From Alphaproteobacteria bacterium (GTDB lineage: Bacteria > Pseudomonadota > Alphaproteobacteria > UBA2966), in contig JABILA010000092.1 in NCBI GenBank assembly GCA_018654745.1, positions 1,729-65,728 on the forward strand: 64,000 nucleotides of DNA. Direction: 5' to 3'. Below, in pieces: positions 1 through 64,000 of the stretch; the stretch's first letter is position 1; each line of letters opens with the position of its first letter. The notes under the pieces are model-generated. The model was not told the origin of the DNA and ran no database searches. It worked only from the letters and a program-made list of their open reading frames with translations. The position numbers were made by a program, and so were the translations under genes.

Positions 1-267
1 TTCGTGTGATAGTGACACCAACAAGGCATTGATATCCGGCTGTGGCATGGAATGATTTTTGGACGCCTTGCCCGCATAGATTAGCGGTGAATCTTCTGGA
101 ACCAGGTCCATCACTGCGTCTGACACAAGCCGGTCGTAGACAACGACATCAGCCATCGACAAAAGCCGTGCTGCTTTCACCGTCAACAAGTCCGGATCAC
201 CAGGTCCTGCACCAATTAAATAAACTGTTCCCGCTACAGATTTGTCACTCGTCGTCTGATCGCTCAC
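1..267 (-). CDS. cobA: Uroporphyrinogen-III C-methyltransferase (CobA/CysG-A, siroheme synthesis); 5' part only, runs off the left edge
   Basis: Not in the ORF track; translated by hand. GTG at 267 overlaps the dsrN stop (GTGA) and gives MSDQTTSDKSVAGTVYLIGAGPGDPDLLTVKAARLLSMADVVVYDRLVS...YAGK, open to base 1. GAGPGDPxLLTxKA and YDRLV are tetrapyrrole methylase motifs. Confidence 0.9.
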   Translation of the reverse strand, partial: MSDQTTSDKSVAGTVYLIGAGPGDPDLLTVKAARLLSMADVVVYDRLVSDAVMDLVPEDSPLIYAGKASKNHSMPQPDINALLVSLSHE

Positions 268-1691
268 GCGTTTACTCTTTTTTCTGAAGTCACAGTATTT
301 GATTGTTTGACTTGATGGACAAAATTTACAAACCGGTCTGTCCAATGGTTGTCTCTGACATCGCGAAAATGGGCATAACTGGCCAGCAGATTCCGATAGA
401 CAATGCCATCATTGGCACCATCGACACCTGTACCGCGCTTTACCTTATAGGCGTAGCGAATGCCAGGGTCGAGGTTTACCAGGCGCGAATAGTGAAATTC
501 ATGTGCTGGTATTTCAATTTCTGGAGCCGACGGATTCCGTGGCCAAAGGCCGTTTTCAGTTTCTGTCAAACGTACATAACCACGCCCAACCGGTCGATCC
601 TCCATCACAACATCTGCACCTATGACGCCAACCATCTGCGAAGTCTCGCCGCGCCAGGTAATACGCCTGGCAAGATACATCAGGCCGCCACATTCCGCGT
701 AGGCAGGCATGCCATTTTCAATTGCTGTGGCGATTTCCGCCCTGAGAGTCGTGTTTGCCTCCAGTGCCTGCATCCGGGTTTCTGGAAAACCACCACTGAA
801 GACCAACCCATCGACATCAGGCAAGTGGGCATCATTCAAGGCATCGAAGAAAACGAGTTCCGCGCCGGCATTCTCAAGAGCCTGCAGATCGGCTTCATAA
901 TAGAATCCGAACGCAGCATCACGGGCAACGCCAAGACGTACTTTGCCAGAGGTTTTCAAGGAGCCTGTTGTGGTTGTCGGCACAGGTGCAATTTTCGGAT
1001 ATTCTGACTTGAGGTCCCGTGTGATGGACAACAACAGCCCCAAGTCAACATGTTCGGAAATATGATCGGAAATTTGACGAATGCGGCGGTCTGCTTCTTC
1101 ATCTTCATTGGTCGGTGTCAGCCCGATGTGGCGCTCTTCAATTTGCAAGTGGCGAGAGCGATGGACGGCCCCCAATACAGGAATATCTGTGTAATGCCCG
1201 ACGGCCGCATGGAGTTTGCCTTCGTGACGGTCGCCCGCAACCTTGTTCAGGATAACACCGGCAATCTTGAGTGACGGATCAAATGCCTGGTAGCCAAGGA
1301 TCAAAGGTGCCACACCTCTGGTGATCCCTTGCGTATCAATAACCAGAACAACAGGCAGCCCAAGATGATCAGCAAGTGCGCCTGTTGAATCGCTGCCTGC
1401 CGGGTCCATGCCGTCATAGAGGCCCTTGTTACCTTCAACAATTGTAACATCTGCATCTGCAGATGCCTGTGCATAGACTTCACTGATTTCTGCATGCGAC
1501 TGGGTGTAAAAATCCAGATTGTGACAGGCGCGACCAGCGGCCCTTCCCAACCACATCGGATCGATATAGTCCGGTCCTTTCTTGAAGGGTTGCACGATGC
1601 GACCACGCGCTGCAAAAGCGGCGCACAGGCCCAGCGATATCGTCGTCTTTCCGGAGGACTTGTGCGCTGCTGATACCAGGAAGTGTGTCAT
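264..1691 (-). CDS. dsrN: DsrN, siroheme amidase (cobyrinic acid a,c-diamide synthase family)
   Basis: SGKTT P-loop, FKKGPDYIDP, EGNKGLYDG, glutamine amidotransferase motif YAECGGLMYL. Lies at the end of the dsr operon. Likely start ATG 1691 (MTHFLVSAAHK) rather than 1751. Confidence 0.9.
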   Translation of the reverse strand: MTHFLVSAAHKSSGKTTISLGLCAAFAARGRIVQPFKKGPDYIDPMWLGRAAGRACHNLDFYTQSHAEISEVYAQASADADVTIVEGNKGLYDGMDPAGSDSTGALADHLGLPVVLVIDTQGITRGVAPLILGYQAFDPSLKIAGVILNKVAGDRHEGKLHAAVGHYTDIPVLGAVHRSRHLQIEERHIGLTPTNEDEEADRRIRQISDHISEHVDLGLLLSITRDLKSEYPKIAPVPTTTTGSLKTSGKVRLGVARDAAFGFYYEADLQALENAGAELVFFDALNDAHLPDVDGLVFSGGFPETRMQALEANTTLRAEIATAIENGMPAYAECGGLMYLARRITWRGETSQMVGVIGADVVMEDRPVGRGYVRLTETENGLWPRNPSAPEIEIPAHEFHYSRLVNLDPGIRYAYKVKRGTGVDGANDGIVYRNLLASYAHFRDVRDNHWTDRFVNFVHQVKQSNTVTSEKRVNA

Positions 1692-1708
1692 ACCGGAAAA
1701 TTCATTTA

Positions 1709-2719
1709 TCAGGCAGCAGCGCCGAGCTGTCCGCGGTTCCGGGCCAGCCACATAGCCGTAGCTTGCGCCTGTGCATCCGCAGGGTCTGATGTCCGTCCCA
1801 TCGTCGCCAGGGCGAGGGCAACCGTTCCAGTGACAGCCGCTACGGCATAGTCATCTTCCAGTTCATCCCGCCAGACAGCGCCAAGGCGTGCCGTATCCAT
1901 TTCGTCATCATGCGGTTGGCGCGATTCAGGCAACAAAGGCGGCCATTCATGTTCAGACATAACACCATCGTGCAGGGATTTAACGACAAGTGGCTTGTTG
2001 GGCCGACGTTCTATTTCACCGCCCTCACCCTTGAAAACAGACATGTGCTGCAGGCCGATCAACTTCGCGGCCCCTTGATGAGTATCTGTGTAACCCGGAT
2101 GGAAGACCCCCTGGATCATGGCAGACGCATTCAACGGATTGATCATGCGGGCGATGGTATGAACCGGCGAGCGTAAACCCAGCACGGGCCGCAAATCAAT
2201 AATTCGCCTCAGGACCGGCAGCAAGCCCTCCAGCGGCACATAACCAAAATTACTCCTGGCGATGTGTTGACCGGCTTCTGTCAGGGTCGTCGCAACGGGC
2301 AAACCCATGAATTCAAGCGTTTCCCGCGTATACATACGGCCTGGCGTATGACCTTCGGTACCATGCATGAAGATCTTCACACCACTTTGTGCCAACAATA
2401 ATGCTGCAAGGATGAACCAGGGTAGTTGCCGACGCTTGCCAGCATAAGATGACCAGTCGAGATCAACTTTGATCCCCTCAGGCACCTCCAGAGCGTCACG
2501 ACAAGCCTGGACAAACCCGGCGACCTCTTCCGCGGTTTCTTCCTTGTAACGCATCAACATCAGAAATGCGCCGAGCTGAATATCTTCAACTTCCCCAGCC
2601 AGGATCATACGCATGGCATCGTAGGCTTCTTGCTGGGTCAAAGCACGTGAGATCGTGCGGCCGCGGGCAAGAATGCGCACATATGCAGCAAAAGGATGTT
2701 CTTCTCGGTTCGTTGTCAT
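1709..2719 (-). CDS. Glycosyl transferase family 3 protein (YbiB/TrpD2-like), function unknown
   Basis: N-terminal helical domain (LTQQEAYDAM...QLGAFLMLMRYKEET), DWSSYAGKRRQLPW, LGLRSPVHT, KGEGGEIERRP typical of YbiB-like proteins. Likely start 2719. Confidence 0.8.
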   Translation of the reverse strand: MTTNREEHPFAAYVRILARGRTISRALTQQEAYDAMRMILAGEVEDIQLGAFLMLMRYKEETAEEVAGFVQACRDALEVPEGIKVDLDWSSYAGKRRQLPWFILAALLLAQSGVKIFMHGTEGHTPGRMYTRETLEFMGLPVATTLTEAGQHIARSNFGYVPLEGLLPVLRRIIDLRPVLGLRSPVHTIARMINPLNASAMIQGVFHPGYTDTHQGAAKLIGLQHMSVFKGEGGEIERRPNKPLVVKSLHDGVMSEHEWPPLLPESRQPHDDEMDTARLGAVWRDELEDDYAVAAVTGTVALALATMGRTSDPADAQAQATAMWLARNRGQLGAAA

Positions 2720-2779
2720 CTTGAAACCTTGCAAATTTGGAACGTATCAGCGGGCCCCTTTATCGCGGACCAGTATGAT

Positions 2780-3979
2780 TTATGTAGGGTCTGTCTCTGC
2801 GTCTGCCAGTGTTCGTGGCAAAAGGGCAAGGATTTTAACCGCCATTGCAACAATCACCAAGGCCAACGCTACGCCGCCAATACCGAGGCCAATTTCTGGT
2901 AAACTGGGGCTGTAGCTGGCAATAGAGCCGTCCGCAAAACTGCTGCTGACAATCTTGCCGGGGAACAAGACAAGTGGAAATGCCTGACCGCCTATAATAA
3001 TGACATATAGCTGCGCCATGCCTCCAGCGATTACAGATAGAGCTGCCAGGGCAATCGCTTCGCGGCTATCGGCAAAAAGCGGTGTGAATAACAGCACCAG
3101 CGGCAATGCACCACCAATGATGATTTGACCGACCCAGAACAAGGTTGTGTAGATACCGCCATCCAACAGAATAAATCGCTCAACCGCATGATGTTCTGCA
3201 GCATAAATATTTGTCAGATGCTGAACGATGGTAAAATAGAGTACGGCCCCGACAAAAATACCTAACAGGTTTTTCAAACGCCGGACCATGGCTTCACCGA
3301 GTTCACGACCGGTTCCACCAGACGTGAACATAATTACCAGGATGAAGATTGCCAGACCAAAGGCAAATGACATGGCAATGAACAGAGGTGCCATAACGGC
3401 TGCGTCATACGCCTGACGGGCCACCAGAAATCCGAAGATTGATCCGGTACCCGTGGTTAATGCTAGGCGCCAGATAAAGGCCACCATGCCAGCAGGCTTA
3501 CTGAATCTATTCAGGGATCGTTCCATCATCAGCCAGAGATAAACACCAGCGATGGCAATGAAACCCACATAAAGATAGATATTCCAGGCAAAGATGGAAC
3601 GGAAATTATAGGTTGTCATGGCGACGATCAAGCGATCAGGTCGACCCAGATCCAGCACAAGGACACTTAGTCCCCCGACCAATAACGCAATCGCCAGGAC
3701 GACTGACAGCCGGGATAAAGGCTTATAGGCTGTGCGTCCGAATACGGATGAAATTGACGCTACATTCAGGGCACCGGACGCTGCGACAATCAGGAACACA
3801 GCAAAAACATGCGGCATGCCCCAGACGATACGGTTGCTCATGCCGGTAATAACGTGGCCATTATGCTCCATGGTCCAGGCTGAACCCATGCCCAACAGCA
3901 CCAGAATTCCCAATCCCGCAATCAGAGCCAGAAAGGCAGGGCTTCGACCTTCAATACGTTTGTGAATTTCGCGGCTCAT
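2780..3979 (-). CDS. dsrP: DsrP, NrfD/PsrC-family integral membrane subunit of DsrMKJOP
   Basis: Multi-TM protein with WGMPH and DLGRPDRL motifs; directly after dsrO (ATGA overlap). Confidence 0.92.
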   Translation of the reverse strand: MSREIHKRIEGRSPAFLALIAGLGILVLLGMGSAWTMEHNGHVITGMSNRIVWGMPHVFAVFLIVAASGALNVASISSVFGRTAYKPLSRLSVVLAIALLVGGLSVLVLDLGRPDRLIVAMTTYNFRSIFAWNIYLYVGFIAIAGVYLWLMMERSLNRFSKPAGMVAFIWRLALTTGTGSIFGFLVARQAYDAAVMAPLFIAMSFAFGLAIFILVIMFTSGGTGRELGEAMVRRLKNLLGIFVGAVLYFTIVQHLTNIYAAEHHAVERFILLDGGIYTTLFWVGQIIIGGALPLVLLFTPLFADSREAIALAALSVIAGGMAQLYVIIIGGQAFPLVLFPGKIVSSSFADGSIASYSPSLPEIGLGIGGVALALVIVAMAVKILALLPRTLADAETDPT

Positions 3980-4755
3980 GTGTCCAGCCCCAAATAACGT
4001 ACACCCGGTTTCAAACCCAGATCAGACCGGATGGCTTGTGTCGGGTATGTCGCAATTTTTTTGGATATCTCACTTTCAGAATCATTCAGGTCGCCAAATG
4101 TCAGAGCACCCCGTTTCGTTCCACCGCAGGCTTCAACACAGGCTGGCTGCTGTCCTTCATCAACCCGGTGAACGCAAAAAGTGCAGCTTTCAACCGTACC
4201 TTTGCCGCGTGGGGCATGGGTCCGTTGACCGCTGACAGGCTCATGTACAAATGACCTCGCCTGATAGGGACATGCCATCATGCAATACCGGCAACCTATA
4301 CAGCTATGCTTATCGACCAGCACAATTCCATCCGCCCGTTTCATGGAAGCACCGGTTGGACAAACGTCAACACAAGGCGGTTCTTCGCAGTGCTGACACA
4401 TCATGGGCAGGGACTGACTTTTACCTGTACCTGGGTCTGTCACTTTTACCTTGCGTATCCATTGCGCATCTGTTGCGGGATTACCTTCGCCCTGCCAGCC
4501 GTTTTCATCTGCGCAGGCGTCAACGCAAGCGGTGCAACCATCGTCGCACTTGTTGGCATCAACGAGCATACCCCAGCGAACTTTCGAAGAAGCTGCTTCG
4601 CCTTTACCACGCGCCCTGGCCTGGGCTGGTGAAAACAAGGTAACTCCTGGCGCCAGGGTCAATCCCGCAGTCGCACCGGCAGCACTGGCTGCCATGGACG
4701 TCAGAAAACCACGCCGTGATGTAGTATTGCTGTTGCAGCTATTTCCACAAGACAT
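3976..4755 (-). CDS. dsrO: DsrO, periplasmic 4Fe-4S dicluster protein with Tat signal
   Basis: SRRGFL Tat motif; Cys motifs CQHCEEPPCVDVCP, CIGCRYCMMACP, CTFCVH. Confidence 0.93.
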   Translation of the reverse strand: MSCGNSCNSNTTSRRGFLTSMAASAAGATAGLTLAPGVTLFSPAQARARGKGEAASSKVRWGMLVDANKCDDGCTACVDACADENGWQGEGNPATDAQWIRKVKVTDPGTGKSQSLPMMCQHCEEPPCVDVCPTGASMKRADGIVLVDKHSCIGCRYCMMACPYQARSFVHEPVSGQRTHAPRGKGTVESCTFCVHRVDEGQQPACVEACGGTKRGALTFGDLNDSESEISKKIATYPTQAIRSDLGLKPGVRYLGLDT

Positions 4756-4758
4756 GAG

Positions 4759-5229
4759 CTACCCTCCCTCGCAAGTTTGAGCGGATAGATCGCGCCAGGA
4801 CGATAATACATTTGTTGGCGGGTGTTTCTTCGGCAGTTCATTCGCCTGGCGCTTTTTGTCAGGCGTGGACGCATGGCATTCAAAACAATCAAGCTTTACA
4901 GCGACATAGGCATGACAGGTTCGACAGAAATGCTCAGGGTTTTCGTAGGTTACAGGCTTGGCGTCTTTTCCATCGACAGCATGGCAAGCTACACATTCCT
5001 TGAGACTGAATTCATTACCACGTATGCCCTTGCGCAATGTATCGTCGCGCTGATGCTTCAGCAATGACGGGTGGTTCTTGCGCATAAATGAGGTGTCAGC
5101 GACGCACTGGTCGCCTTTGCCTTTTGCAGGTTCAGGAATAGTCACCCGGCCTGCAGCCTCAGCAGACGAAGAAATTGCCACGAATACAAATGTCGCAACC
5201 AGTACCGATATGATGGTGCGCAATGTCAC
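4759..5229 (-). CDS. dsrJ: DsrJ, periplasmic triheme cytochrome c
   Basis: Signal peptide plus three CxxCH motifs (CVACH, CRTCH, CFECH); MRKNHP and LKHQRDDT motifs; sits between dsrL and dsrO. Confidence 0.92.
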   Translation of the reverse strand: MTLRTIISVLVATFVFVAISSSAEAAGRVTIPEPAKGKGDQCVADTSFMRKNHPSLLKHQRDDTLRKGIRGNEFSLKECVACHAVDGKDAKPVTYENPEHFCRTCHAYVAVKLDCFECHASTPDKKRQANELPKKHPPTNVLSSWRDLSAQTCEGG

Positions 5230-5232
5230 GCC

Positions 5233-7188
5233 CTATTCTCCCATACCCATTTCAATATAACCCGACGGGCAGACGTCAGCACATATGTGACAGCCAATGC
5301 ACTTGCCGTAATCCGTATCCACGTAGCGACCAAACACACGTTCGTCCTTGCGATTGCGGAAAACAGCATCCTGTGGGCAATAAACGACGCAATTGTCACA
5401 TTCGAAGCACATGCCGCAACTCATACAACGTTCTGCTTCGGCCCTGGCCTGATCTGTCTCCAGAACATCGATGCGTTCATCAAAATGACCCAGAACAGCA
5501 TCTGGTCCAATATGCTTTTCCGGACGACGATGACGTGCTTCGTAGGCCCAGTGGCCAAGATACAAACGATCTGCCGGGATAATTTCGTGGGCCGAGCGAT
5601 CCTCATAATTATGGACCGCAAAATTGTCATGATCAGTGCCCCGCACTTGTTCATGATTGTATTCTTCTGGCGCCCTGCCGTTGTCCTGAAGTTTGTGCAA
5701 CAGGTTAAAACGATGCACATCGACCTTGGGTCGCCGACCAGGATCTTCACCTTTCAGGAACTGATCAATGCTCTCCACGGCAACGGCTGCGTGGCCGATC
5801 GCCGTTGTCAGCAAATGCGGCTTTATGATATCGCCAGCGACAAAATATCCCGGTTTGTTGGGAATTTCGTAGTTCTTGCCTGCTGTGACCAGGCCCTTGC
5901 CATTGTCGAGGTCTTCCATTCCGGCGAAGTCACCTTGCTGGCCTATGGCACCGACAATGAGGTCACATTCGATATTGAATTCACTGCCTTCAACAACCGT
6001 CATCTGGTTCCCCTCCCAGTTGACTTCTTGCACACGCAAGGCTGTGGCGCGACCATCATCCCCAACGATAACCTCAATCGGGATCAGACTGCCACGAATG
6101 TTCACACCTTCCTGTGTAACGTGTTCGACTTCCATCTTGGTAGCAGGCATTTTTTCCACAGGCCGGCGATAGACTACAGTGACATCTGCGCCCTGGCGTT
6201 TGGCTGCTGTCGCAACATCATGCGCGGTATGCCCCAGCACAATCATTTCGGGGCGGTCTTTTTCTGAAGTATGCGTGATGTGGCCCAAACGACGGGCAAC
6301 CGCTGCCACGTCCATCGCGGTATCTCCGCCGCCAATGACAAGAACCCGTTGAGAGCCAAATTGCAGGCGACCCTGATTGAAGGCTTCCAGGAAGGCGACA
6401 CCTGAAATGCAGTTACTGGCCTTGTCAGCCCCTGGATAGGGCAAAGCGGAGCCTTGTTTGGCACCAATCGCAATGACGATAGCGTCGTAATCATCTTCAA
6501 TCTTCTGCATGGGAATATCCACTCCCACCCGGGTGTTCAAGATAACTTTCACCCCCATATCCGTGATGCGTTTAACTTCGCCATCGAGGACATCCCGAGG
6601 TGTGCGATAGCCAGGGATGCCGTAACGCATCATGCCCCCCAGGCTATCGTGATCATCGAAAATAACAGCCCCGTGGCCAAGGCGGCGCAACTGATACGCT
6701 GCGGCCAGCCCGGCCGGGCCCCCACCTATGATGGCAACCTTCTTGCCGGTGTCCTTGCCAATGTCTTCAAATGTCAATTTTTGACCAAGAGCATAATCTC
6801 CCACAAAATGCTCTATGGAATTTATGCCAACATGCTCTTCAACTTCGTTGCGATTACAACCGTCTTCGCACGGAGCCGGACAGACCCGCCCCATAATTGC
6901 CGGCAACGGATTGGCGTCCGTCATGCGACGGAAAGCATATTCCTCCCAAGGGATGTCAGGGTTTTCCGGCTTTTCAACGCCACGCGCGATACTCAGCCAG
7001 CCGCGGATGTCTTCACCCGCCGGGCAGCTGCCCTGACAAGGGGGCGTACGGTGAACGTAGGTCGGACATTTATAACTTTCGTCGGCGTCAAAAATCTCTT
7101 TTACGAACGGCAGTTGTTCGTCATCACCATCCTTGTAGCGCCGGGTTGTTAATCTGGTTTTGTCCGTATCGTCTGTCGAAATAGTCAT
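5233..7188 (-). CDS. dsrL: DsrL, iron-sulfur flavoprotein NAD(P)H:acceptor oxidoreductase
   Basis: PPCQGSCPAGEDIRGWL, GRVCPAPC, two Rossmann motifs (GGGPAG, GGGDTA), C-terminal 2x[4Fe-4S] (CMSCGMCFECDNC, CIGCHICADVCP). Confidence 0.93.
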   Translation of the reverse strand: MTISTDDTDKTRLTTRRYKDGDDEQLPFVKEIFDADESYKCPTYVHRTPPCQGSCPAGEDIRGWLSIARGVEKPENPDIPWEEYAFRRMTDANPLPAIMGRVCPAPCEDGCNRNEVEEHVGINSIEHFVGDYALGQKLTFEDIGKDTGKKVAIIGGGPAGLAAAYQLRRLGHGAVIFDDHDSLGGMMRYGIPGYRTPRDVLDGEVKRITDMGVKVILNTRVGVDIPMQKIEDDYDAIVIAIGAKQGSALPYPGADKASNCISGVAFLEAFNQGRLQFGSQRVLVIGGGDTAMDVAAVARRLGHITHTSEKDRPEMIVLGHTAHDVATAAKRQGADVTVVYRRPVEKMPATKMEVEHVTQEGVNIRGSLIPIEVIVGDDGRATALRVQEVNWEGNQMTVVEGSEFNIECDLIVGAIGQQGDFAGMEDLDNGKGLVTAGKNYEIPNKPGYFVAGDIIKPHLLTTAIGHAAVAVESIDQFLKGEDPGRRPKVDVHRFNLLHKLQDNGRAPEEYNHEQVRGTDHDNFAVHNYEDRSAHEIIPADRLYLGHWAYEARHRRPEKHIGPDAVLGHFDERIDVLETDQARAEAERCMSCGMCFECDNCVVYCPQDAVFRNRKDERVFGRYVDTDYGKCIGCHICADVCPSGYIEMGMGE

Positions 7189-7206
7189 AATATACGTCCG
7201 CCTCCT

Positions 7207-8784
7207 TTAGCCGTCGATAGCTGCGACTTCATCCTCTGCTTCCAGACTTTCGCCTGCTTCGTCGTCTTCTCCTGTACCGTCGAGTTCTTCTTCCTGAATG
7301 CTGCCTTCGAGAACAATCGCGTTGCTTACCAGCTGGTGCAAACTGACGATGGCATCCATCTCAAGTCCGTAATACGGCATGACTTTGGAGAACTGACTTT
7401 TGCAAATCGCACAGATGGCTGCCATGTGCGTTACACCGTGGTCTTCGACCACAGCATTTAAAGCCTGCATACGTGGCTTGGCCCCTTTGACGCGCAATTC
7501 GGTCAGATCGTCAGTTAGCAAGCCGCCGCCGCCACCACAACAAAATGTGGCTTCGTGAATGGTATCATCTGCCATGTCATGAAAATTATTGCAGACCGCT
7601 TTGATCACGGCACGGGGAATTTCAAACTGCCCGCCAGGTCTGCCACCCATACTGGTTGCCCGGGCGACATTACAGCTGTCATGAAATGTCAGAGTCATCT
7701 CATCATTTGCGGCCTTGTTCAGGCGCAACTTTTCCCGGTTGATCAAATCGTCCGTATATTCGCAAATATGCATGGGCATCGGATACGCCGGATCAAGAAA
7801 GTCAAAAGGCCCGACAAGTGTGTCCCAGAAGCTGTATGCCACCCGCCAGGCATGACCACATTCACCAAGAATGATGCGTTTAACGCCAAGGTCTCGGGCG
7901 GCCTGCCAAATGCGCTGGGCGACTTCCCGCATTTGTTCCTGGCTACCGATGAACATGGCGAAGTTGGCCGCTTCTGAAGCATAGGAACTAATCGTCCAAC
8001 TGGCTCCGGCCGCGTGAAAAACCTTCGCGTAGCCTATCAACCCATCAACATGGGGTTCGGCAAAAAAATCAGCACTTGGCGTAACCAGCAAAATTTCAGC
8101 GCCCTGAACATCCAATGGAAGCTTTACGGCAATGCCGGTTTCTTCTTCGATGTCCTCTTCCAGACCTTCCAGGGTATTTGCAAGGGCGGGTTCAGGCAGT
8201 CCGAGATTGTTTCCAATTTTGTGTAGCTTGCCGATGATCTCGTTGGAATATTTTTGACCAATGCCGATGTGATCCATAATGTCACGGGCCGCCATGGAGA
8301 TTTCGGCGGTATCAATTCCGTAAGGGCAATAAACAGAACAGCGACGACATTGCGAGCACTGGTGAAAATAGCTGTACCAGTCATCCAGAGTTTCTTCCGT
8401 CAGGTCTTCGGCACCCACCAGCCACGGCACATATTTGCCTGCTGTGGTAAAGTTGCGTCGATACACTTTACGAAATAAATCCTGACGGGCGACCGGCATG
8501 TTCTTGGGATCACCGGTACCCAGAAAATAGTGACATTTATCAGTGCAGGCACCGCACTTCACACAACTGTCCAGATAAACCCGCAAGGCACGATTTGTGT
8601 CCAGCAACTCACCCATGCGATCAATGGCTTTTTCTTGCCAGTTCTCAACCAGCTCACCTGGGAAACCAAGGGCTTCCTGGTGAACTGGTGCTGCGACAAA
8701 TGGCTTGGAATGTTCCATAGACCCTGGACACAAAGCAGGCGTCTCAAGAAAATCCTTCAATTCAGGTGTGTCAAAGTCCGCCAT
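7207..8784 (-). CDS. dsrK: DsrK, cytoplasmic Fe-S catalytic subunit (HdrD-like)
   Basis: CVKCGAC, CSQCRRC, CCG-domain motifs (ECGH, HDSC, FCCGGGGG, CAICK); acidic C-terminal tail. Confidence 0.94.
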   Translation of the reverse strand: MADFDTPELKDFLETPALCPGSMEHSKPFVAAPVHQEALGFPGELVENWQEKAIDRMGELLDTNRALRVYLDSCVKCGACTDKCHYFLGTGDPKNMPVARQDLFRKVYRRNFTTAGKYVPWLVGAEDLTEETLDDWYSYFHQCSQCRRCSVYCPYGIDTAEISMAARDIMDHIGIGQKYSNEIIGKLHKIGNNLGLPEPALANTLEGLEEDIEEETGIAVKLPLDVQGAEILLVTPSADFFAEPHVDGLIGYAKVFHAAGASWTISSYASEAANFAMFIGSQEQMREVAQRIWQAARDLGVKRIILGECGHAWRVAYSFWDTLVGPFDFLDPAYPMPMHICEYTDDLINREKLRLNKAANDEMTLTFHDSCNVARATSMGGRPGGQFEIPRAVIKAVCNNFHDMADDTIHEATFCCGGGGGLLTDDLTELRVKGAKPRMQALNAVVEDHGVTHMAAICAICKSQFSKVMPYYGLEMDAIVSLHQLVSNAIVLEGSIQEEELDGTGEDDEAGESLEAEDEVAAIDG

Positions 8785-9521
8785 TACGCCCCCCGCGCCT
8801 GGTTCTCGGCTTCAAAGGCGCCGGGATGGCGTTTCATGCGCACATCATCAGGTTGATTGCGTGACGGACTGAAAAACAAGCCAGGCGCATGCAGCAGTTT
8901 ACTGAACGGGAAAATGATCATCAGACTGATCACAAGGCCAAGATGAATGAGCAAGTTTGCATCTTCAGGCAAGGGCTGCCAATCAAAATACATCAGGCCC
9001 AGCATAAATGCCTTGAGGCCAATGATGTCGGTCGGCGACACAAATTTCATCGAAAGTCCGGTAGCGCCAATGGCCAGAAGCAAAAGCAGGAACAGAATGT
9101 CAGAAGGACTGGTGATGTAGCGCACACGTGCAACAACAAACCGCCGCACCAGTAATCCAGCCAGGCCCAGCATCATGGCAAATCCGGCATAAACACCAAA
9201 GGGCTGGATCAGCACGACCCACCCCCACACAGGTTCCGTGAAATAACGTAAATGCCGCAACAGGGCGACAGCCATAGCGGCATGAAATACCCAGCCAAAA
9301 ATCCAGATCCATTTATTGGATTTGAACAGGCTTTCAAAAATGACTACTTCGCGCAGCATACGCACAACCACCCCTGACCCGTTCATAGGGGCGGGCGTCG
9401 TTGGTATTTTCAGTGGCTGAGGCGTTCGCCAATACTGTCGAATCTTGAACCCCAGACCGACAATCAGGATTGCGGTCGCAACATAAAACAACAGGGCATA
9501 TATAACAGTAACCGTTGGCAT
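8784..9521 (-). CDS. dsrM: DsrM, NarI-like membrane cytochrome b
   Basis: Five-TM NarI-type protein with heme-ligand His (FHAA, LRHL, LIHLG, KLLHAPG). Likely start ATG 9521. Confidence 0.92.
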   Translation of the reverse strand: MPTVTVIYALLFYVATAILIVGLGFKIRQYWRTPQPLKIPTTPAPMNGSGVVVRMLREVVIFESLFKSNKWIWIFGWVFHAAMAVALLRHLRYFTEPVWGWVVLIQPFGVYAGFAMMLGLAGLLVRRFVVARVRYITSPSDILFLLLLLAIGATGLSMKFVSPTDIIGLKAFMLGLMYFDWQPLPEDANLLIHLGLVISLMIIFPFSKLLHAPGLFFSPSRNQPDDVRMKRHPGAFEAENQARGA

Positions 9522-9540
9522 CAGGCGCGAGTCCCTCATC

Positions 9541-9581
9541 GAGGGGGCGGTTGGCAATATAAAATACCGCCCGCCCCCTTC
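9541..9581 (-). other. GC-rich RNA hairpin between dsrC and dsrM (no U-tract)
   Basis: Minus strand GAAGGGGGCGG-GCGGTATTTTATATTGCCAA-CCGCCCCCTC: 9-bp outer stem AGGGGGCGG/CCGCCCCCT plus an inner stem with G-U pairs. Confidence 0.6.
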
Positions 9582-9605
9582 AGATGTTCAGCTTGAATTA
9601 GCGCT

Positions 9606-9938
9606 TTAGATACAACCGGTAGGTTTCGGCAGACCGGCGATTTTACAGGCTTGTTTGGCTGGACCATAAGGGAACAGAGAATAGAGATATTTGTTGTTAC
9701 CCTTTTCCTTGCCGAATTTCTTGCCAATTGCCTTGGTCAGAACACGCACGGCAGGTGCAATCTGGTATTCGTCATAATATTCGCGGAGGAAATTTACGAC
9801 TTCCCAGTGTTCTTCAGTCATCTCGATTTTTTCGTCGAGGGCAATCAGGTCCGCCAGGCCTTCATTCCAGGAGCCAATGTCCGTGATGTATCCTTCTTCA
9901 TCGGCATCAAACGTCTCGCCGTTAATTTCGTAAGCCAT
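9606..9938 (-). CDS. dsrC: DsrC sulfur carrier
   Basis: C-terminal arm AKQACKIAGLPKPTGCI retains both conserved Cys (CysB and CysA), as in true DsrC rather than TusE. Confidence 0.95.
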   Translation of the reverse strand: MAYEINGETFDADEEGYITDIGSWNEGLADLIALDEKIEMTEEHWEVVNFLREYYDEYQIAPAVRVLTKAIGKKFGKEKGNNKYLYSLFPYGPAKQACKIAGLPKPTGCI

Positions 9939-10006
9939 GTATATTCTCCTTCAAGTCTGTTCAGTTATTCAACTTTAGCGCAAACCTTGCGCAAATTCAG
10001 ATATTT

Positions 10007-10315
10007 CTACAACCAGGAATGCACCGCGTCATGTGCCTCCGCGAGGTCAACAAATCCACCATAATCAACGACAGAAACACCATCAGCAATGCGATCCTCG
10101 GCCATGCCGCGTGCGGCAAGATCAGGCCCCAGGACATAAACCTTGAGGCGCGAGGATGCGTCGGCAATTCTGGCAGCAACATCACCACCGGCAACGGCCG
10201 CATAAACACCATCTTCGATCAACAAGACTGCACTACCATCTTCGGCAAGCGTCAGACAGCTGTCAAAACTGTTTTTATCGAAAGGTGACTTATTCACGGT
10301 GTGCAATTTGCTCAT
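10007..10315 (-). CDS. dsrH: DsrH (TusB family)
   Basis: LHTVNKSPF, LLIEDGVYAA, VDYGGFVDL motifs; position in dsrEFH. Confidence 0.93.
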   Translation of the reverse strand: MSKLHTVNKSPFDKNSFDSCLTLAEDGSAVLLIEDGVYAAVAGGDVAARIADASSRLKVYVLGPDLAARGMAEDRIADGVSVVDYGGFVDLAEAHDAVHSWL

Positions 10316-10719
10316 GATGTAATGACCACTTCCTGTTCTGCCATCAGAGCCGACAGGGCCGCATGGTCCAACACTTCCACATCAACCAAAAAATCATCCG
10401 TGGTCAAACCGCGTTCTTCCATCGATTCCTTGGAGACATAGAGTTTTTCTACGTCATACCCTTCCAGTGCCCGATAAGTCTTGGAAAAGTTCTTCATACC
10501 AGCAGCTTCAGGTGCCTGTTCAGACTTGATCTGATAAACGCCGTCGTCCATGAAAACAACACTGACATCCTGGTCAAAAGCCGCAGCAATCAAAACCATC
10601 TCAAGGCTTTCCAGCGCATAGACAGTTCCGTAAGGCGCTTTGCGATTTACGTAACAGAATTTTTTGACAACTCCGAATTCGTCTTCATCATCAGGGGGAA
10701 TGGGGGGTAAATCTGACAT
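10312..10719 (-). CDS. dsrF: DsrF (TusC family)
   Basis: NRKAPYGT, AAFDQDVSVVFMDDGVYQ, NFSKTYRAL. Confidence 0.93.
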   Translation of the reverse strand: MSDLPPIPPDDEDEFGVVKKFCYVNRKAPYGTVYALESLEMVLIAAAFDQDVSVVFMDDGVYQIKSEQAPEAAGMKNFSKTYRALEGYDVEKLYVSKESMEERGLTTDDFLVDVEVLDHAALSALMAEQEVVITS

Positions 10720-10722
10720 TCA

Positions 10723-11082
10723 TCAATCTCCAAAGGTTACCAGACGATCGGCCTGGATTCCGGCTTCGATCAATTGCCCCAGCCCGGAAATACGAAATCC
10801 CGGTGCCAGAATATCATCATTCAATCCACGGCGCAGAGCCGCTGCGACACAGACCACCAGATCAACGCCATGCTCCTCCGCCAATGCTGACCAGTTGGCC
10901 GTCAGATTGCGGTCATCCGAAGGTGGTTCAGCCAGTTTGTTGGCATTGTTGACACCATCGTAATAAAAGAACACGCGAAATATCTCGTGACCCTTCTCCA
11001 GCGCCGCCTTCGTAAACTGGTAGGCGCTGTCGGAACACTGATGGGTAAACGGACCTTCGTTTACAAGAACACCAAACTTCAT
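10723..11082 (-). CDS. dsrE: DsrE sulfurtransferase (TusD family)
   Basis: VNEGPF, FFYYDGV, active-site Cys in VVCVAAALRRG, FRISGLGQL. Confidence 0.94.
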   Translation of the reverse strand: MKFGVLVNEGPFTHQCSDSAYQFTKAALEKGHEIFRVFFYYDGVNNANKLAEPPSDDRNLTANWSALAEEHGVDLVVCVAAALRRGLNDDILAPGFRISGLGQLIEAGIQADRLVTFGD

Positions 11083-11108
11083 GGAACTATCTCTCCAGTC
11101 GTTACGAA

Positions 11109-12179
11109 CTACATGCGAACGTGGGTTGAGGCATTGAATGAACTCCGTGCACCACGCCAGTCATCGATGTGATATTTGGTAAACGGCAAGCCCGTCAGTT
11201 CAAAGAAACGTGGCCAGCCGACACGTTCGATCCATTCGCCAACACGCTCCCAATCGCGGGCGTCTTCCTTGTAGACGCGCAAGATCGTCTTGACGATTTC
11301 ACTGGCTTCTGGCCAGCGTGGTGCATTGTTTGGAATGCCTGCCGCCACAAGTTTGTGGAACGTTGGCTTGGAACGCGCATTGGAATGTTTGCCGCCGACA
11401 AAAATGGCCAGCTTGGTGTATTCCGGATCATTGATTTGCATTGGTGGGCACGGTGGATAACAGGCACCACAGCACATGCATTTCTTTTCATCAACTTCCA
11501 GCGACGGCTTGCCGTTTACCAGCGCTGGACGGATCGCCGCAACCGGGCAGCGCGCAACAACAGATGGACGCTCGCAAGTGTTGGCAACCAGATCATGGTT
11601 GATCATAGGTGGTTTGGTATGCTGAATATTGATGGCGATATCGCCTTGACCACCGCAGTTGATCTGGCAACAAGATGTTGTCAAGCGAACCCGGTTGGGC
11701 ATCTCTTCGCGCTTGAATTCGACGATAAGGTCGTCCATCAAGGCCTTTACAACGCCGGAGGCATCCGTGCCTGGAATGTCACAGTGCAGCCAACCCTGAG
11801 TGTGCGAAATCGTTGAAACTGAATTTCCGGTTCCACCAACTGGATAGGTAGCATCTTCCAATGCCTCAATCAGTGGGCCCACTTTGGCTTCATCTGCAAC
11901 CATATATTCGATGTTGGACCGTGTCGTAAAACGAACGTGACCATCGGCATATTTGTCGCCGATATCGCACAATAGGCGAATGGCATATGTGTCCAGTTGG
12001 CGTGGCGTACCTGCCCGGACTGTCCAGATTTCATCGCCACTGTGCGCCACATGATGCAGCACACCAGGACGCGGACGATCATGCCATTTCCAGTTTCCAT
12101 AATTCTCACGCATCGTTGGATGCATAAGCGGAAATGGGTCCGGGACTCCACTTTCAATCGGTTCACGCATATCGGACAT
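11109..12179 (-). CDS. dsrB: Dissimilatory sulfite reductase beta subunit (oxidative type)
   Basis: HTQGWLHCDIP, TSCCQINCGG, ferredoxin CMCCGACYPPC, WERVGEWIERVGW; context of dsrEFH and dsrL indicates the reverse (oxidative) type. Confidence 0.96.
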   Translation of the reverse strand: MSDMREPIESGVPDPFPLMHPTMRENYGNWKWHDRPRPGVLHHVAHSGDEIWTVRAGTPRQLDTYAIRLLCDIGDKYADGHVRFTTRSNIEYMVADEAKVGPLIEALEDATYPVGGTGNSVSTISHTQGWLHCDIPGTDASGVVKALMDDLIVEFKREEMPNRVRLTTSCCQINCGGQGDIAINIQHTKPPMINHDLVANTCERPSVVARCPVAAIRPALVNGKPSLEVDEKKCMCCGACYPPCPPMQINDPEYTKLAIFVGGKHSNARSKPTFHKLVAAGIPNNAPRWPEASEIVKTILRVYKEDARDWERVGEWIERVGWPRFFELTGLPFTKYHIDDWRGARSSFNASTHVRM

Positions 12180-12209
12180 AAAGACCTCCGAGGTATTTGC
12201 TTTTTGGTT

Positions 12210-12235
12210 GAGAGGCGATGCCGAAGCACCCCCTC
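12210..12235 (-). other. C(UUCG)G tetraloop hairpin between dsrA and dsrB
   Basis: Minus strand GAGGGGGTGC-TTCG-GCATCGCCTCTC, followed by AACCAAAAAG rather than a U-tract. Confidence 0.55.
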
Positions 12236-12296
12236 AGGTCAATTTCATAACTCAAACACTGACCAGTGATTTTCTTATTGCCAGACTTTCACAAAG

Positions 12297-13559
12297 CTAT
12301 TCCGCTGCTTCCGAAGCGGCGTCACCCTTGCGGGCGTGCCACTTGGCGGCTTCTTCGTCCCAGCCATCAGTACGGACATAGGAATTGGTACGCGGATGAG
12401 CAATCATGTTCGGATCAATATCCAGACCAACGGCTTCGAGGTAATTTACCAGCCCGATCCTGTCTATTGTTTCGCCAATCCGCTCATGCTCCAGGGCGTT
12501 TTCTGCAAAAAAGTCGACCGTGTCCTGTGCCAGTTCCAAAAGACGATCGAAATCTTCGTCTTTATCCAGGCGCATGAACGGGATAATCACCGACCCCATC
12601 AGATCACCAATTTTCAACGAGCGTTTGCCTCCAAGACAAATTGTAACGCCGCGATCCTTGCCAGGTGACAACGCCTTGTTCATGACATTGATGCAGTGCA
12701 TGCAACGCACACAGCTGTTGTCATCAATTTCCATAGTGTCGTCATCATTGAGGGTAATGGCATTGGTCGGGCAGTTCATCTGAACGGATTCAGTGAAATA
12801 TTTGCGACCAACATCTTCCAGATAAAGTTTGACTTCATCCTGATCAATCTGGATCTCATCTGCCCAGGTACCGATGACCGCCATATCAGCGCGATGGATA
12901 GCGTTGACGCAGTCATTTGGGCAACCGGAGAACTTGAACTTGAACTTGTAAGGTAGGGCTGGGCGATGCATTTCATCGATCAGATCATTGATAATCATGC
13001 GATGGGCCCGGACTTCGTCATAGCAGGACTGTTCACAACGCGCGTGGCCAACACAGCTCATGGAGGTCCGCAGAGCCGGTCCGGCACCACCCATATCAAA
13101 GCCATTTTCATTCAGTTCATCAAATGCAGGCTGAACATTTTCGCTCGATACACCCTGAAACATGATGTCACCGCTTTGGCCATGCAAAGCAATCAAACCT
13201 GAGCCATGCTTTTCCCAGATGTCACACATCTTGCGCAGGGTCGCGGTGTCGTAGTGCATGCCAGCAGGTGGCTGAATTCGCAAAGTGTGGAATTCTTTCG
13301 AATCGGGATAATCCTCAGCAACTTCAGAAAACCGGGGAATAACACCACCGCCGTATCCATAGACACCAACAGTACCGCCCTTCCAGAAACCCTTGCGGGT
13401 TTCATAGGAATGCTCCAGCTGCCCCAACAGATCTTTCATCATATCTGCGTGCGGTTTTGTTTCATCTGTCGCCAGACGCTTGAGCCCGGTAACAAAACTG
13501 GGCCACGGTCCATTTTCCAATTCATCAAGCATTGGAGTTTCGCGAATTTTCTTGGTCAT
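12297..13559 (-). CDS. dsrA: Dissimilatory sulfite reductase alpha subunit (oxidative type)
   Basis: GPWPSFV, WKGG, YGGGVIPR, EFHTLR, siroheme/FeS ligands CVGHARCEQSC and KFKFSGCPNDC, CVRCMHC. Confidence 0.97.
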   Translation of the reverse strand: MTKKIRETPMLDELENGPWPSFVTGLKRLATDETKPHADMMKDLLGQLEHSYETRKGFWKGGTVGVYGYGGGVIPRFSEVAEDYPDSKEFHTLRIQPPAGMHYDTATLRKMCDIWEKHGSGLIALHGQSGDIMFQGVSSENVQPAFDELNENGFDMGGAGPALRTSMSCVGHARCEQSCYDEVRAHRMIINDLIDEMHRPALPYKFKFKFSGCPNDCVNAIHRADMAVIGTWADEIQIDQDEVKLYLEDVGRKYFTESVQMNCPTNAITLNDDDTMEIDDNSCVRCMHCINVMNKALSPGKDRGVTICLGGKRSLKIGDLMGSVIIPFMRLDKDEDFDRLLELAQDTVDFFAENALEHERIGETIDRIGLVNYLEAVGLDIDPNMIAHPRTNSYVRTDGWDEEAAKWHARKGDAASEAAE

Positions 13560-13673
13560 CTATCCCTCCCTTAGAGATCGCCTGCACGTGTGCTGCACAA
13601 TTTTGCCAGCTCATTGCACCTGAATTGTCCGGGTTTGATCCCTGATCGAAAGCGGCGCATATGTCACACACAG

Positions 13674-13702
13674 GTGACCTTCCATATTTCGTACATTATA
13701 AT
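13674..13702 (+). promoter_or_regulatory. Candidate sigma70 promoter for the TauD-like gene
   Basis: GTGACC-N17-TATAAT in the AT-rich dsrA/tauD-like divergent region. Confidence 0.3.
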
Positions 13703-13760
13703 ATGCTCATATTCAAACAGATGGCCAGAAGATTCTTAAATGAAATAGCGATTTATATTT

Positions 13761-13777
13761 CTTAGAATTATTCTAAT
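13761..13777. promoter_or_regulatory. Palindromic operator resembling the Irr iron control element (ICE)
   Basis: CTTAGAA-TTA-TTCTAAT; perfect 7-1-7 inverted repeat TTAGAAT-T-ATTCTAA. Differs from the ICE consensus TTTAGAA-N3-TTCTAAA only at the two outermost bases. Confidence 0.5.
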
Positions 13778-13908
13778 CAAAGAAATAACCATGTAACTCT
13801 ATGCGTATAACAGCTTTTTCTTATATACATATTCCATTAGGTTGATCCAACAAATATGTCTTTCACCCTCACTTTCCCCCTCTGGCAACTCCAATCATTG
13901 GATATGAC

Positions 13909-14835
13909 ATGACAAAAAACAGTTCTGATGGCTCCAATCGAAACGAATATCAGTGGAGTGGAAACCCATTTGATGCTGACAATGACACGGCTTACAGGGC
14001 CTGGCGACACTGGAAACTGGAAGTTGTCAGCAAATCGTCAGAGCAGAGTCCGATCATTGAGATCACCGATCCTGTCAATCCGAACCAGACGACAATCGAC
14101 CAGATATATGCGGCCTGCGAAGCCAATAACATGTCCTTGTTCCGTACATCAGAAAACCAGCTTGCTGACCGCGGAACTTTCCGGCGTTTCATGTCCGCCA
14201 TGGGTTTCAGAAACCTTCGAGGTCACATGTTGTCTGACGATGACGATATTTCGACAATCACGCCTTCCGAACGTAATACGGTCAAGGGCGAATATATTCC
14301 CTACACCGGCAAGGCATTGAGCTGGCATACAGACGGCTATTACCACGAAGCTGATAACCCGATCAGATCCATGACTTTGTATTGTGCCCACCAGGCAGAA
14401 AGTGGCGGCGAAAGTGCTTTTATCGATCACGATATGATCTACATGCGTTTGCGCGACCAAAACCCGGACTTTGTACGCGCCTTGATGCGGCCTGATGCCA
14501 TGACTGTGCCTGCTAATACACTGGGCGGAAAGGAAATCCGGCCGGCCCGAACGGGCCCTGTATTTATGGTGGACCCCGCCAGCGGCTTTCTGTCCATGCG
14601 CTATACGGCCCGAAAAATAAGCATTGAATGGCCAGGCGATGATCAAATGATCAAGGCACGCTCCGCCCTTGAAGCACTTTTGTCCGATACAAGTGATGAT
14701 AGCCTGATCACAAGAAGACGCTTGTCAGCGGGCGAAGGGATCATATGTAACAATGTGCTTCATCTGAGGGGCGGCTTTGAAGATCCTTCACGTGTTCTCT
14801 ACAGAGGTCGCTTTAGCAATCGGGTCGGCAAGTAG
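13909..14835 (+). CDS. TauD/TfdA-family Fe(II)/2-oxoglutarate dioxygenase-like protein
   Basis: HxD in LSWHTDGYY, SGGES, distal His in NNVLHLR, C-terminal YRGRF. Confidence 0.8.
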   Translation: MTKNSSDGSNRNEYQWSGNPFDADNDTAYRAWRHWKLEVVSKSSEQSPIIEITDPVNPNQTTIDQIYAACEANNMSLFRTSENQLADRGTFRRFMSAMGFRNLRGHMLSDDDDISTITPSERNTVKGEYIPYTGKALSWHTDGYYHEADNPIRSMTLYCAHQAESGGESAFIDHDMIYMRLRDQNPDFVRALMRPDAMTVPANTLGGKEIRPARTGPVFMVDPASGFLSMRYTARKISIEWPGDDQMIKARSALEALLSDTSDDSLITRRRLSAGEGIICNNVLHLRGGFEDPSRVLYRGRFSNRVGK

Positions 14836-14859
14836 AGTTTTGAAAACAGGAAGAATGAT

Positions 14860-15051
14860 ATGGTATTAATCAGCCAGGTATTGAAGTTTCACCCGGAGAT
14901 CAAATCCTTTGACGAATTTGTCCCGATTATCCGGGCACTGGGCGAGCAAGGTGAGATCCTGATTTCCATGGACGAACGTCCGGGCTTTCCCAACACACCG
15001 GCCAATTGGGAGTTTGTTCTTGAAAACGCCTTTACGTTCGGGCGCGGATAA
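14860..15051 (+). CDS. Small hypothetical protein (63 aa)
   Basis: AGGAAG RBS upstream; stop overlaps the next ATG (TAATG). The MDxxPxFPxTPxNWE pattern resembles small proteins I recall from sulfur oxidisers (not verified). Confidence 0.65.
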   Translation: MVLISQVLKFHPEIKSFDEFVPIIRALGEQGEILISMDERPGFPNTPANWEFVLENAFTFGRG

Positions 15052-15281
15052 TGGCCGGGGAATTTGAAGAGGCCGTTAACGATCTTGGTAAGTTTGATCT
15101 GCCATATGGCCGGGAAGTCCGCATGGAAGAAGTCGTTTATGAAGGTGGCATGAAATTGCTGCGGCTGCGGCTGCGTGAAGGTAACCGTCACACAGTCATT
15201 GAACTTGATCCTGCAAGTGCAGCGGAGTGGGCTGGCGTTCTCGGTCCCTGGGCCAAAGACAACTCAGCTAATTTAGATTGA
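15051..15281 (+). CDS. Small hypothetical protein (76 aa)
   Basis: Translationally coupled to the previous ORF. PYGRxVxxxEVxYExGMxLLRLRxREGxR pattern looks like a conserved small protein (possibly DUF6967, from memory). Confidence 0.65.
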   Translation: MAGEFEEAVNDLGKFDLPYGREVRMEEVVYEGGMKLLRLRLREGNRHTVIELDPASAAEWAGVLGPWAKDNSANLD

Positions 15282-16254
15282 TCTTGCGTTCCAGCGGGGC
15301 ATTGTTGCGAGCAGTCCAGTCAGCCAGTGATCCGTCATACATGCGAATATTCTTGCCGCCCAGCAATTCACTTGTGACAAACCAGGTAATTGAGGCCCAG
15401 TGGCCTGTATTGCAAAAAACAAACAATGGACCGCCATTCACAAGACCAGCAGAAGTTGCCAGTTTTTTCAGACTGGATATTCCCCGAAAATATCCGCCAC
15501 CATTTTCCGTCAACCATTGCCCTGGCAGGCTGACCGCCCCCGGCAGTGTACCAGCAGATCGAACGGCACCGCTTTTTTGAAGTCCCAGATATTGCATGGT
15601 TGGTCGGGCGTCCAGGGACACCTCGCCCCTCGCCCGAGCCGATTTGACGGCTTCCATATCCATCAACATTGTCTTTCTCAAGGCGGGAACAAAGATGCGT
15701 GCAGAATTTTTCTCAACGCCACTTCGAACAGGATTCAAAGGTGTTTTCCCGCCCGGTTTTCGCATGCTTTGCCAGGCCGCCATGCCACCATCCAGAATTG
15801 AGACCCTGTCATGACCCAGGACTTTGAAACTCCAGTAGAGGCGTGTGGCCATGCCCATATCCCCGGCACTCCAGCCTGGGGCAATCAAGACAACATGTGA
15901 CTGGTTCCCAATTCCCAGTTGTCCTATTTTCCGGACCAACTGCTTAAGACCTGGACCGTCAGTGGGAAGTAAGCCGGGAACATTCCTGATCGTCTGACGC
16001 CAGCCATCATTGCCATAATCTGAATGAACCGCACCCGGAATATGGCTTGTCGAATAACTGCGAAGATCCCGAAGGTCGATTAACACGCGGTCATTCGTTG
16101 CCGGATTTTGGTGCAGCCATTCAACACTGACCAATGGTGTCACGACAGTTTGCGCGGCAGCATCAAAGGCACCCGCCACGAGAAGTACAGACAAAATAAA
16201 TCTCGCAATATGTATGGTGGATTGGCGAAACATGTAGCCTCCGGCGATAGTCAA
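15268..16254 (-). CDS. Exported tandem-domain rhodanese / sulfurtransferase
   Basis: Signal peptide (...AFDAAA), LVSVEWL, DLR...HIPGA, ILDGG, DAR...GTLPGA, catalytic loop FCNTGHWAS, YDGSLADW. Confidence 0.85.
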   Translation of the reverse strand: MTIAGGYMFRQSTIHIARFILSVLLVAGAFDAAAQTVVTPLVSVEWLHQNPATNDRVLIDLRDLRSYSTSHIPGAVHSDYGNDGWRQTIRNVPGLLPTDGPGLKQLVRKIGQLGIGNQSHVVLIAPGWSAGDMGMATRLYWSFKVLGHDRVSILDGGMAAWQSMRKPGGKTPLNPVRSGVEKNSARIFVPALRKTMLMDMEAVKSARARGEVSLDARPTMQYLGLQKSGAVRSAGTLPGAVSLPGQWLTENGGGYFRGISSLKKLATSAGLVNGGPLFVFCNTGHWASITWFVTSELLGGKNIRMYDGSLADWTARNNAPLERKINLN

Positions 16255-16389
16255 ACAGAACTGATAGTATCAGACAGCCGGGAACCGAAGGCCATGTCAA
16301 CAATGCTCACAATGGAGTGAGAAGGCATTTCAGAAATAACTCGGAAGCCAGATAATTATCTGGCACCGTTATTCATCACTCTTTGATCT

Positions 16390-16872
16390 TTGGATTTTGT
16401 CATGACCGGAAAACAGAAAATCGCGGGCTTTTGCCTGTCCGTGTTCCTCAGCTGGACAACCGCACATGCGCAAGCCGCAAACCAAAACGGTATGGTCCGG
16501 CAGGAAATGGGTGTCGCCTGGCACGAGGCGTGGCCAAAACTGAAAACTGCAATCCAGAAGAACCAGATGGGCATCGTTTCGCGAGCCAGTGCAAGCGCCG
16601 GTGCCAAAGGCAGAGGCGTCATCATCCCCGGCAACATGGTGATCGGCGTCTTTCGCAACGACTTTGCCGTACGTATGCTGGCGGCCAGCGTTGATGCCGG
16701 TATCGAGGCACCACTGAGGTTTTACCTGACGGAAACGCTGTCAGGTAATGTGCAGCTGAGTTATCGAAAACCCGTTGTCACTTTTGCGCCTTACGGTGCG
16801 GGTGACCTCGCCGTTCTGGCGCGCGAACTGGACGAAATATTCGCGCGCATCGCCAGTGACGCCGTGAAATAG
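16390..16872 (+). CDS. DUF302 domain protein with signal peptide
   Basis: Signal peptide ending AHAQA; VFRNDFAVRML, AGIEAPLRFY, LSYRKP typical of DUF302. Start may be ATG 16402. Confidence 0.75.
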   Translation: MDFVMTGKQKIAGFCLSVFLSWTTAHAQAANQNGMVRQEMGVAWHEAWPKLKTAIQKNQMGIVSRASASAGAKGRGVIIPGNMVIGVFRNDFAVRMLAASVDAGIEAPLRFYLTETLSGNVQLSYRKPVVTFAPYGAGDLAVLARELDEIFARIASDAVK

Positions 16873-16884
16873 TCGTTCGCAGAT

Positions 16885-18063
16885 ATGATGATAATTTCAG
16901 ATTCTCCAGATAACCGTACTGCTCCCATACAAATGCGCGTGGTTATTGCAGCGACTATCATACTGGCTGGGGGTCTCTGGCTGATTCAATTGCAGGGTTG
17001 GCACCAGGCAAGGCTTTATGGCGTTGGCGTCGCAATGGGTCTGGTGCTTTATCATGCTGCCTTTGGTTTCACCGGCGCCTGGCGTCAAATGCTGGTTCAC
17101 CGGCAAACGACTGGTGTAGAAGCGCAGTTGCTGATGTTGGCGGTTGCAACATTGATTTTCGCACCGGCACTTGCGAACGGTGAATTGTGGGGAACCCCTG
17201 TTAGTGGAGCCGTAGCACCCATCGGAATACAAGTCGCTGTGGGTGCCTTCCTGTTTGGGCTCGGCATGCAGTTGGGTGGCGGGTGTGGTTCGGGCACCCT
17301 GTTCACTGTAGGCGGCGGCAGTACCCGCATGGTTCTTACCCTGGTCACATTTTGCGCAGGTTCCTTCTGGGCTAGCCTTGATATGCAATGGTGGGTCAAT
17401 ACACCCCGGCTACCGGGTATCGCGTTGGGCGATATCTGGGGCTGGCCTCTGGCAGCTCTCGCCCAATTAGCTGTACTGGGCGTCCTGTTCCTGATGCTAA
17501 AGCGCTGGCGGCGACCTGTACGGGTCAGTGACCATGGCCCTTTTTCGTGGCATAGCTTGTATCAAGGCCCGTGGTTGCTGGGCTGGGGTGCCGTTGCCCT
17601 CGCCTTGTTGAACTGGATCACACTTGGGTTGTCCGGACACCCGTGGACGATCACCTGGGCTTTTACACTGTGGGGTGCAAAGGCGGCGACATTTGCCGGC
17701 TGGACACTGTCAAACACCTGGTTCTGGACTGGTGGTTTCACTGAAAATGCGCTGTCCAGTCCCGTGTTGGCGGACGAAACCTCGGTGATGAACATCGGCA
17801 TCATCATCGGTGCATTTTTGGCCGCGGGTCTTGCGGGTCGGTTCGCACCAGACTTTCGAATACCCTTGCGAAGTTTGGCCGCCGCAGTCATTGGCGGGCT
17901 AATGATGGGCTATGGTGCCCGCATAGGCTTTGGCTGCAATATTGGAGCTTTATTTTCAGGTATTGCTTCAACCAGTTTACATGGCTGGATGTGGGCCCTG
18001 TTTGCGCTCGGCGGCTCATGGATTGGCGTAAGATTTCGGCCTGCGTTTGACCTTCAAAATTAG
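16885..18063 (+). CDS. YeeE/YedE-family sulfur compound (thiosulfate) transporter
   Basis: Multi-TM; FGFTGAWR, GAFLFGLGMQLGGGCGSGTL, GGLMMGYGARIGFGCNIGA with conserved Cys. Confidence 0.88.
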   Translation: MMIISDSPDNRTAPIQMRVVIAATIILAGGLWLIQLQGWHQARLYGVGVAMGLVLYHAAFGFTGAWRQMLVHRQTTGVEAQLLMLAVATLIFAPALANGELWGTPVSGAVAPIGIQVAVGAFLFGLGMQLGGGCGSGTLFTVGGGSTRMVLTLVTFCAGSFWASLDMQWWVNTPRLPGIALGDIWGWPLAALAQLAVLGVLFLMLKRWRRPVRVSDHGPFSWHSLYQGPWLLGWGAVALALLNWITLGLSGHPWTITWAFTLWGAKAATFAGWTLSNTWFWTGGFTENALSSPVLADETSVMNIGIIIGAFLAAGLAGRFAPDFRIPLRSLAAAVIGGLMMGYGARIGFGCNIGALFSGIASTSLHGWMWALFALGGSWIGVRFRPAFDLQN

Positions 18064-18084
18064 CGCTGATCAAACCAAACCGGT

Positions 18085-19242
18085 TTAGCGATCTGTTTTT
18101 CCGATCCTCAATTCACCCCGGTCCCAGTTGCGAGACAGTGCAATAATAATAACAAATCCTGTGCCTGACATTGCAGCCATGGCATAGAAAGCCTCCCCTC
18201 CAAACATGCTGTAGAGGATACCAGCGGAAGGCATGGCAATCGCAAAAATCAACCCAAGTGAAACGGAGGAATACAAGCTCTGGGCACTTGCCGACAGCCC
18301 GGCCGGTATAGCCTTTGCAAGAAAGAACATTGCACCCAGATGGGCAGCACCAAAGGTAATTCCATGCAGGGCCTGCAGGAAGAATAGAAAGCCAAGGTTG
18401 TCGGCCGAACCGGTAAATGTCCAGCGAAGAACCCCTGCCCCGGCACCAAGCAAGAGCAATCCGACAGGGTCAATTTTTTTCAAGGTCACCGTGGCGAAGG
18501 CAAACAGAATAATTTCGGCAACGACACCAATTGCCCAGAGATAACCAATAATCTCTCTGCTGATTCCAATGGATTGCCAGTAAATTGTGCTGAAACCATA
18601 GAACATCACATGCGATCCCTGGGCCAGACCAGCACCCAGCAAAAACATCCAGAATACCGTGTTGCGTAACAAGGGGAGCAAAGGTTGGGACTTCGTGTGA
18701 ACGGTTTTTTTGCTCACTTTGGGTAGCAGGAAAGCAGAGGCCAGGATCAACGCCGTCGTACCAAAGACCAGCCACAAAATCCAGTCTTCATCTCTGCCAT
18801 GCAACCACATCCCACCAAGAATCGCGGCCAATGCATAAGAGACAGATCCCCATAAACGCACTCGCCCATAGTCGACTTGTCCCGTGGCTGAAGCCATCAG
18901 AGTCAGATTGTCGGTCAACGGGCCAATGGGACTGAAAAAGAAGGCCAGCATGATCGTTGCCGCCAGCAAAGCCAGATAGCCTTCGGCAACAAAAAAAACA
19001 CCGACTGACAACAGGCTGAACAGAGAAAGCAACAATATGGCTCGCTGGCGATTGCCGTTGCGATCTACCAGACGCGCAATAATCGGACTACCAATTATTT
19101 TAAGAATCGTACCGCTGCCCAGCAACAGGCCGATATCCCCGGCACTCAGCCCTTTGCTTTGCAGCCATACCGGCCAAAAAGGCACAAAAACGCCGATGGA
19201 CAAAAACAGAAAGCCATAAAATACTGAAAGTCGCGCCGTCAA
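18085..19242 (-). CDS. MFS transporter (HcaT/YegT-like)
   Basis: 12-TM hydropathy pattern, YGRVRLWGS, WAIGVVAEI, ALHGITFG; TTG start. Confidence 0.85.
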   Translation of the reverse strand: MTARLSVFYGFLFLSIGVFVPFWPVWLQSKGLSAGDIGLLLGSGTILKIIGSPIIARLVDRNGNRQRAILLLSLFSLLSVGVFFVAEGYLALLAATIMLAFFFSPIGPLTDNLTLMASATGQVDYGRVRLWGSVSYALAAILGGMWLHGRDEDWILWLVFGTTALILASAFLLPKVSKKTVHTKSQPLLPLLRNTVFWMFLLGAGLAQGSHVMFYGFSTIYWQSIGISREIIGYLWAIGVVAEIILFAFATVTLKKIDPVGLLLLGAGAGVLRWTFTGSADNLGFLFFLQALHGITFGAAHLGAMFFLAKAIPAGLSASAQSLYSSVSLGLIFAIAMPSAGILYSMFGGEAFYAMAAMSGTGFVIIIALSRNWDRGELRIGKTDR

Positions 19243-19310
19243 TTCTGCCCCCGAAAATGTAATGAGGTTGTCTTTGGACGAAGTCTCCAGATATCGCAGG
19301 AACAGAAAAC

Positions 19311-19384
19311 TGGAGCGGGCGAAGAGAATCGAACTCTCGTCTTAAGCTTGGGAAGCTCCTGCTCTACCATTGAGCTACGCCCGC
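19311..19384 (-). tRNA. tRNA-Gly (CCC)
   Basis: GCGGGCGTAGCTCAATGGTAGAGCAGGAGCTTCCCAAGCTTAAGACGAGAGTTCGATTCTCTTCGCCCGCTCCA: cloverleaf, CCC anticodon, TTCGA loop, encoded CCA. Confidence 0.97.
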
Positions 19385-19464
19385 CTGCCTGACACGACAT
19401 ATTCTTAATGCCTGTAATCAATGTTCAATTAAAGCCCGGCAGAGAAATTGTCCAGATGCGAGGG

Positions 19465-19854
19465 TCAGGAATTTCCCATCAAATCTGTGAGTGCGTGCTG
19501 CAGTTGGCTCATGGTAAAGGGCTTTTCCAATAGAGGTACGACCAGGCCACTGGCTTCATTACCTGATCGAAATTCATCGGGATAGCCTGAAACCAGGAGA
19601 ACCAGGGGCGAGCCTTCTTTAGCGGATAGTTCTCTGGCGAGGTCATACCCACTTCTTCCACCTGGCATAACGACATCACTCAGTAGGATATCAATATCAG
19701 AACGGGACCCCAGGATTTCGAGAGCTTCTGCGCCGTCTCGCGCTTCGAGAACAGTCCAACCAAGCTTCTTTAACATCATACAAGTGGTTACCCGAACATC
19801 GGGATTGTCTTCTGTTACAAGGATGAGGCCATTTACATTACCAATATCGTTCAT
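19465..19854 (-). CDS. Single-domain response regulator (receiver)
   Basis: LVTEDN, phospho-acceptor in LLSDVVMPGG, LVSGY, LEKPF. Likely start 19854. Confidence 0.85.
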   Translation of the reverse strand: MNDIGNVNGLILVTEDNPDVRVTTCMMLKKLGWTVLEARDGAEALEILGSRSDIDILLSDVVMPGGRSGYDLARELSAKEGSPLVLLVSGYPDEFRSGNEASGLVVPLLEKPFTMSQLQHALTDLMGNS

Positions 19855-20106
19855 ATTTCCTGCATCTTCCAAATTGTGCGTCTTGTTACAATTTTGTCGC
19901 AGCACGCCGCGATATAGTCTTCGGCAAGATCAGTAAAATGATTGTAGCTTTTTCGGACACCTAATATCAATCACCGCGTTTTTGCCCCGGTTTTCCCTCC
20001 TCTCATTACTTCACACCTTGGTGATAAACCCGCGCGCGTGTTGACTTTAACCAACTTCAAACTGATTTTACATAATAACAAGATTCAAGTATGAACCGGA
20101 GTTTGA

Positions 20107-21057
20107 ATGTCTTTAACCGCTGAAGTGTTGCGACCGACACCGAACAAGTTTTCCGATCCCGAGACAACGGCCAAAGGTGAAAAGAGGGCCATTGTTTCCA
20201 TGAAGGCATTGGAAACTCTTTGGTTTAACACCGGTACGATTTGCAATCTGGCTTGCTCACATTGTTATATTGAATCCAGCCCCGAAAATGATGACCTGAT
20301 TTATCTACGAACTGAAGAAGTCGTCCGCTATCTGGATGAGTTGGAAGAGTTGGATGCTGGGCAGATCGAAATAGGATTTACCGGCGGTGAGCCTTTCATG
20401 AATCCGTCTTTCCCCGAGATGTTGGAGGCATGCCTGCAACGTGGGCATCGTGTTCTGGTATTAACCAATGCGATGCGACCGATGATGAAACAGTCTGATC
20501 ATTTACAGAACTTGCAGCGACGTTGGGGAGAACAGTTGACGCTGCGTATTTCGCTGGACCATTACACACAGTCTTTGCACGACGAAGAACGCGGTGAATT
20601 CGCCTGGCAGAAAACCATGCCTGGTGTTCAATGGCTGGTGGAGCGCGGTTTCAGTTTGCAAGTCGCGGGTCGAACATGCTGGCCGGAAAGCGAAGAAGAA
20701 ATCCGTCAGGGTTTTGCCAATCTGTTTGAACAGCTTGATCTGCAACTGGATGCCGATAACCCTGCCCACCTTGTGCTGTTTCCTGAAATGGACGAAGGCC
20801 GCGACGTACCAGAAATTACGGACGCTTGCTGGGGTATCCTGGATGTTTCACCAGACAACATGATGTGCGCTACATCACGTATGATTGTACATCGCAAAGG
20901 TGAACCAGAAGCCAGAATTGCGGCCTGCACGCTGTTGCCTTATGACCCTCAGTTTGACCTTGGCTCTTCTCTTGGCCGGGCTAATACTTCAGTCAGCTTA
21001 AACCATCCTTTCTGCTCGGAATTTTGTGTTCTTGGCGGAGCATCCTGCAGTGCCTGA
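20107..21057 (+). CDS. Radical SAM protein with Cys-rich C-terminus
   Basis: CNLACSHC (CxxxCxxC), FTGGEPF, VLTNA, RISLD; extra Cys in CWGIL, MMCATSR, AACTL, PFCSEFCVLGGASCS. Confidence 0.88.
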   Translation: MSLTAEVLRPTPNKFSDPETTAKGEKRAIVSMKALETLWFNTGTICNLACSHCYIESSPENDDLIYLRTEEVVRYLDELEELDAGQIEIGFTGGEPFMNPSFPEMLEACLQRGHRVLVLTNAMRPMMKQSDHLQNLQRRWGEQLTLRISLDHYTQSLHDEERGEFAWQKTMPGVQWLVERGFSLQVAGRTCWPESEEEIRQGFANLFEQLDLQLDADNPAHLVLFPEMDEGRDVPEITDACWGILDVSPDNMMCATSRMIVHRKGEPEARIAACTLLPYDPQFDLGSSLGRANTSVSLNHPFCSEFCVLGGASCSA

Positions 21058-21934
21058 TAAAGCGGCGGGAAAAACGTCGGTCCTCAACCTGGGAGAAATC
21101 AACGAACCAATCCTGGTCTTTGGTGGTCCCTACAGCAATTTGCAGGCAACCGCAGCCATGATGCAATGTGCCCGTGACCTCGGCATACCGCCCGGGCGGA
21201 TCATATGCACTGGCGACATTGTTGCCTATTGTGGAAATCCTGAAGATACCACAGACATTGTTCGCAACGCTGGCATTCATGTTGTTCAGGGTAATTGTGA
21301 AATCTCTTTTGGCAATGATGCCGACAGCTGCGGCTGCGGTTTTGATGCAGGAACGACGTGCGATCGATTATCAGTGCAATGGTACGACTTTGCAAAACAA
21401 CGATTGAGCCGTGAAGCTGCAACCTGGATGTCTGCATTGCCAACACAAATCCGATTTCAGATGGGTGGTAAGAGCCTTGCTGTCGTGCATGGTGCACCTT
21501 CATCAGTCAATCAGTTTATTTTTCCATCCACCCCGGTTGAACCCAAACTTTCCGAGATTTCAGCGACTGGTTGCGATGGCATCATTTGTGGACATTCGGG
21601 TTTGCCCTTCACCCAGATAATTGATGGTTTGCTTTGGCACAATGCCGGAGCGATCGGACTGCCAGCAAACGATGGTACCCGCCGAACCTGGTTCAGCGTG
21701 ATCACGCCTGATGAACAGGGATTACGATTTGAGCATTTGCCTCTCGAATATGACGCTGAGGGTGCTTCAGACGAAATGTTAGCGGTGGGGTTGCCAAATG
21801 AATATGCGAACGCGCTGACCAGCGGATGGTGGGACAATTGCGATATTCTCCCAGACGAAGAAACAAAACAGCAAGGTATTCCTTTGTCATTTGAGTCAAC
21901 TTACTGGTCTTCATTGCGCCACACAGCAGAATAG
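21050..21934 (+). CDS. Calcineurin-like metallophosphoesterase with altered metal motifs
   Basis: VFGGPYSN, CTGDIVAY, QGNCE, VVHG, CGHSG, NAGAIG. Likely GTG start at 21050 with GGAG RBS, overlapping the rSAM stop. Confidence 0.8.
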   Translation: MPDKAAGKTSVLNLGEINEPILVFGGPYSNLQATAAMMQCARDLGIPPGRIICTGDIVAYCGNPEDTTDIVRNAGIHVVQGNCEISFGNDADSCGCGFDAGTTCDRLSVQWYDFAKQRLSREAATWMSALPTQIRFQMGGKSLAVVHGAPSSVNQFIFPSTPVEPKLSEISATGCDGIICGHSGLPFTQIIDGLLWHNAGAIGLPANDGTRRTWFSVITPDEQGLRFEHLPLEYDAEGASDEMLAVGLPNEYANALTSGWWDNCDILPDEETKQQGIPLSFESTYWSSLRHTAE

Positions 21935-21950
21935 TCAGGTCAGCTGCGGC

Positions 21951-21979
21951 TTGACCGAAACCGGCACGGGGTATATATC
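21951..21979 (+). promoter_or_regulatory. Candidate sigma70 promoter upstream of the riboswitch
   Basis: TTGACC-N17-TATATC immediately 5' of the SAM-II aptamer. Confidence 0.45.
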
Positions 21980-21984
21980 TCGAA

Positions 21985-22050
21985 CTTCGTCGTGGTGATT
22001 TGAGCCGGCCGGCTTGCAGCCACGTTAATCATATAGCTAAAAGGTCGGGG
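21985..22050 (+). ncRNA. SAM-II (SAM-alpha) riboswitch
   Basis: CGTGGTGATTTGAGCCGGCCGGCTTGCAGCCACGTTAATCATATAGCTAAA: P1 CGTGG/CCACG with the conserved GATTT, TGCA and GCTAAA pseudoknot elements; upstream of a methionine biosynthesis gene. Confidence 0.88.
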
Positions 22051-22055
22051 CGAAT

Positions 22056-22089
22056 AAAACCCTGGCTATCCTGGCCGGGGATTTTTTTT
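22056..22089 (+). terminator. Intrinsic terminator in the metZ leader (riboswitch expression platform)
   Basis: CCCTGGC-TATCCTG-GCCGGGG stem followed by ATTTTTTTT, between the aptamer and the metZ start. Confidence 0.75.
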
Positions 22090-22125
22090 GCTCCCTGGTC
22101 TTGAGATATCGTAGAGGACCGGACT

Positions 22126-23340
22126 GTGAGCAACAAAGTAGATCAGAAGACCTGGCGAAGTGCTACCAAAGCCGTTCGAGGTGCAACCATGCGCAGCGGA
22201 TTTGGCGAAACCAGCGAAGCCATATTCATGACATCAGGTTATGTCTATGACACGGCGGAAGCCGCGGAAGCCCGATTTAAAGGTGAAGAAGAAGGCTTCA
22301 TCTATTCCAGATATGCCAATCCTACCGTTGCTATGTTTGAACAACGCATGGCCTTGCTTGAAGGTGCAGAAGCCGCAGCCGCGACAGCCAGTGGCATGGC
22401 AGCAATCAATGCCGCGTTGCTCAGCCAGGTAGCTGGCGGCGACAGGGTTGTCGCTTCTCGCGCATTATTTGGCTCTTCACTCTATATACTTGAGGACATG
22501 CTGCCTGGCTTTGGAGTCGATGTCACTATTGTAGATGGCACGGATATCGACCAATGGCGTACAGCTCTGGCACCGGGTGCCAAATGCGTTTTGATGGAAA
22601 CCCCTGCCAATCCCACGCTGGAAGTGATCGACATAGCCGCCGTAAGTGAACTTGCTCACATGGCCGGTGCCAAAGTAATCGTCGACAACGCATTTGCCAC
22701 GCCCGTTTTGCAACATCCGCTGGAACTTGGTGCAGACATTGTCATGTATTCCGCAACCAAACATATAGACGGGCACGGTCGCTGTATGGGTGGCGTTGTT
22801 CTCGGTACCGAGGAGTTTATTACCGAGACCATCGGCCCTTTTATGAAACATACCGGCCCCAGCCTGAGCCCTTTTAATGCCTGGGTCATGTTGAAGGGAC
22901 TTGAGAGCCTGGACTTGCGTGTTCACAAACAAACTGAAAATGCAGCCAAAGTTGCGCGTTTTCTGGCTGATCATGGACAAACCGGACAGGTTTTGTATCC
23001 GTCGCACGCCGATCATCCACAGCACGAAATCGCCATGAAACAAATGTCGGAAGGGGGCAACATGATTGCCTTTGAACTTCTGGATAGTGCCGGGAAGCAA
23101 ACCAAGGAAGCTGCATTTGCATTCCTTAATGCATTGAATTTGGTTGATATTTCGAACAATCTAGGGGATTCAAAAAGCCTGATAACCCACCCCGAAACGA
23201 CAACGCACCAGCGCCTGACGCCGGAAGCCCGTGAAGTATTGGGGATCGGGTCCGGACTGGTCAGGTTGTCTGTAGGACTGGAAGATCCCGACGATTTGAT
23301 CGAAGATATGGGCGCTGCGCTAGAGCAAACAAAAGACTGA
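22126..23340 (+). CDS. metZ: O-succinylhomoserine sulfhydrylase
   Basis: YSRYANPT, TASGMAA, ETPANP, VDNAFATP, PLP lysine in YSATKH, SNNLGDSKSL; GTG start with AGGA RBS. Confidence 0.93.
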   Translation: MSNKVDQKTWRSATKAVRGATMRSGFGETSEAIFMTSGYVYDTAEAAEARFKGEEEGFIYSRYANPTVAMFEQRMALLEGAEAAAATASGMAAINAALLSQVAGGDRVVASRALFGSSLYILEDMLPGFGVDVTIVDGTDIDQWRTALAPGAKCVLMETPANPTLEVIDIAAVSELAHMAGAKVIVDNAFATPVLQHPLELGADIVMYSATKHIDGHGRCMGGVVLGTEEFITETIGPFMKHTGPSLSPFNAWVMLKGLESLDLRVHKQTENAAKVARFLADHGQTGQVLYPSHADHPQHEIAMKQMSEGGNMIAFELLDSAGKQTKEAAFAFLNALNLVDISNNLGDSKSLITHPETTTHQRLTPEAREVLGIGSGLVRLSVGLEDPDDLIEDMGAALEQTKD

Positions 23341-23498
23341 CAAAGCCTTGCGGATCGGCCTTGAAATTGCTGGTTGGACTGGACTTATGGACCAGGAAGC
23401 ACGATATAGTTTCGAGGTTGTTGCAAATGAATAGCAATTGCCGACATTCATACTTCCGGGATATCCTGATTTAGCGTTTGAACGAAAAAAAAGCGACA

Positions 23499-23891
23499 AT
23501 GTACAGCCAGACAACAAATTCAATCCAGGTAACGGTCGAACCAACCTATCTGGACGATCAATCCAGCCCTGACGAAGATCATTACGTCTGGGCCTATTCG
23601 GTTCGCATTGAGAATCAGGGACCGAAGATCGTTCAACTGAAAAACCGTTATTGGCATATTACCGATGCCCGCGGTCACATTCAGGAAGTCCGTGGTCCGG
23701 GTGTTATTGGCGAGCAACCGGTTTTGAAGCCGGGTGAATCCTTTGAATATACGAGTGGTACACCTTTGGGTACGCCGTCGGGTATCATGTTGGGTACCTA
23801 TGAGATGACAACTGACGACGGCGAACAATTTGATGTGGATGTTCCGGCATTTTCTCTGGACAGCCCGTTTCAGCAACGCTCACTTCATTAG
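23499..23891 (+). CDS. apaG: ApaG domain protein
   Basis: [36 protein letters not shown]. Likely start ATG 23499. Confidence 0.93.
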
Positions 23892-23902
23892 GGGATCAGG
23901 CT

Positions 23903-24529
23903 ATGAATTATCAGGGACCGGAAGGCTCAGTTGCTGATACTGGAAAACCCAGCCGTGAAGAAGCTGAAGATGCTATCCGCACCCTGATTAGATGGGCCGG
24001 AGACGATCCCTCTCGCGAAGGTTTGCTGGGAACACCTGACAGGGTTGCCCGCGCCTACGAAGAACATTTCGCCGGATATAGTGACGACCCCGTCGCCTAT
24101 CTGCAGCGCACGTTTGAAGAAGTCGAAGGCTATGACGAAATGGTCGTGCTGCGCGACATTCGTTTCGAATCCCACTGCGAACATCATATGTTACCTATCA
24201 TAGGCCACGCCCATATTGCCTATTTACCCAACAAACGTGTCGTCGGCATCAGCAAGCTCGCGCGCCTGGTGGAAGTGTTTGGCAAGAGACTGCAAATTCA
24301 GGAAAAACTGACAGCTCAGATTGGTGGCTCCCTGAACGAAGTTTTGGCGCCGAAGGGTGTTGGTGTTGTCATTGAGGCTACACACCAGTGTATGACAACC
24401 CGAGGAGTGCGCAAACCTGGTGTGTCCATGGTAACCAGCACGATGTTGGGTGCTTTCCGGGATGATCCCATGACACGGCGGGAATTCCTGGCAATCATCA
24501 ACAGCCCATCGAATTTCGCCAACGTTTAA
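23903..24529 (+). CDS. folE: GTP cyclohydrolase I
   Basis: [40 protein letters not shown]. Confidence 0.96.
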
Positions 24530-24650
24530 GGTCTGCGGCGTTTCGCCTCTGCGAACGTCTCGGCAATAACAACAATCAGCACATGGACAATCCAGGCCGG
24601 GACAACGATAATCCGCCCAACAAATGACCTGGAATGAACAAATATCGTGA

Positions 24651-26108
24651 TTGAATCCGGTGATTGAATTTCGCCCCATCTTTTTTGTTATCGGCATCCT
24701 GCTGTCCATGCTGGGTATGGCGATGCTGGTCCCCGCCATTGCGGATGCTGCAACCGACAATCCGGATTGGGCTGTTTTCCTGGCTTCAGCATTTGTGACA
24801 TTGTTTGTCGGTGGCACCCTGATCCTGACAACCAGAGCCAAATTCAGCAATCTTGTCGTCAGACAAGCCTTTATTCTGACGACTGCAGCGTGGGTCGCGC
24901 TGGCAGCATTTGGGGCATTGCCCTTCGCCTTTTCGAATCTTGGCCTGAGTTATACTGACGCTTTTTTTGAAGCCATGTCGGGCATTACAACGACGGGCTC
25001 CACCGTCATTACCGGTCTGGATACGGCCCCTCCCGGCATCCTGCTTTGGCGGGCGCTGCTGCAATGGCTGGGCGGCATTGGTATCATCGTGATGGCGATA
25101 TCAATTTTGCCACTGCTGCAGGTCGGTGGAATGCAACTGTTCCGCATGGAATCTTCAGACAGTTCAGACAAGGCATTTCCCAGAGTCGCACAAATTTCGG
25201 CAGCCACGGCGATCATCTATACAATTCTGACACTGGTTTGTGCCGTAGCTATGTGGGGTGCAGGCATGACACCATTTGAGGCAGCAGCCCACAGCATGAC
25301 GACAATCGCAACGGGAGGTTTTTCAACGTCAGATGCGTCCATTGGACATTTTGACAGCGCCTTGATGGACTGGATTGTGATCGTCTTTATGATCCTGGGT
25401 AGCCTGCCCTTTGTCTTGTATTTTGCCATGATCCGCGGCAACCCGCGTGCTCTTGTGCGAGATACGCAAGTGCAGTGGTTTTTAATCACAGTTGCCGTTT
25501 CAATCCTGTTGGTTGCGTTCTGGCTGGTGTCCAAGAACGACATCGAGCTGCTGCGCGCTATCCGTTTGTCGTCATTTAATGTCGTTTCCATTATCACGGG
25601 CACTGGATATGCCAGCGCAGACTACAATGCCTGGGGCTTGCTGCCTGTGACAGCTTTTTTCTTCTTTATGTTTGTCGGTGGCTGTGCCGGATCGACGTCC
25701 TGCGGCATCAAGATTTTTCGTTATCAAATTCTGTTCGCCAACACCCGGGTCCAGTTTCGGCGCATGTGGCAGCCCAACGTCGTATATTCACCGCGCTATA
25801 ATCACAAACCCATACCTGAATCAGTTACTGACGCGGTGATGAGTTTCTTTTTCATGTTCGCGCTGATCTTTGGTGTTCTGGCCCTGGCGCTTAGCCTGAT
25901 CGGCCTTGACTTCGTCACCGCCGTATCAGGTGCCGCAACGGCTATTGCGAATGTTGGACCAGCCCTCGGGCCGACCATCGGACCCTCCGGCACTTTTGCG
26001 CCCTTGCCTGACGCTGCCAAGTGGGTGTTGAGCATCGGCATGCTGTTGGGCCGCCTGGAGTTGTTTACGGTGTTGGTGTTATTCAGCCCGGCGTTCTGGC
26101 GAGCCTGA
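24651..26108 (+). CDS. trkH: Trk potassium uptake membrane protein
   Basis: FFEAMSGITTTGST, QWLGGIG, TIATGGFS, GGCAGSTSCGIK, MLLGRLE. Start may be GTG 24660. Confidence 0.94.
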   Translation: MNPVIEFRPIFFVIGILLSMLGMAMLVPAIADAATDNPDWAVFLASAFVTLFVGGTLILTTRAKFSNLVVRQAFILTTAAWVALAAFGALPFAFSNLGLSYTDAFFEAMSGITTTGSTVITGLDTAPPGILLWRALLQWLGGIGIIVMAISILPLLQVGGMQLFRMESSDSSDKAFPRVAQISAATAIIYTILTLVCAVAMWGAGMTPFEAAAHSMTTIATGGFSTSDASIGHFDSALMDWIVIVFMILGSLPFVLYFAMIRGNPRALVRDTQVQWFLITVAVSILLVAFWLVSKNDIELLRAIRLSSFNVVSIITGTGYASADYNAWGLLPVTAFFFFMFVGGCAGSTSCGIKIFRYQILFANTRVQFRRMWQPNVVYSPRYNHKPIPESVTDAVMSFFFMFALIFGVLALALSLIGLDFVTAVSGAATAIANVGPALGPTIGPSGTFAPLPDAAKWVLSIGMLLGRLELFTVLVLFSPAFWRA

Positions 26109-26111
26109 TGT

Positions 26112-29100
26112 TTATTCTGCTGGCGCAGGCAAGACCGGTTTCCTGATCTTCCCCAATAATTGGCTGCGCAGGTTCGCAATGTCTCCCTGCATGGCCATCA
26201 AAGACGGGACCACAATCAGCACTAACGCCGTTGCCACGCCAAGGCCAAACACCAGGGTTATGGCCATGGGAATGATAAACTGTGCCTGCAAACTTGTTTC
26301 AAACATCAACGGCAACAACCCGCCAATCGTCGTCAATGAGGTCAACAGAACAGCGCGCACCCGGTCTTTCGAGCCTCCGATTATTGCCGTCAAATAATCT
26401 TCACCATCGGCGATGCGTTCTTCGATCGTACTGACAAGAATAATGGAGTTGTTTACCAGAATACCTGCAAGTCCCATCAGGGAAATCAGACTGAGCATGC
26501 TGAGGCTGTAACCCATTATCAGGTGTCCCATGATCGCTCCGACAATGCCGAAAGGAATAATAGCCATGACAACGAAGGGCCGCGTGTAACTGGCGAAAAC
26601 CCATGCCAGCACAATATAGATTGCTCCCAGACCGACGATTGCACCTGTCCGGGCCTCTCCAAGCGTACGGGCCTCTTCTTCGGATTTTCCTTTGAACGTA
26701 TAGTCCACGCCATGACGCCTGGCGATATCGGCCAGGCCGCTGTTCTCAAGTGCCTCTATGGTCTGTGAAGACGTTGTAACGGCTTCATCGACTTCGGCCA
26801 CAACAGAAACTTCCCGTGCGCCGTCTTCCCGTTTGATCCGGGCAAAGCCGCGTGACTCGGAAGTTTCGACGACTTCGGACAATGGGACTTCGACGCCACC
26901 GGGTCCTCTCAAATAGAGGTCGCTCAGGGCACCCCTGCCAATTTCACCGCGAGGTAACTGTACCCTGACCGTTACTTCTTCGTCCCCTCGAGCGAAGCGT
27001 TTTGCGATGTATCCCTGAAAGGCGTCACGGACCTGGCGACCAACATTTTGTGTTGTGAAACCCAGGGCTTTACCGTGAGGTGTCACTTTCAGAATCACTT
27101 CGCTTTTCCCATAGGGCAAATCGTCAATCACATCTGAAATTCCCGGCAGCCTTTTGAGTAATGCCTGGACTTCTTCAGAAGCAGCTTTGAGCGCTTTGGT
27201 GTCGCCATTGGATAGACGGACATCAATTTCTTTACCTGGAGGTCCGACAGATGGCGCTGAAAGAGAAACCCGATCTATGCCAGGGAGTGGCGTGATTTCC
27301 TTGCGCCAAGCTTCAAGAAAATCATTTGTGCGAATGGAGCGTAGATCAGATGCAACCAGTTCAACATGAATGCCACCGAGGTGGTCACCTGATACAGAGC
27401 CAAAGTCAGCGGCCTGGGATTGCCCGATTTTGGCAAAACTGGCCGTAATCAATCCACCCTTGCCATCTGTCACTTTTTGCTCCGCCCGCCGCATGCCTGC
27501 TTCCAGATTTCGGATCATACGTTCGGTTTGAGTTCGTGGTGTTCCCGGGGCGAAAACAACATTGGCAAAAATTGTATCGGCTTCTGGTGTCGGAAAAAAA
27601 TTAAACGGCAAGCGTCCGCCTGCAACAATCCCGATGGAAATGATTAGCATCGACACAGTCGTGGCCAGAGTGACGTATCGATAGTGAACACACAAAGTCA
27701 CAAGACGTTGGAACGGACCTTCCCTGAAGGCCGCAAATCTGTCATCGAACCAGCTGCGAAAACGTCCGGGCGCTTCATCTACGCGCGGCAAAGCCTCTCG
27801 CAAGTGGCCAGGCAATACCAGAAAGCACTCAACCAGACTGGCAACCAGAACGGCAATAACAACAAAGGGGATGGCAGAAATAATCTGACCAATAATGCTC
27901 GAGATCATGAAAATTGGCATAAATGCTGCGATGGTTGTCAGCGACGAACTGAGGACCGGTGCCAACATTCGGACAGCACCGGCTTCTGCGGCTTCAACGG
28001 GTTTCATGCCCCGTGCCCGACGGGTCGCAGCATGTTCACCGACAACGATCGCATCATCAACAATGATACCGAGGGTCATGATCAGGGCGAACAGACTGAT
28101 CATATTGATTGTCTGGCCACTGACAAGCATCACGCCCATTGTCGCAAACAGCGCTGTCGGGATCCCAACGGCTACCCAGAAGGCAAGACGACCGCTGAGG
28201 AACAGGAACAGCACCGCCAACACCAGAACAAGACCACCAGCGCCATTGCGTAAAAGCAGCGAAATACGATCCCTGATCAACTCGGATTGCACATTGTATT
28301 GCATTAATTCCAGGCCCTTAGGCAAAGTAGGCCGGGTGCGTTCGATATATTCATCAACAATTTTAGACTGTTCCAGCGCGTCGGCATCTTCGGCCCGGCT
28401 GATCAGAAGACTGATGGCTTGTTTACCCTGGCGCAAACCTTTGATGCCCCCGTCTTCAAAGGCATCGCTGATAGTAGCGACGTCGCTAAGCAAGACTTTC
28501 TCACCGTTTTCCAGAGATCTGACTTCAATATCCGCGATGGTATCGGCCTGTTTGGCCAGACCAAGGCTACGGATTTGCATTTCAGCATCGCCCTCCAGGG
28601 TCCCCGACGGCATATCCTGGGAACTGGAGGCAATGCGTGCACCAATATCCCCCAGAGAGAGATCAAAGCGTCGCAGTGCCTGGGGCGAAACTTCTACCCA
28701 GACTTCTTCATCTCTGGCACCGGTTAAACTGACCTTCGCAATACCGAGATTCAGCAATTCATCTCGCATTTTCTTGGCCATGACTTTCAAGGAAGCTTCA
28801 GAAAATGGTCCGGATAGTGAAACGCGGGAAATTGTATCGTAGCGCACGACACGGGCAATGACCGGTCGCTCGCTGCCCTCGGGCAGTGTTGTGATACGGG
28901 CAACCGCAGATTCAACATTGGATAATGCCGACTGCATATCTGCGCCATCAACATATTCCAGCACAAGCGTGCCAACTCCTTCGCTGGCGAAGGAAGAGAC
29001 CTTGTTTACAGAATCAAGGAACCTGACTTCCGGTTCGATGGGGGCAATAATATTGCCTTCTACATCTTCCGCCGAAGCACCTGACCACGGGACGGAGATG

Positions 29101-29246
29101 GTAATAATATCAAGGCCAATGGTGGGGAAAAATTGCGTGTTGATTTTGAGCATTGAAAAAACACCAATGCCCAGCATGATGATCATCAGCAAATTCGAAG
29201 CGTTGCGATGCCGTGCAAACAGGGAAATGAGCTCCTTGAGAAACAT
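26112..29246 (-). CDS. RND efflux transporter permease (AcrB/AcrD/AcrF family)
   Basis: 1044 aa, 12 TM with two periplasmic loops, GIIVDDAIVVGE, RVRAVLLTSLTT, GLLPLMFE. Confidence 0.93.
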   Translation of the reverse strand: MFLKELISLFARHRNASNLLMIIMLGIGVFSMLKINTQFFPTIGLDIITISVPWSGASAEDVEGNIIAPIEPEVRFLDSVNKVSSFASEGVGTLVLEYVDGADMQSALSNVESAVARITTLPEGSERPVIARVVRYDTISRVSLSGPFSEASLKVMAKKMRDELLNLGIAKVSLTGARDEEVWVEVSPQALRRFDLSLGDIGARIASSSQDMPSGTLEGDAEMQIRSLGLAKQADTIADIEVRSLENGEKVLLSDVATISDAFEDGGIKGLRQGKQAISLLISRAEDADALEQSKIVDEYIERTRPTLPKGLELMQYNVQSELIRDRISLLLRNGAGGLVLVLAVLFLFLSGRLAFWVAVGIPTALFATMGVMLVSGQTINMISLFALIMTLGIIVDDAIVVGEHAATRRARGMKPVEAAEAGAVRMLAPVLSSSLTTIAAFMPIFMISSIIGQIISAIPFVVIAVLVASLVECFLVLPGHLREALPRVDEAPGRFRSWFDDRFAAFREGPFQRLVTLCVHYRYVTLATTVSMLIISIGIVAGGRLPFNFFPTPEADTIFANVVFAPGTPRTQTERMIRNLEAGMRRAEQKVTDGKGGLITASFAKIGQSQAADFGSVSGDHLGGIHVELVASDLRSIRTNDFLEAWRKEITPLPGIDRVSLSAPSVGPPGKEIDVRLSNGDTKALKAASEEVQALLKRLPGISDVIDDLPYGKSEVILKVTPHGKALGFTTQNVGRQVRDAFQGYIAKRFARGDEEVTVRVQLPRGEIGRGALSDLYLRGPGGVEVPLSEVVETSESRGFARIKREDGAREVSVVAEVDEAVTTSSQTIEALENSGLADIARRHGVDYTFKGKSEEEARTLGEARTGAIVGLGAIYIVLAWVFASYTRPFVVMAIIPFGIVGAIMGHLIMGYSLSMLSLISLMGLAGILVNNSIILVSTIEERIADGEDYLTAIIGGSKDRVRAVLLTSLTTIGGLLPLMFETSLQAQFIIPMAITLVFGLGVATALVLIVVPSLMAMQGDIANLRSQLLGKIRKPVLPAPAE

Positions 29247-29247
29247 G

Positions 29248-30486
29248 TCAGCGCACCTCGATTTTCATGCCTGGTCCCATTTCAGCAAATCTGGTCACGA
29301 CAATCTTCTCACCCTCGACTATCGGGCCACGTAACAATGCATCTTCACCAGCACGACCGACCACGGTTACCTTTCGAGGATCAAGACGGCCATCTTTTGC
29401 CACATATACGGTGTCGGTATGTACGGCTGTTTGGGCGACCCGGATAACTTGTTTGTAATTGAAGTCTTTCAGCGAAACTTCGACAAAGGCACCCGGACGG
29501 AGGGGTTGGTCAATCCCGGATCCTTTCAGAATGGCATATACGTCGACACCACCGCTGGCGGCCTGAATGCTGGCACCCGCACGATCCACGATGGCCTGGT
29601 ATCTGAATGTGCGATCACCTGCTCTCCAGACGACTTCAGCCTTACGACCTTTCAATCCACCACCAGCAACCAGTCTGCCATATTGGCTGCTGGATACATG
29701 GAACCTGGCCTGCATGTTGTCGGCTTCAACCAATTTCACAATCGGATCGTTCAGCGACAAACGCTTGCCAACTTCCGCGTTTTTGGTCAAGAGAAAACCG
29801 CTGAAGGGTGCCCTTAGTTTCGTCCTCGCAAGATCTCGTCTGGCCCGCCGCACCCCGACCTCCAGGCGTTTGGTTGCCGCCTTTTGTTGATCAATTTGTG
29901 CAGAAAAAGCGGTGATGTTATTCTTGCGTGTGGAAACCAGCTGGCTTTGACGGCTTTCGGCAATGCGCGAATCATCAAATCGTTTATTGGAGACAGTGCC
30001 TTTTTTTTGCAGCTTCTTGATGCGTTCGTAGTCTTTCATCGTTAGATCAAGCTGCTTCTGATCCTGTTTCAGGGATTCAATTTCCGAAGTATGGCGAGCC
30101 GTAATTTCCATCATTCGGGCCCTGGCTTCGGCGAGTTGTGCCTGACGCTCATCAAGGACGGCGCGATAATCAAAGGGGTCGATCACCAGCAACAGTTCAC
30201 CGGATTTGACCGTGCCACCTTCAACAAAGTTTTCACCTGTTCTGATCACTGGTCCAACGACCAATGCACGCAGTTCCGTTTCCCGACCAGCGACTAATTG
30301 CCCGAACAGCTTCAGATCAGGCGCATAGTCTTCAATGGCCACAGTCGTGGCGGCCACTGTCCAGATTTTTTCCCTCGCGGCCTCCGGTTTTACGACAGGA
30401 CGGGACGAAACCAGCATCGCAGCACTGGACACAGCGACTGCCAAAATCACAAAGGGAAGCAATGTCTTGATCATCTTTTTCTTCAT
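29248..30486 (-). CDS. RND periplasmic adaptor (membrane fusion protein)
   Basis: N-terminal anchor, lipoyl halves, long coiled coil, LRAPFSG, LRPGAFV; adjacent to the RND permease. Confidence 0.9.
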   Translation of the reverse strand: MKKKMIKTLLPFVILAVAVSSAAMLVSSRPVVKPEAAREKIWTVAATTVAIEDYAPDLKLFGQLVAGRETELRALVVGPVIRTGENFVEGGTVKSGELLLVIDPFDYRAVLDERQAQLAEARARMMEITARHTSEIESLKQDQKQLDLTMKDYERIKKLQKKGTVSNKRFDDSRIAESRQSQLVSTRKNNITAFSAQIDQQKAATKRLEVGVRRARRDLARTKLRAPFSGFLLTKNAEVGKRLSLNDPIVKLVEADNMQARFHVSSSQYGRLVAGGGLKGRKAEVVWRAGDRTFRYQAIVDRAGASIQAASGGVDVYAILKGSGIDQPLRPGAFVEVSLKDFNYKQVIRVAQTAVHTDTVYVAKDGRLDPRKVTVVGRAGEDALLRGPIVEGEKIVVTRFAEMGPGMKIEVR

Positions 30487-30489
30487 GTT

Positions 30490-31254
30490 TCAGCTCTCAT
30501 CAGAATTGGTGTCGTTGTCGGGCAGGCCGAGCAAACGCAAGATCGAGGTCGTTGTCAGTTTGACAACAGTGTCAGCATTGTCCGCTGAATAGGAAGACCA
30601 GCCCATGCGAGACAGAACAACTGGCCGCATGACCCCCAGCATCAACACCTGACTGGTCACGGACATTCCAAGCAGACGTACTTGCGGGTTATCTTCATCA
30701 AGATCAAGTGCTACTGCAGCCAACCTGGCGATGGCGTCTTGCACTGGATTGATATGATGTTTGATCACCTCATCAAAGGCGTCTGTTGGGTGGTGCAACT
30801 CACGCATTAGAAGCCTGATCGTTGTCACCGGAAAATCGTCTTGTACAAGGACAGTGAAAAAAGCCCTGACAAATGTTCGGATTGCTTCAGCCAGGGCCGT
30901 ACGATCCCCCCTGGTTTCCTGCAAAACAGTTTCCAGGGTGTTTATTATGGCCTGCCGACGTGGGGCAAGTTCATTAATGGCTTCGCGAATTGCTGCGACA
31001 TACAATTGATCCTTGCCACCAAAATGATAAGTAATCGCCGACAGGTTAACGCCTGCGGTCTGGGCCAGTTGACGCGTCGATATGCTGTCCGGTCCCTGTT
31101 CGGAAAACAGCGCTGTGGCGGCGACCAGAAGCTTGTCGCGCCCTTCAGCCGCATTGCCTCTGGGCGGACGCCCACGACGCATTGGTGGGTCTTTCACGTC
31201 AGGGGACGAGTTACCGTCAGTGCCATTCGGAGAGCTCACATCAAAGCCTGTCAA
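30490..31254 (-). CDS. TetR/AcrR-family regulator (CecR-like C-terminus)
   Basis: HTH LFSEQG...STRQLAQTAGVNLSAITYHFGGKDQLY; first gene of the efflux operon. Start uncertain. Confidence 0.9.
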   Translation of the reverse strand: MTGFDVSSPNGTDGNSSPDVKDPPMRRGRPPRGNAAEGRDKLLVAATALFSEQGPDSISTRQLAQTAGVNLSAITYHFGGKDQLYVAAIREAINELAPRRQAIINTLETVLQETRGDRTALAEAIRTFVRAFFTVLVQDDFPVTTIRLLMRELHHPTDAFDEVIKHHINPVQDAIARLAAVALDLDEDNPQVRLLGMSVTSQVLMLGVMRPVVLSRMGWSSYSADNADTVVKLTTTSILRLLGLPDNDTNSDES

Positions 31255-31263
31255 TTAATTAGG

Positions 31264-31275
31264 TCAATCGTTTGA
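31264..31275. promoter_or_regulatory. Candidate TetR autoregulatory operator
   Basis: Imperfect palindrome TCAA-TCGT-TTGA in an AT-rich stretch just upstream of the TetR gene. Confidence 0.3.
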
Positions 31276-31392
31276 TTAATATAATTGGATATAGAGAGGC
31301 GCAATTTCAATATCAAGTAAATTCTGATTTTTTGACCGCTGGACGGGCCAGTATCCCCCCTGTATCGTGCGCAAAATCCAGAAGGACTGCGG

Positions 31393-32559
31393 ATGCCTGA
31401 CCAGACATATTCAACAACTGCCATGATCGAACGCCTGATTGCGTTTGATACGACCAGCCGGAATTCCAACCTGGAACTGATTCATTTTGTCAGAGACTAT
31501 TTGGCCGGGCACGGTATTGAAAGCGATCTGATCCACGACGAATCCGGTCACAAAGCAAATTTGTATGCGACCATCGGCCCGGTTTGCGACGGTGGTATCG
31601 TGCTTTCAGGACATACAGATGTTGTGCCTGTTGACGGCCAGAGCTGGGATTCCTCACCTTTCACGGCACGTATCGAAGATGACCGAATCTATGGCCGTGG
31701 CACGTCGGATATGAAAAGCTTTATTGCGATCGTTTTGGCTCTGGTGCCTGAGATGAAAAACCGCAAATTCTCCATTCCCTTGCATCTGGCCTTTTCCTAT
31801 GACGAGGAAGTTGGTTGCCTCGGTGCCCATGGACTTGTGCCCAGCATCAGCATTCCGGGGGCGCGCCCCAAAGCTGCAATTGTCGGCGAACCCACCAGCA
31901 TGCGTGTGGTTAATGCCCACAAAGGTATCAATTCATTTGTCACCAAAGTCACCGGATTTGAAGCACATTCCAGTGCCACCCATCAGGGTGTAAATGCCAT
32001 TGTCTATGCCGCTGAACTAATCGGATTCCTCAATCAGCTTGCAGAAGAGTTCAAGGCCAATCCGGAACCTGACAGCCGATTTGATCCTCCCTACACATCA
32101 GTGCAAATCGGCACGATAGACGGCGGTACGGCGCTGAATATCATCCCCCGTGAATGCACATTTGTATGGGAGTTTCGGGACATCCCTGGCACGGATACCC
32201 AGGCGATCGTCGATCGGTTCAATGATTTTGCGGAAAACACTGTGTTACCCAAAATGAAACTTGTATCCGACGAAGCTGACATAAATACTCAGGTCAGAGC
32301 TAAAGTGCGTGGACTGGTTCCGGAAAATGGCTCTGCCGCAGAAACACTGGTTATGGCCCTGGCCCGCGCCAATCAAACCTATACGGCCGCCTATGGTACC
32401 GAAGCTGGCATATTTCAGGAAGCCGGCGTGCCAACCGTTGTCTGTGGCCCGGGCGACATAGCTCAGGCACACAAGCCCAACGAATTCATTGCCTTGTCAC
32501 AGATCAACGAATGCACAGATTTTCTGCGTCGCCTGATGGATCATGCAGAGGGTGCTTAA
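31393..32559 (+). CDS. argE: Acetylornithine deacetylase (M20 family)
   Basis: LSGHTDVVP, GRGTSDMK, YDEEVGC, VGEPT, YGTEAG, AHKPNE. Confidence 0.9.
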   Translation: MPDQTYSTTAMIERLIAFDTTSRNSNLELIHFVRDYLAGHGIESDLIHDESGHKANLYATIGPVCDGGIVLSGHTDVVPVDGQSWDSSPFTARIEDDRIYGRGTSDMKSFIAIVLALVPEMKNRKFSIPLHLAFSYDEEVGCLGAHGLVPSISIPGARPKAAIVGEPTSMRVVNAHKGINSFVTKVTGFEAHSSATHQGVNAIVYAAELIGFLNQLAEEFKANPEPDSRFDPPYTSVQIGTIDGGTALNIIPRECTFVWEFRDIPGTDTQAIVDRFNDFAENTVLPKMKLVSDEADINTQVRAKVRGLVPENGSAAETLVMALARANQTYTAAYGTEAGIFQEAGVPTVVCGPGDIAQAHKPNEFIALSQINECTDFLRRLMDHAEGA

Positions 32560-32571
32560 CAAGAATTAACG

Positions 32572-33255
32572 ATGAACATTCAAGACATCATACAATCCAC
32601 AGCCAACGACCAGGACCTTGAAAGACTGAAACAGCTGCCCTGCGCAGAGGATATTTTTGCAACCTTGTTGCGGGTCATTCCTTTTGAACGGCACGAAGTC
32701 ATTTCCGTTGCTGATTTGGGTTCTGCAGACGGGTTTCTGTCCGCTCTTGTATTAAGCCAGTTCCCCGAAGCACACATCACCTTGATCGAAGCCAATGAGG
32801 AGCGCCTGAATAATTCCAGGGAGCGCTTTATTGAAAATGAACACAGAATCACGTGTTTGCACAACGATTTTGCCAGATCTGATCCACCTGAAAAGTATGA
32901 TTTGATCGTTTCTGCTTTTTCGATTCACAATCTGAACGGAATCGAAAAACGGGCACTGTACCGCACACTCTATTCCCACGTACGCCCCAACGGCTTGTTT
33001 GTGATTGCAGATCGGGTCAAGGCACCGACTGAAAAATTGCAGGATAATTACCGTCACAGCTGGGCGGAGGAAAGTCTCGCTGCTGGTGCCAGCGAAGCGG
33101 ATATTTCAGAGACCCGGGCGCGCATGTTTGAAGATCACGAATCAGAAATAGAAGACCAGTTGGAGTGGATCAGAAATGCTGGATTCCGAAATGTAGACGT
33201 CTATTACAAGAATCTGATGTTTGCCGTATATGGTGGTCATCGGCCAGACTATTGA
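32572..33255 (+). CDS. Class I SAM-dependent methyltransferase (CmoA-like)
   Basis: Motif I variant VADLGSADG, YDLIVSAFSIHNL, PNGLFVIAD, W...AGF. Confidence 0.75.
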   Translation: MNIQDIIQSTANDQDLERLKQLPCAEDIFATLLRVIPFERHEVISVADLGSADGFLSALVLSQFPEAHITLIEANEERLNNSRERFIENEHRITCLHNDFARSDPPEKYDLIVSAFSIHNLNGIEKRALYRTLYSHVRPNGLFVIADRVKAPTEKLQDNYRHSWAEESLAAGASEADISETRARMFEDHESEIEDQLEWIRNAGFRNVDVYYKNLMFAVYGGHRPDY

Positions 33256-33273
33256 TGCAAGAAATTGATCTGG

Positions 33274-34305
33274 CTAGAGGTCCAGCGCTTCCCTGAATGC
33301 TGTGGGCGTGGAGCCGGTTCCGGCCCGAAAATCCCGACTAAAATGGGCGCTGTCAGAAAAGCCCGCACAAAATCCGATCAGGGCGAGTGAAGTATCTGCC
33401 TCTTGAAATAATCGACAGACTTCCTGGATACGTAATCCGCGAACCAGATTTGAGAAACTCAGATCAGCCTCACTCAGGCGGCGTTGGAAAGATCGTTCCG
33501 ACATGCCAAGTTCTCCCGCAAGTTCCCCTACTTTCCATTGGCGCAGAAAATCGGCAGACAGGCACTTTGCAGCACGAACAACGGTACTTCTGGTTTTTGA
33601 ATTGCAGTCTGCTGGTACAGGAACCGTTGTTTTAGGCTTGTCTGCAGCGATATCTTCTGGTCGGGGTTCAAAGGTTTTCCAGTATATTTTCCAGTATTTT
33701 GTGTCCAGTTCTTCTCCGCGCTTATCCGGAACGTTGAACGTACCTCCCTCATAGATCAAATACGTTTTACCATTGACCCCTGGCATCTTACACCTGAGAT
33801 CACGACAGCCAATTATTTCCAGCAAAGTAATGATCACACCGCAGATCAAAAGATTTTCAGCCGGTTGCGGTGGATTAGCGTTCGCCACTGCGTAGCGGCG
33901 ACAATCTATTTCGACAGCACCGACCCTCTTCAATTCCAGTCTGTTGGCAGAGTGGGCGTAGCCTTCCAACCGCCGCCATCCGTTAAGCAATTGATCCGGG
34001 TTGGCGGCTCTTGAGGCTGCTTGCCAAAGTGGATCAAAATCACCATCCCTCAATCCCTGACCGATAGACAACAGGGCTGCAGCGCCGACGGTGTCCAAAA
34101 TCTGATTTATCAAGTGACGTTTGTCACCCGCTGGAACAGTAGCGTTGCGCAAATTGTCGATAGGCTTCAATGGGCCTGGTAGCAGCTCGGGATAGCACCG
34201 TGCGACTTCCCGCCTGACAAGGTTAACGATACTGGCACGTGCGAAGTCTTCGATGGTGTCTCTCCCCTCTTCCTGAAAATCTTTATTGGATTTGAAGGCT
34301 ATCAT
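33274..34305 (-). CDS. AraC-family transcriptional regulator
   Basis: C-terminal HTH LAGELGMSERSFQRRL...GFSDSAHFSRDFR...TPTAFR. Likely start ATG 34305 (overlaps the upstream gene by 23 nt). Confidence 0.88.
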   Translation of the reverse strand: MIAFKSNKDFQEEGRDTIEDFARASIVNLVRREVARCYPELLPGPLKPIDNLRNATVPAGDKRHLINQILDTVGAAALLSIGQGLRDGDFDPLWQAASRAANPDQLLNGWRRLEGYAHSANRLELKRVGAVEIDCRRYAVANANPPQPAENLLICGVIITLLEIIGCRDLRCKMPGVNGKTYLIYEGGTFNVPDKRGEELDTKYWKIYWKTFEPRPEDIAADKPKTTVPVPADCNSKTRSTVVRAAKCLSADFLRQWKVGELAGELGMSERSFQRRLSEADLSFSNLVRGLRIQEVCRLFQEADTSLALIGFCAGFSDSAHFSRDFRAGTGSTPTAFREALDL

Positions 34306-36481
34306 AATCAAATGGAAGTTGCCGGGGCCGTTTACCAGTAGCTGCAAAAGCAGCGTTCGCGATGGCCGCAACAGCCGGGGCAAAGGCCGATTCACCGACA
34401 GCAACCGGTGGTGCCCCCGGCGTTTCCACAAGTTCGATGAAGGTTCGCGGGGCTTCTACATGACGCAGAACTTCATAGGAATCAAAATTCAGTTGCCCGG
34501 GTGCCCCTTCGTTGAAGGTCAGTTTTTCCTTCAGGGCCATACCACACCCCCAGATCAGGTTGCCCAACACTTGATTCTCAACCTGATCCGGATTGACCAC
34601 CAGGCCACAATCCTGGGCGCACCATAGGCTTGTCACAGAAATCTGCTCCCTCTGTTGATCAATACGAACTTCCGCCACGACCGCAACAAATGTCTGATCC
34701 TTGTATACAGCTGCAGCGACGCCTAGTCCGAGGTTCTTATCAACAGATTTTCCCCAGTCGGCCATTTTGCCAACACGACGCAAAACCTCCGACAACCGTT
34801 TGGAATTGCCGCCATTGTTTTCAAGCTGCGACAATCGAAAAGCCAGAGGGTCTTTTCCAGCAGAATAGGCAAGTTCGTCCATCGTGCTTTCTATGGCAAA
34901 CGTATTAGGGGCAGCTCCGAGGCCACGCCAGGCACCTGTCGGAATACCTGTCCGAATATCGGAATACCGCACACGCTTGTGCTCACTCACGTCATAAGGC
35001 ATGTCAGCACCTCTGGCTGTCCCTTCGTCGGCAACAAAGGCATCCAGTATTGAGGCAAAAGGAGAAGGCACCAATCCAAAGATGATGGGAGATGAGACAA
35101 AATCGTGCCGCCAGAACGCAATATGACCTGCTTCATCCAGGCCACTATCAATTGCATGAGAGAATTTTGGCTGGAAATAATTATGCTGAAATTCCGTTTC
35201 CCGATCCCATTGCACCCTGACAGGCATACCTACTCTTGCCGATAACACGGCGGCCTCTTCCGCCGGTTGACAAAGGACACGTCCACCGAACCCGCCTCCC
35301 ATACGCAGAGGATGAACAACAACTTCTTTCTGATCACGTTTCAGCAAAGCTGCGACACGGCCTCGTACAAAATAGGGGTCCTGGCAACCACACCAGATTT
35401 CCACTTCTTCTTCCCTGACCCAGGCAACGGCTGCACGTGGCTCCATAGCTGCGTGAGCCATATAGGATGTGGTGTAGTTTGCACTGGTTACAGCTATCGC
35501 TGCCTTGTCTGCCGATCGGGCGCTACCTTCATCCATAAGGGAATGTTCAAAATCTCCTCTGGTACGGTAGAGCGACACATCGAGTATATCATCCGGGATC
35601 TCATCGGGTGATGATTGCCAGGTTGTTTCAATTTTCTCAAGTGCATCTGCAAGGACAAAGGGCGATTTTGCAACGACAGCCACCAGGTCATTGGCTTCGT
35701 CGATTACAACACTGACTACACCAGGCAAAGTTTCTGCTCCTCTGTTGATCGCTTCTTTCAAAGTTGCCCCATAACGAGGAGGCCGGACGATGTCACCATA
35801 AAGCATGTCCGGCACAGCAATATCCCGGCTGTATATGGTTTGCCCCGTCACGATATTTTTGAGCTCGGGAGACTTCCAGCTCTTGCCAATTGCTCTTGAA
35901 TTTCCGTTACGATCAGCAAAACGGGGAACAACATCCGCCCGATACTCGGCGCCGATAATTCTGGCCTGATCCGGTACCAACTCGCCATAGCCAATAAAGT
36001 TTCCTGCCGCTGTGAAGCCGCCAGCTGCATCTTCGATCTGATCAAAAGGCAGGAGGACTTTATCTGCCGCCAGTTGTCGAAAATGTTCCCGCAAACCCGC
36101 TGCACCCATGGCAACAGGCCCGGAAAAGCGCGCAATACCTTCACTGCCAACCGTCATCTTGAATGGGCCAAGCTGATCGCTATCAGGGGCCAGACATTCA
36201 ATCTGATCCTGGGTAACACCAAGTTCCTCAGCGACGATCTGGCTCAACCCAATGGTCGCTCCCTGACCCATTTCCATCCGGGGGCATAGAAATCGAACAC
36301 GCCCGTCGGCAAGTATCTGAATCCATGACGAACCATCCTCATCCTTTGGGTTTGCCGTTGTTGGCAAGACCGGGATCAAGCCACTGCACGACGTAAGCGC
36401 TGTTACACCTGCGGCCAGCCATCCTGTTTTTATCAGGAACCGGCGACGGCTATGATCAAGTGTTTGAGGTGTATAAGTCAT
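34283..36481 (-). CDS. Molybdopterin-binding subunit, xanthine dehydrogenase family (IorB / aldehyde oxidoreductase-like)
   Basis: SRRRFL Tat motif, EMGQG, HAAMEP, GGGFGGR, WRGLG, E in VGESA. Start ATG 36481 overlaps the small-subunit stop (ATGA). Confidence 0.9.
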   Translation of the reverse strand: MTYTPQTLDHSRRRFLIKTGWLAAGVTALTSCSGLIPVLPTTANPKDEDGSSWIQILADGRVRFLCPRMEMGQGATIGLSQIVAEELGVTQDQIECLAPDSDQLGPFKMTVGSEGIARFSGPVAMGAAGLREHFRQLAADKVLLPFDQIEDAAGGFTAAGNFIGYGELVPDQARIIGAEYRADVVPRFADRNGNSRAIGKSWKSPELKNIVTGQTIYSRDIAVPDMLYGDIVRPPRYGATLKEAINRGAETLPGVVSVVIDEANDLVAVVAKSPFVLADALEKIETTWQSSPDEIPDDILDVSLYRTRGDFEHSLMDEGSARSADKAAIAVTSANYTTSYMAHAAMEPRAAVAWVREEEVEIWCGCQDPYFVRGRVAALLKRDQKEVVVHPLRMGGGFGGRVLCQPAEEAAVLSARVGMPVRVQWDRETEFQHNYFQPKFSHAIDSGLDEAGHIAFWRHDFVSSPIIFGLVPSPFASILDAFVADEGTARGADMPYDVSEHKRVRYSDIRTGIPTGAWRGLGAAPNTFAIESTMDELAYSAGKDPLAFRLSQLENNGGNSKRLSEVLRRVGKMADWGKSVDKNLGLGVAAAVYKDQTFVAVVAEVRIDQQREQISVTSLWCAQDCGLVVNPDQVENQVLGNLIWGCGMALKEKLTFNEGAPGQLNFDSYEVLRHVEAPRTFIELVETPGAPPVAVGESAFAPAVAAIANAAFAATGKRPRQLPFDYDSLQIQ

Positions 36482-36954
36482 GACTGGTCCTCCCGGGCCG
36501 CACGTGCAACAGCACGATGAATTCGTTCGTAAGTACCGCAACGACAAATATTACCGTTCATGCCAGCACGTATTTGATCGGCATCTGGCTGGGGCTTTTC
36601 ACGCAACAATGCTGCGGCAGTCATGATCTGACCAGGCTGGCAATAACCGCACTGGGGAACCGCTTCAGCGATCCAGGCTTTTTGTACAGGATGAAGATCA
36701 TCAGAACCGGTTTCGCCGGAAGTTCCTGCCAGACCTTCGATGGTCGTCACCTCGTGACCAACAGCATCGGCGACATTCAGCTGGCAGGCGCGCCGGGCTA
36801 TACCGTCCAGATGGATCGTACAGGCACCACACAGACCCTGCCCACAGCCATATTTTGTACCCTTCAACAGAACCTGATCGCGAATAAAATCAAGCAAGGA
36901 AATTTCGTAAAGATCTTTGGATACTGGAACCTGTTTACCATTCAGTTTTATCAT
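36478..36954 (-). CDS. (2Fe-2S)-binding small subunit (IorA-like)
   Basis: GTKYGCGQGLCGACT, QCGYCQPGQ, NICRCGTY. Likely start ATG 36954. Confidence 0.92.
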   Translation of the reverse strand: MIKLNGKQVPVSKDLYEISLLDFIRDQVLLKGTKYGCGQGLCGACTIHLDGIARRACQLNVADAVGHEVTTIEGLAGTSGETGSDDLHPVQKAWIAEAVPQCGYCQPGQIMTAAALLREKPQPDADQIRAGMNGNICRCGTYERIHRAVARAAREDQS

Positions 36955-37091
36955 TTCGTTTCTCCCGTCACTTCCGCCAGAATGCAGCGCGGATACAAAT
37001 ATATGTCGTCGGCAAGACGACAATAGGCGAGGGAGCAGAGCGCACGGTATGATGATCACGCCAAAAAATATTGAACTTGAAGTCGTGAAAT

Positions 37092-37107
37092 TGGCAATAT
37101 GTTGCCA
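37092..37107. promoter_or_regulatory. Perfect inverted repeat in the divergent iorA/DMT region, candidate operator
   Basis: TGGCAA-TATG-TTGCCA. Confidence 0.3.
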
Positions 37108-37163
37108 TTCAATACGATCCGGATTGCTACACTTCATATCGCAAACCCGTTAGACTTTGCCCA

Positions 37164-38066
37164 ATGAACACTCCGGAAATACGTGCCCACGGGCTGATGA
37201 TAATGGCTTCAGTGCTGATCGCCACATCCTTTCCTGTAGGTGCCGCGATAACAAATGACCTAGATGCGATTGTGTTGACGCTGCTCAGATTCAGTCTGGC
37301 TGCCTTGCTGTTTGCACCCCTTGTTGCCTGGCGTTACGGACTTCCATGGCCCGGTTGGCGGGGGTTGGTACGCTACAGCATCATCAGTGCCTTCATGGTC
37401 GGTTTCTTCTGGGGCATGTTCGTCGCCTTGCGCTACACGTCCGTTCTGAATACTGCGACAATTTTTACACTGGCACCTGCCATTACAGCGATCGTTTCGG
37501 CTGTGTTGTTGCGTGAACGTCTTGCGGGGGCGGCCAAACTGGCGCTGCCTGTCGGCATCGTCGGCGCAGTCTGGGTGGTTTTTCGGGGAGATCTGGATGC
37601 ACTCCTGGCTCTGGACCTTGGCAAAGGTGACGCCATATTTCTGGCTGCCATTATCTCCTTCGGGTGTTACCCGGCTGCACTAAAACTGTTACTTCGGGGG
37701 GAACCCATGGCGCGGGTGACATTCTGGACGCTGGCGACCGGTGCTGGCTGGTTGCTGTTGCTATCGTTGATCAACGCCGCACCTGTCGTGTGGGCTGACA
37801 TTCCAATGAAAGTTTACGGTGGCATCGCCTATCTAGCTGTTTTTACGACGTTAATTACGTTCTTCATTTATCAGAACAGTGTGCCTTTGATCGGCCCGAC
37901 CCGGGTGATGTCATATACCTACCTGAATCCCGCCCTGGTTCTGATCATTGGCCTGGCATTTGGCGAACCCTTGCCGCCGCTTGAAACCTATCCAGGTCTT
38001 GCCCTGATTATTGGAGCAACTTTTATCCTGCAGCGCATGCGGAACGTCTCGGCGGGAGGCAATTAG
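37164..38066 (+). CDS. DMT/EamA-family transporter
   Basis: Ten hydrophobic segments in two repeats; LRFSLAA, IGPTRVMSYTYLNP. Confidence 0.88.
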   Translation: MNTPEIRAHGLMIMASVLIATSFPVGAAITNDLDAIVLTLLRFSLAALLFAPLVAWRYGLPWPGWRGLVRYSIISAFMVGFFWGMFVALRYTSVLNTATIFTLAPAITAIVSAVLLRERLAGAAKLALPVGIVGAVWVVFRGDLDALLALDLGKGDAIFLAAIISFGCYPAALKLLLRGEPMARVTFWTLATGAGWLLLLSLINAAPVVWADIPMKVYGGIAYLAVFTTLITFFIYQNSVPLIGPTRVMSYTYLNPALVLIIGLAFGEPLPPLETYPGLALIIGATFILQRMRNVSAGGN

Positions 38067-38100
38067 GTCTTTCACTCACGACGATCATCCGGTCATCTGC

Positions 38101-38129
38101 CTGGAAATCAGGACGTATCGCACCTATAT
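38101..38129 (+). promoter_or_regulatory. Candidate RpoH-type promoter for msrB-msrA
   Basis: CTGGAA-N16-CCTATAT, one mismatch from the alphaproteobacterial RpoH consensus CTTGAA-N16-CCTATAT, 35 nt before msrB. Confidence 0.55.
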
Positions 38130-38163
38130 TTCCATGCAATGATCATTTCACGAGAGAACAGGC

Positions 38164-38610
38164 ATGGCTGAGTATCGCAAAAGCCAGGACGTCATTTCAA
38201 AACTGACGCCCGAGCAACATTATGTAACCCAGGAAAGCGGCACCGAGCGTCCAGGGACCGGGGCCTATCTCGACAACCATGCGCCGGGTATCTATGTGGA
38301 CATTGTCTCTGGAGAACCGTTATTTGCGTCATCAGACAAGTTTGACTCGCATTGCGGATGGCCAAGTTTTACCAAAGCGATAAAACCTGCTCATGTACAG
38401 GAACTGCGAGACGACACCCACGGTATGGTTCGCATCGAGGTCCGTTCGACATATGGTGACAGCCATCTAGGACACGTTTTCCCCGATGGTCCGGTTGATC
38501 GAGGTGGTTTACGTTATTGTATCAACTCGGCCTCGCTGCACTTCATTCCCAAAAGCGATATGACGGCAAAAGGTTATGGCGATTTTGTTGATCAAGTGGA
38601 GGATATCTGA
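38164..38610 (+). CDS. msrB: Peptide methionine-(R)-sulfoxide reductase
   Basis: [22 protein letters not shown]...[17 protein letters not shown]. Confidence 0.96.
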
Positions 38611-39131
38611 TGACACAGGATAAAATCACAGAGCGGGCTGTCCTTGCCGGGGGATGTTTCTGGGGCATGCAAGACCTGATCCGAAAATTACCTGGCGTGC
38701 TTTCTACACGGGTGGGATATACAGGTGGTGAAGTGCCCAATGCCACTTATCGTAATCACGGCAATCATGCGGAAGGCATCGAAATTGTTTTTGATCCAAG
38801 CCAAACCGGTTTTCGTACAATGCTGGAATTTTTCTTCCAGATTCACGACCCCTCAACCCCCAACCGCCAGGGCAATGACAGGGGTCCAAGCTATCGTTCG
38901 GCTATTTATTATGTTGATGAGATGCAGAAACGTGTGGCCGAAGAGACCATTGCAGATGTTGATGCTTCAGGTCTGTGGCCCGGCAAAACAGTTACAGAAG
39001 TTGTTCCCGTTGGCGATTTCTGGGAAGCCGAAGCAGAACACCAGGACTACCTGGAACATTTCCCCAACGGTTATACCTGCCATTATATCCGGCCAAACTG
39101 GAAATTGCCGAGGCGTGCTGATGTTGCTTGA
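38610..39131 (+). CDS. msrA: Peptide methionine-(S)-sulfoxide reductase
   Basis: AGGCFWG, GHAE, HDPST.NRQGND.G..YRSAI, EHQDYL, GYTCH. Confidence 0.96.
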
Positions 39132-39154
39132 TTGTTTGGAGGCGTTGGATTGAA

Positions 39155-39526
39155 ATGGATGATAGCATTGAAGTCTATAACGCCTTGCCAGAGAATTTTA
39201 AGCACGACTGCAATAAGTGTCAGTCCCTGTGCTGCATTGCTCTGAAGATCGACTGGGGAGAGTTCCAAAAGCCACAGGACGTCCGCTGTGATTTTCTGAC
39301 AGATGATTTTAAATGTTCCTCCTGGGACACGCTTGGGGAGGTCGGTCGGGAAAGTTGCTATAATTTCTTTTGCATGAATACCGGACCGGCTGTCAGTACA
39401 CCTCTGTTTAATGCCGGAACCGACTGGCAAGAGACACCTGCTATTGCGACGGTTCTATTCGAACAATTTCGAAAAGCTTATATCGTAACCTTTAAACAGG
39501 TCTTCAACGTCGATCCGGAAATATGA
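39155..39526 (+). CDS. Cys-rich hypothetical protein (putative metal / Fe-S binding)
   Basis: CNKCQSLCC...C...C...CYNFFC (8 Cys); GGAGG upstream; follows msrA. Confidence 0.65.
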   Translation: MDDSIEVYNALPENFKHDCNKCQSLCCIALKIDWGEFQKPQDVRCDFLTDDFKCSSWDTLGEVGRESCYNFFCMNTGPAVSTPLFNAGTDWQETPAIATVLFEQFRKAYIVTFKQVFNVDPEI

Positions 39527-39588
39527 CACCTGTAATTAGCTGAGACGATCCGGCGCGGCAGGGTTTGAGCCCGGAATGTCGAAGCGCA

Positions 39589-40182
39589 TTACTCCAGATC
39601 ACCACCCATGTGCTTACGGATTTCCAGTTCCATGCGGACATTGAAATCAGTCATCAAAGCTTCGAGCAGGTTGAAATAAATCTTGTCCAGCGCGTTGGGC
39701 GAAGTTTCCTCTGGTACGGTGCGAGAGCGATTAACGCGGGCGCGGGCACTGGACTTTACAAATCCACGATCATCGCGAACTTCAATCATGGCTTCCAGTG
39801 TTGCGTCAATCCGAAATGCCTGTTCCTTGTAAAACAAGCCTTTGATACCGTCCTTTGTTTTCAAAGGAACACCAACGACACTTGCATCCAGAATAGTCAT
39901 GCGAACCCTGCGCAACGTGTCGTCGGTGGCATTGATGCGATCAACCGTCCAGCGCTGCAGAGAAGCTTCCGGTGTAATGGGAAACTCATGATCCAGATTT
40001 GGTGACTTCAACGGCGCCACATAGTTATCAGCGATTTCGACGCTGCCTGCCTTGAAGCTGATCGGGGTCAAATGGTTCCAGGTCAATTCAGGATAAGTCG
40101 GCATAAGTGTCGGAGTTTCGCAAGCGCTAAGAAACCCGAGGGCCAGAACGACCAAAGTGGCTCGGATATATCCTGAAGTCAT
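39589..40182 (-). CDS. Hypothetical lipoprotein
   Basis: Likely start ATG 40182 gives a signal peptide ending in lipobox LSAC; directly after hslO. Confidence 0.75.
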   Translation of the reverse strand: MTSGYIRATLVVLALGFLSACETPTLMPTYPELTWNHLTPISFKAGSVEIADNYVAPLKSPNLDHEFPITPEASLQRWTVDRINATDDTLRRVRMTILDASVVGVPLKTKDGIKGLFYKEQAFRIDATLEAMIEVRDDRGFVKSSARARVNRSRTVPEETSPNALDKIYFNLLEALMTDFNVRMELEIRKHMGGDLE

Positions 40183-40192
40183 ATCTGTTTCC

Positions 40193-41149
40193 CTATCCGT
40201 TTTTTTCGTCGCCCGTTTCTTCTCTTTCGGGAAGATTATCAGGATCAAAATTATAGACAGCATTACAAAATTCGCAGGTTGCCGTGATTTGACCATCAAC
40301 GACCATGGACTGTAAATCTTCTTCGCTGAATGAAGCCAACACTGTCTCCATGCGCTCAGCACTGCAACGGCATTTAGCCTGCAATGTTGCCGGATCATAA
40401 ACACGTACGCCGTCTTCATTGAACAGTCGATACAATAAGGCACCGCCAGAGAGATCAGAATCCAGAACTTCTTCCGATTTCACACTACCCAACAGGGCAA
40501 GTGCTCGCCGCCAGTCATCTTCTGCATCTTCTTCAGTGCGGCCGTCAGCCGGCGCGCCAGCCAATTGTTCCAGCATAATGGCACCACCCCGCCAATTGCC
40601 CTCAACCTTGCCAACTTCAACCCGGACAGCCGCAGCGAGTTGTTCGGACTGACGCAAATATTCATGCGCACAATCTGCCAGCGTCGCGCCTTCAACGGCG
40701 ACGACACCCTGATAACTTTCCATGTCAGCGCCCTGATCAACGGTGAAGGCCAGGTGCCCGGCTCCCATCAAACGCGGCACGGGTGCGGAGATGGCCATGT
40801 CCTTTTCTGCCTGAGCCACAGCCTCAGCATCAAAGCGGGCATATCCTCGCAAAGATCCATCAGTTGTGAAATCAGCAATCAGCAGGCTGATCGGACCGTC
40901 TGTTGAGGCTTGCAGGACAAATCGCCCATCGAACTTGAACGTACCTGCGATCGTCGCTGAAAGGATCAATGCTTCACCCAGCAGCTGGGCTACGGCATCC
41001 GGGTAATCATGGGCCTTGAGAACAGTATCGAGCGCTGGACCGAGGCGCGCCAGACGACCACGGATATCTGCACCATCAAACTTGAATGGCAAGATCAGGT
41101 CGTCGCCGTCCCCCATATTTGCGGCAGCTGCGGTTGTTTCATTCGTCAT
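40193..41149 (-). CDS. hslO: Hsp33 redox-regulated chaperone
   Basis: RGRLARL, HDYP..VAQLLGEA, YQGVV, SEQL, zinc centre CRCS...CEFC. Confidence 0.94.
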   Translation of the reverse strand: MTNETTAAAANMGDGDDLILPFKFDGADIRGRLARLGPALDTVLKAHDYPDAVAQLLGEALILSATIAGTFKFDGRFVLQASTDGPISLLIADFTTDGSLRGYARFDAEAVAQAEKDMAISAPVPRLMGAGHLAFTVDQGADMESYQGVVAVEGATLADCAHEYLRQSEQLAAAVRVEVGKVEGNWRGGAIMLEQLAGAPADGRTEEDAEDDWRRALALLGSVKSEEVLDSDLSGGALLYRLFNEDGVRVYDPATLQAKCRCSAERMETVLASFSEEDLQSMVVDGQITATCEFCNAVYNFDPDNLPEREETGDEKNG

Positions 41150-41182
41150 TTATCAAACATTTCATCAATCTGGGTCTGGCTT

Positions 41183-41211
41183 ATTTGTGTACCCGGGCAA
41201 CCATTTTCAAA
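41183..41211 (-). promoter_or_regulatory. Possible RpoH-type internal promoter for hslO
   Basis: Minus strand TTTGAA-N16-CACAAAT in the argF-hslO gap; weak match, supported only by hslO being a heat-shock gene. Confidence 0.25.
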
Positions 41212-41214
41212 CGC

Positions 41215-42150
41215 TTATTTGTCAAAACACCAGGCCAGCACGCCCTTTTGAGCATGCAGTCGGTTTTCAGCCTCATCCCAGATCACGGATTGCGGTCCAT
41301 CCATAACTTCGTCCGTTACTTCTTCATTGCGATGTGCCGGAAGGCAATGCATGAAAACAGCGTCCCTATCCGCCAATGACATCAGATGTTTATTGACCTG
41401 ATAGGGTTGCAACATATTGTGACGGGCAGTGGCTTCTTCGTCGCCCATGGATACCCAGGTATCCGCAATCACGCACGCGCTGTCTGCGACGGCTGCCTCA
41501 ACATCTTCCGTCAAGACCACGTTCGCACCCTGGGATTTCGCCCAGGCCATTACTTTTTCCGGTGGGTTCAGTTGTTCGGGGCAAGCCAGACGTAACTCAA
41601 AATCCAATTTCGCCGCGGCATGGATCCATGAAACCGCCATATTATTACCATCTCCACACCAGGTGACCGTGCGACCGGCGATAGGCCCCTGCTTTTCTTC
41701 GAATGTCAGCACATCGGCCATCACCTGACAGGGATGCGAGTCATCTGTCAGGCCATTGATCACCGGCACCGACGCATATTCAGCAAGTTCCAGAAGTTTG
41801 TTGTGATCGTCGGTACGTATCATGATTGCATCGACGTAACGCGATAATACCCGAGCTGTATCAGGCACAGTTTCACCGCGCCCGAGTTGCGAATCCCGAC
41901 CGGACAACATCAAAGCAGTACCGCCCAGCTGGCGAATGGCAATTTCGAAGGAAACGCGCGTGCGGGTCGATGGTTTTTCAAAAATCATCGCCAACACATG
42001 ACCGTCCAGGGGGCGACCTGCATCAACAGTACCCTTTGGTTGGCCGAGGCGAGCAGCTTTCAGTTCCGCCGAGCGTGACAGAATGGCGCGCAAGCCGTCC
42101 TGGCTTACAGCGTCAATATCAAGAAAATGTTTGGGATTTGCCATATCCAT
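41215..42150 (-). CDS. argF: Ornithine carbamoyltransferase
   Basis: [45 protein letters not shown]. Confidence 0.97.
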
Positions 42151-42159
42151 GCTCCCTCG

Positions 42160-43338
42160 TCAGCCCGCTTTTTCCAGCTTTTCACAAGCGCGGTCCAAAG
42201 CGGCCATGGCTTCGTCAATTTGCGACTCATCAATAATCAACGGTGGGATCAACCGCACAATATTGTCAGCAGCGCCGACCGTCAGCAAACCTTCGTCACG
42301 CAAGGCGTCAACAAGATCGCCGTTTGTCACTTTGCACTTCAGGCCAATTAGCAGACCCTGACCCCGGACACTTTCAATGATCTCCGGATGAGCATCTATG
42401 ACACCCGAAATCCGTTGCATCATATGACCGGAAATACCTTTGACATGGTCCATGAAGCCATCTTCCAGCATCACGTCCAGCACGGCGTTGGCCGCAGCAA
42501 CTGCAAGCGGATTGCCGCCATAGGTCGAACCATGCGTCCCAGGCGTCATGCCTACTGCAGCGCTTTCTGTGGCAAGGATAGCGCCGATCGGCATACCGTT
42601 TCCCAGCGCCTTGGCAAGGCCCATGATGTCAGGCGTCACACCTTCCCATTCATAGGCAAACAAAGTGCCGGTCCGACCCATACCAGTCTGGACCTCGTCC
42701 ATCATCATCAAGATTTCATTGTCGTCACATAATTTACGCAAAGCCTTCAGATAGGTGGTGTCCATGACATTGACACCACCTTCACCCTGGACAGCTTCAA
42801 CAAAAATTGCTGCCGTCTCAGGACCAATGGCCGCTTCCATCGCTGCAAGATCACCGGCGGGTACATGGTCAAAACCTTCAACAACAGGGCCGAATCCATC
42901 CAGATGCTCTGGCTTGCCGCCAGCGGCCAATGTCGCAAGCGTCCGGCCATGAAAGGCACCGTCAATTGTGATGATCCGATAGCGTTCGGGGTGACCCGTA
43001 GCAGACTGATACTTCCGCGCCATCTTGATGCAACCTTCCGAAGCCTCTGCCCCTGAATTGCAAAAGAACACCTGATCCGCGAAGGAGTTTTCCACCAGTC
43101 GTTCGGCAAGACGTTCCTGACCCGGTATCCGGAACAGGTTTGACGTGTGCCAGACTTTGCCGGCTTGTTCTGTCAACGCTTCAACAAGATGTGGGTGGCA
43201 ATGGCCCAGCGACGCTGTGGCAATTCCGGTACAAAAATCCAGGTAGCGATTGCCCTGATCATCAAACAGGTAAGCGCCTTCGCCTTTTTCAAATGATATT
43301 TCTACCCGACCATATGTCGGCATTACTTTCGAATTCAC
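42160..43338 (-). CDS. argD: Acetylornithine aminotransferase
   Basis: LGHCHP, FCNSGAEA, FHGRT, EAVQGEGG, DEVQTGMGRTG, PLP Lys in AKALGNG, HGSTYGGN. Likely GTG start at 43338 after a GGAG RBS. Confidence 0.93.
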   Translation of the reverse strand: MNSKVMPTYGRVEISFEKGEGAYLFDDQGNRYLDFCTGIATASLGHCHPHLVEALTEQAGKVWHTSNLFRIPGQERLAERLVENSFADQVFFCNSGAEASEGCIKMARKYQSATGHPERYRIITIDGAFHGRTLATLAAGGKPEHLDGFGPVVEGFDHVPAGDLAAMEAAIGPETAAIFVEAVQGEGGVNVMDTTYLKALRKLCDDNEILMMMDEVQTGMGRTGTLFAYEWEGVTPDIMGLAKALGNGMPIGAILATESAAVGMTPGTHGSTYGGNPLAVAAANAVLDVMLEDGFMDHVKGISGHMMQRISGVIDAHPEIIESVRGQGLLIGLKCKVTNGDLVDALRDEGLLTVGAADNIVRLIPPLIIDESQIDEAMAALDRACEKLEKAG

Positions 43339-43528
43339 GGGTCTTCTCCGATTACTTTCAGGGTTACCCTGCAACGCTTGAAATTTGGGAATATCGCGTT
43401 CCCGCCGCACTGCAACGTCAGTTCCTGATTAACCTAAGGGGAAAGCCGCGCAGTATGGTTTTCTGCGGGGCCAGTGTCAACGCTGGCGCTATTCGACAGT
43501 TTCCTGCAGAAATATGCTGAGGCCAGCT

Positions 43529-44347
43529 TCAGGCTTTGATTTTGTACCCTCGTCGGAACAATTCAAAAGCAATCCAGCCAAGTGCTGCATTCATGCCCAG
43601 CATAACAACAACACCAAGAACCGGTGAGTCATCAGCTGCACCTATGAAACCATAACGAAAGCCATCAATCATATAGAAAAATGGATCAAAGCTGCTGATC
43701 GTGCGCCAAATTCCAGGCAATTTTTCAACCGAGTAAAAAGTCCCTGATAAAAATGCCAGCGGCGTAATCACAAAATTGGTTATCACGGCCATATGATCAA
43801 ATTTGTCAGCCCATACGCCTGCAATCAAACCCATCAAAGACAACATCAATGAGCCAGACACAGCAAAGAACAGAACGGCCCAGAAATGGACAATTTCCAG
43901 CGGTACAAAAAATGACATGGCCAATGTGACAGAAATACCGACGACCAGGCCACGGGTCATACCGCCAAGCGCAAAAGCCGTCACCAGTTCAAGAGATGTC
44001 AATGGTGGCATCAGGACGTCAACGATCACGGCCTGTATTTTTGCGACCATGATTGTGGAGGACGTATTGGCAAACGAGTTTTGAACAATGGCCATCATTA
44101 TCAAACCCGGAGCCAGAAACTGTACAAAGGGAATATCACCAACCGTACGAACGGCCCCGCCCAACGCAAGTGTAAAGATCGCCAGAAACAACAGCATGGT
44201 AACCATGGGCGCAAACACAGTTTGTCCCCAGACTTTGAGGAAGCGTCTGACTTCCTTGGAATAAAGCGTCCAGAATCCAATCCAGTTCACCGCACCAATG
44301 TGGCGAACAGACAAGGGATGGGGCTGTATTCTCGACTCAGACATCAA
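43529..44347 (-). CDS. ABC-2 type transporter permease (YadH-like)
   Basis: KEVRRF, FLAPGLIMM, SGTFY, DPFFYMIDGFRYGF. Confidence 0.9.
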   Translation of the reverse strand: MMSESRIQPHPLSVRHIGAVNWIGFWTLYSKEVRRFLKVWGQTVFAPMVTMLLFLAIFTLALGGAVRTVGDIPFVQFLAPGLIMMAIVQNSFANTSSTIMVAKIQAVIVDVLMPPLTSLELVTAFALGGMTRGLVVGISVTLAMSFFVPLEIVHFWAVLFFAVSGSLMLSLMGLIAGVWADKFDHMAVITNFVITPLAFLSGTFYSVEKLPGIWRTISSFDPFFYMIDGFRYGFIGAADDSPVLGVVVMLGMNAALGWIAFELFRRGYKIKA

Positions 44348-44414
44348 TATATCGCTTGTTATGCGGGGTGCATTCCTGCACGAGGCGGTCTGTTTAAACT
44401 ACTTTGTATCGAAA

Positions 44415-46742
44415 TCAAAGCCCTCCGCCATCGCCACCATCGTCGTTGGCGTCCCGATGCTCTTTATCTACTGCCAGCGGTTTTGCATCCGACTTTTGGG
44501 GTTTTGCCAAAACTTCCGCAATTTTTTGTTTATCTGCGGCTTCGATCTTCATCGACGGTGCGCCACCGTTTTTGTCTTCACCAAAATAAATGGTTTGATG
44601 TGGATACGGAATTTCAATGCCACGTTCGTCAAAGCGCCGCTTCACCAGATCGTTGAATATTCGTTTGATCCGCCACTGGCTGCCTGGTCTGGTTTTCAGC
44701 CGCGCCCGGACTATCACTGCCGAATCGGCCAGGGTGTCAACACCGTCAATTGTGATCGGCTCAAGAACATCGACGCCATAGGCTGGATCAGCTTGCAATT
44801 CAGCGCCGATATCGCGAAGGGCGTCATAAACTTCGTCAATATTTTCGCGATAGGCAACACCAACTTCTGCCACATGATAGGCGAAGTCCTTGGTCATATT
44901 GGTTACAGTATCAACAGAGCTGAAGGGTACTGTGTGCACTGTACCGCGCGAGTCTCTCAGGCGAATTGTACGGATCGTCATGGTTTCAACGGTACCGGAC
45001 AATCCACCAACAGTCACAAAATCACCCAAAGCAATAGAATCTTCAATCAGGATAAAAGCACCCGTGATGATGTCCTTGACCAGGGTCTGGGCACCAAAAC
45101 CAATTGCAAGACCGATTACGCCAGCACCAGCTAGCAAGGGCCCGATATTTACACCCAGCTCACTCAGCGTCGTCAAAACCGCCATTGTTAAAATGACAAC
45201 CAATAAGGCGTTGCGCGCCAATGGCAACAAGGTTCGCACACGCGCACTGCGTTCAACCTGATGCCCCTCATCATCAGTTTTATCAAGATATACTGTAATA
45301 AGAGTACTGATCCCCTCCCACACGGCGAGGGCAAGACCCAATATGAGTACTATGTTCAGAGCGCGAGAGACGATCATGCGTCCGAGATCACTGACAAGCC
45401 AGGCGCCAACATCAAACTGCCAGGCGCTTAACACCATTAAGGCCGCAGCAAACCAGATAAGAACGGATACGATTTTCTGGGCCGCTGGAAGGTATTTATT
45501 GGCTCGAACTTCCAGCACCGGATATCGCCGACGGATTTCGTCAGAGACGCTGAAGAGGCGTTGCAATCCACCAGATGCCAACATCCGGGCGCCAGACGCA
45601 AGGACAAGCACAACAATTGTACCGGCTGTTCCGGTCGCAACAAAGGCAAAGCCCCCTTCTATTTCCAATGCCCAGATTACAAAGGCAGTCAGTACATAAA
45701 GCCCTGCAAAAAAATGCCAGACATCGGCAACCCGTTTGCGAATTCTGTCCAGCGTTGAAATTTTTCCTGTTACTTCGCCTGCCTGCGTAGCCAATGAAGA
45801 AGCGACTGTATCTTTCAATTGCAAGATCAGAACGAGAAGCAAAACCGTCTCTGTCAAACCGACAAGTTTGATGACAACAGAATAGGCATCTGAGGGTAGC
45901 CCAACGGCAAGTGCAATCTGAGCGGCAAAAAAACCGTAGACGGGAATTTTGATCAGGCGCTTCAGCCAGACATAAATATAGGCGGCAGTTTCATCTGCCA
46001 GCGAGACAAGTCGAAGAGACGTGTTGAAGGGCGTAACCATGGCACCTGCAAATGCCGTCAAAACACGTACCGCAACAATCGCATGAACGATAGAAAGGAC
46101 GATGCCATAAACAATATGCTGAGGGCCACTGAAAGTCAGGGCCGTGTAGGCCGTCACCATCAAGGCCACCGAAGGTACGATTTCAAGAAATGTTCGTGCC
46201 AGCAACAGCGTTGCACGTACGTACCAAACTGCGTCTCCGCGACTTTCAAGAAATATTCGTGGTCGCCTTAATATGCGGCGAACAATCCAGGCGACGACAA
46301 AACCAGATCCGACAACCAATACGACATGTAGCAGAACGCTCAACCAAAGATCACGACGGTCAGCATTTGTTGCCTGCCTTGTCGCCCACTTGAAAATATC
46401 AGCGGGATTGCCAGCTTGCTGTGTGATGACAGCGATACTGTCTCCTGCGGTGGCCAAATAGTCTGCAATATTTTCAAGAACGCCGCTGAGAACATCAGGC
46501 GCATCTGCGCTGTTTTCTCCCCGAGACTTGCTGATCGCCTGGCGGAGGGACTTCAGATCTCCGATCAGGCGATCCCGGTCTTCAACGTTTTCAAGGCGTT
46601 CAATCAAACCTTCGATTGCTGCTTCTGACGGCAAATCACCACTTTGTTCTGCTTTGACGTCAGAAATGCCCAGAATCAGAAAAAGGCCGAAAGCGACAAA
46701 AATGCTGATTAATTTTGGAGTTTTACTGTTTATTTTCATCAT
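44415..46742 (-). CDS. Large MscS-family mechanosensitive channel (YbiO-like)
   Basis: Signal peptide, multiple TMs, LLAGAGVIGLAIGFGAQTLVKD, GDFV...GTVE..TIRT, IEIPYP. Likely start about 46742. Confidence 0.9.
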   Translation of the reverse strand: MMKINSKTPKLISIFVAFGLFLILGISDVKAEQSGDLPSEAAIEGLIERLENVEDRDRLIGDLKSLRQAISKSRGENSADAPDVLSGVLENIADYLATAGDSIAVITQQAGNPADIFKWATRQATNADRRDLWLSVLLHVVLVVGSGFVVAWIVRRILRRPRIFLESRGDAVWYVRATLLLARTFLEIVPSVALMVTAYTALTFSGPQHIVYGIVLSIVHAIVAVRVLTAFAGAMVTPFNTSLRLVSLADETAAYIYVWLKRLIKIPVYGFFAAQIALAVGLPSDAYSVVIKLVGLTETVLLLVLILQLKDTVASSLATQAGEVTGKISTLDRIRKRVADVWHFFAGLYVLTAFVIWALEIEGGFAFVATGTAGTIVVLVLASGARMLASGGLQRLFSVSDEIRRRYPVLEVRANKYLPAAQKIVSVLIWFAAALMVLSAWQFDVGAWLVSDLGRMIVSRALNIVLILGLALAVWEGISTLITVYLDKTDDEGHQVERSARVRTLLPLARNALLVVILTMAVLTTLSELGVNIGPLLAGAGVIGLAIGFGAQTLVKDIITGAFILIEDSIALGDFVTVGGLSGTVETMTIRTIRLRDSRGTVHTVPFSSVDTVTNMTKDFAYHVAEVGVAYRENIDEVYDALRDIGAELQADPAYGVDVLEPITIDGVDTLADSAVIVRARLKTRPGSQWRIKRIFNDLVKRRFDERGIEIPYPHQTIYFGEDKNGGAPSMKIEAADKQKIAEVLAKPQKSDAKPLAVDKEHRDANDDGGDGGGL

Positions 46743-46932
46743 CTTACCAATTTCGCGCCCTGTTACGGCTGGTTGTCCAGTCAAACTGATCATATTGCGA
46801 GAATTCCAAATTCGCCATCGACTCATTGGACCTTCACACGATATTCTAAAAGGTCCGAGGCGTTAATTTAAAGGCAACTGGTCCGATATGTTGATCTGAA
46901 TGCCAACAAAATCAAGGAGCAACAGAGGCACA

Positions 46933-47295
46933 ATGTCAGCAGAGTCAGGTTCGGTCACTATTTTGCATAATCCACGCTGCAGCAAGTCTCGTCAGACACT
47001 CGCCTTGCTTGAAGAACGGGGTATCTCGCCGACTGTAGTGGAGTATCTGAAAGAGCCTCCAAAAGTTGCAGATATTGGGGAGATTCTTGACTTGCTGGAA
47101 ATGGAGCCGAGAGAATTAATGCGGCGTAAGGAAGCGCCTTACGTTGAAAACAACCTCGATGATCAGTCCCTCGACAGAAACAGCCTGATCGAGGCGATGC
47201 ACAATAACCCTGTCCTGATTGAACGGCCAATTGTTCTGGCAAATGGTAAGGCAGCGGTAGGGCGTCCACCGGGAGATGTTCTGAAGATTTTGTAG
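46933..47295 (+). CDS. arsC: Arsenate reductase (glutaredoxin-dependent ArsC family)
   Basis: HNPRCSKSR, EYLK, LIERPIV, GRPP. Likely start ATG 46933. Confidence 0.88.
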   Translation: MSAESGSVTILHNPRCSKSRQTLALLEERGISPTVVEYLKEPPKVADIGEILDLLEMEPRELMRRKEAPYVENNLDDQSLDRNSLIEAMHNNPVLIERPIVLANGKAAVGRPPGDVLKIL

Positions 47296-47460
47296 TTTAG
47301 GTAAAAAAGCAGGTATTTGAGGTTTTATGTCTTCTGGTCTTTAACCTTCGTTAACCAAGTTCGCGTTCAATCAGTTGCGATGAAACATGTAGTTCTTCTG
47401 GTAACAAGTTGAGTTTTCTATGTTTTCTCTTTATTAACTTTTTGGGATCGATACGTATTA

Positions 47461-49188
47461 ATGGCCGACAAGATGGCAAAAGACTGGCTGAAAGATATCA
47501 GAAAGCCGCTCACGCCGATGTATCGCGAAATCGCTGTGATTTCGCTGTTCATCAATGCGCTTGCGCTTGCTGTGCCGGTATTTGTCTTGCAGATTTACGA
47601 TCGGGTCATCAATTCAGGTAATATCAGCACCCTTCAAGGCCTCTTGATCGGCGTTGGCTTTGTTTTCGCTTTTGACTACATCCTGCGCCAGTCCCGCTCC
47701 CGCCTTATGCAGCGCGCGGCGCTGAATATTGATGTGACCCTTGGCCGGGACCTGTTCAACAAGATCATGGCCTTGCCACTGTCTATTCTTGAGGCCCGGA
47801 CCTCTGCTTATTGGCATGCCCTTTTCAAGGATGGTGATACGGTCCGCAATACCTTGTCGGGTCCCAGCGCATTATTGATCGTTGACCTGCCATTTGCGGT
47901 GATGTTTATCGCCGTCATTTATCTAATCGCATCGCCCATTATCTGGGTGTTATTGCTTATCCTGCCAACATTTGTATTGCTGGCGTGGCGGTCGGCATCG
48001 TCTGTCAGCGCGGCCGCCGGCGAAGAACGCAAGGCCGGGTTCAGTCGCGATACGTTGCTTTCAGAAATTGTTGCTGGTCGTAACACAGTGAAAGCGCTGT
48101 CGCTGGAAGAGGACCTGAAGCCCCTTTGGGAAGATCGCCAGGCAGACAGCATCAAACGCTCAATCATGCGCGGCAACAGGTCGGACAAATATTCAAATCT
48201 GGGCGCAGGGCTGGCAGCAGCTGCTACTGTCGCCATGACCTCTGCCGGTGCATTTGCCATTATGGCAGGCGATATGTCCGTTGGTTCGCTGATTGCCGCC
48301 AACATGCTGAGTAACAAGGTTATTGGACCCTTTAACCAATTGGTCGGGTCCTGGCGTGCCTATGCCGGGTTCAAACAGGCCGTTGAACGCCTGACAGACG
48401 CCTTCGCCATGCCGCAGGAGCGCACAGAGATAAGCATTGCTCACGAGCGCCCTCGTGGTCGCATCAATCTTGAACACGTGCATTTCAAGTATGCGGAGGA
48501 CAGTCCATCCATCATTAATGGCGTCCGCCTGCAAGTTGACCCGGGTGGTGTTATCGCTGTTGTCGGCACAAACGGTTCCGGGAAAACGACACTGATCAAG
48601 ATGCTTCAGGGTCTTTACCGACCGACGCAAGGACGTGTCTTGCTGGATGGTGCTGATATCAACCAGTTTACGCGTCAGGAAATGGCGCAATGGATTGGCT
48701 ATGTCCCCCAGGAGACATTTTTGTTTACGGGTACAGTCCGCGACAACCTCGTCAAGGGCCGCCCCGAAGCGACTGATGATGAACTGGTAGAAGCCGCAAA
48801 AAAGTCCGGCCTGCATGATCTTGTTATTGATTTCCCGGACGGATATGCCACAGATATTGGCGAAGCTGGTGCCAGGCTGTCTGGTGGAATGCGCCAGAGA
48901 TTATCAATTGCACGTGCCCTGCTGGGTGATCCACCAGTGCTGTTACTGGATGAGCCTTCATCAAACCTGGATCGTGAAGGCGAAATGGAGTTGATGGAAA
49001 CGCTGAACGGCTTGGCAGAAAATCACACGATTATGGTTATCAGTCATGCCCCTGGCGTACTCTCACAGTGTCGGCAGGTCCTGGTCATGCAAAAGGGTCG
49101 TATTGTCCGCAGCGGCCGTCCATTGGATGTTCTGCCGCACCTTTTGGGTACCAACAGCGCACCACCAATCTATCAACGCCAAGCGTAA
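47461..49188 (+). CDS. Type I secretion ABC transporter (permease/ATPase, no N-terminal C39-like domain)
   Basis: INALALAVPVFVLQIYDRV, DLPF, Walker A GTNGSGKT, YVPQE, LSGGMRQR, LLLDEPSSNLD. Confidence 0.92.
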   Translation: MADKMAKDWLKDIRKPLTPMYREIAVISLFINALALAVPVFVLQIYDRVINSGNISTLQGLLIGVGFVFAFDYILRQSRSRLMQRAALNIDVTLGRDLFNKIMALPLSILEARTSAYWHALFKDGDTVRNTLSGPSALLIVDLPFAVMFIAVIYLIASPIIWVLLLILPTFVLLAWRSASSVSAAAGEERKAGFSRDTLLSEIVAGRNTVKALSLEEDLKPLWEDRQADSIKRSIMRGNRSDKYSNLGAGLAAAATVAMTSAGAFAIMAGDMSVGSLIAANMLSNKVIGPFNQLVGSWRAYAGFKQAVERLTDAFAMPQERTEISIAHERPRGRINLEHVHFKYAEDSPSIINGVRLQVDPGGVIAVVGTNGSGKTTLIKMLQGLYRPTQGRVLLDGADINQFTRQEMAQWIGYVPQETFLFTGTVRDNLVKGRPEATDDELVEAAKKSGLHDLVIDFPDGYATDIGEAGARLSGGMRQRLSIARALLGDPPVLLLDEPSSNLDREGEMELMETLNGLAENHTIMVISHAPGVLSQCRQVLVMQKGRIVRSGRPLDVLPHLLGTNSAPPIYQRQA

Positions 49189-49301
49189 GCTTTGGTCTAC
49201 AGTACTTGCAATTTTTCGTGACAAGTCACATTTGGTTAACGGATAATGTCTAGTTTTGGTATTATTCAAGTGATTTACCGCAGAAAGCAGCTTTTGAAGC
49301 C

Positions 49302-50615
49302 ATGACCGACATTCCAGCCGGTTCACAAAACCCACTCGACGACCTGGTTCGGGAAAACCCGATCAAGGTCAGTCACAAACTCGTCTGGGCTGTGATGATC
49401 TTGCTGGCCTCCTCCGTTGCCTGGTCCTATTTTATTACATTGCCGGAGTATGCAGTCGCAATTGGGTCAATCGTCCCGCAAAGCCAGATCAAGATTGTGC
49501 AGCACCTGGAAGGTGGCATCGTTCAGGAGATATTTGTTGTTGACGGTGATTCCGTACGCAAAGGCGACCCCTTAATTCAACTTAAACTGGGAAGTTCCGG
49601 CTTGAACCGGGAAGACCTCCAGGTTCGCCTCGACGGTTTCATATTAACCCGCGCTCGTTTGACAGCTGAATCCAAAGGACGTGACATGATCATGCCCAAG
49701 GAAGAATCAGAACGTCACCCTGAACTGGCATCTTCAGAACTGAACCAGCTTGATTCCAGACGTAGCGAGCTTGACAGTACCATGACCGTGCAAAAGCGCC
49801 AGGTTGAGCAAGCAAAACTTGCCATCAAGGCGCTTACAACACAGAAATCAACATTGGAAAAAGACCTGGGGGTCTCAAAGAAAAAACTGGCTACATCTGC
49901 CAGTTTGCTTGCGATCCGCCTGGTGACCAAGACGTCCCATCAGGAACTGGAAAGCGCTGTGATCCAATTGCAGGGCCAGGTGGATTCCATCGGCGTGGAA
50001 ATTCCCAAAGCTCGCTCTGCCCTGCAGGAATCAAAGGATCGAGTTACCGAATTAACACTCAAATTCCGGCGTGAAGCAGCCGGTCAAATGAGTGAATTGC
50101 AGCAAAAAATTGCCAATGTCCGGCAATTGATTTCGCAAGCCAGTGAACAACGTTTGCGGACAGAAATTGTCAGCCCGATTGATGGCGTCATCAAAAATCT
50201 GGCTTTCAATACTGTTGGTGGTGTGGTCAAAGCCGGTGAGCCGATTATGCAAGTCGTGCCAACCGAAGCGACACTGGTAATCGAAGTTCACCTGGCGCCC
50301 GAAGACAGGGGCTATGTCAAGGTCGGTCAGAAGGCATTGGTAAAAGTAACAAGTTACGACTTCATCAGATACGGTGGACTTGACGGCCATGTAACTCAAA
50401 TTTCGCCAGACAGTGATCTTGATGAACAGGGCTCCCCCTATTTCCTCGTCAAAGTGGCGACCGACAGATCCTATCTGGGCACCAAAGAAGGTGACCTTCC
50501 GATTACTCCCGGCATGCAGGCGAGCGTTGACATCAAGACCGGCGACAAATCCGTCATGGAATATTTGATCCGCCCGGTATTAAAGATCCGCTACGAAGCC
50601 TTCCACGAACGCTGA
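49302..50615 (+). CDS. HlyD-family type I secretion membrane fusion protein
   Basis: N-terminal TM, VQHLEGGIV, coiled coil, IVSPIDG, TVGGVV..GE.IMQVVP, YDFIRYG, PGMQASVDI.TG. Confidence 0.94.
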   Translation: MTDIPAGSQNPLDDLVRENPIKVSHKLVWAVMILLASSVAWSYFITLPEYAVAIGSIVPQSQIKIVQHLEGGIVQEIFVVDGDSVRKGDPLIQLKLGSSGLNREDLQVRLDGFILTRARLTAESKGRDMIMPKEESERHPELASSELNQLDSRRSELDSTMTVQKRQVEQAKLAIKALTTQKSTLEKDLGVSKKKLATSASLLAIRLVTKTSHQELESAVIQLQGQVDSIGVEIPKARSALQESKDRVTELTLKFRREAAGQMSELQQKIANVRQLISQASEQRLRTEIVSPIDGVIKNLAFNTVGGVVKAGEPIMQVVPTEATLVIEVHLAPEDRGYVKVGQKALVKVTSYDFIRYGGLDGHVTQISPDSDLDEQGSPYFLVKVATDRSYLGTKEGDLPITPGMQASVDIKTGDKSVMEYLIRPVLKIRYEAFHER

Positions 50616-50726
50616 TTTGCCAATCTGCCGATACTAGTAATATCGTGCACTTGGTTGCAATTGCCTTCAACTCATTCAGTGCTAAATTGAACACTCCTTT
50701 GACCCAAGTCCGGGAGTATTCAAACT

Positions 50727-51308
50727 GTGTCCATTTTACCAGACCATGAAATCCGTCGTCTCGCGGTAGAGCAAGAGATGATTGCGCCGTTCAGCGAAAC
50801 CCTGAAACAGGAAGGCGTGATATCACATGGACTTTCTTCTTTTGGCTATGATTCGCGGGTTGCACCTGAGTTCAAGATATTCACCAACCCCGGTGGCGTG
50901 TTGATTGACCCCAAGAACTTTGATGATAGTTGCCTGGTCACAAAGGTCTCTGAAGACGCTATCGTTTTGCCCGCCAATTCCTTTGCTCTGGCCCGTACCG
51001 TCGAATATTTCAAAATACCGGACGATATCCTGGTTATTTGCCTCGGCAAATCAAGCTATGCAAGGTGTGGTATTATCGTCAATGTGACGCCGCTTGAACC
51101 GGGCTGGGAAGGTCATGTCACTTTGGAATTTTCCAATACGACGCCAACAGATGCCCTGATCTATCCGAATGAAGGAGCCTGTCAGTTTCTGTTTTTCCGT
51201 GGCGAAAGTGCCTGCGAAGTGACCTACGCTATGCGGGGTGGCAAATACCAGGGGCAAACAGGCATCACCCTGCCTCGTATCAAAAAAACAATCGACGCAG
51301 CAGAATAA
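50727..51308 (+). CDS. dcd: dCTP deaminase
   Basis: [38 protein letters not shown]; GTG start. Confidence 0.94.
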
Positions 51309-51315
51309 CCAGATT

Positions 51316-53688
51316 CTATTTCGACGTTGCGACGAAGACGCCGTCCCAGTCGGCAGCCGGGGGTGTGGCTTCGTAATCGCTGATACGTTCATCATACATG
51401 TCGTAGAGCACGTCCAGTGGCTTTTCGAGGAAGTCGTCCAGTTCGCGGCACTCGACGACCAGGGTGCGAGCCTCGGTCCATTGCTGGCCACGATAGGCTT
51501 CGAGCATCGCGGCATTCTTTGTCGCAAGGGCTTTGAACGCTGGCGTTTCAGCCATGTCCGGGCGACCCTGCAAACAGTAGATGTGTACGCCTTCTGTTTT
51601 GCCTTTGACCGCAATGAAATCCATTTCCAGCATCGCGTAACCGGGTGCACCCTTATATGTCTCATTACCGATGACGATACCGACGCCGTAGTTCTTTGAC
51701 TGGCTCTCCAGGCGCGCACCCAGGTTGATCGTATCGCCCAGCACTGAATAATCGAACCGCTGGCTGGAACCCATGTTGCCGACGCAGGCCTCTCCGGAAT
51801 TCAGGCCGATGCCGATGATGATCGGCAGGAAAAACTCGCCCGCCGCATCGCGTTCAGCCTTGATATCGGCATTCAGACCTTCCAGGGCCGAGAACATGGC
51901 CAGGGCCGAATCGCATGCATGTGTGACATGATCTGCATCATCCAAAGGCGCATTCCAGAATGCCATGATGCAGTCGCCCATGTATTTGTCGATGGTGCCC
52001 TGGCGAGCCAGAATCATATCCGTCATCGGCGTCAGGAAGCGGTTGATAAGATTGGTAAGCCCTTGTGGATCTGTCTTGAACTGTTCCGAGATGGCCGTAA
52101 AACCACGGATGTCAGCGAACAGCACCGTCATATCCCTCATCTCACCACCCAACGTTAATCGCTCAGGTTCGTCGGCGAGTTGCTCGACCAGGGCTGGCGA
52201 CAAGTACTGCGCAAAAGCACCACGGACCTGTTTCCGTTCGGCAGCAGACTTGGCGTAACTGGAGTAGGTTAGAAACGTATAAAGAATAAAGGTCGATGCC
52301 GCCGGATAGGTCGCATCAATGAGGTTCAAATTGGCTTTTTCTCCCCAGGTAAACAGCCCGAAAACATTGCCGGAATATTCCCACCAGGAATAACCAACCA
52401 TAGCTGTAATCAAACCAAATACGAGAACCGCAGTGAATGCCGCACCCAGATTAGGCACCAGCCAAATCATCAGCAATCCACAAAACAGGGCAACAACAAG
52501 CTCATTCCCCAAAGAATTGACCGGTCGCTTGAGATAGCTGTGTGCGAGAATCGTCTCGAGAAGATTGGCGTGCACCTCTACACCCGGCAGGGCATCATCA
52601 ATAGGGCTGGTTCGAATATCTTTCAAACCCTCTGCACTGGTGCCGAACAAGATTGCTCGGCCACGAACACGCTCTTTGTCAAAAGTACCATTAAAAACAT
52701 CTACAGCAGGAATATAGAGGCCGGGGTCATAAGGTCGAAAATGCACGGGAACTCGCCCCAAACCGTCAGTGGGTATTACAAAGTTCTTGGGCTTGCTTCG
52801 TAATTTGATCTTGGCCAGACCAACCAATCCTGATTTTGGATGCGCTGCCTCCGCGATGTATCCTTTCTGTCCATAGGCAAGGCGCAACATCTCCAATGTA
52901 AGCGATGGGTACAATTTCTTTCCGACTTGCAAAACCATGGATACACGTCGAACAATGCCATCACCTTCCGGATTAATAGTCACCATGCCGTGACCTCTGG
53001 CGGCTTCAGACAAGATTTTCGTGTTGCCCGTCAACCCATTGAAATTTTCCAGCAACTCCTTCGGATCACCATTTAGTTCTGCGTAACGTGTAGGTTTTGG
53101 TAATTCTGCCCGTCCCGCAATAACTTCATGAATAGCGGCTTGTCCCAGCACTGTATTTGTCTGGCGCAAAACGTTCGCAAATATTTCGTCGTTATTTGGC
53201 ATTTTTGCCAATGCCGCCGCGACATTTTTCGGCATATGAGGCATTGATTGGGCATACAGATTTGGCGACAAACGGTCTGGTTCAGTAAAGAATACGTCAA
53301 ACCCGATAACAGCAGCACCGGCATTCGCCAGGTTAACGACGATCTGGGCAATAATATTTCTCGGCCAGGGCCACTGGCCCAGTTCTGTCAGTGATTTTTC
53401 GTCAAGATCGACAATTGAAACGGGATCCCCTGTTTTTACTCGCGGTTTTAGTCGCTGATAAAGATCAAATGTCTTCACCCTCAGCGGCTCAATTGGGGGT
53501 AGGTCCAGCGTCCTCACTACGCCCAATGAAAGCAACAAAGCTATTGCAATCAAGCGACTTGGGCTGAACCAGGATTTGAAACGCTGACGCCAGGTTCGGC
53601 GTTTGCGGTTGTGCCATTTTTCCAGCAGACGCGCCCCAAAACCGGGACCATCATCGGTTTCACTACTTCGCACTGTCGTATCAGCCAT
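51316..53688 (-). CDS. CHASE2-domain class III adenylate cyclase
   Basis: TM, CHASE2 (VDLDE.SL..LGQWPWPR, GFDVFF.EPDR, PGVEVHA), three TMs, catalytic LFADIRGFT, IDKYMGD, FDYSVLGD..NL.ARLE (K/D pair typical of ATP specificity). Likely start ATG 53688. Confidence 0.92.
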   Translation of the reverse strand: MADTTVRSSETDDGPGFGARLLEKWHNRKRRTWRQRFKSWFSPSRLIAIALLLSLGVVRTLDLPPIEPLRVKTFDLYQRLKPRVKTGDPVSIVDLDEKSLTELGQWPWPRNIIAQIVVNLANAGAAVIGFDVFFTEPDRLSPNLYAQSMPHMPKNVAAALAKMPNNDEIFANVLRQTNTVLGQAAIHEVIAGRAELPKPTRYAELNGDPKELLENFNGLTGNTKILSEAARGHGMVTINPEGDGIVRRVSMVLQVGKKLYPSLTLEMLRLAYGQKGYIAEAAHPKSGLVGLAKIKLRSKPKNFVIPTDGLGRVPVHFRPYDPGLYIPAVDVFNGTFDKERVRGRAILFGTSAEGLKDIRTSPIDDALPGVEVHANLLETILAHSYLKRPVNSLGNELVVALFCGLLMIWLVPNLGAAFTAVLVFGLITAMVGYSWWEYSGNVFGLFTWGEKANLNLIDATYPAASTFILYTFLTYSSYAKSAAERKQVRGAFAQYLSPALVEQLADEPERLTLGGEMRDMTVLFADIRGFTAISEQFKTDPQGLTNLINRFLTPMTDMILARQGTIDKYMGDCIMAFWNAPLDDADHVTHACDSALAMFSALEGLNADIKAERDAAGEFFLPIIIGIGLNSGEACVGNMGSSQRFDYSVLGDTINLGARLESQSKNYGVGIVIGNETYKGAPGYAMLEMDFIAVKGKTEGVHIYCLQGRPDMAETPAFKALATKNAAMLEAYRGQQWTEARTLVVECRELDDFLEKPLDVLYDMYDERISDYEATPPAADWDGVFVATSK

Positions 53689-53923
53689 ATTTCCCCCGGC
53701 CAGACGAGCCAATCTTTGGCAAACAGCATAGCACAGTGCGCTGAAATTCCACAAAAATTCCTGAATCCGCCAAAAAACATCTAAAGACAAGGCTGTCAAA
53801 GACGATGTATAGTCCAGGAGCGGAACTAAGGGTTATTTGTATGGTGAATAAAAACCAGGCTCCGCGCAGATCTGCGCCATTTGGCCTTCCTGTAAAAGGG
53901 GAGGACTGGTGGGGTATGCCTTG

Positions 53924-53943
53924 TTGCCATTGTCGAATGGCAA
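53924..53943. promoter_or_regulatory. Perfect 8-4-8 inverted repeat between the cyclase and TolC genes
   Basis: TTGCCATT-GTCG-AATGGCAA, extendable by GCC/GGC with a bulge. Confidence 0.35.
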
Positions 53944-54034
53944 GGCAGCTGAACGACGTGTGTGCAAGTATTCCAGGTCTCTCGAGGCCAATCAATTTGA
54001 TACGGGAACCAGTTTGATTGTAAGGCGCTACAGG

Positions 54035-56071
54035 GTGGAACAGTTAAAGGCGGCAGCTTTGAGAGTTGCAGCGCGTTTTCACACGCCTGTACACCTTGTT
54101 GCCGCATTTGCATTTGTTGTTGGTACCTTCAGTTACGTTCCGCAGGCCACGGCTGCAAATTTGAAAGAGGAATTGTTACTGTTATTGCAACAACACCCAC
54201 AGCTGAAGGCAGGCAAAGATAATGTCGCGGCAGCAAGCGAAGGTGTTAACTTTGCAAGTTCTCTGTTCCTGCCAACAGTCAGCTTGAACGGTGATAGCGG
54301 TTACAAGATAATTGACAATCCGACGAGCCGCGCTGCCGGTAAAAATTTCGGCCGGGGTTTTGAAAAACTGACCCTGACAGTCACACAGAATATTTTCGAT
54401 GGTAGCCGCAAGAACCATGACAAGAACACGGCTGAACTGAACCAGGAAGCTGTTGCAGGTTCTTTCGAAGAAACCCGGCAATCGCTTTTGTTGCAAGCTG
54501 CGAACATCTATGTCGATGTCTTGCGCCAAATAGCGCTCACACGCCTTGCCCGGAAAAGTGAATCGGCCATCGCCTTTCAGCTGGACCTTGAAGACGAACG
54601 CGTCAAACGTGGTGGCGGTACAGCGGTTGATGTCCTGTTATCGAAAACACGGCTTCAGCGTTCGAAAGAGCAACGGATTGTATTTGAGGGCAATTTGCGA
54701 GATGCGGTTACCAGGTACACACAACTGTTCGGACATCCGCCCGATCTGAAAACTCTTGAAACACCAAAGCTTGATTATGTGCTTGTCCCAACTGATATCG
54801 ATGCCGCCGTTTCGGCTGCACTTGCGGCGAACCCACTGATCGCCAACAGCAATCGCCAGATTGACATTGCGCGCATGCGACAGAGGTCGGCACAATCTGA
54901 CTATTTCCCTCGTGTCGATGTTGTTGGGTCTGCCAACTATGAAGACGACCGTGAAGGCACTGTAGGAAACCGTCGGGATTATTCGGTTACATTGCAGGCA
55001 ACCTGGAATCTGTTTTCCGGTTTTTCAACTCGTTCCTCGGTTGCTGAAGCGGCCCATAGCTATTCTGCTACTATTAACAATCACTTGTTCGTTAACCGGC
55101 GCATCGAAGAAGAAGTGCGACTGGCCTGGCAAAGTATGCTGACTGCCTGCGATCGCAGATTATTGCTGGTTAATGCCGTGCTGATCTCTGCCGAGGTTCA
55201 TGCCTCCAGGGTGCGCCTGCAGGAAGCTGGCCAGGAAACAACAATCAACGTGCTGGACGCCGAAGGAGAAGTCTTCAACGCTGAGATCAACGAAGTAGCA
55301 GCCGTTTATGACGAGGTGTTGGCCATTTACCGGCTGGCATCAGCACAGGGCTTGAACCTTGTCGATATTCTGGACCTGGAATATTCGCCTGAGGTCAATG
55401 CCAAAGCCAAAGAACATTACGAAGACCGTTGCATAGGCAGACTTCAAACCGTCGCTCATCGAACAACAGAAGATGCTGCTCAAAAAGGCGCCGCGAATCC
55501 ATTCGGAACACCTGCCAAAGGCGAAGACGGCGACGAAGCTGCAAACCCCTTTGCTGCACCGGCGGAAGAAGATGGCGAAGACGATGAAGACGAGAATAGT
55601 GATGAAAAGGCGGCAAATCCATTTGCCGCACCTTCAAATGAAGATGAAAGTGAAGAAGCAGAAGATGGCGCATCCGCTAATCCATTTGCGGCAAAAAGCC
55701 AGGATGATGTCGAAACAGAAGATGATGGCGAAGCTTCCACTTCCAATCCATTTGCTGAAAAGAGCGGGGACGATGAAAATGGTACGGATGACGATGACGG
55801 CCTGTCTTTGAAAAAGAAGACCGATGTACTGAAGAAAAGTTCAATCGAAGATGAAATTGAAGAAGATGATGACGACAGCATAAGTCGCAACAATCCTGTG
55901 GATGACGAAGAGAGTGAAAACGAAGCGGTAAGGGAACTTGAGACCGAAGAAGATGACGAACCTGTTACGGACGACAAGGTTTCGACACTGGTCCTGCCCC
56001 AATCACAAAAAACGGCAACAGAAAAGACTGATACCGAATGGGACGACGACTTAAAGAAAACGACGCAATAA
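54035..56071 (+). CDS. TolC-family outer membrane channel with long acidic C-terminal extension
   Basis: Two OEP repeats (LFLPTVSLNG...QNIFDG; YFPRVDV...WNLFSG; TTINVLDAE). Start uncertain (GTG 54035 gives a plausible signal peptide ending QATA; the ORF opens at 53909). Confidence 0.88.
   Translation: MEQLKAAALRVAARFHTPVHLVAAFAFVVGTFSYVPQATAANLKEELLLLLQQHPQLKAGKDNVAAASEGVNFASSLFLPTVSLNGDSGYKIIDNPTSRAAGKNFGRGFEKLTLTVTQNIFDGSRKNHDKNTAELNQEAVAGSFEETRQSLLLQAANIYVDVLRQIALTRLARKSESAIAFQLDLEDERVKRGGGTAVDVLLSKTRLQRSKEQRIVFEGNLRDAVTRYTQLFGHPPDLKTLETPKLDYVLVPTDIDAAVSAALAANPLIANSNRQIDIARMRQRSAQSDYFPRVDVVGSANYEDDREGTVGNRRDYSVTLQATWNLFSGFSTRSSVAEAAHSYSATINNHLFVNRRIEEEVRLAWQSMLTACDRRLLLVNAVLISAEVHASRVRLQEAGQETTINVLDAEGEVFNAEINEVAAVYDEVLAIYRLASAQGLNLVDILDLEYSPEVNAKAKEHYEDRCIGRLQTVAHRTTEDAAQKGAANPFGTPAKGEDGDEAANPFAAPAEEDGEDDEDENSDEKAANPFAAPSNEDESEEAEDGASANPFAAKSQDDVETEDDGEASTSNPFAEKSGDDENGTDDDDGLSLKKKTDVLKKSSIEDEIEEDDDDSISRNNPVDDEESENEAVRELETEEDDEPVTDDKVSTLVLPQSQKTATEKTDTEWDDDLKKTTQ
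55487..55760 (+). repeat. Five xxNPF motifs separated by Asp/Glu-rich spacers in the TolC tail
   Basis: AANPFG, AANPFAA, AANPFAA, SANPFAA, TSNPFAE, spaced about 15-25 aa apart by D/E runs. Confidence 0.9.
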
Positions 56072-56112
56072 ACCTTTGTGCTGCCCGACCATTCAGGTGG
56101 CGGACGGTACTG

Positions 56113-56913
56113 ATGACTGTTGGCACGTTTGTACTGATCCTGTCAGGCGGTCTAACTGCATCTGATATCGCACTTGCCGCTTCCGCGAAAGTTGGGGAAA
56201 CTTTCAAGGATTGTAAAAAGTGCCCGAAGATGGTCGTCATTCCTGGTGGAAAATTCTTGATGGGGGACGACAAGGGAAAAAAGAACCAGCGCCCGGCACA
56301 TGAAGTTACTATCAAGGGCCCCCTGGCGATCAGCATCTACGAAGTCACATGGATTGAATGGCAAGCCTGCAAAAAAGCAGGAGCTTGTAAACGCGATCTG
56401 GACAGCCACAAATGGGGCAAAGGCAAGCGGCCCGTAATTAATATGTCATGGAACGAGACGCAGGATTACACCAAATGGTTGGCAAAAAAAACCGGCCGCC
56501 CTTATCGTCTGCTGAGTGAGGCTGAATGGGAATATGCGGCACGAGCTGGATCAACAACAGCCTATTGGTGGGGTGACAAGCTCAAGAAAAAATATGCCAA
56601 TTGCCGTAAATGTGGCACGAAATGGAGCGGCAAAAAGTCTGCACCTGTAGGATCGTTCAAACCGAACCAATGGGGTATTTACGATATGCACGCAAATATC
56701 TGGGAATGGACCCTGGACTGTCACAACAAAACCCACGCCTTTGCACCAAAGAATCAGACACCACGTACAGACGGGAACTGCGATCGTCGCACAGTACGCG
56801 GCGGGTCCTGGTACTATTTCCCACAAATCGCCAAATCAGTTTCAAGAGACAGTCATCCACAGCATTTGTGGAGCTATAACATCGGCATTCGTCTGGGACT
56901 GCCGCTTTATTGA
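56113..56913 (+). CDS. Exported formylglycine-generating-enzyme (SUMF1/FGE-sulfatase) domain protein, probably non-catalytic
   Basis: Signal peptide; F.DC..CP.MVVIPGG.F.MG, YEVT..EW, RPVINMSW, RLLSEAEWEYAARAG, VGSF.PN.WG.YDM.AN.WEW, RGGSW. Likely start ATG 56113. Confidence 0.87.
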   Translation: MTVGTFVLILSGGLTASDIALAASAKVGETFKDCKKCPKMVVIPGGKFLMGDDKGKKNQRPAHEVTIKGPLAISIYEVTWIEWQACKKAGACKRDLDSHKWGKGKRPVINMSWNETQDYTKWLAKKTGRPYRLLSEAEWEYAARAGSTTAYWWGDKLKKKYANCRKCGTKWSGKKSAPVGSFKPNQWGIYDMHANIWEWTLDCHNKTHAFAPKNQTPRTDGNCDRRTVRGGSWYYFPQIAKSVSRDSHPQHLWSYNIGIRLGLPLY

Positions 56914-56944
56914 AGAATTTGAGCGCTTCCGGGTTTAGCCTGGC

Positions 56945-59134
56945 TCAGGCCTCGGGGGGCACCGAAAAATGTGCCCAGCGCTCACGACCGCCCCGATTTT
57001 CAATGTAATTAACCAGGGCTGCCACAGGCCGGCGGCTGAATTCCTTGCCCCCAAGGCCAACGAGAATGCCACAAGCCTTTTCGAATTCCATGCCGGCACG
57101 GTAAGGCCGGGCACTGGCCATACCGACAAATGCATTGGCAACGGCAACAATACAGGCGCTGATCTCCAGGTCTTCTCCCAACATGCCCTTGGGTCCGGAA
57201 CCATCCCATTTTTCCTGCACTTGACGGATGGTATCCACAACGGGTCCATCAAAATCAACTTCCTGCAACAGATCAGCACTGACCTGGACACTGTCACGCA
57301 CAATTTGCATTTCTTCGTCGGTCAAGGCACCTTCCTTGGAGAGGATTTCAACTGGTACCAGGGTCTTGCCAAGATTCATCAGCTTTCCGGAAATACCGGA
57401 CGTTTGAACGGCCTGATCTTCCAGTTCCATCTCCTTGGCAATACATTCAGCCACATCAGAAACACGCAAGGCATGATCTGCCGTAAAAGGGTCACGCCGC
57501 CCGACGACGGTCAGCAATGTAGACACCAATTGATTCATTATCAGGCTACGTCGTTCGCGTTGCTCAACCAGTTCGCTGATGTCATCCAGAATCATCAGAC
57601 AGCCAGGCGGGAAGTCTCGATCTGGTCGCAATGGTATGTGATAGGACCGGATAATATGGCGACCGCGTTCGTCCTCAAATGTCTTCTCGTTCGATACACG
57701 TCCGTCACCCGCCAGGATTTCTTCACGATTGCGAATGATCTCGGCGTTATAATCGAGAAAATATTTACCCTTTATCGGACCGATCACACTGGACAGGGAT
57801 TTCCCCAGCATTTCTTCATGGGTGATCCCAGTGCCAACCGACGCCTGGTAATTGGCGAAAGTGATTACACCGGCATCTGTTACCGCCATGATTGATGTTG
57901 GCTGACCATCCGTTACAACTTTCAGGAATTTTGACAAGTTGCCAAATCGTTCAGCAGCAATCCTGAACCCTTCTGCAGCTTCTGCAGCCCGGATACTTGT
58001 GCCGTGTCGCCAGACCGCAATCAAGGTGACAGCCATGCCGCCAATCAGCATCAGGAATACGACCAGCATTGTCGTCAGGCGTGTATCCGTATCTGCGAGG
58101 GCTTCTGCCGTTGTGACTTTGCGAACCAATGTCCATGGAACAGCGGTTAATGGTCGCCCCGTGACCAGGACTTCAGCCCCGTCATAGTCGCGCTTGATAC
58201 CAAAGCCACCCGCTGTATCCAGAACAAATGCGGATGCCAGATCAGGTGTATTCAGGGCAAGACGACGCTTAAGAGGCCTCGTTCCATCCTTGAGAGGTGA
58301 GACATATTCAACATTCGGCTTAGCTGACCTGACCAAGTAGGTTTCCGCGGTTTGCTCAATTTCACCCGGCTGTTCGAGATTTTCAAAAAGATCATCGCCA
58401 ACGATCCGAACGCCGATAATCAAGCCAATAAAGTCACTGCCACCGCTGCCGCCCTGCACCGCATATACCGGTGTAATAAAGGCCATGGTCGGCAACCCGG
58501 TCAGGCCAACGTAGATATCAACAAATCCAGGATCGCCCTCGGACATGGCAGCTACAGCTGCCCTGAGCCTTCCGGTAATGGGTGGCATGGCGGGTGTTGC
58601 AACCAGCGTCTCGCCATTTTCATCGGTCAATGCCAATCCGGCAACACCGGCCTTTTCGACATTGGCACTGACTTCACCAGCAGACGTGGGAGCTGAAAAT
58701 CCGGCGCGATCTGCTGATGCGACCAGCAAATTACGCAAATAACCTGCCTGGGCCGGCTCGTCCGTTATCTGGCTGCGATCCCCCTCGCTCAGCATCAATT
58801 CAGTCATATAAAGCTGCAGCGACGCATTTTCGGACATCTCACGCAGTACCGAATATTGCGCATCTACCCACTCGGTAACCGCAGCAGCCCGGCTATCTGC
58901 AACGATCCCGAGGCGTACTTGCCAAGCCTGGTGATCACGAGCACGCTCGCTTTCGATAAACCAGAAAACGCCCGCAACGCCGCCAATGGCCAAAGCAACA
59001 AGAACAATTGCTGTGATCAGCACAACCTTGTTAACGCCCCGTTTGACGGTTTCTTTCTCGACGCCACCACCACCGGAAGCTTGTTCAGGTTCGCTTTTTT
59101 CTGTCGCTGTCTCTGTGTCGTTTTCGTCGGTCAT
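56945..59134 (-). CDS. Inner-membrane protein: periplasmic Cache-like sensor, PAS-like domain and degenerate HD-GYP domain
   Basis: TM1 (VVLITAIVLVALAIGGVAGVFWFI), about 300-aa periplasmic region, TM2, PAS-like segment (ITFANYQA), HD-GYP fold (RDPFTADH..RV, ILSKEG.LT.EE, WDGSGP.G..GE, RPYR) with HD changed to MN. Likely start ATG 59134. Confidence 0.85.
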   Translation of the reverse strand: MTDENDTETATEKSEPEQASGGGGVEKETVKRGVNKVVLITAIVLVALAIGGVAGVFWFIESERARDHQAWQVRLGIVADSRAAAVTEWVDAQYSVLREMSENASLQLYMTELMLSEGDRSQITDEPAQAGYLRNLLVASADRAGFSAPTSAGEVSANVEKAGVAGLALTDENGETLVATPAMPPITGRLRAAVAAMSEGDPGFVDIYVGLTGLPTMAFITPVYAVQGGSGGSDFIGLIIGVRIVGDDLFENLEQPGEIEQTAETYLVRSAKPNVEYVSPLKDGTRPLKRRLALNTPDLASAFVLDTAGGFGIKRDYDGAEVLVTGRPLTAVPWTLVRKVTTAEALADTDTRLTTMLVVFLMLIGGMAVTLIAVWRHGTSIRAAEAAEGFRIAAERFGNLSKFLKVVTDGQPTSIMAVTDAGVITFANYQASVGTGITHEEMLGKSLSSVIGPIKGKYFLDYNAEIIRNREEILAGDGRVSNEKTFEDERGRHIIRSYHIPLRPDRDFPPGCLMILDDISELVEQRERRSLIMNQLVSTLLTVVGRRDPFTADHALRVSDVAECIAKEMELEDQAVQTSGISGKLMNLGKTLVPVEILSKEGALTDEEMQIVRDSVQVSADLLQEVDFDGPVVDTIRQVQEKWDGSGPKGMLGEDLEISACIVAVANAFVGMASARPYRAGMEFEKACGILVGLGGKEFSRRPVAALVNYIENRGGRERWAHFSVPPEA

Positions 59135-59333
59135 TCCGTTTCCCGCGCCTGGGTTTTCTTTCATCCGGGCTGTTCTAACGCATCGTGCATCAGAACTGTA
59201 GGTGAAAGGTTAATTTGAGCGCAAGCCTGAATGCAAAATCATCAAAAGTCACCACTTCACGAAACACTCAATTTTATGTAATTTCAAAACGATAGTTGCC
59301 GCAAATGCGGACAAAATGTGGTAAATTCAGTTT

Positions 59334-60050
59334 ATGTCTACCGAAGTTCAAAATTACCCGATTTCAATCCGTCGAATTTCCCGACGAAGATTGTTGTGCA
59401 CTGCCAGCATACTCATAGGTTCTGCCGGGGTAGGTGCGATAGGATTAGTATTGGCAGATGACGCGGAAGCTGCCATCAAGGGCAAACCCGGCATTTTCAA
59501 TACAATTGAAATAAAGAAAAAGGGGTTAAAGCCGTTTCCTAAGTGGACTGGCGCCATGAAACGGTTCCTCAACGAAAAGCAGAAGAACGACGGCAAATGC
59601 AAGCCAACGGCCCGTAAGAAGTGTTATTACCAAACCTGGGCCAATATGATTGATGACCTGAGGGACAAAGGCCCCTGGAAACAAATCCTTGGGGTCAACA
59701 AATTTATGAACCGGGCACCATATGTCGTCGACAAGATGAATTGGGGCGTTAAGGATTATTGGTCAACACCGGGTCAGTTCTTTGCAAAATACGGTGACTG
59801 CGAAGATTACGCCATTGTCAAATTTCTCTCATTGCGGGCGTTGGGTATTCCCTCCAAGTCCATGAGAATTGTTGTTGTGCAGGATTTGAACCTAAAAATT
59901 GCCCACGCTGTTTTGGCGATTTATGTGAAGGGCAAGGTTCTGGTTCTGGATAACCAGATTAAGAAAGTGGTGGAATCAAAAACCATCCGCCACTACAGGC
60001 CCATATTTTCGCTCAACGAAGAGGGTTGGTGGCTTCACCGTAAAGCCTGA
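59334..60050 (+). CDS. LapG-like transglutaminase-like cysteine protease (BTLCP family) with Tat-type signal
   Basis: VNKFMN, D..NWG..DYW.TP.QF, catalytic GDCEDYAI.K (Cys), AHAVL (His), VLDN (Asp); N-terminal SRRRLL...AEA. Confidence 0.92.
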   Translation: MSTEVQNYPISIRRISRRRLLCTASILIGSAGVGAIGLVLADDAEAAIKGKPGIFNTIEIKKKGLKPFPKWTGAMKRFLNEKQKNDGKCKPTARKKCYYQTWANMIDDLRDKGPWKQILGVNKFMNRAPYVVDKMNWGVKDYWSTPGQFFAKYGDCEDYAIVKFLSLRALGIPSKSMRIVVVQDLNLKIAHAVLAIYVKGKVLVLDNQIKKVVESKTIRHYRPIFSLNEEGWWLHRKA

Positions 60051-60082
60051 TCTCCCTGAACGAACCCCTGATACCAGCAGAC

Positions 60083-60116
60083 AAAAAAGAACGGACACTC
60101 CCGAAGGAGTGCCCGT
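60083..60116 (-). terminator. Rho-independent terminator of the adhesin gene
   Basis: Minus strand ACGGGCACTCC-TTCG-GGAGTGTCCGT followed by TCTTTTTT. Confidence 0.85.
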
Positions 60117-60189
60117 CTAATTTACACTAACTAAACTCAACTACTCATTTACCACACATTTACCACTCGGTTACTAAACGTAATTTCGT

Positions 60190-63100
60190 TTATTCGATCT
60201 TGATTTCATTGGCATCGATATCGCCGTCTTCAATATTGGCGACAAGGGAATAGCCCTGACCAGATCCACTTTGGTCGTAATACAATTCATCCGTAGATGT
60301 ATCGAAGACAAAGGCTGCATCGCCCGAAGCCGTCTCACCGGCTGAGCTATCGATTTCTTCAAATTCAGAAGCATCCAGCATGCCGGTGCTCGCATCGAAG
60401 CTGACATTAAATGCATCACTGTCGAACGACAGTTCATCGTCACCGGCTTTGTAATCTGTGATGGTGTCACCAAGATCATCCAGTGATTCAAAGCGGAAAG
60501 TATCGTCACCCTTCCCACCCTTCAGTGTGTCTGCACCACTACCACCGACGATGTAATCATTGCCATCGCCGCCATTGATGTTGTCATCGCCAGCGCCGCC
60601 ATAAATGAAGTCATCTCCACTATCGCCTCTGATCGTGTCATTGCCAGCGCCGCCATACAATTGATCTGCGCCCGACCCGCCTTTGAGGGTATCAGCACCA
60701 TCTCCGCCAAAGAGGATATCGGCACCACTTTCACCTTTCAGCGTGTCGTCGCCATCACCACCGGTCAGAGTATTGTCATTTCCATCACCCTTGATGTAAT
60801 CGTCAAATGCCGAACCTGTGACATTTTCGATGTCATCCAGATCGTCATAGAAGGATGAACCATTTCGATCTTCTCCGTAGTCGTCGTTCAACTTCACTTT
60901 GACTGCAACACCACTAGCAGAATAATCGACGGTATCGATTCCACTTCCGCCATCGATTTCGTTATACCCGGTACCACCAAACAGTGTGTCATCACCGGCA
61001 CCACCAGACAGATCATCATCACCAGCACCGCCATACAGCATGTCATTGCCATCACCACCAGACAGGGTATCGTCTCCAGCACCCGACCAGATGATATCGT
61101 CACCATCTTCGCCATTTATTGTAACGTCTCCGTAGGCGTAGATATTGCTGGTCAAATCGACCAGGTCGTTTCCAGCGCCAGCGTTGATGGTCTCTACATT
61201 AACAATTTGCGCGCCCTCGCCATCCGGGAAGACGCTGTAGCGGTCATCCAGGAAGATTGCGTCATCGCCGACAGACAGACTGAGAACGTCAGTTCCGGAG
61301 CCGCCATCAAATACATCTTCAGACTTGTTATAGCCATCCAGATTAACGACTTCCTCGGTTTCAACGTTGTACGCCGCTGCACTGCTGGTCCAGGTACCAT
61401 CTGCAGAGTAGTTCAGTTCATCGTCATCATCTCCACCCGACAAGTAATCCGAGCCTGTGCCGCCGGACAGGGTGTCGTCACCATCACCGCCGTAGATCAT
61501 GTCGTTGCCACCAAGGGCATCGATGCTATCGTCACCGGATGTTCCGGTCAGATTGTCATCACCTTCTGTGCCCGAAATTGGTTGAACACCATTGTCTGTA
61601 ACATCAACAACGAAGGAGGTTGTTGACGTAGCCTCGGTACCGTCCTCGGAGGTGGTTGCGGTAACGGTCAGGGTGAAGTCAGCCATATCGATGTCGCCCT
61701 CGCCGCCTTCTCCGCCTTCTCCGCCTTCTCCACCTTCTCCGCCTTCACCACCTTCTTCGCCGGAACTTGCATCCAGAGTGATTTGCAGGTTTTCCAACTG
61801 ATCCTGGGTCAGGGTCCATGTCGTGGTCCCATCACCTGCATCCGAAGATGTACCGGCACTCAGGGTTGCGCCATCCGGCACACCGCTGATTTCAACAGTC
61901 ATGCTTTCTGATTCATCCATATCAACGAAAGCAGAAGTAATATCCAGGTCAAATGATGTCCCTTGATCACCCGATACATCAACAGCCGTTACAGTCGCGG
62001 CGTCAGCAACACCTGAGACATCGACAAACAAGCTATCATTTGTTGTGCCGTCGTCGTTTGTGGCTGTAACAACCAGATTAAAATCATCATCCGAGTGTTC
62101 CGGAGGCGTAATCGTCAGGTTGGACAAGTCCCAACCAGTGATATCAACCGAGCCGCCACCTTCAGGGGCAGTGTAGCTATCCGTACCAGATGTCAGGGTC
62201 GCCCCTGCAGGAATGCCGCCGATGGCAAGAGCCACGCCTACACCGGCTGCAGATACATTCAGGGCTATGGCGCTATCTTCCGCGCCTTCAGAATCACCCA
62301 ATGTCAGAACTGGTGGCTCAGCTTCCGGATCGATCGATACGACAATATTGCCAAAGGTCGAAGCCGTATCACTTCCGTCGGTTTCGGTTGAAGTCGCCGT
62401 TACGGTCAACGGAATATCAGCTTCCGAATCCACTGGTGGTGTGATCTGCAGGGTGGTCAAATCCCAACCTGTCACATCTACAGTGCCACCACCTGCCGGA
62501 GCAGTATAGGTATCCGTGCCAGATGTCAGCGTCGCACCTTCCGGGATGCCGCTAATACTCAAGCTCAGGCTTTCCGAACCGTCGGTATCGGTCAGACCCG
62601 CTGTGATATCCGGCAGGTCAATCGCCGTATTTTCGTCACCGCTGGCTGTTGTATCCATGGTCAGGGTAGGTGCATCAGCATCTGCTGCAACAGATACCGT
62701 CATGCTGCCTGTCGTTGAGGCGGCATCAGATCCATCCGTTGATGTTGCTGTCACACCCAAATTGAAGTCTGCATCAGAGTCAGCTGACGGTGTGATCTGC
62801 AGGCCGGTCAAATCCCAACCCGTCACATCAACTGAGCCACCACCTTCAGGAGCTGTATAGGTATCCGTACCTGAGGTCAGTGTGGCACCAGCAGGAATTC
62901 CATCGATCGTTACCGACAAAGTTTCCGAGGCATCCGTCAATGTCGCTGAGATATCAGGCAATGCAATGGCTGTATCTTCTGCGCCAGCTGCCGGATCACC
63001 GGTAATATCTAATGTCGGAGCATCCGCATAGTCTGCAACATCAACAATTACACTCGCTTCAACCGTGTTTGTATCCCCATCATTTTCTGTTGCAGTCGCC

Positions 63101-64000
63101 GAAACCGAGATTTCGAAATCATTACTACCTTGTGGCACCGTCACGCTCAAGTCGGTCAAATCGCCACTGGTCAATGTCCAGGTGCCATCCTCGTTGTCAG
63201 TGCCAGCAGAAAGCACAGCGCCCTCAGGCAGACCGCTAACAACCAGAGACAAGCTTTCAGAGCCATCTGTATCCGTCAGGTTGGAAGTTATATCCAGCGG
63301 ATATTCGACAGAGCCAGCATCTCCTTCAGAGGTCTCAAATTCGATTGAGTTAATCAGGAAATCATCACCAGCGCCTGGGGCTGAAAAGACGATCTGATCA
63401 AAGGCGCTACCATCATCCGCGGTGATAGAGACCGCTGGATCAATACCATCGCTACCGCCAACGACAGTTCCTTCGCCGACCTTTACACCGTCTTGATAAA
63501 GTTCATAAGTTGCATCTTCACCGGAATGTTTCCAGGCAAAAGCCACATCCACTGATGTGACTTCCTGATCAAACTCAATGAGCATTTCTTCAGAAACATC
63601 GTGCTCTGAATTGTAACCCAATTCTGAATCAGCACCTGAGGCCGAACCACTAACACCAAATCCTTGTGGGTAACCTGACTGGATGCTGATACTGTCACTT
63701 GAAGCGTCAGTCAGGTCACCATTCGCATCAACTGTCCGGCCAGAAACAGTAAACCCGTTTTCGCTATTCAGAACATTGCCTGAATCGATGGTGACATCCA
63801 CCGTTTCACCTGTACCGGCAATTACTTCGCCCTCACCGACTGAAACGGTCAAGGTTGGTGCATCCGCAACACCCGCAACCTCAACTGTCATTTGATCCGT
63901 AGTGGTTGTGGTCGAGTTACCGTCCGTCGAAGTGACAGATACAGACAGGTCGAAGTCTGCATCAGAGTCCTCGGCAGGGGTGACTGTCAGGCCGGTCAGA
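60190..64000 (-). CDS. Large RTX adhesin / T1SS substrate; 3' part only (5' end beyond the window)
   Basis: Reading frame stays open from 63999 (LTGLTVTPAEDSDADFDLSV...), so ATG 63891 is not the true start. About 100-120-aa Ig/cadherin-like repeats (DAPTL...GATL...L.ITP), many GGxGxDxLx nonapeptides, C-terminal LYYD secretion-type end; very acidic. Confidence 0.92.
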   Translation of the reverse strand, partial: LTGLTVTPAEDSDADFDLSVSVTSTDGNSTTTTTDQMTVEVAGVADAPTLTVSVGEGEVIAGTGETVDVTIDSGNVLNSENGFTVSGRTVDANGDLTDASSDSISIQSGYPQGFGVSGSASGADSELGYNSEHDVSEEMLIEFDQEVTSVDVAFAWKHSGEDATYELYQDGVKVGEGTVVGGSDGIDPAVSITADDGSAFDQIVFSAPGAGDDFLINSIEFETSEGDAGSVEYPLDITSNLTDTDGSESLSLVVSGLPEGAVLSAGTDNEDGTWTLTSGDLTDLSVTVPQGSNDFEISVSATATENDGDTNTVEASVIVDVADYADAPTLDITGDPAAGAEDTAIALPDISATLTDASETLSVTIDGIPAGATLTSGTDTYTAPEGGGSVDVTGWDLTGLQITPSADSDADFNLGVTATSTDGSDAASTTGSMTVSVAADADAPTLTMDTTASGDENTAIDLPDITAGLTDTDGSESLSLSISGIPEGATLTSGTDTYTAPAGGGTVDVTGWDLTTLQITPPVDSEADIPLTVTATSTETDGSDTASTFGNIVVSIDPEAEPPVLTLGDSEGAEDSAIALNVSAAGVGVALAIGGIPAGATLTSGTDSYTAPEGGGSVDITGWDLSNLTITPPEHSDDDFNLVVTATNDDGTTNDSLFVDVSGVADAATVTAVDVSGDQGTSFDLDITSAFVDMDESESMTVEISGVPDGATLSAGTSSDAGDGTTTWTLTQDQLENLQITLDASSGEEGGEGGEGGEGGEGGEGGEGDIDMADFTLTVTATTSEDGTEATSTTSFVVDVTDNGVQPISGTEGDDNLTGTSGDDSIDALGGNDMIYGGDGDDTLSGGTGSDYLSGGDDDDELNYSADGTWTSSAAAYNVETEEVVNLDGYNKSEDVFDGGSGTDVLSLSVGDDAIFLDDRYSVFPDGEGAQIVNVETINAGAGNDLVDLTSNIYAYGDVTINGEDGDDIIWSGAGDDTLSGGDGNDMLYGGAGDDDLSGGAGDDTLFGGTGYNEIDGGSGIDTVDYSASGVAVKVKLNDDYGEDRNGSSFYDDLDDIENVTGSAFDDYIKGDGNDNTLTGGDGDDTLKGESGADILFGGDGADTLKGGSGADQLYGGAGNDTIRGDSGDDFIYGGAGDDNINGGDGNDYIVGGSGADTLKGGKGDDTFRFESLDDLGDTITDYKAGDDELSFDSDAFNVSFDASTGMLDASEFEEIDSSAGETASGDAAFVFDTSTDELYYDQSGSGQGYSLVANIEDGDIDANEIKIE
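60500..61580 (-). repeat. RTX nonapeptide (Ca2+-binding beta-roll) blocks
   Basis: GGNDMIYGGDGDDTLSGGTGSDYLSGG; GAGDDTLSGGDGNDMLYGGAGDDDLSGGAGDDTLFGG; GGDGDDTLKGESGADILFGGDGADTLKGG and more. Boundaries approximate. Confidence 0.9.
61696..61761 (-). repeat. 9-bp tandem repeat encoding (EGG)n
   Basis: Plus strand (CCGCCTTCT)-type units, encoding GEEGGEGGEGGEGGEGGEGGEGD. Confidence 0.9.
62020..63035 (-). repeat. Three related Ig-like repeats of the adhesin
   Basis: Three copies of IP.GATLTSGTD.YTAP.GGG.VD.TGWDL..L.ITP, with synonymous DNA divergence. Boundaries approximate. Confidence 0.88.

Follow-up and report, generated by a model that had tools for sequence, protein, structure and literature searches.

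The question raised by this locus is what an HD-GYP domain does once most of its metal ligands have been replaced. The window, meaning the whole stretch of DNA analysed here, is 64,000 nt long and comes from an Alphaproteobacteria bacterium (UBA2966; GCA_018654745.1, contig JABILA010000092.1, positions 1,729–65,728, forward strand). The protein of interest, called the receptor below for reasons that will become apparent, has an open, full-length reading frame (Table 1). From its N-terminus it consists of a cytoplasmic tail, a first transmembrane helix (TM1, residues ~46–70), a periplasmic dCache-like domain, a second transmembrane helix (TM2, ~360–388), a PAS domain, a stalk helix and the degenerate HD-GYP domain. 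Pfam matches HD_5 across the last of these and PAS_4 at residues 421–533, with a weak dCache_1 match at residues 88–249. The AlphaFold2 model of the whole protein has a mean pLDDT of 85.6; in it the HD-GYP fold is intact and the first helix of the dCache-like domain is broken, being modelled as helices 46–111 and 114–125.

Table 1. Features of the receptor gene and its neighbourhood, in window coordinates; family counts are for 109 homologues.
Feature	Position	Strand	Evidence or state in the family
Type I secretion ABC transporter (LapB analogue)	47461..49188	+	ABC_membrane + ABC_tran
HlyD-type membrane-fusion protein (LapC analogue)	49302..50615	+	HlyD_3 E 8e-19
TolC-like outer-membrane channel (LapE/DvhE analogue), acidic tail	53909..56071	+	OEP E 8.9e-47
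DvhD-like receptor gene	56945..59164	-	739 aa; ORF and translation, Pfam, NCBIfam, AlphaFold2 model, Foldseek
Degenerate HD-GYP domain (residues 555-703)	57056..57502	-	HD_5 E 1.6e-26; DvhD 9rbz match
R686-P-Y688-R689 (= DvhD R650, Y652, R653)	57098..57109	-	R 109/109; Y 89, W/H/F 19; R 109/109
Metal-ligand Asp (PmGH D305) to N677 (AVAN)	57134..57136	-	N in 103/109
GYP to G657-P658, Tyr deleted	57191..57196	-	Gap in 78/109; Tyr in only 7/109
HHE to V649-Q650-E651	57212..57220	-	HH in 0/109; Glu invariant
Metal-ligand His (PmGH H250) to S625 (VRDSV)	57290..57292	-	S 74, A 23, H 0
HD dipeptide to M596-N597	57374..57379	-	MN 96, LN 5, IN 5, other 3, HD 0
Cytoplasmic PAS domain (residues 416-538)	57551..57919	-	PAS_4 E 4e-5; TIGR00229 E 3.7e-7
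Periplasmic dCache-like domain (residues ~71-356)	58097..58954	-	AlphaFold2 model; fold match to 9rc2
LapG/DvhG-like BTLCP cysteine protease	59334..60050	+, divergent from receptor gene	Peptidase_C93 E 9.5e-19; LapG structures
RTX adhesin, C-terminal part	60190..64000	-	HemolysinCabind, 10 stretches, E 1.4e-51

The HD-GYP domain was aligned with four references, PmGH, V-cGAP3, PA4781 and DvhD. Every substitution listed in the earlier note (HD to MN, H to S, HHE to VQE, GYP to GP and AVAD to AVAN) was seen in this alignment; at the first, the window reads ATTCAT, and the reverse complement, ATGAAT, encodes Met-Asn. The Asp that follows D305 (PmGH D308) is likewise gone, with V680 in its place. 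Of the PmGH ligand set (H189, H221, D222, H250, H276, H277 and D305) just the first His is retained, and five of the seven His/Asp positions have gone over to non-ligands (M, N, S, V, Q/G, N). The elements that the note had given as kept are also present, as H564 (in DHALRV), W653-D-G-S-G and R686-P-Y-R689. It had further described the fold and the nucleotide-contact loop as preserved. The fold is, in the model, but the loop is so only in part, because the GYP Tyr, which hydrogen-bonds a phosphate of c-di-GMP in DvhD, is deleted.

Compared with catalytic HD-GYP phosphodiesterases (PmGH, 4mcw; PA4781, 4r8z; V-cGAP3, 5z7c; RpfG), the receptor has the same fold, first His, Glu of HHE, Lys of HDxGK, DG-G loop and RPYR motif, but the HD, H250, HH and D305/D308 ligands are missing, and catalysis is therefore not expected. 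The losses are not due to chance or misalignment, since three other HD_5 proteins of the same genome have HDxGK, HHE and GYP all intact. Judged by its motifs, the domain most likely has no catalytic metal binding and no nucleotide hydrolysis. It is exceedingly improbable that it still works as a phosphodiesterase, with a metal site that is reduced or of another kind, or else is a recently decayed enzyme or pseudogene. H564 and E651 do remain in an intact fold, but most metal-ligand positions hold other residues, and DvhD, with similar losses, gave no hydrolysis with any metal (PMC13090378).

Decay can be judged from the relatives. Two sets were compared, one of 109 homologous proteins 46–93% identical to the receptor, and one of 80 species loci, the best 80 of the relatives from a pattern scan matching 432 species genomes. 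The taxonomic labels of these 80 are nearly all Rhodospirillales-like Alphaproteobacteria, or just Alphaproteobacteria or Proteobacteria; most of the bacteria concerned are uncultured, from environmental and marine sources. The earlier note had held in advance that orthologues with intact HD or HHE motifs would count against its reading; HD or HH was found in none of the 109 proteins and none of the 80 loci. Across the homologues, few blocks of the receptor are as well conserved as the degenerate VANAFVGMASAR and KLMNLGK. As conservation of the substitutions extends to all homologues examined, and the frame is open and full-length, recent decay or a pseudogene was rejected; by these alignments the metal-ligand losses are ancient.

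A characterised protein with similar losses exists. DvhD (DVU1020) of Desulfovibrio vulgaris Hildenborough (Karbelkar et al. PNAS 2024; Font et al. Nat Commun 2026; PDB 9rbz, 9rc0, 9rc2) is a catalytically dead HD-GYP c-di-GMP receptor that stands in for LapD (PMC10990149, PMC13090378). It is inactive as a phosphodiesterase and binds c-di-GMP with a Kd of ~0.1–0.3 uM (PMC13090378, PMC10990149). DvhD was both the best PDB sequence match of the receptor (9rbz, E 2.5e-26) and the closest in the fold search (TM 0.84–0.88 for the HD-GYP domain), where the top Foldseek matches for the three receptor domains were 9rc0, 9rbz and 9rc2, all DvhD. The family profile matched 9rc0 through PAS and HD-GYP with E 3.6e-64, compared with 1.6e-36 for V-cGAP3 and 3e-25 for PmGH. 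In a small HD-GYP tree, DvhD groups with the receptor family against five canonical enzymes with support of 100/98, though the outgroups are few.

The periplasmic domains are more distant. The DvhD periplasmic domain (9rc2) is the top fold match of the dCache-like domain (E 2.5e-8, TM 0.74, 17% identity), a single-sequence search of this domain against the PDB returned nothing relevant, and the full-length family profile did not match the DvhD periplasmic domain, so that the two are linked by fold search only. Within the family itself, the dCache helix blocks WQVRLGIVADSR and ENASLQLY rank among the most conserved of the receptor in the 109 homologues.

What the domain binds can be approached through the residues that matter in DvhD. 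Mutations impairing its c-di-GMP response affect R650, Y652/R653, P567, M646 and K520, of which R650, Y652 and R653 provide the phosphate contact and base clamp required for this response (PMC13090378). In the receptor R686, Y688/R689, P604 and M682 are identical, and K520 is conservatively replaced, by R557. R686 and R689 are invariant across the 109 homologues, with M682 and L614 nearly so. At the canonical site, on the other hand, four of the eight contacts seen in the DvhD crystal are changed, with Y621 (the GYP Tyr) deleted, K582 replaced by Met, E668 by Leu and Y523 by Phe, and at the bridging site R569 is Glu. The wider family often has Arg at the K582 position and Asp, Glu or Gln at that of E668.

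Two further readings depend on how this mixture is weighed. In one, the HD-GYP domain binds no nucleotide and serves for dimerisation or as a scaffold, the receptor being an outside-in sensor driven by a dCache ligand or else by its PAS domain. It is highly unlikely: dCache and PAS are classical sensor modules, and of the polar contacts that DvhD makes with the nucleotide one half is altered, but the protein lacks any other output domain, and the constancy of the two Arg, Met and Leu would be hard to explain without a ligand.

In the other, architecture and protease control are the same and the preferred ligand differs, being 3'3'-cGAMP, pGpG or a mononucleotide such as cAMP from the cyclase of the locus. 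The Leu at E668, the source of guanine specificity in DvhD, together with the deleted Tyr and the Met at K582, suggests this, and 3'3'-cGAMP is also a ligand of DvhD (Kd ~0.5 uM; PMC13090378). A gene for a CHASE2 class III cyclase, with adenylate cyclases as best match, also lies between the type I secretion genes, an arrangement confined to the window's clade. A different ligand is nonetheless unlikely, as the Arg, Tyr/Arg, Met, Leu and Pro residues that carry most of the c-di-GMP response of DvhD are all kept, and the genome encodes 13 GGDEF proteins (besides three intact HD-GYP enzymes and one BTLCP protease). No cAMP-binding HD-GYP domain is known to us. Within the cyclase-linked clade the residue at E668 varies, being still Glu in three loci (L013, L015 and L016) and Gln in another (L003); the pocket change therefore does not track the cyclase, and cAMP from the neighbouring enzyme was down-weighted to a low probability. 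More specifically, loss of the Glu that reads guanine, the Tyr of GYP and the Lys that binds phosphate, along with gain of the CHASE2 gene, would allow for a dead pocket retuned, in this marine Rhodospirillales clade, to 3'3'-cGAMP, pGpG or even cAMP. That is quite unlikely; if true, adhesin release would be tied to a different second-messenger circuit from that of c-di-GMP.

The gene neighbourhood, which has the parts of a Lap/Dvh-type adhesin switch (Table 1), points to the output. The divergently transcribed protease aligns with LapG structures (4fgo, E 2.3e-26; 4u65, E 3.6e-19) at GDCEDYA, AHAVL and LVLDN, and in these alignments carries the Cys-His-Asp triad and the motifs of the Ca site, including DCE. 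Its score with the NCBIfam LapG model, 104.7 bits, is under that model's cut-off. Its N-terminus resembles a twin-arginine signal (SRRRLL), and it is the only BTLCP gene in the genome. A LapG-like protease adjoins the receptor gene in 60 of the best 80 related loci, spread across the tree. On its other side is the RTX adhesin gene, which is cut short where the contig ends, at window position 64101, with its N-terminus beyond. Another contig (C85) encodes a LapA-type retention module (NF033682, E 7e-10, under cut-off; FecR fold) and a TAAG site, in an adhesin that also runs off its contig end and has repeats up to 61% identical to those of the window's RTX gene. It is probably the N-terminal part of the same adhesin, a link that has to be inferred because this N-terminus is on a contig other than the window's.

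The reading preferred here, with a probability of roughly 80%, is that of an alphaproteobacterial inside-out receptor of the DvhD type controlling a LapG-like protease and an RTX adhesin. The receptor would be a dimeric inner-membrane protein with the dead HD-GYP domain as its c-di-GMP sensor, the pocket being formed by the Arg-x-Tyr-Arg motif, Met and Leu as base clamps and, at the site bridging the dimer, a Pro. [quoted passage not shown] Binding of c-di-GMP, the conformational relay and this direction of control are all inferred, whereas the motif losses and their conservation, the homology and fold match to DvhD over the three domains and the gene neighbourhood are observed.

The receptor is a new alphaproteobacterial case of an already published type of switch, and the mechanism is not new. 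Alphaproteobacterial DvhD homologues go unmentioned in the main texts of PMC10990149 and PMC13090378 and, the distribution figure aside, in the supplements of the 2026 paper. The family indicates that Lap-like adhesin switches in which, as with DvhD, a dead HD-GYP domain receives the second messenger occur beyond the sulfate reducers. It offers a second, deeply diverged set of sequences for telling essential from variable residues of the ligand pocket, and a basis for annotating such genes as receptors instead of "HD domain phosphohydrolases".

The earlier note had proposed a receptor instead of a phosphodiesterase, the HD-GYP analogue of the degenerate EAL domain of LapD, and this is supported: the best-matching characterised protein, DvhD, was shown to be such a receptor. 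The logic is that of LapD of Pseudomonas fluorescens, in which a degenerate c-di-GMP enzyme domain also acts as receptor, with inside-out control of a periplasmic LapG-type protease and release of a type I-secreted adhesin as output. There is, however, no homology between them: LapD consists of a LapD_MoxY_N periplasmic domain, HAMP, and degenerate GGDEF and EAL domains, and the receptor has no Pfam match to any of the four. LapD_MoxY_N also had no match in the genome as a whole, which carries little weight since the control genomes were silent too.

Bd1817 of Bdellovibrio retains the HD metal site. It (PDB 3tm8) is likewise a variant HD-GYP protein with an altered GYP motif lacking the tyrosine, but it is a distant fold match (E 2e-6) and is not known to be linked to a LapG-type protease.

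The resemblance to DvhD covers the order TM, dCache, TM, PAS, stalk and HD-GYP; the lost HD and HH ligands; the Asp to Asn change in AVANAF; the retained R-x-Y-R, Met, Leu and bridging Pro; and a neighbourhood with a BTLCP protease, type I secretion genes and a large adhesin of RTX type, whose retention module and di-alanine site, established for DvhD's partner, are here the probable N-terminal part on contig C85. There are also clear differences. The HD-GYP domains are ~34% identical, with SQ for HD and MN for HH in DvhD and MN and VQ here. H588 is kept in DvhD and is Ser in the receptor, where the GYP Tyr is also deleted and K582, E668 and R569 are changed. DvhG has a membrane anchor and a long linker, whereas the protease here appears to have an export signal. 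Finally, DvhD comes from a sulfate reducer and the receptor from a Rhodospirillales-like alphaproteobacterium, whose locus additionally includes the CHASE2 cyclase and an FGE-domain gene.

The receptor gene encodes a protein of 739 aa in which Pfam models locate a weak dCache_1 match (residues 88–249), a PAS fold (421–533) and HD_5, the HD-GYP family model (555–703, E 1.6e-26); NCBIfam adds a PAS S-box match. The HD-GYP domain was aligned to the solved HD-GYP proteins PmGH, V-cGAP3, PA4781 and DvhD, the last a dead c-di-GMP receptor of Desulfovibrio vulgaris. HD becomes M596-N597 (ATGAAT on the coding strand), the His at PmGH H250 becomes S625, HHE becomes V649-Q650-E651, GYP becomes G657-P658 with the Tyr deleted, AVAD (PmGH D305) becomes AVAN (N677), and the next Asp (PmGH D308) is V680. 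The first His (H564), the Lys of HDxGK, the Glu of HHE, the WDGSG loop and RPYR are retained. All of the substitutions listed in the earlier note are borne out by this alignment. In this genome three further HD_5 proteins carry HDxGK, HHE and GYP unaltered, so the losses are specific to the receptor gene.

Of the more than 630 full-length relatives retrieved by a database search, 109 with 46–93% identity to the window protein were aligned. HD is found in none of these (MN in 96, LN and IN in five each, others in three), and neither is HH, the tripeptide being [MVLIF][GQ]E with the second His left in only six. At the H250 position 97 have Ser or Ala, and at the D305 position 103 have Asn; 78 lack the GYP Tyr and only seven keep it. 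Intact HD or HHE motifs in orthologues, which the earlier note would have read as recent decay, occur neither here nor in the receptor gene copies of 80 species genomes, where the same motifs are lost. The altered blocks rank with the most strongly conserved stretches of the protein, with a mean top-residue frequency of 0.88 for VANAFVGMASAR and 0.82 for the 12-residue SGISGKLMNLGK, and the HD-GYP domain overall (0.68) matches the remainder of the protein in conservation. The degeneration is a conserved state and not decay; it is very unlikely that the domain is still catalytic or has decayed recently.

Among PDB sequences the window protein matches DvhD best (9rbz/9rc0, titled "HD domain/sensory box protein", E 2.5e-26), and the likeness extends over the full length. 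DvhD is a membrane protein with periplasmic dCache, PAS and HD-GYP domains, in which HD is replaced by SQ and HH by MN; it neither binds metal nor hydrolyzes c-di-GMP, which it binds (Kd ~0.1–0.3 uM) at a canonical and a dimer-bridging site, and, in place of LapD, it governs the LapG-like protease DvhG and two large adhesins (PMC10990149, PMC13090378). [quoted passage not shown] An AlphaFold2 model built from the 109-sequence alignment (mean pLDDT 85.6) has, part by part, the three DvhD crystal structures as its best PDB fold matches: 9rc0 (E 5.6e-16), 9rbz (TM 0.84–0.88, 33–35% identity) and, for the periplasmic domain, 9rc2 (E 2.5e-8, TM 0.74), which outranks other stand-alone dCache-domain structures. 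In a small HD-GYP tree of limited sampling, with five canonical enzymes for comparison, DvhD groups with the receptor family (support 100/98). The Asp-to-Asn change in AVANAF is common to both lineages, as would be expected had the dead domain arisen once.

The proposal of a non-catalytic receptor is supported and agrees with the mechanism published for DvhD in 2024 and 2026; the window protein adds to a kind already known. Any novelty may lie in how large the alphaproteobacterial branch is: relatives turned up in 432 species genomes in a pattern scan. The best 80 loci are mostly from MAGs labeled Rhodospirillales-type or just Alpha- or Proteobacteria, with a few labeled otherwise; within the window's own order, the gene occurs in six of 23 genomes. 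The main texts of the DvhD papers (PMC10990149, PMC13090378) discuss only Desulfovibrionales.

Features of the receptor locus and of related contigs of the same genome
Feature	Position	Strand	Remarks
T1SS ABC transporter	47461-49188
HlyD-type fusion protein	49302-50615
CHASE2-class III cyclase	51316-53799	-	CHASE2 membrane sensor fused to cyclase domain
TolC-like channel	53909-56071
TolC-like protein tail	55440-56071	+	C-terminal ~200 aa, strongly acidic, repeated NPF-containing motifs
FGE-sulfatase (SUMF1-like) domain gene	56038-56913	+	Pfam E 8e-51
Receptor	56945-59164	-
MN in place of HD	57374-57379
BTLCP (Peptidase_C93) protease	59334-60050		divergent
RTX protein	from 60190 (60190-64000 in window)	-	convergent
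Probable adhesin N-terminal part, contig C85	99459-105322	+	open to contig end
Third gene with similar repeats, contig C114	18175-19476

By gene content, the receptor locus is a complete putative Lap/Dvh-type module. The BTLCP protease, the only one in the genome, best matches LapG structures of Legionella (E 2.3e-26) and P. fluorescens (E 3.6e-19), with aligned Ca/Cys (GDCEDYA), His (AHAVL) and Asp (LVLDN) motifs. Thirteen GGDEF proteins are encoded, so c-di-GMP signaling exists in this genome; no LapD N-domain was detected in a genome search whose controls also stayed silent. Among 80 related species loci, 60 have a BTLCP gene in or beside them, directly upstream and divergent in 59 and ~7 kb downstream in L080. 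Eight of the other 20 have <800 bp of upstream sequence; with sufficient flanks, none was found within 10 kb in L063, L067, L071, L072, L074 and L079, nor in L012, L018, L025, L037 and L054. The pairing is ancestral, since it is spread over the whole receptor tree, and has been lost or relocated several times, in a few clades. The FGE-domain gene, whose product seems to have a signal or anchor at its N-terminus, is wedged between the TolC and receptor genes; only loci of the window's clade (L001-L003, L013, L015, L016) share this placement.

The window RTX gene continues past the contig end. On C85, an open frame has at its start a retention module of LapA type (NF033682 E 7e-10, under the model cut-off; FecR fold), followed by a long Glu/Ala/Gly-rich acidic spacer, a TAAG motif (DDQIATAAGG) matching the LapG/DvhG cleavage consensus, and repeats that share up to 61% identity with the repeats of the window RTX protein. 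It is plausible that the two contigs join into one adhesin gene split by assembly. Similar repeats occur in a third gene, on C114.

DvhD contacts for c-di-GMP mapped onto the window protein and 109 relatives
DvhD residue	Role	Window protein	Relatives
R650	phosphate contact	R686	R 109
Y652 / R653	base clamp	Y688 / R689	Y 89 / R 109
M646	base contact	M682	M 106
L577	base clamp	L614	L 108
P567	bridging site	P604	P 101
K520	bridging site	R557	R 103
Y621	GYP Tyr, phosphate H-bond	deleted	gap 78, Y 7
K582	phosphate contact	M619	R 63, L 21, M 9
E668	guanine-specific H-bond	L704	D/E/Q 98, L 7
Y523	ribose OH contact	F560	F 67, Y 41
R569	bridging site	E606	E/D 99

The DvhD positions whose mutation weakened the c-di-GMP response are all among R650, Y652/R653, M646, L577, P567 and K520. 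The nucleotide pocket of the family is clearly under selection, and the invariance of its arginines makes a ligand-free scaffold unlikely. The window's clade is, however, without several polar and specificity contacts of DvhD, so affinity or specificity for c-di-GMP could differ there. Another ligand (cGAMP, pGpG or cAMP) is unlikely: the E668, Y621 and K582 positions are changed in the window protein, and a CHASE2 cyclase lies within the locus only in its clade plus L019, but within the clade the pocket change is not correlated with cyclase presence. The cyclase best matches adenylate cyclases (CyaB 3r5g, E 3e-29) and carries a Lys (IDKYMGD) and Ser (FDYSVLGD) pair, which we take to be class IIIb adenylate-type. 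Its gene lies between the fusion-protein and TolC genes, in the same order in L001, L002, L003, L013, L015 and L016; L019 and L020 also have it. Taken together, the cyclase-bearing loci make up the window's clade in the receptor tree, with L019 added from a neighboring clade.

Two subclades (L027, L029, L042, L044, L053, L056 and L057, L059, L065, L075) have lost the Tyr base clamp, with Gly, Asn or Ser at Y652 and mostly Leu at M646 (Lys in L044). All but L056, whose upstream sequence is too short for a call, keep the adjacent BTLCP gene. These receptors may be ligand-blind or differently tuned.

Motif losses, their conservation, homology, fold and synteny are direct observations of this analysis; for c-di-GMP as the ligand, we infer binding, conformational relay and direction of control from DvhD. 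With c-di-GMP bound to the dead HD-GYP dimer, the stalk and PAS helices would change position, and this shift would cross the membrane to reach the dCache domain. The dCache domain would then hold back the LapG-like protease, so that the adhesin stays at the cell surface; once c-di-GMP drops, the protease would be free to cut at TAAG. In the model, as in DvhD, the first periplasmic helix is broken (helices 46–111 and 114–125), and it bears two of the family's most conserved blocks, WQVRLGIVADSR and ENASLQLY. In the model put forward by the DvhD authors, the protease interface lies on the equivalent helix of DvhD.
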